Source of the DNA: Salpingoeca rosetta
Lineage: Eukaryota > Protista > Choanoflagellata
Assembly: GCA_033442325.1 (NCBI GenBank)
Contig: JAWQFM010000030.1
Coordinates: forward strand, 228,750-292,749
Length of the DNA: 64,000 nt
Reading direction: 5' to 3'
The notes under the pieces are model-generated. The model was not told where the DNA came from. It saw only the letters and a program-made list of their open reading frames with translations, and did no database searches. Shown here piece after piece: positions 1-64,000 of this stretch. How positions within the stretch are numbered: position 1 is the first letter of the stretch; every line of letters starts with the position of its first letter. The position numbers were made by a program, and so were the translations under genes.

Positions 1-89
<89 letters not shown>

Positions 90-111
90 AATAACAACAC
101 CAACACCGCAC

Positions 112-499
112 CTTTGAACTTGAGTTCGAGTTCGTACTCAAAGCCGACGCGCGGCTTGCCGCGGACGATGAGCTTTCGCGCCTCCCCATTGCACTTCACC
201 TGTTGTCGGTCAGATGCAGCAAAGCAAAGAGGCCATCAATACCACGGTTGCTGGTGATTGGGGAGGGGTTGCAAGCATGTCAAGACAATGGCAATACCAG
301 GCGAACGCACGCACACGTGCACGCACAAACAAACAGAGGTTTCACACACACACAACCACAACCACAAACGAGCAAAGGTTTCACATACACACACACACAC
401 ACTTGCGCACCTTTGTCACTTGGGCTTGAACCGGGGCGGCGTCCACGCTGAGGGGCTCGAGGAGCTTCGTCAGCTGCTCCGTCGCCCACTGCAGTCGTC

Positions 500-536
<37 letters not shown>

Positions 537-737
537 GACACGAGAGACGATGAGAGCGTGTGCATGCGAGTGTGCACGTGGACGTGAACGTGAACGAAGA
601 TGTGAGTGTGGGCGTGCGTATATGTGTTGGTTGGAGCTGCTTCGAAGCAGCAAAAGGCAAGTTGGGAGCGGCCCTGCACACACCTTGCTGACGTCGCGTT
701 CCTCCCATGTGCCGGCGCTGTTCCACTGCGACGCCAT
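112..737 (-). CDS. Activator of Hsp90 ATPase (Aha1) N-terminal-domain protein, 5' part; continues off the window start
   Basis: Exons 737-684 (MASQWNSAGTWEERDVSK), 488-411 (WATEQLTKLL...QVTK) and 199-112 (VKCNGEARKLIVRGKPRVGFEYELELKFK) have GT..AG ends and consistent phase. W.E.D.S.WA...L..LL and GEA....RGK....YEL.L are Aha1_N hallmarks. Confidence 0.85.
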
Positions 738-1481
738 TGTGCGCTATTGTCCGGGCTGCACAAAGGGGAAAAGACGGAGAGAGTGTATGAGTGTGAGTGT
801 GAGTGTGAGAGAGACAGACACGCACAGACACACACACACACACACACACTCAGAGCACTCACACACACAGCACACACACACACACAGAGCACCCAGAGCA
901 CACACACACACACAGCACACACACTCACACTCAGAGCACCCAGAGCACTCACACACACACACACACAGAGCGCACTCGCGTTGCCACAGAAGTCTGTCTT
1001 CTTTGGCGGACGAGAAGAACGAAACTGAATTCAGTCGCAGTGGAATACACCAAATTGCAGATTTGCGACAAACAACGGGAATCATTGTCGAATATTCTAC
1101 AAGTCGCATCAACGCTCCAACGAAGCACCAACCAAACCACAAACAACAACTCACCACCGCACCACCACCCCTCCTCATATCCCTCGACTATCGCATCCAC
1201 CACCCCCATCCCTTGGCCCCTCGAACGTCTGTGCATCGCGTCACATCAAGCAGCGGGCTCTCGAGGAACAGGGAGAACGAGGCTGTTGGAAACGAAACAA
1301 ACGAGCATTTGCTTTTTGCGTTCCAGTCTTCGCACAGCAAAAGCTGCTCTGAGCGTTTTGTGGCGGCGACCTTAGTTCACCTTCTTCTCCTTTTGTTCCG
1401 CCGTTGTTGAAGAAACCTTCCGTCGTTCTTGTTCGCATCACTTGCTGTGACCACGACTCCAAGCGACACGTCACATAGGCC

Positions 1482-5690
<4,209 letters not shown>

Positions 5691-5741
5691 GCAGCAGCGG
5701 TCACATAGTGGCTGTGCTATGGCTACTTGCCGCCACCACAA

Positions 5742-5782
<41 letters not shown>

Positions 5783-6065
5783 CACACACACACGCACACA
5801 CACACACACACATGCACGCACGTGCACTTGCATGCGCAGACATGCACGTTCCATGTGCCTTATCGATCCTGTCTTAGCGTCGTTTTGTCACATCATCGTG
5901 AACCTGTGCCTTGTACCGTGCCCGCACTGGTTTCTTCGTCCTTTCTTCGTCTTCTTTTCTTGCTTCTTTGCCTGCCTGCTTCCCTTCTCAGCTCTTGTGT
6001 CTCGTCTCGTCTGCGTTGTCTCACATCACCGTTCTCGCCTCTTGTAAACAGCGCTCTCACCAGCC

Positions 6066-6117
<52 letters not shown>

Positions 6118-6512
6118 GCTGGCAAGAACGCCAATGTCTCTGTTGGTGACAACATGCCACGCCCACAAAAAGTCATGCCGTGTCAGCTCGTGGCAAGTTA
6201 CAACAACCACATTTCCTGTTTTGGCAACAACCACGCACACAGTTACAAGAGTTACGGCCCTTGCCCCAAGACACACGAATAGCAACAACACGCGCGAGCG
6301 CATGGGTGCGAGTTACACGCGTGCGTGATGTGATATGCGCGTACCTTGCGTAACAACAACCACCGCACTGGTATGACCACGTGGCATACCGTGAGGCGGT
6401 GCATGCGTGCACCATCTTCGCACACCCTCCTCGCACACGTCATTTCCCACTCATCCTCTTCATCCGCAACTGCCACGCCTTCCCCTCAGCAACGACAAGC
6501 AGTCCATACGGC

Positions 6513-6788
<276 letters not shown>

Positions 6789-6800
6789 CTACCACCCAAG

Positions 6801-9087
6801 ATGGAACAACACACGCAGCAGCGTGAGGAGCGCGGTGTCACACCGACGGCAAGCACGGCAAGCACGACCACAGCCACCACCGCCACGGCAACGGCTGTGA
6901 AGGTGCGCGTGTTTGGCGAGCCGGTGGAGGAGGTGAACGCGCATGTGCGCCTGCACGAGCACGCCGACAACCACCTCTTCGTGTACACGGTGCCGACCGC
7001 GCACTCCACCTTTGAGGTGGTCTCCAACGTCGCTCCTGAGGACATCCACGGCTATGTGCTGCTGCGCCCCGGGCAGATGCGCAAGGGGAGCAGCGAGCTG
7101 GTGCAGATCACGCGCGTGGTGGGCGTGTGGTCGTGCGGCGTGTTTGTGCCCGCCGACGAGACCCCGGAGGCGGTGACCACCTCCGCGTGGCTGGCAAAGC
7201 AGCAGCAGGACAAGCAGGCGGCTGCAGGCAAGGGCCGCAGGAAGACGAAGAAGCAGGCACGCAAGGGGTTCTGGCAGACGCGCAAGGACAACGGGCCGTC
7301 CACCACCGTGCACGTGGTGAACGACCGCCTCTATGCGCAGTTTGTCAAGTGGCCGAGCATCGACCACCTCAACGGCCTTGCGCGCGACTGTCGGAAGGCC
7401 CTGCCAACCCCCGCCAGCGTCACCTACCGCGCCAAGGTCAAGCTGCACGGCACCAACGCCGCAGTGCAGGTGCACCCGGATGGCACGCTCGTCACGCAGA
7501 GCCGCAAGAACATCCTCGGTAACGGGTTTGACAACGCCGGCTTTGACGCGTGGGTGCAGAGCACTGCCGAGTCCTGGACAGCCCTGCGCATGCAAGGCAA
7601 GGGTGCGGTGGAAGGGGCCACTGAGGGCACACACGCCACGACCACCGCGACTGCCACTGCCACTGCCACTGAGAATGAAGCTGCAAGCGAAGCCACAGCC
7701 ACGACAACAACGAGAACGACGACGACGACGGCCACCACGACGACGACGACCACCACCACCACACGCACAAGCGTTGTGTTTGGGGAGTGGTGCGGCAAGG
7801 GCATTCAGAAGGGCGATGCCATCTGCGGTGTTGGCACGCGCGTCTTCTGTGTGTTTGCTGTCGGACTGCTGCCGGCCAAGCCCACCATCGTCGCCATCGA
7901 AGACAAGGACCATGCTGATGGAGAGGAGGGGGTGGAGGAGGCCGTGGTTGCTACGGGAGAGAAGACAACAACCACGACAACCACCACCACCACCACGACA
8001 ACAGCAGCAGCCACTGAAGGCGAGAAGGAAGCATGTGCGACCACCACCACCGCAGCAACCACCACCGCTGCCACCGCAGGAACCACGACAGCAACGACGA
8101 AGACGACGATGAAGACAATGTGGGAGGTTGACTACCACGGCCCGATGGAGGTGCTTGTCGAACCGGAAGACATTCGGCAGCATCTGCAGCCTGTGCTGGA
8201 GCGCAACGACGCTGTGCACGTGCTGCCGTGGCACGGTGATGCGGTGGACATCATGCTGGGGCGGGAGCAGGCAGAGGACGACAAGGACGGGGAGGATGAA
8301 GCGAAGACGGAGAAGAAGGCAGTGGAAGGAGGGGAGATGGTCGAGACCAAGGACCGGGTGGAAGGCGAGGAAAACAAAGGGAAGGACGAACAACAGCAGC
8401 AGCAAGTTGAAGATCAGCAGGAAGCTGGAGAACAACAACAACAGCAGCAGCAGGAAGCTGGAGAACAACAACAGCAGCAGCAGCAGCAGGAAGAAGAGTC
8501 GACGATGACAAAGCAAAAGAAGAAGAAGGACAAGGTGAAGATGAAGAACACGTGGCGCGTGCACACGGGCAACGACCACAAGGAGAGCAACGCAGCCTCC
8601 ATTGCATGGATCAACGAGGCTGTGGAGCGCATTGGCGTGCGTGACCCCTGGGTGCACGCAACCTTTGGCGTGGAGGGGCGTGGCGAGGGCCTTGTGCTGA
8701 CGGCGGTGATGGTGGACGGCGTGCCCCAGCGCTACATGCACCAGCACGCCGCGTTTATGTTCAAGGCCAAGGTGGACGAGCACGCGGTGAAGAAGCAGAG
8801 CAAGCCTGCGCAGATGAAGACGGAGGTGCCTGCCTCCATGACGGCGTTTGTTCGTGACGTGGCTGTGACCGCGCGGCGGTGCGAGCAGGGCGCGCAGGAA
8901 TGTGGCGGCGAGCGTGGTGTGGGCGAGGACATTGCCCGCTTCCTCAAGTGGATGTACATTGACGTGCAGAAGGAGTGCATCCCTGAGCTTGAGGCTGCTG
9001 GTCTCACCTGGAAGCAGGCTCGCCCCCACATCTCCAACGCTGCAAAGCGCTGGTGGTTTGCTGAGCCGGACGGCGACGACGACGAGT

Positions 9088-9089
<2 letters not shown>
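6801..9089 (+). CDS. ATP-dependent RNA ligase, Rnl2-like nucleotidyltransferase, single exon, with N-terminal OB/tRNA-binding-like domain
   Basis: Uninterrupted ORF from ATG 6801. Motif I AKVKLHGTNAAV, Ia QSRK, III VVFGEWCGKGIQKG, IIIa FCVFAV, IV EGLVL and V FMFKAK occur in the right order, separated by T-, E- and Q-rich inserts. Confidence 0.88.
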
Positions 9090-9158
<69 letters not shown>

Positions 9159-9704
9159 CGTGTGTGTGTGTGTACTCTCTTGTGTGCGTGTACTCGTGTG
9201 TGTGTTCGCGCAATCGTCCGGTCACCCACCTCCCACCATGCTTTCCTCTCCACCTCTCTCTTCCACCCATCTCTGATGTCGTCAGTTGTAGTCCCCCATC
9301 CAATTCTTTTTTTTTATTCCTCGTTCCATGTTCCAAACACCATAAACTGCACAACGGATGGTCGTGTGCCTGCATGCAATCGAAGCCCTTCGCCACCGCC
9401 TTGTCAGCAACGCCACACTCACCACTCCCAACGCTGTACCGATGCTGCACGTGAATTTTGCGGTCCTTCCACTGCTGCTTACCGATTGCTGCAGTAGCGA
9501 CGGCAACCACACAACGCAACCCAGCCAAGCAAGCAAGCCACGCCATGCAATTTGCGGTAGAGCGAAACACCAGACCAAACACACACGCACTCGCGCGACC
9601 GCCATTTTCCGATCGACCAACACATCCATCCCCAGATGACGACGACGGCCATTATCAGCACCACTAAGAGGAGAGACACGCTGACGCTGACGAGGAGGAG
9701 GCCG

Positions 9705-12700
9705 ATGATGATGATGACGAAGGCTGCTTCCCGCTGGCTTGTTGCCGCGGTGGTCATGGCAGCGTTGCTGTGCCTGAGCGGCAGCAAACACCCCGCCACG
9801 CTCGCCGCGCCCCTGCCATCCGACGGAGATGATACCAGCACCAACAACAACAACAACAACGACAACGGTCCTGCTGTGGAGCGCATGACGTCTGCCAACT
9901 GCCACCACATCCCCATCATCCACGACCAGCTTGAGGCTCTTTCCCCGGAGGCGAAGGACACCGCAATGGCCAACATGGACTCCCACCACCTCACCGTTGC
10001 AGATGCAGAGAGCATCCGCTTCGGCCCCAACGGCGAGCTCGTCTTCGTGGACACGTTTGAGATCCCGCCCGTCGACGACGGCAACCAGGGCGGCGGTGGC
10101 GACAGCAGCAGCAACAACGATGACGCGCGCGTTGGCGAGGCAAGCGCCGCCGCCCACCGTGGCCGCCGGTTTCTCAAGGTGCACCCGCCAAACCGCTACG
10201 ACGCCAACGGCCTGCCCATCTACCACAGCCGCAAAGGGTCACGCAACGTCATCTTCCTTGACTTTGACGGGCACTGGCTGCCCGACGCCTCATATTGGGG
10301 CGGGTTCACCGCGGGCCCCTACGACCCGTCCGACGACGGCCTGGCCTTCAATGCCGTCGAGCAGGGCCAGATTGCGCTCATCTGGGCGCGTGTTGCCGAG
10401 GACTACGCCCCCTTTGATGTGGACGTAACCACGGAGCCATTCGACATTCAGACAGCCACCAGCATCCACGCCCTCATCACGGAGAGCGTGCAAGTCGGTG
10501 GCAGCCCCATGCCATATGACACGGCCGGTGGCGTTGCCGTGCTCGACGTCTTCAACAGCCGCTACCTCCCTTACTACTCCCCAGCCCTCGTTTGTGAGTG
10601 TGTGTGTGTGTGCGTATTTTTGACGTGTTCGTGTATTTGTGTGGATGTGTGTGTGTATTCTTGTGTAGTTGTGTGTATGTGTGTGTATTTGTGGATGTGT
10701 GCGTGTGCACGTGTGTGTGCGAGCTGTTTGTAAAGCTGTTTGTGTGCGCCTTATCCCTGTGCATCCCTTCCTCACTCACTCACTCACTCACTCACTCACT
10801 CCCTCACTCCCTCACTCACTCCCTCACTCACTCACTCACCGCCATCGCGCGTGCCTTTTCTCAGATTATGATAACCTGGGCGGTGGCATCAACGACTACG
10901 TTGCAGGTGCGTGAATGGTCTTGTCGCATGTGCATGTGTGCATGTGTGTGCGTGTGTGTCTGTCTGTCTCTGTAGTTGTCTTTGTGTCCTTTGCACAACG
11001 TTTTGATCTGTTGCGTTGCGTTTGCGTTCACATCCATCCCTCCAAACCACCACTGTACCACCATCGTCGTCTCACACTCCCATCCCCCACCCCCACTTTT
11101 ACAGAGGCCACGAGCCACGAGATTGGGCACAACTTTGGACTCAGCCACGACGGTTACTATGGCGACGAATATGCCGGTGGCTTTGACGGCAACTACTTCA
11201 CAAGGTGTGTGTATGCAGGAATAGCGCCCTTGCTTGTTGTGCTTGCTTGCATGCATGCGTGCATGCTTGTAAACGTGGTGTAGGCTTGAACTACGTGCAT
11301 CATCACACCTCCTTTCGTTCTCCTTCAGATCAATTCAATTCACTCACCATCCCTGAACACAACCTCAACCACAACCTCAACCACAACTACAACCACAACC
11401 ACAACTACAACCACAACTACAACCACAACTACAACCACAACACACCAGCTGGGCACCCCTCATGGGAACGGGTTACACGAGGGCATTGTAAGTCGATGCT
11501 GAACTGCTTCATTCTGCATTTGCGCGCATGTACGCTATGAATCGAAGCGCCTTCTCTCGTTTGCTCGTGACCTGAGAACCAAGACCCGCCTGTGTGCTCA
11601 CGTTGTGTCGGGGCGTGTGCGTCTTGCGTGTTTCAGGTCCCAGTGGAGCAACGGCGAGTACGATGGCGCCACCAACACGGAGGATGACATTGGCATCATC
11701 TCTGCACAGACCGGGTTTGTGGCCGATGTGGCTGGCGACCGGCCAGGCACCGCGGCTGCTGTGCGCTTCCTCACAGACACGGACTTTGAGGGCAAGGGCA
11801 TCATTCTGAATCGTGACGACAAGGACTGGTGGGCCATCACCCTGGCTGTGGACGGCACGATTGACGTTGTTGTGTCGCCGTGGTTCGCCCTGTCCCGCAC
11901 CCCCGGCAACAACTTGGACGTGAAGCTGACGCTGTACGACAGCGCGTCGAGCGAGGTGGACGCCGCAAACCCCTCCTCCTTTACGGAGGCCACCATCCAA
12001 ACGGCGCTGTTGCCTGCAGGCACGTACTACCTCGAAGTTGACGGCACGTACGACGGCAGCGTCATCACGTCCGATTATGGCTCTGCTGGCCAGTATTTCA
12101 TCAGCGGCAGCATCTCCCCGGGCCCGCGCACCACCGTCACGTACACCCCGCTCCCAACATCCACCACGACGCAGGTGGGCTGCAGCAACGACGAGTACGA
12201 GCCAAACAACCACTTCCAGGACGCCACTGCGCTGCCGCTTGGCGACACGGCGTTCTCCGCGCACCTGTGCCCTGGCGAGGCTGATTGGTACCGCACGCGC
12301 GTGTGTCCTGGCGGCTCCCTCAGCATCAGCATCACGTTTGGCACGGGCGACTTTGACGCCTTCCTGTTCTCCCCTGACGGCACATATGTTGCCGTGGGCG
12401 CAACAGACACGCCCAACGAGCTCGTGGCGTACACGGACAGCGGCTACGGCGGGTTCTACTATCTGGAGGTGTTCCCTTACTCTGGCAGCGGCGGTTACGA
12501 GGTGGCCGTCACCATCACCGGCTGCGACTTCAGCACGACAACGAGCGTGGCCACCACAAGCGCGTTCCCACCGCTCACGTGCCCGGAGAACGACCAGTAC
12601 GAGAACAACAACAAGAAGCGTCGCGCCTCTGACATCCCTCTCTCCACCACCATCTATGCCATCGCCTGCGAGACGGAGCAGGACTGGTACAAGCTTGAGA

Positions 12701-12954
12701 CGTGCAAGGGCGCGACCGTGACTGCGACCATTGAGATTGAGCCCAGCACCGTCGGCGACATCAACTTGTCCATTCGCAACCGCCGTGGCAAGCAGGTGTC
12801 CCTCACGCGCCTTCGCAATGGCGAGACGAGCGGTGTTGTCACCACCACGGCAGGTAGGAACGGCAACCACTATGTCACCATCGCCAGCAAGGACGGCAAG
12901 AACCCCATCTACAGCCTTGTTGTTGAGACAACAGAAACACCCCCATGCTCATAA
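9705..12954 (+). CDS. Secreted zinc metalloprotease (metzincin, bacterial reprolysin-like type) with C-terminal PPC-like beta-sandwich repeats
   Basis: Signal peptide WLVAAVVMAALLCLS. Exons 9705-10593, 10865-10906, 11105-11203, 11449-11487 and 11637-12954 are in phase. Motifs IFLDFDGH, VAEDYAPFDVDVTTEP, HEIGHNFGLSH, Met-turn WAPLMG, SQWSNGEY. Three modules with D.DW(W/Y), the last two preceded by D.YE.NN. Confidence 0.88.
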
Positions 12955-13578
12955 ACACAGGGAGAGAGAGGGTGTGTGATGTGTGATGTTTGTGTGATGT
13001 GTGATGTTTTGTGTGTGTGTGTAAATGTGTGTGTGTGGCATGAACTCCAGATTGCGTGTCACATCACAACGTGCGGTTGCTTGTTGAAGTGTTCTGTTGA
13101 TTGTGTGGCTTTCCCCTCCCATCTTTGTTTTGCTTCCGTTCCTCCCTTCCGTTACTTGACTACGTGAGTGCATGTTCAGTTCTCTCTTGTTCTGTTTCAA
13201 GCAAGAAGACTCCAATACAGATCTTGTGTGGGAAGAAGAAATGCGCAAGCGACGCGACAAACACAAGTGAGTGAGAGGTGAGGGAAGGAGAAGGGGGGGG
13301 AGAGGGTGAAGGCGTGGAAGGGAAGAGAGGAAAGGTGTCTTCTGCAAGCTTGCAAAGCGTTTGGGCAAGGCAAACAAACCACACGAACACACCATTTGAA
13401 TTTGGCGGCAGTTTTTGATGTTGTTGGGAAGACGACACACAAACAACAGCCGATACGAAAGCAGAAGAGGTGTGGAGGAAGGAAGGAGAGGTTGAGGACG
13501 TGCGAAGAGAAGCACGCCACCACCAGCCAGAGAGTGTGTGTGGACAAGGACACAAGCAGGAGAAAGAGACAGAGAGCG

Positions 13579-13613
<35 letters not shown>

Positions 13614-13683
13614 CACGCAACGGCTGCGTGTGTGCGTGTGTGCGTGCGCGTGAGTGGCGTGTGCCTTGAGCAGGGGCGGCACT

Positions 13684-25805
<12,122 letters not shown>

Positions 25806-25870
25806 TGATGCGTTTGCTTTTTGAGATCGATCGTAGCTGGGAGAGGTAGGAAGGATGATTTGACAACAAA

Positions 25871-25944
<74 letters not shown>

Positions 25945-26136
25945 CACTGCGAGGTACCACAAGATCTGTCCAACAGCCCATTACCTGTCGACGTCCAATT
26001 GCTGGTATCCTAAACGTTCACCGTATCAAAAGCTATTCTAGGATGCCGCGGGTAGAATAATAGCAGATTTTGGTCAAGGCACATCGTCCACAATCAGGTC
26101 CGTTCAAGGGTGTTGCCCGGCATGTTAGTACACAAC

Positions 26137-26209
<73 letters not shown>

Positions 26210-26939
26210 CCTCACACGCGCCCACTTCACATGATGTTGACTTCTTCATTGCAGCATCTGCACGACGACGAAAGTCCCACGCGTGGTCTTGAGAATGAAC
26301 AAAGCACACTCGTGCACCAGGTTCTCGGTCTTTGTTCTTCTCGTCGTTGTTTCCTGTCCTTCCTTTTTTGATGCTTTCTTTGCAGGCTTCATTTTTTTCC
26401 TGTCTTTCTGTTCTGTCTGTTCATACTTTGCCAAGTGCGCTCTCTGGCGTGCTTGCTTGCAACGAAGCTACTTCAGCTGTTCATACACCACCATTACACA
26501 AGATACCACTATCGCTATCATCATCATCAGCAGCAGCAGCATCAGCATGCTGCCTGAAGAGGAATGACCTCGGAGGAAGATGAGAAAGAGAGGTGTCACA
26601 TGCTGCTTCATCTTGTCTCGTACTTGCTGTGTCTTGTCTTTCTTCTTCATTCATGTATTTGTTTGAGTTGTACGTTTTGTTTGTGATTTGAATGGCGAAA
26701 ACGAAGCACACGTACGCGACACAAACGACAACGACGCTGAGGTGGAACGCCTGAACAGAACAGACTTTCAGCAGTCATCAACGAAGATCCCACACAAGGT
26801 TGTGTTTGGAAAGGGGGGATGTTGCTGGTGAGGACGGCCTTGAAACGTTGGCGGTTGCCGCAGTCGTGCTTTGCTGTTTTGAGATGCACACGGATGCCAC
26901 AGTGGCGCAGTCAGGGAGGATGAGGCTGTATTGCGGCGA

Positions 26940-27790
26940 CTAATCCTGCTTCCTCTCAGGGCGGCGGGCCTCCGCTTCGACGTGAATGCGCGCCGCGATG
27001 GACAAGATAACGCTGATGCGCTTGTCCGACGCTTCAGGGTCGCAGATCAGCTTGCTGAATTCGGCGTGCAATGTGGGAACTGCAACACCTCGCACTCTGT
27101 CGTGTTCCTCTTGTTCCAGACGCTCGAAGAAGCTGTGCAAAGCGTCTCTGTCGTCATACTCATCGATGAGCTTGAGGAGCTCATTCAGGGTCGAGGCCTC
27201 GTCTTCTGCAATTGCACGACAACATCGGCACCGGAACAAGCGATGAAACAAGAGGTGGAATGAGATAAATGGGGACAATCCAATTCAAAGCCAGACAAGC
27301 TGGACTACTCGCACACGCACACACATACAAACAAGCGCTTGAACTCACCAGCCCCCTCTTCGTCAGGCTTGAGGTCAACTGTCTCTGCTGGTGTCGCCAT
27401 GTCAAGTTCACGGTGAGAAATGGCATCTTGTGATACTTCACCTGTTCAACAACCAAGCAATCACACAGGCATGTGCACACACGCACATACACACACAAAG
27501 CAGTCATGCCTTTCACATGAGAACTACGGCACCAAATCGTGATCTCATATGAAATATGCGACGTCCGACATTCATAGATGAAATGCCAGCACAAACCACA
27601 TTCTCAAGAAAGTAACCAGATGACACACACACACACACACACCTTTGCTTTTCTTAGAACTGGCAGAATCGCTCTGTGGTAGGCGCTTGTTGTTGGTCCT
27701 CCCCAGTTTGGTTGGGACGGAATGTGTGGCGTGTCCGCTGATGGCGTGCTGTTCGCCATCTTGGCGCATTGCCATGATGAGGTCGCTCAT
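26940..27790 (-). CDS. Hypothetical 168-aa protein with an acidic, helical C-terminal half; possibly a truncated gene or element remnant
   Basis: Exons 27790-27643, 27441-27349 and 27205-26940 have GT..AG ends, both introns are phase 1, and they total 507 nt: MSDLIMAMRQ...EDEASTLNELLKLIDEYDDRDALHSFFERLEQEE...RKQD*. No recognised family. Confidence 0.5.
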
Positions 27791-28894
27791 GATTGTCGCG
27801 CGTTGCGTGTTTGTTCGCCGCGACAAGCAAATGGTAGCAAGGGGTAAAGGCGGGTGAGTGGTCGTTGTAGCTTGGTCTTGACGTTTGCACTTGCCACTGT
27901 TGATTGTGGATGCAGAGCGCAGATGAGGAAATGAAGCGACGGCACAGAGACACGCAACCACACCACAGCCCTGGCGTGGAAAGAAGTGGTCCTAAGAATC
28001 CGTTACGTGCAAAGGTTTTGCTCTTCCTGCAATTATTTCTACCGTGTTTGACGCAAGCAACAGCTCATGCCGCGCGGTGAGAATCCGTCACTTTCCCAGT
28101 TTGGAACAGATGTCATCAGGTATCAAAAAAGGAGTGAGCCAATTCCGACTTCGTCACCGTGGCCAAATTCTGCCTCGACACCTCCTGCTTGAGAACATCG
28201 CTTTGATACCCGGGCAACCACAGAGGGGGAAAACAAGCTCTAAGTGCATGTGGGCAAGGAAGGGTGGATATGGAAGTTATCTTTTGAAAGCTGTGACATG
28301 GACGGCATTGCACAGTAGAGCTGGCATTGTTTCGTGTTCCCAAGTAGCCATTCACATGTCACAGCTGACGATGGAAGATTTCGGACCTTCGCAACCCAAC
28401 TACAAAGGTTCGAGAAAAAAAAGTGCTGGAAGTGTTTCCCACCCGAAGGTTGCAGAAGCCGTCCTGAGCGGTGTGTGTGTTTGTGCGTGTGTCTGTGTGC
28501 GTGTGTCTGTGTGCGTGTGTGTGTCAGCTTGTTGTTTGTGAGCTTGTCAACAAGCAGCCTGTCCTTGCCCTGAACAGACACAGTGCAAGCATACACAAGC
28601 CACAACAGCACAACTCGAAAGCGAAAACTCGTATCGGCCTTTCTGTCGTCTGTGTGTGACCACACAGACACACAACGATCAACACCACGAATAACCTGCA
28701 CCATAAACACGCAACCCTCTCTTTACAAACAGCACAATCAACAGGCAAGCAAGGTAGGGCAGACTCAATCAATCAATACAATCAATCTAGTATCGGCCAG
28801 TGGAGTCACTGCTAGCGTGCCGCCTCGCCTGTCATTCGTGCTGCGACGACCAAAACGCCCATCGGTGACCAACCTCTTGCTACCACGAGCCGCT

Positions 28895-29808
28895 ATGAGT
28901 GAAACCAGCGATCAAGGTACAGGTGCCGCTTGTGTGCTCTTGTTTGCATCAAGCTTCCATTATGCCTCTTCTGTGAGACAAATGACTGTTGCCGCTTCTC
29001 GTCATCTTCTTCATACAACCGCCTGCTTCTCGACTTGGTTGTAGTGAGGGCAGTTATAGCTGACTGGGATGGTCGACATGACAACACCAAGGGTCGTGAG
29101 GCTAAAGCACATCATGCGCATCAAACATTTCGATATGCAGCACCACTCTCAACCCTTTCCGGTGGTCGCGGGGTGGTGACGCTGGCAACTACTCGCGTTC
29201 CTCCCACGCCACTGCCGTCTCTTCTTGTTGACGGCAATGACGGGTTTGAATTTACGTCGTACCTCCAAGCTGTTCACATTCGCTCGGCCACACTCCAGCC
29301 TTCCCGTCATGCCGACGCGCTTGCACGAACGATCCGCCCCGAGAAGATGGCTGCATTTCGAAGAATCATAAAACAATATGTTGCCTCGAGTGGAGACACA
29401 GCCGCCCCAGCGTGGCGGATTGTGAGAGATGACGAGCGCCGCCTTGCGAGTGTCACACCAAACAGGTTTCTCGTTGTCTCCAATAGGAAGCTTCTCAAAG
29501 ACCATGGCTTTGTGTATGCCCTCCCCCTGGACCACCGCGGCAGGCACAGGACTGACGCCTTCTACACACTGGATCATCGCGAACGCCGTGAGGATCTCTG
29601 CATCGATTTGCTCTTGATTCACGCTACAGCAGCATTTCATATTATCCGCCCTGTAACCTGGATACGTTCATATTCATCTCATTTCCGTCACACATCGCGG
29701 TACAACTGTCTCACAGAGCTCAACGGTATCCAAGGCAACCCAGAAAAACAAAGCATTCGCCGCGACGCCCACGCTCAAGTCAAGCGCATGCTTGGCCTGA
29801 AGTCTTGA
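28895..29808 (+). CDS. 261-aa protein with two tandem PemK/MazF-like domains (putative endoribonuclease)
   Basis: Exon 1 28895-28916 (ATG...CAAG|gtac) and exon 2 29045-29808 (gtag|TG) total 786 nt in frame, with no microsatellite. Domain 1 carries DNTKGRE...RYAAPLS, LATTR, HIRSA and ARTIRPEKMAAFRRII, matching the MazF layout. The CDS is fairly secure; the family call is by eye. Confidence 0.62.
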
Positions 29809-30265
29809 AGTGAACTTCGTCGCACCCTTCCCATCCTTGCGTTCCCCTGCACCCCTGTGCCTTTTGTGTTTGTTGCCCAATCTGATGATGTCTTTCACCG
29901 AATCTGCCCGAAATGGTGTTTGTTCTTTTCTGGACATGTCATTCACCCCTCCTCACTTGTTGGTTGCACTGTGGAACCATCCGTCCAATGTACTTGAGAT
30001 GTGTCATTTGTTTGTACTTGTGCTCTGTTTCAGCTCGTGCACTCGTGTCATGCTCCTGTATCAGTCGTACCTGTGTTCCCGTCTTGCCTCAATTGCTTGA
30101 CTATCAGTCTGTCGACTCTGCCCACCCCTCCCACCTTTGTCTCTTCACGGTCACTGCTACCTCTCCTTCCCGCCCGCCTTCGTGTTCATTCATGTCTTTA
30201 TGTTTAGTCCCTTCCTGCCTCGACCTCGACTCCTAAGCCCGCATGCGCCTGTTTGCTCTCCCCAG

Positions 30266-30296
<31 letters not shown>

Positions 30297-30736
30297 GCAA
30301 TTGACCCTCAATTCATTCACGCTCGCAGTTCATTTCAATCCACCACAACGCCATGTCGCCTTCACTCCAGTCATCGATCGTGATCTTCAATACACTTAGC
30401 CCATTCACACAAAACCAAGCGGCAAAACGCAGGCAGCAAGCAAACAATCATGGCCAAACACCACAGCGCGCGGAAGGTGCAGTCGTAACACAAGGAAGGA
30501 AAAAAAAGGAGAGAGGAAAGAAAACAGCGCAGTCGCATCACCCATCACAGCATCACACCACACTACCACACGAACCATCAATCAATCAACCGACCAACCC
30601 ACAAAACGCAGACAGCAGCAGTGTAGTCCAACACACGCACAAACCAAGAAGAGAAGGTATCTGTCTAATCATTTTCCCACCACCACCACCACCACCACCA
30701 CAACAACAACAACAACAACGTGCCCCCCCCACCCCA

Positions 30737-31287
30737 TCACTTCTTCTGCTTGGCGCGCTTCGTTGCACCACCACTGCCGCCACCGCGTCGCTTGCCGCCA
30801 CCGCCACGGCCACTGCCACCACGACCAGCACCGCCACGGCGCTTGTTGCCGCGTGCACCGCCCTTGCTGTGGCCGCCGCTGCTGCCATCCACGCTGCCCT
30901 CCGATGGCGCGTCTGTGCGGATCACGGTTTCCGTCGCTGCAAGCAGGTCTGTGTCGTCCACGCGCGACGTACCGAGCGAGCTGCCTGGGAGGGTGAGGTT
31001 GCGGGCCTTGCGCGTGCGTGTGCGTCTGCCCGGCGCCCCGTACGGCGATGGCGCCGGCTGGAGATGAAGCTCACCGCCACTCGGGACATCAGACGATGCA
31101 CTGGACTGCTGCTGCTGCTGCTGCTGTTGCTGTTGACTGCGCAGGGCGGACGACGATGATGAGGCCGCAGCAGCGGCCTCGTCCACTGATGCACGGAGAG
31201 GGAACAAACGAGATGATAGGGGAATGTGAAGGGGTGGGGGAAGGAAGAGATGAGCTGTGAGAGCGCTTCTTGCTTGCGTCATGGACA

Positions 31288-31327
<40 letters not shown>

Positions 31328-34300
31328 CACGCACGCACACGCACGCACGCACACACACACACACACACACACGAAGATACTCACGGCTGAAGCGGCGCGG
31401 GGAAAAGGAGGAAAATCCGAGCGGGGAGTAGAGGTAGTTTGTGAAAGGCGATGGCTGGCCAATCAAGAACTGGGGTGACGCGAGCAGGATGGAGGGGTGA
31501 CCCGTGCCATCGCCGCTTGGGGAGCGCAGCTGCTTCTGTGGCGTCACGCTGCCGGTCTGCGCGCTGGTGCCGGCGAGCGGGCTGAACGGAGGATGAAACG
31601 AAGACTGCAGACACACGATTATGTCAGCAAGCGGGGTGTGCGTGTGTGCGTGTGTGTGTGAGAGAGGCGGTGGCGGAGGGATGATGAAAGGAAAAGCACG
31701 TGCATGCATGTCAACACAGGTGCGATCGATGCTTTGACAGAACATAAAATAAAAATAAGTATAGCAGAATTGTAGCTCGTGCTGTGCAGGTCCGAGCATG
31801 TGAAAGCTCATCCCAATTGCAAATGTACTGAATGGCGGGCGTTACTTACCAAATCAGGCGTGGCAAATGCCTCAAACGCGGTGGGTGAGTTGAGGTTGAT
31901 GGCAGGGAGACTTCCAGTCTGTGTTCGTGCGTGTGTACGTGTGCGTGAGTGTGGATGGATATGCAGACGAGCACGAGCAAAACAAAGGCACGACCAGAAG
32001 CGAGCACTGCGCAACACCGCAAACTACACCGCACCACACAACACATTACACAATACACACAATACATTACACACAGACACGCGCCTACCTTGAGCGGCGA
32101 GAACATCTCTGGGAAGAAAGCAGCGGGAAGGCGCGCTTGATCTGCAGCCAAGAGCACACACGTTGTGAGCACTCGAAGCCCGCAGCGCAGTTGCATAGCA
32201 TACCTACACTTTCACCCCCCCCCTCACACACGCACACAAACAACACGTCGCGCACCTTGTGCATTTGATGTCTTCGGCGGAGACTTGGGAGCGTCGTCGC
32301 CTTCTTGTTGCTGCTGCTGTGGTGATGATGATGAGTCATTGGTTACGTTTGGCGTTGGCGGCGCCTGCAACTGGCCGCTGTCCCACGCCTGATAGTAATG
32401 ACGACAGCAACAATGACACATGTGCGCCAGTGGTGATCCGGGGTGAGGAACGGAGGACAAAGACAAGTTGTACGGGAGGGGATGCAGTCGTGAAGAGCGT
32501 GATGACCACGGCTGCCTTCAAGTCACGCACAGACAAACAGACAAAGGAGTGCGTGCACATACACGCACGCACCTGCTGAAGAAATTGCATGCACTGGGCG
32601 TGTGCGTTTGCATCCGGGGGGCGAAGCGGTGACGGCCCGGTCATGTTGAGCGCAGACGCCAGCGACGGTGGCTGGAACCCTGCTGGTGTGGTGGGTCAAC
32701 ACATACGCGTGCGTGCGTGAGTGAGTGAGTGAGTGAGTGAGTGAGTGAGTGAGTGAGTGAGTGAGTGTGTGTGTGAGTGAGTGTGTGAGAGTGAGTGTGT
32801 GTGTGTGTGTGTGTGCGTGAGCGAGTGAGTGAGTGAGTGTGTGTGTGTACAGTTGCGGTTTTGTAACGGCTGCATCTCACCACATCAGACATCAGCAGCG
32901 CATGGCATGTGTGGTATTTACCATGTGGTTGCGGTGGTGGAGGAGGAAGCGTAGATCCTGTCCATCCAACAAGCAAACACAACACACAATAATGTGAACA
33001 TGAGCAATGCGAAGGCGACAAAATACGTCCTCCACCACCACCAAGAAACAAGTTTTGCTTCGCGTCTTTAGTTGACTCACCTGCTGTTTCATCCCTGTCT
33101 CTGCCGTCACCAGCAAAGAACGACTGCTTGCGTGACTGCGCACCATCTTCCTCTCCCACCACCGGCCTGTCCTGCTTGCGGTATTGCTCTCCAATGCGTG
33201 CAAGCATCGAGGATGCCTGTGAGTGCGACATCTGCCAGGGCACATTCGACTGTGCCCGCTCGCCCTGCTGTTGCCCTGCCTCCATTGCTTCACGTCCATG
33301 TGCCGCCGCTGTTTGGCTATCTGATACTGTTGCTGCCGATGCAGATGCGGAAGCAGCAGCCGTTGTCCCAGTCACCGAACCGTGTGTTTGTGTCGGCCCG
33401 TAGGCCTGCCCGGCACCCATGCCTTGCATCTGTGCGAGCAACGAGGCAACAACGGCCAAGTTCTGCGCCTGTTGCGGTGCCGGCTGCGGTGCATTCTGCT
33501 GCTGCAGACACAAAGAACACCCATGGGGATTGCATGCATGCACGAAAGTGGTGCGATGAGCGACACATTCGAAGCGAAGGCTTCGATTGACAACTATTGC
33601 TGTCGTTGGCAGCGCGCGCACACACACACACACACAGGCACACAGGCACACACACACACACGCGCACACACACACAGGCACACGCGCACATGCAGAGCAC
33701 CACTCACCCCTCCTTGCATGTGCTGATAAATGAGGCGGAGGTGGTTGGCAACCTGGAACAAGCGCAGCCCAATACGAAGAGAAGCAACAGCGGTCAGCAA
33801 CAAGCAGAGAACCACCACTCTTTTGCCTGCAGGCAACCACACGTGCACTCGTCCATCTCCTTTGAGCACCACGTCTACAATAAACCAACCAACCAAGCAA
33901 ACAAACAACGCACCGATGGGCTGATGCCGTGCATCAGTGTCGCGTGCGCGCTCGTTGGATCCGCGCTGGTGTGACCGTTTCCGTTTGCAGTCGCTGCCGC
34001 AGCAGCTGGGGAAGTGTTGTTGTTGGTGTTGTTGTTGTTGTTGTTGGTGTTGTTGTTGTTGTTGTTGGTGGTGGCCAGGTGTCCGCTGCCGTTGGTGGAT
34101 GTGGTGGCGGAGAGAGACGATGAGGAGCCAAGGCCTCGATCCGTTGGTGCGGTAGAGGTCGACCTACGATCGCAGCAGCACAGCAGTGGTGGTGGAGGTG
34201 GTGGTTGCCGTGGTGGTTGTGAGTCGACAGCTTCGCAAGAAGATCGCGGGAACGGTGACACACATCATGTGCGGCACGTGCGTTGAAAGACGGTTGACAG

Positions 34301-34378
34301 ATGCATGCAATGCATCAAAAACTCACTGTTGTTGTTTTGTCTCCTCCCTGCAAGTTCACGTCCGATGAAGAGCGCATG

Positions 34379-34410
<32 letters not shown>

Positions 34411-34879
34411 TTCCAGGAAAGGTAAGTTCAAATATCCATGCTTGCAAGCAACCTGAAGGACATGACACCGTGAGCACGCCTGAAGACGTGCGCGCCTGCG
34501 ACATTGCAGACATTCAGTGGACGTACTCTTTGGCAAGTGGGGATACACCGAGCGCGGTGGTGGCGGTTGAAACAGAACTGCGAACGACAGCAGGTGGAGT
34601 TGCGTTCTGCACAGAGAGAGAGGGGGGGGGGGCGACATGGTGGGTGAATGTGTGAGAATGAGAATGAGAGTGTGTGAGAGTAAATGCGTTTGAATAAGAG
34701 TGTGTGAGAGAAACGCACGCACGCACGCACGCACAATAAAGGCACAACGTGAGCGTGGCGTGCGGTTGAGTGTCCAACAACCAAGCGCACATCATCCACA
34801 GCACGCGACACTCAACAACACGAACCGTGGTTGATGTGGCTGCGCTGTTGTGGGTGGGGGTCGTGGTTGTGGCGGACGG

Positions 34880-34917
<38 letters not shown>

Positions 34918-35411
34918 GATGATGTGTGACGGCGGTAGTCTGAGGGGAGAGCAGAGGCAGCCCCATCATCTGCGCCTGTGCACTCGACAGCGGCGTGGAT
35001 TGGTACCCTGCAGGCAACGCCGATTGGGGTGCAATTTGCGTGGGCCAGAGGATGACGAGGGAGGAGGTGGTGGTGGTGGTGGTGAGCATGGACAAATGGT
35101 AACAAGAAGTGGAAAGGTGGAACTTAAAGAAAAGGCCGAGCGTCAACACACAGACACACATGCCTCATTCATTTTTCGATACGCACTCTCGCACGCGTGC
35201 GCACTCCCCCAATTCCCTTTACACACGCACACACGCACGCACGCACGCACACACCTGCGGCGAGGAGTTGCTTTGTCATGTCTGACTGCGGCTGTCCGCT
35301 GCCAGCCGGTGGTGGCATCATGAACAGCTGCATCAGGTTTGGCGGCATCGTACGCGTCCGATCAGGACCAACCTGCATCATGGCAATGTGTGTGTGTGTG
35401 TGCGCGCGCGT

Positions 35412-35481
<70 letters not shown>

Positions 35482-36822
35482 ACACAAGTATGTAAGCACA
35501 CAAGCTGCACATGTACATCAGAAAAAAGTGCAGCATTCACAGTCAAAGTAAAGCCTTTACAAGTCCCGAGATATCTCTTCCTCCTCCACCACCACCACCA
35601 CCACCACCACCACACGCACCATGGCACCCATCGGGTTGCTCGTGTTTGCGCTGGGCCGCTGACTGCGCGGGCGCGATTTCTTGCCTCTGCACGCACATAC
35701 AATCACAATCACACGCACACGCACACACATGTGAGTGCCATCGATTCAACCTGCGGCCAGGCAACACAACACCGACTATCCTCTGCGCCTCCCTCAGTCC
35801 ACTGCCACAACACACAACACCCCCAAGACCCCAGAGAGGCCAACGCACGTGCTGGTGGTGTCCAGGCGCTTCCTGCTGTTTCGCTTCTGTACGCGGTTCA
35901 TTCTTCGCTCCCTCTCCTCGCGCAGATACCTGCACCCACAGTCACACGTGCATGCGTGTGCGTGTGAGTGAGTGTGTCAAAAAACAGAGCACTCGTAGTC
36001 AACGGAAACAAGTACTGCGCCAACAACAACACCAACACAACCGTCACTACTCCAAGTTCCCCTGCCCTTGCGCTTTCATCGCCCGCCTACCTGCGCCCGT
36101 TCTTGGAGAGGTTCCCCGCTTCCAGCGTGTCCTTGAACTCCTTCATCTTGCCGGCGCCAAGGTCGCACACCACTTCTGTCAACGCGTGACATGCACAAGG
36201 AAGACGTGTCAATGGGGCACCGCACCAATCAATCTCACGTTAAGCAACACCAATACCACACGCCCTCCCCTCCCTCGCTGCAACCACCGTGTACACTGCT
36301 GCCATCACACACGCCACGTGCCATGCATGCACCTGGCAAGCGAAAGCCGTTGTAGGCGTCCCATCGTCGCCACAGCTCTTGCATGTATGGCTTCTTCGAA
36401 GGATCAGACTCAAACCCGCAATCCTGCCAGTGGGGAAAGGAATAAGCAATGGGAGGTGAGCTCTGTGTGTGCTGTGCTCGTGTGTGTTTGGTGCTACACG
36501 CTGAGCACCAGCCAACTCTGGTGTATCATGGATTCTTCATGAGCCACATACATACACATCGCCCTTGCACGCTCACATTGAACTCTCCCATGGCACTCGC
36601 TCACATAGAACTCTCCCATGGCACTCGCTCACATAGAACTCTCCCATGGCACTCGCACAACCCCCCCCCCCCAACACAAACACACACACGTACCACGAGG
36701 TATCGGGCGAGGATGGACTTTGGGTATTTGAGCAGGTCGGCCTCGTCGATGGTGTAGGTGACCCTTCGTCTCGGCGTCTTTCGAATCCGCGCGCCGGCGT
36801 CGTTTACAGCCATGCTCATCAT
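30737..36822 (-). CDS. Multi-exon Q/S/T-rich putative transcription factor with an N-terminal CNC/SKN-1-like basic domain
   Basis: Phase-consistent exons 36822-36694, 36423-36333, 36175-36091 and 35929-35849 give ...FRLPEVVCDLGAGKMKEFKDTLEAGNLSKNGRRYLREERERRMNRVQKRNSRKR. Many low-complexity exons follow (not all resolved), ending in basic, NLS-like ...GKRRGG...ATKRAKQKK* at 30737. Confidence 0.65.
36571..36656. repeat. 28-bp unit repeated 3 times (gctcacataGAACTCTCCCATGGCACTC), intronic
   Basis: Three near-identical copies read directly. Confidence 0.9.
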
Positions 36823-37357
36823 GACGGTCGGTTGAATGGTAGCTGGTGTAGCAAGCAAGGAGTGCACGAGCACATCACATCAACGGCAGGGAGAGCGTGT
36901 GTGTGTATGTGCGTGTGTGTCGCAACGTGAGCATCTTGACGACCCTGCAACGGTGGCTGATGGGGAAGCAGCCACATGCACTGTGTGCGCGTGTGTACGT
37001 GTGCCTGTGCCTGTGACCATGTTGCACCCCACCACCTTTCATTAGCACCTTCAACACCACCTTCATCATCATCACCTCGGCCACACACACACACACACAC
37101 ACACATACATACACACACACACACACACACCCCTTTGTTCGTGGAAGGAATACAAAGAAGGGGGGTGGAGCGAGCAACAAGACAACCAGGGCTGGTTGGA
37201 GACAAGGTCGTCAAGACAACTGGCAACGGCACCAACAAGCAGCAGGCAAGAAAGAGCCAAGGCAGACACGCACAGCCCGTTCAACGAACGTGAGGCAATC
37301 ACAGAGAAAAGTGAGCGGGCACGGCCAATGCAAGCGAAGGCAAGCACGTCAACAACC

Positions 37358-37418
<61 letters not shown>

Positions 37419-38515
37419 CACACAACACACACACACACACAACACAACGCGAACAACACACGGGTGCCACGCCGCCAGGCTTATGAACTGGCCACCAAGA
37501 TGAGCGCAGCTCTCCAACCGAAGGCGCAGCAACACACCAACCCATCAATCAAACACATCAACCACGCACGCGCGCCGTGCCAGGATCAGTGTGCAAACAC
37601 CACGCAGCCGACCAGCAAGCAGCGCCAAGGCAGTGTGTCGAACCCTGACAACCTCAACACACACACACACCTTGAGGATGGCAATGGCCAGCAAGACGAC
37701 GGCGGCAACGAGCACAGCACACGGTCAGGGAGGCCAGCACACACGGGCAGCGTGTTCCCCAACAACGGTTCGCTTGTTGAATGAGGGTGTCAGACCAAGC
37801 GAGCGTTGTGGCTATCAGTTGGCTCGCTTCCTCAGCTCTCAGCGTGGATGTGCAAGCAAGCAAGCAAGCCAGCACACAGCTTCTTGTCCTTCTTTCTGGT
37901 GGTCGGACAGACAACAGAAGGAAGCAGCGAGGGAGAGACCAGCAAGTGAACGTTGGACGTTGGCGGGGGGGTGGCTGGGTTGGCTGGGTTTGCCTCATTC
38001 TGGCGGCGTTCTTCACTTGCACTGCAACGGTTCATCCGCCCGTCAAAGCATCCACCAACCGCCACCAACGATTGACCTGGTCAGGTTTCGCTGCTGGGTT
38101 TGGGTGCGTTGTGTGGCTTGTGGTGTGTGGCGGGAGAGGCAGAAGTTCGTTGTGCGGTGTTTTGCTTGCTTGCAAGCACGCAACGCACTCAACCGAATGA
38201 TGTTTGGGATTTTGGTGTGGAATGTAGATTTCGCACGCGGCATGCGGGTGAAATGCGCATCAAAACCTTGTATCCACCATGCGACCATGCAATCATTTTC
38301 AAACGATCAGCGGCACAGGTCGATTCGTTGGAAAAGTCAAATTTGACCTTCACAGCAACGGCCCAAAGACAAAATTGCCCTGGCTTGACAACACAAACTC
38401 CCCAAAACAACAACCCTCATCAAATACAACAACCCCAACCAACTACACAACAACAACACAACAACAAACAGCAACACCTCGCACGAACAAACAAACCATC
38501 AAAGAAGCAAGGAGG

Positions 38516-39020
38516 ATGAGAGCACCCTTGATGGTGGCAGTGCTGCTGCTACCGCTGCTCTGCATGGTGGTCACGACGACAACAGCTGGTCAGTCTCAGC
38601 CTGTGTTGTTGTTGTTGTTTAAGTTGTTGTTGTTTAAGTTGTTGTTGCTGTTGTTGTTCGTTGTCTCCTCCTTCTCCTGCCTCCTCCTCCTCCCTCTCCT
38701 CCTTCTTCTGCCTCCTCCTCCTCCCTCTCCTCCTTCTTCTGCCTCCTCCTCCTTCCTCCTTTCTTGTGTCGTGCGCTTCCTTTCCGTGCTTCCGTGATTG
38801 TGTGTGTGTGTGTGTGTGTGTTTGTCCTCCACATGCACTCGCGTGACGCTCACGTCCGGCCATCACGCAGACACCGCCCCTGACGATGCAACGTGCAAGG
38901 ATGGAGCGAAGCTGTTCCGTGACGACGCCAACGAGATTGTCGGCTGCTACAAGTCCTTTTCCCGCGCACTCACATGGACCCAGGCCAAAGCCCTGTGCGA
39001 GGTGCGCGCTCATGCCTTTT

Positions 39021-39089
<69 letters not shown>

Positions 39090-41574
39090 CACATGGTGCA
39101 AGAACAGTGTGCGTGGGTACTGTTGTTGCGTCCTTCTTCCCGCTGCATCAAGGTCGTTCACGTAAACAACAACAACAACAACAACACAAACACGTTTGTT
39201 ACTGCATTACTGCGTGCTCCAGCAAGCGACAGGGTTTGCCGGTGAACTGGCGCCCGCACGAAGTGAGGCCGAACAAAGCTTCCTGCTCGGCATCGCCCCA
39301 CGTGAGTTTTGGATTGGCGCAAACTCCCTCGAAGCCGACGGCATCTGGCGTTGGGCTGGCCTCAGCATGGTGCGTCGTCGTGTTGGGTCGCGTTGTGTGT
39401 TGCGGTGTGTCGTAGCGGGTGTTTGCGCCCCTTTTGTATTCTTGTCGACACGGCTTGCGGTGATGCACTGCCCAAACACCAACACTCACCAACCAACCAA
39501 CCAACCAACCAACCAACAAACCAACAAACCAACCCACCTCCTGCCGTCCTCCTTTCCTTTGCATCTCAGGCTGTGGCATTCGACGCGGCGTGGGTCAATG
39601 TGGAGAGCAGGGACTGGAACGAGCGGCAGAACCAAGTCATCAGGGTTGTCGAGGACAGGGATACGGGAAACGTCACATGGTACTACGCCACACCGAACCT
39701 CGAAACCTTTCCCGTCGTCTGCCGCAAGCAAGGTGTGTGTGTGTGTGTATGTGTGTGTGTGTGTTGGAGGGAAGGGGTTAAGGGTGGGGGCTGCTGGGCA
39801 GAAGTGCAAGTCGAGATGCTGCACTACATGTGAATGTTGCGGTTACACGCCTCCTCACGCCCAGAGACGCACACACACACACAATCACACAAACACACAC
39901 AATATCACACACGCACACACACAATATCACAAACACACATGCACGCACACACACACACACACAAACACACATGCACGCACGTGCACGCAATCATACTTTT
40001 CCTCCACGCCTTAGCGTGCGGTCCAAACGAAGACATTGTGGGGGGCATCTGCAGCCCGAATGCCCCGACCGTCTCATCATCTTCGGGGCCACGTGCGTGG
40101 ATCGCCGCCGCCGTGCTCATCCCGCTCATTGTCGTGGCAGCTGCCGGCATCGTCATGTACGCATACAAGTACAACCCTGACCTGTACGACCGCATTGTGG
40201 ACGCAGTGTGCTGTCGCACGTGCACGTGCGCGTGGCTGGACGACACTGGCGCAGACCCGCACACCCACGTGGAGGAGCTGATGATTGAGAACGAGAAACT
40301 CCGCTCGCAGCTCGCCAGCGCACGTGCGAGCTCACAGTGGAACGGGAATGGACTGGAGCTTGCAGGCAACGGCAGTCGGCCAGAGAGCCGGACAAGCATG
40401 GGCTCGTTCAAGCCGGCCTCGCTCGGGTTGGCGCCCGGTATGATGATGGCAAACAGCAACGTGCTCAACAACAACAACAACAGCAACAACAACGCCATCG
40501 GCAGTCATGACGACATTGGAGGTGGCAGCCTGATTCACAGCAACGGCGCGGTTATGAGTCCCTTGTCGTCGCCACGCAAAGGCAGTGGCGTTGCCAGCGG
40601 GGCGGCTGTTGTGCCGTTTGAAAAGATTGCGGAAGCGAGCGAGACGAGCCACCAACAGCTCACCGCTGCAGCCAACAGCAGCGACGCAAACGGTTTCAAC
40701 AGCAACACTGACGACAACAACACTGTCGACAACAACAACAGCAACAACAACAACAACAACAGCACCGGCCATGCGTTTGCCACGACGCCTGGTGGAGGTG
40801 TTGGGGGTACTGCCCTGGGACCCAAGCGGTCGTTTGGTGATCGGCTCAAAGACTCACGCCGCGCCCCCAACGCCCGCATCCGCATCCGCCCCCTGAACAC
40901 CGCCAACACCAGCACGAGCACTACTGGTGGCGGAGGCGGTGCTGTCGATGGCACGAAGAACAACGCTGGCAGCACTTCAGGAAACAACAGCAGTGACAAC
41001 GACAGCAGCAACGGCACCACCAACGCGAGTCGCGGTGTGCGTGTGCCGGTGGTTCGTGGTGGGCTGCCCCCACGTCGCGTGCCCAGCGTTGCCGGTGCCG
41101 TTGGCCGAATTGCGCTTCCAAACCGCTTGCCAAACAACCGCACTGGGAACAGTAGCGGCGGTAGCGGTGGAGGGGGCGTGGTGTTGCCTGCAAGGACGGT
41201 CCCGAGCAGAACGCGGGTCACAGCGCCGCTGCCCGTGGTGACAGCAAACAGGGGAGAGGTTGTGAGCCGGAGTGGTGCTCATGCTACAGTGGACGAAGAG
41301 AAGAAGGAGAAGGTGGAGGATGAGGGGAAGGAGGAGGAAGGAAAGGGGGACAACGACAGGAAGCAGATGGCAGATGAGGACGGTCAGGGCAGCAGGGTGG
41401 CTGTCCAATCACAGCCAACATCATCACGCAAGGCGGGCAGCAATAGTGGCGATGAGAGTGGTGACGAAGGTGACAAGAAGAGCGTGGAACAGGAGCAACA
41501 AGAGGAGGAGAAGGAGGAGGAGGATGTCGGTGGCGCTGACGATGAAGAGAACGGCAGTCGTGGTGGTGATGGTG

Positions 41575-41606
<32 letters not shown>

Positions 41607-42159
41607 GGTGGTGGTGATGGGGTGGAGGAGATTCATCTTGATCAACCACAGCGACGTCGATCGTCAACCGGCATCCGCGCCAAATTGCCAAACCTGTGGG
41701 TACACACGTGCACTGCAGCAACAGCACCATGGTGTGGTGGTGGTGGTGTCGGTGGAATGGACGGGAGGGGTAGGGGAGACGAAGCAGCATGCTTGGTGGT
41801 GGTGAGTGGTATGTCGCTTTGTCAACGCCTGTAGTGTATCTGTACTCACTTCACTCATACACACACACGCGCACACTCACTCAATCACACTCACTCACTC
41901 ACTCACACACACGCGCACACTCACTCAATCACTCACTCACACACGCGCACACTCACTCAATCACTCACTCACACACACACACGCACACACACACACACGC
42001 ACACACACACACACATACATACTCTCCACCCACCATGACACACCACGATCACCCTGTGTGTTCAGGCGGAAGCTGTCTGCTGTTGTCACTCCGGCGCCAA
42101 CCAGCGATGTATCGTCCGTCACCCCAATACAGACATCGTACGGTGGCCATTGGCTATGA
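38516..42159 (+). CDS. Type I membrane protein with a C-type lectin-like domain and a long disordered cytoplasmic tail
   Basis: Signal peptide MRAPLMVAVLLLPLLCMVV. CTLD: TC...GCYKSFSRALTWTQAKALC...GELA...SEAEQSFL...FWIG...GIWRW...FPVVCRK. TM AWIAAAVLIPLIVVAAAGIVMYAY (~40093-40165). Last exon 42066-42159 ends ...YGGHWL*. Confidence 0.85.
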
Positions 42160-42613
42160 ATGAATGGATGGATGGATGGATGGATGGATGGTTGTGACGC
42201 TGTGTGTTCGGTGGTGAAGTGAGTGAAGTGCTTGGATTTGGTGCTGTTACTTGACCTTGCTGTGTTGTTTGTTGCCTTCTCTGCGTCCCAGCACTCACGT
42301 CACTGTGCATGTTCGTATGCTCTTTCCCCTTCCACACACAACGTGACACTCTCGCGCGGCAGAAACGAGCTTGACACCACTTCCTCGGACGCGTAACGCA
42401 ACAAGACATCGCAACAACAATGCATGCTGGGAGGGGATTAGGGGGCCACGCGATGTGGACGGAGGGCACAAGCAATTCGCACTGCAACTGTGTGTTGTGT
42501 CAGTACTGTAACTTGATATGTGTGTGTGTGTGTGGGGGGGGGGGAGGTTGTATTCTCTTCGTGACAGCACGTGGCACAATGGAATGTGCCACTGCCATTC
42601 GACATGTCACGTG

Positions 42614-42721
42614 TTGTATTGTTGGTGTGCGTTGCGGCACTTGAGTGTTGTTCTGGTCAGATATGCATTGTATTGTTGGTGTGCGTTGCGGCACTTGAGT
42701 GTTGTTCTGGTCAGATATGCA
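42614..42721. repeat. 54-bp perfect tandem duplication in the intergenic/3' region
   Basis: ttgtattgttggtgtgcgttgcggcacttgagtgttgttctggtcagatatgca occurs at 42614 and again at 42668. Confidence 0.9.
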
Positions 42722-43089
42722 CAAGGTTTAATTTCTTCCTTCTGACAGTGGCCTGTGTGTGTGCACGTGCATGTGTGCGTGTGCGACGCATGAAGCGAGC
42801 CAGCGGCTACAGATGAACTATTGCAATAAAGATGACAGCCAAACACACACGTCACAACAGCGTGTTCGCATCAAGACGTGAATGCCACGGTGCTGCAACA
42901 CAGGTGCGGTGCATACAGCAAAAGGCAGCCAGGAAGGCAAACCAGACGCATTAATGTACACAGACACACACACACACACAGACAGACACACACACTGACA
43001 CACACTGACACACACACACGCAGACACACACACACACAGACAGACACACACACATACACAGACAAACAGCAGTGCGCTGTGCGTGTGGT

Positions 43090-43311
43090 TCAGCGCGTGC
43101 TCCTGTGCCAGGCAAAGGCAGTGGCGCCGGCGGCGATGGCGACGACAGCGGCGGTGAGGAGCTGCATCTGACGCTTCATGGCCGCAACCTCCCCGACCAA
43201 CTCGCTGTTGCGCTGGTGGTGGTGGTGGTGGTGGTAGCGTGTCCGTATGTAAGTGTTTGCAAGTGTGTGAGTGGGAAAGTATGTGAGTGAGTGAAGTAAG
43301 TGAAGCGAGTG

Positions 43312-43388
<77 letters not shown>

Positions 43389-43748
43389 TACGCAATGAGC
43401 ATGCGAAAACGTTGAAGGTGGAAAGACCAAAGTTATCACAGTGCAAGACATCCAACCAACCCCTGTGGTCACAAAAGTCACAGTCATTACGCCATTACAC
43501 CACCAACAGCACCAGCAACATCATCCATGAATCAGCGACATGCAGCTCACCCGCAGCAGCTGTTGGTTGTACGTCTTGAGCACAGACGGGTCACGGTGCA
43601 TGCCCTGAATCATACGCGCAGACACACACGTACACAGAGTGAGAGGTTGCGTGGATCAGACGCCGCGCATCAAAGGTTAACAATTGTGCAACGGCACACA
43701 GCAACAAGAGCCATTGGCACAGATCGACACACAGACAGCCAGTCAGAC

Positions 43749-43783
<35 letters not shown>

Positions 43784-43976
43784 ATGTTGCTTGTCTTACA
43801 TCGCAGAATGGTGGCTTCTTGGTGAACCTGAGACCAAGCAACGACAAGGATTAAGCACGCAGGGTCGATGGAGTGGTGGGTCAGTTGTACAGGCAGGCGA
43901 ACACAAACGGGAGATGTAACAGAGCCACGTCAGCCATGCATACCAGGAAAGAAGACAGACACAGCGACAGACTCAG

Positions 43977-44008
<32 letters not shown>

Positions 44009-44896
44009 CTACACAGATACGCATGCACAGACAGACAGACACACACACACATAGCTACACAGATACGCATGCACAGACAGACAGACACACACACACACAC
44101 ACACACACGATACTCACTTGCACTGGCAGAGGCCGCGGACCTCGGTCTTCTCCGCCACAAACTTGAGCGGCTCAAAGCCCGTGCCCTTGTGCGAGCCATC
44201 GCAGAACGGCTGGTTCTGCGACCGGCCTAAGCATGAACAAACAACACACAGCGGGCAAGCGGAGCGTCAGCGCGCGTGTGTCTCGGTGTGAGTCGTGCAT
44301 GTGTGTCAGATGTCTGTGTTCGCGCGCACGTGTGTGTCTTCGCATGCATGGGGAAGAGCGCGTCTGTGAGCTGAGTTACAATGCAGCAAGAACGCGCGTG
44401 TGTGTGTTGAGGGGGGGGGGGCGGTTGACGTACCGCATGCGCACCAGAAGTATGTCTTGCCCTCCTCCTGTTCCCATGGCATAAAGCGGACATGCGAATG
44501 ACAACGAAGAAGAAGACGGGTGAGCTCACATCAACACGTACTCGCAGTTGTGACACGACAGCAAAGCACGAAGCGACACAACGTCTGGACGCACCAGCTG
44601 CACTTTCTTGCTGTGGCCAGCCGCCACGATGGGCACGGGGCCTGTGGCGAGGTTGGGAAGTGCATTTGTGGCAGGAGGCAGGAGATGTGAGTTTGGGAGT
44701 GTTGGGGATGAAGAGGAGCAGGGAGGCAGGGTGATGGACGGGGAGGAGAGAGGGAGATAGAGATGGAGGAGACATGGAAGGTACAGACAAACACACCACA
44801 AGACACAGACACACAGACACAGACACACAGTCACAGGCACATCAAGTGTGAAGCAACACCTTCGGGCTGCTGCTGCGTCTTCTTCTTGCTGCTCAT
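43090..44896 (-). CDS. CISD3: CDGSH iron-sulfur domain protein, CISD3/MiNT-like (two CDGSH motifs), with a C-terminal transmembrane helix
   Basis: Seven small exons give MSSKKKTQQQPEGPVPIVAAGHSKKVQLEEGKTYFWCACGRSQNQPFCDGSHKGTGFEPLKFVAEKTEVRGLCQCKFTKKPPFCDGMHRDPSVLKTYNQQLLRRNSELVGEVAAMKRQMQLLTAAVVAIAAGATAFAWHRSTR*. Confidence 0.9.
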
Positions 44897-45118
44897 CGTG
44901 CGTGCTTCGTGATGTGAATGCAGAAAAATAGTAAAAATCTTCATCCATTTTTCTACAATCAACGCTGTCTGTGTTTGTGTTTTTTGTGTCCTGTCATCCC
45001 CGCGACCCTTACCTCCTCTCATCACCCTCACCTCCTCTCATCACCCTCACCTCCACTCGACCATACACTTGACCATCCACTTGACCTTGCATCTCATCTC
45101 GACACTCGCGTCATCACC
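44897..45118. promoter_or_regulatory. Putative compact bidirectional promoter between the CISD3-like gene and PEX16
   Basis: Only 222 bp separate the divergent ATGs. It contains an AT-rich core (gcagaaaaatagtaaaaatcttcatccatttttctac) and no microsatellite. Confidence 0.55.
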
Positions 45119-49752
<4,634 letters not shown>

Positions 49753-50189
49753 TGCTCGCTGCTGTTGGTGACTGGTGCCACTGAATGGTGGTGGTGACTG
49801 GTGGTGACTGGTGGTGATGACAATGTTGTGATTGGTGTGGCCGTCACCATTGTTGTGCGTTGTTCACGTTGATGGAATGTGTGCGCATTCGTTCGTTCGT
49901 TCGTTCTCCCCTTTGTCGTCTTCATGCGTTGTGTGCACTCCGCACATGCTCTGTTACGTGTTCCTTTACACTTGTTCCTTCATGTGCACCCGACTAAACA
50001 GCCGCGCGAACCAGACTGCACAGCAGACAACAGCGTGGGCAACAGACGCTCCCCACGTACACAGACACACAGACACACAGACACACACACGAACACAACA
50101 AACACAACAAACACAACACCAACAAACACAGTGTACAACTTCACCTACACCCCCCCCCCCCCCCCCACCCCCACCACACACAGCACCCC

Positions 50190-53540
<3,351 letters not shown>

Positions 53541-54296
53541 GTCGTGTGTCTGTCCTGGTGTCCTGCTGTTTGTCGTCGTTTGTGTTTGGCTAGAAACTTG
53601 TGCAAAAACTTGCAGCACATTTCCGCACTCGCCAAACACAAACACACAAACACAAACACAAACACAAACGTCCACGACTTGCTTGCTTGCTTGTCTTTCT
53701 TCTTTGTCTTCATGTCACATCATGTCACCACACGCTCATGTGTTTTGGATCTTTCTTTGTCGATGGACCTGAAGGAAGGGGGGAGGAACAGGAGCAAATA
53801 TCCCTGACATAGACGTGTGGGTTGCCAAGTCAATACTACTATGCTACGACAAGAGACAAGTCGACAAAACGAGGGCAACATGCACCACCCACACAAAGGG
53901 TCAAACTCAATAAAAGGTCAAACGACACACAAAAGCACACGTGCATTGGCCGACCTGGCTATCTGGCGAGAAGAACAACAAGTAGAAGAAACGATGCACA
54001 AGAAGAAGCGGCAAGAGAAGAATGAATCAAAAAAATGAACAAAATGGGCTCATGAAGAGCAGGAAATGTAACTGCTGCTGCTGTTGTTGCTGCTGGTGCA
54101 AACGATCAAGCAGATGTAACGGACTCAAATAAAGGGAGGGAAGATGTATGTGGGTGTGGGTGTCGGTGTGCACATGGGAGAAATACAAACATCCATGGAT
54201 TTGTGCTGTGAAAGCCTCTCTTCTTCTTCACACACCTCACCCACACACGCGCACCCGCATACAAGCATGCGTATAAGTGTGCCATTGTGTTGCCAC

Positions 54297-55981
54297 TCAG
54301 ACAAATGTGGAGCGCGTGGAGGTGCCACGGCGCATGAACGAGCGAACAGAGGCACGACTCGTGTTGAGCAGAGTGGTACGGTTCAGACGGCTGCTGCTGC
54401 TGCGGTTCAACACCGATGACTGGTTGTGGAGGGACACAGGCAGCGTTGTGTTGAGACCACCCCCACCACCGCGGGTCGTGAACGGCGCCTTTGATGATGA
54501 CGACGACGACGACAAAGGCCAGGGGCCGCGGCGCGATACAAAAGACCGCTGCATGGTCGACGGCTGCCGGCGTGGGCGTCCAAACTGCCGCACCTGTTGC
54601 TGCTGTTGATGTTGCTGCTGTTTGTCATGGTGTGGCATGAGCGTGTAGGAAGCGTTGGCAGCGCTGCTTGGGCCATCTGTGTTGGTGTGCTGCATTGCCC
54701 CAAACCCCTTGGCTTTGAGTTGCTGCTGCTGTTGCTGACGTTGGTTCAGTAGCTGCTTGCGTGGATGGATGCCAACGACGGAGGAGGGCTCGCTCGGAAC
54801 CTGGAGCGCTTGCTTTGGCGTCTTGGTTTGCTTGCAAGCATCAGCGTCATCAGCGCCGCGGTTGAGTGGGAGGTGGAAGACGGCAAGTGGAGAGCCCGCC
54901 TTGCGCTGCCCGGCCACCGACGCCTGCGTGGGATGCAGTTTCAACGGTGACTTGCACTGCTTCTGTTGCTGCTGTTGCTGTGATGCCTGCATCTTTGACG
55001 GCTGCACAAACGTAAACGCACCCTTTTGCTGCTGGGGTTGTTTCTGCTGCTGTTGCAGTTTCTGAATGGCGTGTTGGGAGACAGGCACCGATGCATCCAC
55101 GGACGCTGCTGATGACAACCCCGACGATGACGATGACGACAGGACTGGTGATTGCAGGGCCGACGCACTTGCTGCTGATGCTGCCGGTGTCTTGGGTTTC
55201 GCACCGCTGCCGCCAACGTCCACAGCGCTGTCGCCCTTGGCAAAGGTGAAGGTGGTGGCAAACGCCGCACGAATCGCAGCCGTGTCCACACCAGCACCGC
55301 TGCTGCGCTCAAGCGCCATGGCCAGCTGCTTTGCAGACGACCCACGCACCGCTTCTTTGCTGTTGGTGGTGGACGTGGAATTCTGCTGCAGGTCGGTTGT
55401 GTCCACGTGGTGCTGGCTGCCGCGCGCGCTGCTCACGGCGGAGCGGGTGGCGTGCATGTCCAGACCACTGTCCTTGTCGCGCACGAGGAACAGCCCCCGC
55501 GAAGGACGCTGGCTCGCTGGAACGCTTGGCACGGGCCCAGAGATGCTTGACCGCCCACTCTCCGCCGGCACTGCCGTTGACGACGTTGTCGATGTTGCCG
55601 AAGCAGGCGCCACTGTACTCGTCGGCGTGAACGCGGAGCCAGTGGTGAACACCGATGTCACAGATGCAGCTGACTTGGGCGGCGCAACAGCATCGGAATG
55701 CTGTTGCTGGTCATCGGAAGCACAGTGCTGACTCAGAGCTTGCAAGCCAAGCTGCTCGAGAGATGAGCGCACGTGCTCATCCGTTGCATCTGCACATCGT
55801 GAACACGACAAGATGCGTCATCAAGCGGTGAAGGGATGAATGGGTGAGTGAGATGGTGGCGGGGCTCATTCAATTGAAGGAGTGAGTGAGCACAAGGCCA
55901 AGAACAATCAATGTACAGGGACGAGAACGTGCATTTTCACAACAACAACAACAACAACAACAGCAGCAGCAGCAACAACAG

Positions 55982-56016
<35 letters not shown>

Positions 56017-58693
56017 GGACAAAGACGGGAACCCACCATGGCTGTATCGTGGTGCCTTGCTCGAGCCGTAAATGGCCGCCTCAATTGCAGCGGTGGACAT
56101 TTCATCCAGTGCATTGCCGCCGTTATCCTCGTCGTCGTCTTCATCCTCGGAGGACTGCCATTGTCGACATACAGGCTTTGGTGAGTCACAACAAACACGA
56201 AGCTTAGGGTAGGTAGCAGGTGCATGCACTTGTATGTATCAGCACACGTCAGCCCCGCACACACACACACACACACACATCACAACCTGTTGCCCCTCTC
56301 TGCACCCTTCGGCCCTCCCTCCTCTTCACTCCAACTGCTTCATCCTACCGATCCGAATTCATCGCTGTCGTAGCTGGTGAGGGTTTGCACGGTCGTCTGA
56401 TCCAGTTTCGGCGATTGCACGAGCATCACCTCGCTCACGCCGCCACTGGCCTCACCATCACTCGTCTTTGTCGGCGACAGGACAATGCTGGTTGTGCTGA
56501 GGTTGTGGGCGTCACTTCTCGCCATCTCAGCAAAGCTGGCGTTGTTGCTGCCGGCGTTGTAGGCATTATCAACTTCCACGTTTGACGCTGACGATGGCGC
56601 AATGCCCGTGGCGCCTGCAGCTGTTGCGAGTGTGTGTGGTGGGGTGGGCGTGGCCTTGTCTGCAAGCACGTTCCGCGTGGATGGCCCAAACAGCAGCGGG
56701 CTTTCGCTCTGGAACGACGCGTTGTGTGTCCTCGGCGATGCCAGCAATGCCTGGTCAAGTCCATCCCCATCATTACCACCATCACCGCTCGTGTTCCCGT
56801 TACCAGCACCAACGCCGTAACCAAAGTTGCTGCGACGCGCAATCGCACTCGCACGTGACGGGGACGCTGCGACTGAAGCAGTGGCAGGAGCCGTCTGGTT
56901 GAGTGTGTTGGTGTTGGTGGCATAACCAGCGCTGCTGGTGTGCATGACACGTGCTGCGTTCGGGGAGGAGGAAGACCCAAGCACATGCTGGTTCGTTGCC
57001 GGTGTGCGTTCGTCAAACACCAACTGCTGACGTGAAGACTGTGCACTGCCGCCAGCGCCGCGACCAAACCACCCATGTTGTTGTTGCTGTTGTTGTTGTT
57101 GCTGCTGTTGTTGCTGGTGTTGTTGTTGAGGGCTAAGCGGGAACTGAAACCTGTTGATGAGGTGAGGATGCTGCTGCTGCTGTTGCTGCTGTGATTGTGC
57201 CTGGACGTTGGAAGAGTGCAGGGGGCTGTTGTATGCCGTGGTGTTCGCTGATGCCGGGGCAAGTGCAGATCGCAGGGGCGACAGTGCTGATGAGAGTGGC
57301 AGCTCCGGCATGGAGGCGGATCCAAGGCCACGCAGCGGTGACGGCGGTGCAAACGGCGATGGTGAAAACGGGTGCACACGCCCTTGCTGCTGCTGCTGCT
57401 GCTGCTGGTGGTGGTGGTGATAAACAGCACCGCTGCCACCATTCAGGTGGGCTGGAATGACAAGTTGCGGTTGGCTTCGCTGGGTGACAGGACCACCCGT
57501 GTATGGCAGCGTCATGTCCACGGATTTGACACCAGCACTTCGCAGCGGCGACCCAGGACTGCTGCCCCACCGCCGTCGTGGCGACTTGTGCTGCTGCTGC
57601 TGTTGGTGGTGCCATGCGTGCGGGGTCTGTGCAGCGGAGGCGCTGGCGTTGTTGGGCGCATTGGCACCAGCACTGATACCACCGGCACGACGGCTGCTGT
57701 GGGCTGATGCGGGGGCAGACGTGTTGAGCAAGTCAAGCACGCTCGCATTGGCAGCATCACGCGTGTCATCATGGCTGTATGCAAAGTGGCTGGGGAGGGT
57801 CACGGAGAGTGGTGAGGTACCGCAATCGCGCATGACAACAGCACCAGCACGCCGGCGGTGGCTTCCGTGTTTGGACACACCACCACGCGATGGGGACGCT
57901 GCTGCTGATGATGACGACGACACAGCCACCAAACGCTCCACATCGCTGCCGAGGGAGGAAGGATTCGTGCTTGCGGGGAAGCGGAGAACAGGGACACCTT
58001 TCTGGTTGACCAGAAACAGCTCAAAGTTGTCCTTGACAAAGATGCCGTGTGGAGACTGTTCACGAAGCGTGTTGCGCAAATAGCGGAACAGCGGGCTCGC
58101 ATCAGGCCCGTTGACACGCACCTGCATTGGTGGTGTTGCGGTGAGGAGTTGGGTGGGGGGGGGGGACAAGTGCGATGGGAGTGGAGGGAGGGGTGGGATG
58201 TACGTCAGTTGTGTTGAAGGCGAAAGATCAAGAACATGCACATGTCTTTGAGCTTGATGCATGTATCGTGCACATCCATACATACACACACACACGCACG
58301 CACACATATCACATGGCAAGCGCACGCACCGTCTTGTGCACATCAAAGGTGATGTTGAGATCCTCAATCATTGCGCGCGTGTCCTCCTCGTCGTCATCTT
58401 CGCCTTCAAATTGGACGCACGGGAACGCACAGATGCAAAGCCCACGGTCCTTGAACCTGCGGAGACAAAGAACAGAAAGATGATACAGAAGCGAAGGGGG
58501 GGGGGGGAGCAAAACGATTGTGCAAAAGGATAATAAGAGGGGGGAGGGAGTGAGTGTTTGGGTGTGAAGGGGAGAGTTGTGACGTGTGATAGGCGGGGGA
58601 TTTGATGGGGGCAAGATAATCTCTCGCAACGTTGGCGCACGCATGAAGGCGATGAAGTCGACCACACACATACACATACACACACACACACAA

Positions 58694-58763
<70 letters not shown>

Positions 58764-59531
58764 GTTGTAGAGGCTTTGCAGCTGCGTCATCTTCTTTGTC
58801 GCTTCCTTGTCCTTGCACGATACGTTGGTGATAAGTAGGACAGTATCCTTGTACACGTCCATGGAGAGTGGCTTGTTCGCGCGAGTGAACACGGAATACT
58901 GATACACGTTCTTTGCCAGGGAGAAGTCATCCTGAAACAACGCATGCGCAAGTTAGTGTGTGTAGGTGCGAGTGAGAGTGAGAGTGAGTGTGTGCGTGCG
59001 TGAGAGAGTGCGTGTGTGTGAACAGGAACACGTCACATGTGTTAGGGTGCGTGCGTGCGTGAGCGAGAAGCACTTGATCAGATGTAAGAGTGGCACTTGC
59101 AAGCCCATCTCCGCCTGCCCTCACTGCACACACACACACACACACACACACGCCATTTCCTCACTTTTGCCGTCTCGTGGTACTCTGCACCGGCCTCCAC
59201 CAGCGCGTGTATCCACATCTCTTGCTCCTCGGGCGAGCGCGCCGATGCCTGCAGGCAAATGTGCTTGTGGTCGGGGCCTGTCACGCCCAGCACAAAGCCG
59301 TTCTTCGTCTTGTTGGGCTGTGCATAGCGCACGCGAAAGGGCGCGGGCTTGCTGAAGAGGCGCACAAACCCCAGCGGCTGTGATGACCGCTCGGAGCTGA
59401 AGTGGTAGATGATGACGCGTGATGGCGATGGTGCAGAGAGAACGCAGAACAGCTTCTTCCACCCGAGGCGCCGGCTCTTCCGGCGCACGGACAGCCACCC
59501 ATACATCAGCGTCTACGTGTTGGTGTGTGTT

Positions 59532-59574
<43 letters not shown>

Positions 59575-60061
59575 GTTTGTGAGGGGGAGGGGGGAAGAGG
59601 ATGAGAGGAGGCGCAAGTATTGACATGTGTGCGCGAGTGCAAAACACAACGCGACGAGTCAAAGCAATACAAGAATGCATGCAAGGCATCATTAGGAGTG
59701 TCAGTAGCAAAACAAGCAAGGAGGCCATGTTTTGCACCCGCACGTGTTCTTCGGCAATCAGCGAGCGAACGGAGGGCAGATGATGGTGCTCTGGTCCAGT
59801 CAACCTGATGTGTCGCATCAGGTAGGAGAGAAGGTAGGTAGAGTCATATGAGCATGGTGCCATATGAAATGATTGCGTCATCCGGTTTCTTGTGTCCCCT
59901 GGTCACGCACTGGTAAGTCCATGTAACACAACACGACACAGGACAACACACAACACAACACGCACCTGAAGACGAGGGATGGCGAGTCTGCGAAATCCTT
60001 TGCGTCTGGAATGGAGTGGATGAGATTTCCAACGACCAGCAGTTGGCCGGTTTGGATCGCC

Positions 60062-60108
<47 letters not shown>

Positions 60109-60772
60109 TGCATGCGTGTGTGTATGTGAGTATACGACGAATTGTTGAGGTATTCAAGAGAAGACCACTGGATAGCATCGAGTAGATGTGCTTTGAGCCA
60201 TGTGTGCACACTGCAAAAGCGACCATCATTTTTGCTCAGGAGCAGCGCATGTATGTCAATGACCACAGCACGCACATGGCGATAAACAAAAGTGCAAACC
60301 CACAAGAAAAGGGCCGACCCGCACCAAGCAGAACACACATGCAACCACACCTCTTCGCGTGTGTCTGCACGATCCGTGGCCACGAGCCAGTTGACAATGT
60401 CAGCGCCCGTCTGTGCGCATGGGGAGTGATTGTTCGTGTATGTCAAACGAGGCAGTTTATGTGAGGGAGTAAGTCAAGAAAAAAAGCAATGTCGCGCACA
60501 ACACGCGACAAAGAACACGCACAGGCGTTGACACTCACACACGCTGTCATGCACACGCTTGGAAGCCATCACCACCCAACATCCTGCTGCACCATGACGA
60601 CAGCGATCAGCAGCACGTGCTGACTCACCATGGCGTGTTTGGAGTGGGAGAGGAGAGACACGCGTCTGTTTCCTGCCAAACCGGAAGTGCGGAGCTCATC
60701 TGCCGTCCGCTGGATGGAAGCGCGGACCTGCACATACGTAAACACACGAAAACACACGTGAACACATGCAAG

Positions 60773-60812
<40 letters not shown>

Positions 60813-61111
60813 TGCGCGCGCGCGCGCAATAATCATCACACAAACCCACCCAACCAAGCATACCACACCCAACCAAGCACCCGTTCACCCATACACACCC
60901 ATCCGCACCCACACGGTTAAATGCGCACCTCGTCTGGGAGGCTGTCCCATTGCGCGGAGAGCTGCAGCGGTCGCGGTGACGGCGTCAGCACAAGTTCCTC
61001 CAGCGTGCTGCTGCGCTTCCGCCTCCGACCAGCGGGAACACTTACGGGCGGTGGCGGTACAGACAGCGTGAGCGATGACTTGTGGCCTGCCCTCTTCTTA
61101 GCGGCACTGGT

Positions 61112-61153
<42 letters not shown>

Positions 61154-62260
61154 TGCTGTGGATGAGGTTGTGGACGCTGCTGTGGTGGCGTACGATGCTG
61201 CTGTGCTCATGTTGCTTAGGGTACTGGTCATGGGGTTGCTCGAATGGCTGGTGGTGCTGTACACACCGCTGCCGCTGCCGCTGCTGTTGCTGTTGCTGCT
61301 GTGGCTGTGGCTGTGGCGGATGCCGCTGGCAGTGGACGTCGTTTGGTTGGTGTCGCTGCGCGCACCGCTCGTCCGGCTCACGCTGTCGTCAACAGCACCG
61401 CTGCCACGTCCACAATGAACATGTTCATGCTCATCATCACCATCACCATCCTCGCCATCCGTGTCAGCGACGAGGTCACGTACTGCCTGCCACGCGCCAT
61501 CAAAGTCGCTGAAGGCATCATCGCTGTCGTGGACGGTGGACGATGCTGCAGGTGTCACCAGTAGCACGTGCGCTGTGTTGCCGCTGCTGCCGCTGCGGCT
61601 GGCGCTGTCGCTGTCGTTGGTGTGTGCGGCACCGCTATCGCTGTGGCTTCTGGCTGTGGCTCCCTTTGCCTTCTTGTTGCGCTTGCGTTCCTTCTTCTGT
61701 TGTTTCCGTTGTTTCTTCAGCTGCTTCTTGTCCTTCTTTGTCTCCTTCTTCTTGGATGTCAGAGCGGCAGCATCGTCATCGCGCTTGCTGTCGTCGTCAT
61801 TGTCGCTGCTGCCAGCAGCATGGGTGGTGGTGGTGGTGGTGGTGTTGATACCGGTGATGGAAGATGGGGGCGGCCTCGGTACGTCCACATCTTTCATTAC
61901 TGCAGCGGTCGTTTGTGTGGTGGCCGTGGTGTTGGCGAGTGGGGGAGCGTTGTATGTTGCTTCGTATGCGTTGGTTGTGTTTGAGGTGGGCGATACCTCT
62001 GCATCCAGCACATCTCCTCGTCCTCCTCCTCGAACCTCCTCCTGCTGCTGCTGCTGCTGCTGTGGGAGGGTGTCAGTCTTGGCGGGAGGTGGTGCGGTGT
62101 CGCCTGTTCCGCCCACGCTGATAGCGGACGAGAACATTTGCGGAATTGATCGGTTCATGTGTTCTTGTGGCGTCTGGTGCTGGTGGTGCTGCTGTAGTTG
62201 GTGCTGCTGTAGTTGGTGTTGTTGGTGTTGGTGTTGTTGTTGTTGGTGGTTCTGTACCAT
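54297..62260 (-). CDS. Multidomain protein: low-complexity N-terminus, DEP domain, PH domain, glutathione-peroxidase-like domain, long disordered tail
   Basis: DEP exons ~60727-59965 (HAMTGADIVNWLV...TREEAIQTGQLLV...IH...F.DS..VFR). PH exon 59512-59164 (MYGWLSVR...GWKKLFCVL...PLGFVRL...EEQEMWIHAL). GPx exons 58931-58762, 58456-58330 and from 58121 (VLLITNV, AFPCVQF, VNGPDASPLFRYL, NFELFLVNQKGVPVLRF). Final exon ends ...RSTFV* at 54297. The true start may lie in an upstream exon (in-frame donor near 62873). Confidence 0.8.
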
Positions 62261-62295
62261 GTCCAAACCAAAAGCGCCTTCCTGTCAAGGATTGT

Positions 62296-62368
<73 letters not shown>

Positions 62369-64000
62369 AATGATGTGAGGATGTGAGTGACAAGGGTTTG
62401 ACGCGGGGAGGTGGTCATCACGTGAGTGGGGAAAACGCTCGCAGCAAGGGAACGAAGATGTGGTGGGCACGAACCAGATTCAAAGAGAGAGGGAGTGAGA
62501 GATGAGTGAGAGGGGGGGAGGAGAGAGCAACCAGGAGGAAACACACAAAATGATCATTGCAGGCAAGCTGTCACTGCCATTCATGCATGTGTGTGTGTGT
62601 GTGTGTGTGCGCGCGTCTTTCACTCACACACACACACACTTGTGCACCGACCAGTGATGGGAAAAAAGGCAACACACACGCACACACTCTCTCATGAACA
62701 CGCAGAAAGAGGATGCAGTTGCAGCAGGAGCCAACATGAAACCCACGGTCGTGCTCATCACTGACCACGGCAGCTGCACAACAACACAACAACGGCACTC
62801 TCGTTGTCACAACCACAATAGCAGCCGCCTCTGTCGACCCCTCCTCCAACACAACCACATTAGCTCTGTGTACCTCTTGTTGCTTGTCTGGTCTCTCGCC
62901 AGCGCAGGTCAGGATGGCGGTGTGCGAGAGTGTGGCGGGAAAAGTGCTCTGCGCCGCCGAATCCCGTATGTCGTCACTCAGGTGATTGGCTGCTTGTTGT
63001 GGTGACTGACAAAAAAGCCACCAACAACCAACCGCTGGTGTGCTGTGGGTCGGAGATGTTGCTGCGCACACGCACAACAAACCACAATGAAACGACAGCA
63101 GCTGCAGCTGATGATGATGATGCAAAGTCACACGCAGTCTTTGCTTTTCCGTTTGGTTGTGTGGTTGGGCCGTGCCCCTCTCCACCGTTCTTCTGTCAGC
63201 TTTCGCTCAAATGTCACTGCCACTTTTCGCTGTTGCCACAACCAGTACGGCTTTGGGAGTCGCAGGGTTGTGTTCGTCGTCTCGTTGCCTCTCTTCGCTG
63301 GTTGTCTCTCTCTCCGCCTCCGACCTCTGGTTTGTGTTGTTGATGTGAAGACGCACAACCACAACCACTCGCCACCACTCGCCACCACTCGAAACCGTTG
63401 TTGCTGGGGTTGTGTGTGATTGCGAATGTGCTGGTCAGGTTTTAGGGCACGTTTTGCTTCGAATCTGCCTTGGTGGCGTTGAGGAGCTCACTTCGCCACC
63501 ACACACGCCGTCAGGCAAAAGTCCTCTTGCGTCTGTGCCTGGGTCTTTGCTGGCTTGCTTGCCTGTCTCCCTCTCCTCCTCCTCTGCTTGCTTGGTTGGT
63601 TGCTGTACCTTGCTTGCTTGTCCGTTCAAGGACTTGCTCGACGATGATGCTGATGGTGCTGGTGTTGTTGTTGATGCTGGTGCGGCACAACGGGCAGGAG
63701 AGGAGGTGCAGCGTCCGTTAAGGATGCGTGAATGCAGTTTGAATTTGGCGGCGGTGGTGGGGCTCGAAATTTTTTCGGGCAGCGAAAATATCGATTGTGG
63801 TGTCGCGTATGTGCACAGGAAAGACAAATCTGCCTTTGTTGAAAAGTCAAACTTGCCTTCCAGTCAATCAAGCCAGAGAGAACGAGAGAAGGTGGCGGCG
63901 CCGCACAACAAACACAAACACCACCCACCAAAGACACACACAACACACACACACACACTCACACACACGCACACACACGCACACACACACACACACACAC

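Follow-up and report, generated by a model that had tools for sequence, protein, structure and literature searches.

The gene PTSG_10565 of the choanoflagellate Salpingoeca rosetta appears to encode a two-domain protein, and the predicted structure of a paralogue supports the assignment of its first domain to the fold of the MazF/Kid/PemK toxins. We see about an even chance, judged from structural models, that the protein is a lineage-specific single-chain pseudo-dimer of the MazF/CcdB fold, encoded by an intron-bearing gene, that has its one MazF-like active site in domain 1 and lacks an antitoxin partner. MazF/PemK toxins are treated as components of prokaryotic toxin-antitoxin systems. A full-text search of approximately 8.4 million papers yielded no report of a eukaryotic MazF or of a tandem single-chain MazF, a preprint on horizontal gene transfer in S. 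rosetta mentions neither MazF nor PemK, and PTSG_10565 itself is mentioned in no paper found. If real, the pseudo-dimer would illustrate how a dimeric bacterial toxin can become, in a eukaryote, an asymmetric enzyme that consists of one chain and works without an antitoxin, and would add one more prokaryotic conflict system to the growing list of those reused by eukaryotes. S. rosetta is genetically tractable, and the idea of a pseudo-dimer is therefore directly testable.

Gene model, paralogues and genomic setting

The gene lies within a stretch of 64,000 nucleotides, hereafter the window (G000:C30:228750-292749), of the 55.4-Mb genome. Its open reading frame begins with the ATG at 28895 and ends with the TGA at 29806-29808, exactly as the sequence-only reading had placed it. 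The peptide strings quoted in that reading were all found in the translation, and the E. coli MazF strings that it had given proved correct when mazF of NC_000913.3 was translated. A word-indexed search of 5.8 billion proteins identified one match to the open reading frame, namely the hypothetical protein PTSG_10565 (P0001) of S. rosetta with a length of 229 amino acids.

The exon-intron structure was deduced by comparison with two paralogous genes coding for the proteins P0002 and P0003 and is listed in the table below. Intron 1 agrees in position, phase and donor hexamer with the first intron of P0002 (G/GTACAG in both); the acceptors read ...TGTAG/TG in the window and ...TGTAG/CT in P0002, both in phase 1. 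The public model of PTSG_10565 instead uses an acceptor approximately 96 nt further downstream, which removes 28917-29140 and thereby 32 codons. These codons show a coding-like GC1 of 0.68 and contain a G, N, G, E and R that are invariant among the paralogues. Both the homology to P0002 and the family-invariant residues of the 32 codons favour the junction 28916/29045, which had already been suggested from the nucleotide sequence, over the public annotation.

The segment 29588-29716 had been translated in the earlier gene model, a reading that probably does not hold. In P0002 and P0003, annotated phase-1 introns follow right after ...FYHFETKSR and ...FYHFDVLPDFH, respectively, and the segment is located at the equivalent place in the window gene. 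Exon 3 starts with AGCTCA in the window gene and in the locus of P0002 alike, and the 43 residues encoded by the segment are missing from P0002 and P0003. Its composition (GC 0.46, T 0.32, in-frame GC1 0.47) resembles that of intron 1 and differs from that of the exons (GC 0.56, GC1 0.66). Place, phase and composition thus point to a probable second intron. It is in frame and stop-free, which is why both the annotation and the sequence-only reading ran through it; the string IDLLLIH, put forward there as a motif of domain 2, falls inside this intron and is therefore probably not part of the protein. With intron 2 removed and the junction 28916/29045 used, the product comprises 218 residues and can be aligned over its full length with P0002 and P0003. 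As annotated in GCA_000188695.1, PTSG_10565 appears to be mis-spliced at both ends: it skips 32 conserved codons, among them that of the putative catalytic Arg, and retains an in-frame intron of 129 nt. The gene model given here corrects the public one in both respects.

Table. Positions of the features discussed in the text. Positions refer to the window unless a locus is named; residue numbers in brackets follow the numbering of exon 2.
Feature	Position	Strand	Remarks
Exon 1	28895..28916	+	ATG plus 7 codons (MSETSDQ) plus first base of codon 8; P0002 shares the 7-codon mini-exon, followed by donor GTACAG
Intron 1	28917..29044	+	128 nt, GTACAG...TGTAG, phase 1; T-rich, GC 0.48
Exon 2, first part: domain 1 (MazF/Kid-like predicted fold)	29045..29400	+	Paralogue alignment, AF2 model of P0002
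Exon 2, second part: N-terminal two thirds of domain 2	29401..29587	+	WRIV...RFLVVSNRKLL...FVYALPLD...FYTLDHRER
Proposed intron 2	29588..29716	+	129 nt, GTGAGG...CTCACAG, phase 1, in frame, stop-free
Exon 3: C-terminal helix of domain 2 plus TGA	29717..29808	+	...IRRDAHAQVKRMLGLKS; aligned counterpart of the last exon in each of P0002 and P0003
Family-invariant Gly (G16)	29092-29094		
Family-invariant Glu (E18)	29098-29100		
Family-invariant Arg (R29)	29131-29133		
Family-invariant Ser (S35)	29149-29151		
Family-invariant Thr (T48)	29188-29190		
Family-invariant His (H77)	29275-29277		
Family-invariant Arg (R79)	29281-29283		
Kelch-like stretch	29143-29190		APLSTLSGGRGVVTLAT
(GT)n/(CA)n microsatellite	about 28470-28530		
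(GT)n/(CA)n microsatellite	about 30270-30300		
N-terminal extension of P0003	L003:2281-2526	-	P0003 residues 1-82
Piece with a PemK/MazF N-terminus	L005:1501-1635 (G000:C22:986872-987006)	+	45 codons

When the genome was searched in six frames with the protein and again with a three-sequence profile, exactly three copies were detected: the window gene, L002 on C1 (P0002, 227 amino acids; E 6e-14 and 33% identity to the window protein) and L003 on C16 (P0003, 290 amino acids). The two paralogues are 30-33% identical to the window protein, and the identity among all three copies ranges from 24 to 42%. All of them keep open frames, both intron positions and identical invariant residues. A profile search of 1.84 billion representative proteins retrieved no further relatives outside the three paralogues; the family consists of three dispersed copies and is found nowhere else. 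Two repeat proteins from this library of 1.8 billion sequences (P0004 and P0005) were rejected, because their scores were summed from weak repeat matches with an E-value above 90 for each domain. Designer Kelch propellers (SAKe) were dismissed as PDB relatives for the same reason, their scores being sums of weak "APLS..G.GV" repeat matches with domain E-values above 90. The stretch of domain 1 that resembles the motif of a Kelch blade drew SAKe (7ONG) to the top of the PDB profile search and is a trap for automated annotation by way of summed repeat scores.

The three proteins have a pI of 10-10.6, to which both domains contribute with values of 9.6-11.1, and none of them contains a hydrophobic leader or a membrane segment. 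These properties fit an intracellular nucleic-acid-binding protein. P0003 carries an N-terminal extension of 82 residues that is absent from the other two copies; it is joined to the remainder across a (GT)n-filled intron and may be an artefact of annotation.

The three genes are located on scaffolds of 0.74, 2.68 and 1.48 Mb, and their neighbours code for a kinesin, Ndc80, a TPR protein, an NDUFB7-like protein and a sulfotransferase, in addition to genes without Pfam hits. As all three copies contain introns and reside on large scaffolds amid ordinary eukaryotic genes, PTSG_10565 is a eukaryotic nuclear gene and not a bacterial contamination, which bears out the intron-based argument of the sequence-only reading. 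Among the flanking genes of the three loci, no neighbour is common to the paralogues and no operon-like partner exists; at the level of Pfam, comparison of these genes revealed no evident MazE/Kis-type antitoxin adjacent in one operon.

Sequencing runs were also inspected at the locus. Three RNA runs from 2026 contributed no locus reads among approximately 46 million sampled; since the presence of S. rosetta in these runs is not demonstrated, this is no valid test of expression or of the splice junctions. Run X1 yielded a DNA-like contig over the locus, in which both introns are still in place. The contig comprises 1792 nt and ends near the two microsatellites that flank the gene on either side, a pattern which the breakage of short-read DNA assemblies at repeats of this kind would produce. 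Run X4 (from 2023, guessed to be RNA) contained 19% of the sampled locus words (window 28700-30000), which might stem from a transcript fragment.

The predicted fold of domain 1

The protein that was folded is P0002, and the window protein is thus represented by models of a paralogue with 33% identity. The AF2 model of P0002 was calculated from an alignment of three sequences and reached a pLDDT of 65 and a pTM of 0.63; one of five models was confident. For this model, nearly all of the top 50 Foldseek matches are MazF, in line with the likeness that had been proposed from the sequence. Superposition of residues 6-129 on whole MazF chains by means of VIA-align gave Z values of 8-9.1 with an rmsd of about 3 Å over approximately 100 residues; Z values of 8-9 come close to what can be attained by models that lack clear relatives. 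Among 48,161 PDB representatives, which were searched exhaustively, the 13 highest-ranking ones were without exception MazF, Kid, PemK, CcdB, CptN or ToxN toxins. The top ten of them were MazF/Kid/PemK structures (Z 7.0-8.6), which were followed by CcdB (6.0), CptN (5.8) and ToxN (5.0) and then by unrelated folds with values of at most 5. A search of the ESM Atlas likewise led to a PemK cluster (TM 0.68, measured on the match). The barrel of MazF, Kid and CcdB with its C-terminal helix is present in domain 1 of the predicted P0002 model.

The sequence comparisons of domain 1, in contrast, were no better than chance, and the alignment with E. coli MazF given in the sequence-only reading lacks statistical support. 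When its three-sequence profile was aligned by hhalign with a 15-sequence MazF/PemK alignment, the score was equalled by 22 of 100 column shuffles. Neither the window protein nor its halves produced a hit in Pfam at E<=10, so that the PemK profile match anticipated for each half was not obtained, and NCBIfam contained no match to the protein or the halves either. A phmmer search of the PDB with the window protein returned noise only, for example an integrase with an E-value of 0.4. A language-model search with the whole protein and with domain 1 of the window protein suggested penicillin amidase (0.93); this candidate was rejected due to low recognition and low feature sharing.

The invariant residues of the family are G16, E18, R29, S35, T48, H77 and R79 in the numbering of exon 2. 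In the colinear global hhalign alignment, which is itself not significant, they are aligned to G22, E24, R29, S35, T52, Q77 and K79 of MazF. R29 and T52 are the accepted catalytic pair of MazF (PMC11394972). The Arg and Thr that the sequence-only reading regarded as the catalytic residues are candidates for this pair: both are invariant in the three paralogues and are aligned to R29 and T52, though in an alignment that lacks significance.

Domain 2 and the packing of the two domains

Domain 2 had been described as a diverged second copy that lacks the catalytic Thr. Sequence signals and the ESM Atlas model argue for this description, whereas the isolated AF2 model does not resemble MazF. PemK_toxin is the only Pfam family that is matched by P0003, and the match covers the N-terminal part of domain 2 (E 0.004-0.009); its 16.7-17.9 bits are the best value within the family and lie under the gathering score of PF02452 of 23.1 bits. 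Falling below this threshold, the family is not a plain member of PF02452. The best non-repeat PDB sequence matches of the family profile are MazF-mt1 chains (E 0.19-1.2), which are matched in two in-register stretches, one per domain. Alignment of domain 2 with the MazF alignment by hhalign resulted in a local score of 18.4, compared to 9.4±1.5 for shuffles and 8.9 for the reversed control, and in a global score of 15.8, compared to 3.5±2.1 and 2.4, respectively; in both modes, none of 100 shuffles reached the score. In the ESM Atlas model of P0002 (pTM 0.75), residues 135-226 resemble a PemK cluster (TM 0.69/0.60) and a CcdB cluster (TM 0.69/0.64). With respect to language-model features, the three named clusters nearest to domain 2 are all PemK (score 0.85), which we regard as a lead only.

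The isolated AF2 model of domain 2 of P0002 (pLDDT 71) matched no MazF chain at Z>=3, and neither the PDB nor the Atlas yielded a significant fold match; the best Z was 5.2 to Aha1, and SAUGI, DUF3055 and SpoVG had values of 4-5. Likewise, domain 2 of the full-chain AF2 model matched only generic sheet-plus-helix folds. In an hhalign test for internal duplication, the three-sequence profiles of the two domains showed no similarity to each other. Compared to MazF, domain 2 is shorter by about 25 residues, an Asp occupies the position equivalent to Thr52 (LPLD / MPWD), and the Arg of domain 2 is lost in P0003. The evidence is mixed and leans towards a shortened MazF/CcdB-like domain; in the reading that we favour, domain 2 would be a copy of the MazF/CcdB fold that has become shorter and catalytically degenerate, with Asp replacing the catalytic Thr.

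The sequence-only reading had further proposed that the two domains pack as an asymmetric pseudo-dimer, and a controlled complex prediction is in agreement with this proposal. If domains 1 and 2 of P0002 were supplied as separate chains, a median ipSAE of 0.71 was obtained, compared to 0.01 for the best control. The contacts agreed to at least 75% between runs, and the pLDDT of the partner was at least 73. The mark that has to be reached in this test is attained by 51 of 78 solved complexes and by 2 of 108 mismatched pairs. The predicted interface is formed by equivalent elements of both domains. Each contributes the residues that follow strand 2 (LSQDRRT / VVSNERL), the beginning of strand 3, one of the late strands (IHIRTG / PEFYHF) and its C-terminal helix. 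The helix of domain 2 is encoded by exon 3, which is helical in both AF2 models. This is consistent with the dimer of MazF-mt3, in which helix alpha3 touches residues 32-35 of the opposite subunit. The predicted packing is therefore MazF-dimer-like, with the C-terminal helix and the post-strand-2 segment forming an intramolecular pseudo-dimer. The pass may in part result from the model's memory of solved MazF dimers; in this case it would show likeness to MazF dimers and not actual binding.

Proposed mechanism, alternative explanations and related systems

If PTSG_10565 is spliced like its paralogues, it would give rise to a soluble, very basic two-domain protein of about 218 amino acids. Domain 1 would retain the residues with which MazF binds and cuts RNA, i.e. 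the Gly-x-Glu loop, the Arg and the Thr. The domains would pack via the interface elements of the MazF homodimer, that is, the post-strand-2 segment, the late strand and the C-terminal helix. As domain 2 is presumably degenerate, the chain would form a pseudo-dimer by itself and possess a single active site where the MazF dimer has two. The protein would be expected to cleave single-stranded RNA sequence-selectively and independently of metal ions, either in the cytosol or in the nucleus, and to be controlled via expression and not by an adjacent antitoxin. RNA cleavage, the biological role and a bacterial origin of the family are what we infer. More tentatively, and with a probability that stays well short of even, it is conceivable that the choanoflagellate lineage acquired a MazF-type toxin gene from bacteria, that duplication and fusion of this gene gave rise to a single-chain pseudo-dimer in which one active site is still functional, and that the gene gained spliceosomal introns and was expanded to three paralogues, which serve as antitoxin-free, regulated endoribonucleases. 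Such an enzyme could act, for example, in antiviral abortive infection or in a stress-induced shut-down of translation. No functional RNase of the MazF family would have been described before from a close relative of animals. A secretion for prey killing, which had been considered as a further role, is disfavoured, as the absence of a signal peptide from the three protein sequences argues against it.

It is also conceivable that only domain 1 is MazF-like, and that domain 2 is an unrelated sheet-plus-helix module which acts as a cap or regulator of domain 1, for instance by inhibiting it within the chain or by binding nucleic acid in addition; no tandem duplication would then have taken place. 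In favour of this, domain 2 resembles generic folds (Aha1, BPI, SAUGI and SpoVG at Z 4-5) and no MazF when modelled by AF2, be it in isolation or as part of the whole protein; the profiles of the two domains are dissimilar, and domain 2 falls short of the length of MazF. We nevertheless regard it as unlikely, given the four PemK signals of domain 2 (Pfam, hhalign against shuffled and reversed controls, language-model features and an ESMFold TM of 0.69) and the equivalence of its interface elements to those of domain 1. A doubt of a more general kind concerns the evolutionary link to MazF as such: the family could be a lineage-specific orphan with a function other than RNA cleavage, whose fold match is the result of convergence on a small barrel of a common type or an artefact of the shallow alignment. 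No match exceeds a curated threshold, the profile of domain 1 aligns to MazF like its shuffled versions, and the models are of moderate confidence, stem from three sequences and give Z values of 8-9 near the reach of models without clear relatives. However, the 13 best of 48,161 structures belong to one superfamily and are matched with whole-chain coverage prior to a clear drop, the family-invariant residues fall on functional positions of MazF, and PemK signals arise from Pfam, the PDB sequence search, ESM features and ESMFold. We thus consider an orphan to be less probable still than an unrelated domain 2.

Even if the fold is accepted, the protein could be a CcdB-like or otherwise non-nucleolytic member of it, such as a topoisomerase poison or an RNA-binding protein that does not cleave. 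The fold is also that of CcdB (Z 6.0 with domain 1, TM 0.69/0.64 with domain 2 of the ESM Atlas model), and the loop between Glu and Arg is six residues longer than that of MazF. Yet every match stronger than that to CcdB is a MazF/Kid-type endoribonuclease, and the Arg and Thr that characterise MazF do not vary within the family; moreover, the target of CcdB is gyrase, which to our knowledge is no nuclear eukaryotic enzyme. This makes a non-nucleolytic protein very unlikely. Last in probability comes an unexpressed locus, i.e. a decaying copy or an artefact of annotation, to which one might ascribe the lack of reads in the three RNA runs, the fact that no transcript-derived contig encodes the annotated protein, and the loss of seven residues from the window copy that both paralogues have. 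The RNA runs carry no weight here, as the presence of the organism in them is not shown, and a decaying gene is difficult to reconcile with three copies of 24-42% identity that have retained open frames, intron positions and invariant residues, or with an exon GC1 of 0.66 that is coding-like in comparison to 0.47 in the intron.

Among known systems, the pseudo-dimer proposed here is closest to MazF/Kid (PemK), the endoribonuclease toxins of type II systems (PF02452; E. coli MazF 5CR2, M. tuberculosis MazF-mt3 5HK3). The predicted domain 1 spans the whole MazF chain, and Gly-x-Glu, Arg and Thr are found at the positions of G22/E24, R29 and T52 in the non-significant alignment mentioned above. 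Further similarities are the basic character of the protein and a C-terminal helix that is part of the partner interface, as predicted here. In contrast to MazF, the S. rosetta protein is eukaryotic, is encoded with introns, and combines two domains in one chain instead of forming a homodimer. Its gene has no evident antitoxin next to it and is not part of an operon, and the protein scores below the Pfam threshold. The Glu-Arg loop is longer by six residues, and the second domain is shorter and devoid of the Thr. The gyrase poison CcdB (PF01845; 1VUB) belongs to the same fold superfamily, with the values for both domains given above, but is a poorer match for domain 1 than MazF. CcdB is not known to have the RNase Arg/Thr pair and acts on DNA gyrase. 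The type III toxins ToxN, CptN and AbiQ (4ATO, 4RMO, 4GLK) are endoribonucleases of anti-phage abortive infection and distant members of the domain 1 fold (Z 5.0, 5.8 and 4.1, respectively). They are neutralised by an RNA antitoxin repeat array, are larger single-domain proteins, and the matches to them are much weaker.

A stray PemK piece was detected elsewhere in the genome. At L005, 45 codons correspond to the N-terminus of a bacterial PemK/MazF (…DIWLVN-stop-SPARGTEPGKIRPSVIIQKNLIN…) and score 34.9 bits on PF02452, which is above the cut-off. The piece is no nearer to the three-gene family than any other PemK. It contains one in-frame TGA, is AT-rich unlike its surroundings, and directly adjoins a (CA)n microsatellite and a run of approximately 900 N. 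Its source could be bacterial (prey) DNA, of which a fragment was placed next to a gap in the assembly, or a horizontal acquisition that is now dead.

Follow-up and report, generated by a model that had tools for sequence, protein, structure and literature searches.

The gene described here, on the minus strand of the Salpingoeca rosetta window (the whole stretch of 64,000 nucleotides that was analysed), is expressed and probably encodes a nuclear regulator of about 880 amino acids, in which the second half of an N-terminal domain would be a remote homologue of the CNC/Maf domain and would bind DNA as a monomer in the manner of nematode SKN-1. We give this reading a probability of about 0.6. 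The original prediction had proposed a zipperless domain of the CNC/SKN-1 type at this locus, and sequence, profile and predicted-structure tests now support it as a case of remote homology. Each of the CNC tests is weak or sub-threshold on its own (E values against the PDB of 0.04 or more), yet they agree on one common register and the likeness to CNC is beyond chance.

Structure of the gene and its relatives

The gene has at least 19 coding exons and extends from about 37.7 down to 30.7 kb of the window. Four public RNA runs were compared over positions 31800-37600, and the junctions were taken from contigs of a 2011 and a 2024 study. These contigs skip the introns 36422|36693, 36175|36333, 35926|36088 and 35686|35849, which have CT..AC ends on the plus strand. 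Since contigs that skip introns at GT..AG borders represent spliced RNA, the gene is expressed, and the junction check that had been proposed for this peptide came out exactly on the predicted GT..AG introns in the contigs of both studies. Runs X20 and X21, which are raw-read RT-PCR libraries, yielded nothing but chimeras at CA repeats and gave no information on the gene.

Upstream of the coding part there is a 5' untranslated exon at 37131..37219, where an RNA contig ends at 37221 and resumes at 37673, and a further untranslated exon that ends at about 37671 in the same RNA contigs. No ATG occurs within about 200 nt of transcript upstream of coding exon 1, the untranslated pieces being counted. 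Coding exon 1 (36694..36842) has its ATG at 36822 and 43 codons, and was placed by the joint 36422|36693 and by translation. From this exon come a basic arm (RKTPRRR) and the first of the helices in the conserved domain; its product has 74% identity to residues 1-43 of a protein of Microstomoeca roanoka (P0001) and a MMS(M/L) start that is kept in the orthologues. Exon 2 (36333..36423, phase 0 to 1, between the joints 36422|36693 and 36175|36333) provides a long helix (..ELWRRW..) followed by an RLP turn that aligns with Ile466-Pro467 of Nrf2, and its product ends in FRLP. The product of exon 3 (36091..36175, from RNA-contig joints) forms the CNC-like helices 2 and 3 (CDLGAG, then MKEFKDTLE, then LS) and is aligned, via the orthologues, with Nrf2 residues 479-495 and positions 11-25 of the bZIP_Maf model. 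Exon 4 (35849..35929, joints 35926|36088 and 35686|35849) encodes the basic helix, with the core ERERRMNRVQKRNSRKR, aligned with residues 499-517 of the Nrf2 basic region. It is followed by exon 5 (35620..35686, from the joint 35686|35849 and contig arithmetic), which encodes a Ser/Arg/Pro-rich linker devoid of heptad leucines.

The spliced peptide thus stands as it had been placed, on exons 2 to 5 of the minus strand, with AG/GT borders, RNA contigs of two studies, and two relatives (P0001 and the environmental locus L014:650-817) in which it is uninterrupted. Its extent had been underestimated: the domain also includes exon 1 and the larger part of exon 2, and the product is a protein of some 880 residues and not a small peptide. 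Beyond the linker lie the Pro/Met-rich exon 6 (35255..35372, from contig pieces at 35261-35373, AG/GT borders and frame) and exons 7 to the last (30737..35007), placed by nine listed joints from 34826 to 31918, by the frame of each exon and by tblastn with P0001 as far as 30902; for exons 7, 10, 11 and 18 and for the last one the borders follow from GT/AG and frame only. On exon-by-exon translation one frame stays open across 18 exons. An RNA contig resumes at 31604, tblastn with P0001 carries the gene to about 30.9 kb, and the stop codon is near 30737.

The first intron of the coding part contains a unit of about 29 bases in three tandem copies (..ctcgctcacatagaactctcccatggca..) at 36560-36650, and long (GT)n/(CA)n tracts are found at 35388-35478, 37070-37130 and 37340-37450 and at most intron starts and ends, the minus-strand introns often opening with GTGTGTG or GTGCGTG. 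Raw RT-PCR reads stack up and form chimeras at such tracts (34713-34735 and 35710-35729).

The orthologue P0001, of 747 aa, was found in the M. roanoka transcriptome by an exhaustive HMMER search with exon 1. It follows the window gene exon by exon in tblastn, C-terminal motifs included, and its transcript encodes the peptide of exons 2-4 in one uninterrupted piece. A word search with P0001 led to XP_001749049 of Monosiga brevicollis (P0010), a protein of 1180 aa annotated as uncharacterized, with 48% identity over residues 10-129. Environmental relatives, reached through short mis-called ORFs, were present on contigs of three TARA metagenomes and on one Logan contig, with the intron positions kept, and on a further TARA contig (L014:650-817) exons 3 and 4 are fused into one. 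The basic core ERERRMNR(V/L)QK(R/Q)NSR(K/Q)R is nearly invariant among the orthologues. The S. rosetta genome also has a paralogue (C24:168262-168618, L016:2001-2357) that scores 99.8 bits against the family profile; its domain lies in a single exon, within an open frame that exceeds 900 codons and has a Q-rich tail, and its basic region is ERERYMNRIQQQRSRQRR, with Gln-Gln in place of Ala-Ala. P0011, from another assembly, is the orthologue of this paralogue. The searches covered the single exons of the window gene and the contiguous relatives P0001, P0010, L014:650-817, L016 and P0011. Two other candidates, P0003 and P0009, were rejected as repeat proteins whose weak matches add up. The annotated proteins of S. 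rosetta itself were never returned by the protein searches, even for exact exons, and such records may be excluded from them; absence from these searches is therefore no sign that the gene is unannotated.

Past residue 125 or so the protein is rich first in Ser/Arg/Pro and then in Q/N/T/P, with 13 Gln in a row at one place. Several short motifs in this tail (window 30900-32700) are common to S. rosetta and M. roanoka, among them SPLRPPDA..QC.QFLQQAWD.GQLQAPPTP, ARLP.AFFPEMFSPL, F..FATPDL, ILLASPQFLIG and RNLTLPGSSL..DDTDLLAATETVIRTD. These motifs may serve in docking or in regulation.

Likeness to CNC and Maf domains

The conserved helical domain comprises the first 125 residues or so of the protein and is compact at about 10-125. 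Numbered after Nrf2 (PMC9756947, verified on the A510Y chain of the PDB matches), the family keeps the equivalents of Ile466-Pro467 as (L/M)P, Phe481, Met485, Phe490 as Leu, Ile498 as Leu, Asp500 as Glu/Asp, Arg502, Arg504, Asn507, Val509, Asn513, Cys/Ser514 and Arg515, but not those of Phe468 and Leu495. Six positions of the hydrophobic core, those of Ile466, Pro467, Phe481, Met485, Phe490 and Ile498, thus carry a hydrophobic residue or proline. Within a conserved pattern R/K-E-x-R-x-R the equivalents of Arg502 and Arg504 do not vary, and at the position of Arg499 the clade of the window gene has Arg or Lys and that of the paralogue Glu. The family thus has the phosphate-contact set of the CNC-bZIPs (Arg499, Arg502 and Arg504 with Asp500). 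Of the bZIP signature N-x2-A-A-x2-(C/S)-R it has correctly spaced Asn, Ser and Arg, but in every member other residues stand in place of Ala-Ala. As had been noticed from the window gene, the usual alanines (Ala510-Ala511) are Gln-Lys, and this replacement is conserved, with Gln-Gln in the paralogue.

In Pfam-A, bZIP_Maf (PF03131) was the sole family matched, by three members and over model positions of about 10-60: residues 1-140 of P0001 (E 0.097, 13.7 bits), residues 1-220 of P0010 (E 0.012, 16.5 bits) and the paralogue (E 0.004, 18.1 bits). P0011 had no Pfam match. The proposed search with the bZIP_Maf model therefore gave the expected family in the right register, but at 13.7-18.1 bits against a gathering cut-off of 22 bits, which leaves all members outside the Pfam family. 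The window locus is likewise not among the matches listed in a six-frame bZIP_Maf scan of the genome.

The family profile was searched against the PDB (177,635 sequences) with three alignments, A1, A3 and A5. With A1 all five matches were NF-E2 p45 or Nrf2 (E 0.06-0.3); with A3 and A5 these were joined by BACH1 and SKN-1, the only other rows being CHIP and RPN7 at E >0.5. The top six matches of the family profile were all CNC proteins (Nrf2, NF-E2, BACH1; E 0.04-0.5), and no chain of Maf, Jun, Fos, CREB or GCN4 was found among the matches. Owing to this absence the signal is more than that of "a basic helix". The gapless alignment to the CNC and basic regions of Nrf2 that the original prediction had proposed was recovered in the same register by HMMER over 41-43 columns of Nrf2 and NF-E2.

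The family was also compared by hhalign with eight S. rosetta loci above the bZIP_Maf cut-off, with a probability of 67-82% and E values of 5e-5 to 1e-5. The score of the real alignment was 35.4, as against 10.2 for a reversed template and a mean of 9.9 (maximum 22.5) for 200 column shuffles. Taken separately, the basic part (18.0) and the pre-basic part (22.2) each scored above their own shuffles.

These bZIP_Maf genes share with the family an accessory helix, followed by L(S/T) and an RRR..NR basic pattern. They differ from it in their coiled-coil tails, in having Tyr where the family has Gln and in scoring above the Pfam cut-off. At least ten such loci exist in S. rosetta (among them L001, L002, L003, L005, L008, L010, and L004 plus L009); the best, at G000:C7:1401331-1401597 (L001:1501-1767), reaches 84 bits over model positions 3-90, with the pattern W-D-E..L..M in its accessory region and a coiled coil in its tail. 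The spacing of the family is that of CNC without a gap, whereas it fits the Maf-like loci of S. rosetta only with a one-residue gap. The Maf proteins of the EHR-bZIP type (NRGYAQSCR) have Tyr at the first Ala position, where the family has Gln, so that it is not of the Maf type either.

A conserved module of about 70 residues, encoded by exon 1 and the greater part of exon 2, has no counterpart in CNC proteins. Its exon-1 part (window 36694-36822, family residues 19-50), with the pattern D..L(V/L).YP...L..(F/Y)L, resembles the accessory region of the Maf-like loci. With the basic helix removed, hhalign scored it at 21-22 (E 0.0006-0.0025), above 100 shuffles, which could reflect a second accessory-helix unit of greater age or simply noise. 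An internal duplication of the domain was considered and rejected, the N-terminal half scoring 10.9 against the C-terminal half, inside the shuffle range; a homeodomain or TEA likeness of exon 1 was supported by no search.

This N-terminal module, the sub-threshold level of all matches to animal CNC proteins and the outcome of the searches of the protein atlas and of the atlas folds, which gave nothing related, would fit a helical domain specific to choanoflagellates and of independent origin, with an Arg-rich helix serving as a nuclear localization signal, in RNA binding or in docking, and with a convergent likeness to CNC. However, four kinds of test point to one family and one register, the PDB matches are restricted to CNC and do not include basic helices at large, the reversed and shuffled controls lie far lower, and the residues kept extend to the non-basic equivalents of Phe481, Met485, Phe490 and Ile498. 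An independent origin is accordingly unlikely in our estimate.

Predicted structure and proposed mode of DNA binding

The AlphaFold model of residues 1-140 of P0001 has a mean pLDDT of 80 (about 90 over residues 21-120) and predicted helices at 27-30, 35-44, 51-66, 76-78, 81-94 and 98-125; confidence falls beyond residue 125 or so, where the basic helix ends. The model of the paralogue (pLDDT 88) has the same layout. In these models three short helices lie on the start of the basic helix at a pLDDT of about 90, and the match to SKN-1 has a Z score of only 4.1-4.3. In a structural ranking by a search other than Foldseek, SKN-1 (1skn) was first of 48,161 PDB representatives for both models, at Z 4.3 and an rmsd of 3.5 Å over 68 of 74 residues for P0001, and at Z 4.1 and 2.7 Å over 66 of 74 residues for the paralogue. 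Nrf2 and MafA were lower in both lists, and in a second comparison NF-E2 had a Z of 3.9. Given that a Z of about 4 is equalled by unrelated helical proteins, it is the rank and not the score that constitutes the evidence, and the two models, which share most of their alignment, are not independent. Foldseek gave no significant row against the PDB (E >3); its top row for the P0001 model was NF-E2 (2kz5) and its row of best TM for the paralogue model was Nrf2 (7x5g_F; TM 0.43/0.53, rmsd 2.0). Within these limits the comparison of folds that had been suggested as a check points, for two predicted models, to the SKN-1 domain.

The absence of leucine heptads from the exons after the basic helix, which the original prediction had read from the window gene, holds for the whole family. 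No Leu is present at +10, +17, +24 or +31 past the signature Arg in P0001, P0010, P0011 or the paralogue. In the window gene a linker of Thr, Ser, Gly, Lys, Arg and Pro comes after the basic helix, and the tails of the relatives are Pro/Gly/Ser-rich. With such a linker in the place of the zipper, the protein would most likely bind as a monomer to one bZIP-like half-site, as nematode SKN-1 does. SKN-1 binds DNA as a monomer, and in the CNC motif the support helices hold the phosphate-binding arginines in place (PMC9756947). Nrf2, NF-E2 p45 and BACH1 have a zipper, which the family lacks, and pairing with small Maf proteins of the known kind is thus not expected; nor were Neh-type regions seen in the family.

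By its predicted architecture the family would share with SKN-1 of Caenorhabditis elegans (1skn) a helical support of the CNC type, a basic helix of the bZIP type, the lack of a zipper and an N-terminal basic stretch. The likeness in sequence is weak (profile E 5.9). SKN-1 has Ala-Ala where the choanoflagellate family has Gln-Lys or Gln-Gln, and unlike in SKN-1 the basic arm of the family lies about 55 residues upstream of the support, from which an additional helical module of some 45 residues separates it.

A degenerate relative of the bZIP proteins could still be dimeric, either through the extra N-terminal module or through a Maf-like partner that bears a zipper. The genome has many genes of the bZIP_Maf type with coiled-coil tails from which such a partner might come, and the extra module (residues 20-66) is conserved and weakly resembles the Maf-type accessory region (hhalign E 0.0025). 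Yet no member has a coiled coil after the basic helix and both models consist of a single compact globular unit, and we therefore regard a dimer as quite improbable. That the frame arose by chance or from erroneous splice sites, and that no such protein exists, might be thought from the single exons of the window gene, which are too short and match nothing in Pfam or the PDB, but this is already refuted by the spliced RNA contigs, by orthologues that match the gene one exon after another and keep its intron positions, and by a paralogue at 99.8 bits.

For the monomeric CNC-like domain that we prefer, the following mechanism can be proposed. The accessory helices would pack on a bZIP-type basic helix that keeps the equivalents of Phe481, Arg502, Arg504, Asn507 and Arg515, and this support module would position the phosphate-contacting arginines, while Asn and Arg in the basic helix would read the half-site. 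The Gly/Pro/Ser-rich linker would end the helix in place of a zipper. The further contacts needed by a monomer could be supplied by the basic arm and the extra N-terminal helical module; the RKTPRRR sequence, which is conserved, flexible and of low confidence in the model, may be the counterpart of the SKN-1 arm. The Q-rich tail with its conserved short motifs might act as an activation or regulatory region.

In bZIP proteins of the Pap1/Yap type, which dimerize through a genuine zipper and have no CNC/EHR module, swapping the base-contacting Ala, Ala or Cys/Ser alters the half-site preference. The Gln-Lys found in place of the base-contacting Ala-Ala would likewise direct the family to a half-site other than TGAC/TCAT.

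Evolution and significance of the family

Two surveys of bZIP proteins place the origin of the MAF-NFE2 (CNC) group in animals, one of them leaving the ancestor of the two subfamilies unidentified and the other having no unicellular CNC orthologue (PMC4736632, PMC6213907). The published record thus agrees with the view, taken at the outset, that Maf and CNC proteins are animal innovations; the at least ten bZIP_Maf loci of S. rosetta do not. With these loci Maf-type accessory helices as such are not animal-only, and judged from sequence comparison they would weaken the published animal origin of MAF-NFE2. The JGI number of the M. brevicollis member is absent from the available part of the bZIP supplement of the first survey, and its accessions occur in no paper of the searchable literature.

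Lacking both a zipper and Ala-Ala, and scoring below the cut-off, the family falls outside the bZIP proteins proper, and Pfam thresholds miss it. The apparent novelty is the conserved family without a zipper, with its CNC-like spacing and CNC matches in the PDB, and not the first Maf- or CNC-like helix outside animals. The sequence data suggest that the CNC module of the animal type may be older than the animals, but the likeness is remote.

As the family belongs to another lineage than SKN-1, its lack of a zipper, by loss or by primary absence, would be independent. The fullest form of the proposal is that choanoflagellates have a family of transcription factors that bind as monomers, with a CNC support and a basic helix but no zipper, that arose independently of SKN-1 and that recognize a half-site of their own, set by Gln-Lys. 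Taken in all its parts this is a tentative proposal and rather doubtful; S. rosetta is genetically tractable. If the proposal is true, the CNC motif predates the animals, and the sister group of the animals may hold relatives of the MAF-NFE2 ancestor, or even a precursor stage that had no zipper. Beside SKN-1 the choanoflagellate family would be a second, independent zipperless domain of the CNC type, and hence a natural experiment in DNA binding by such a domain on its own.
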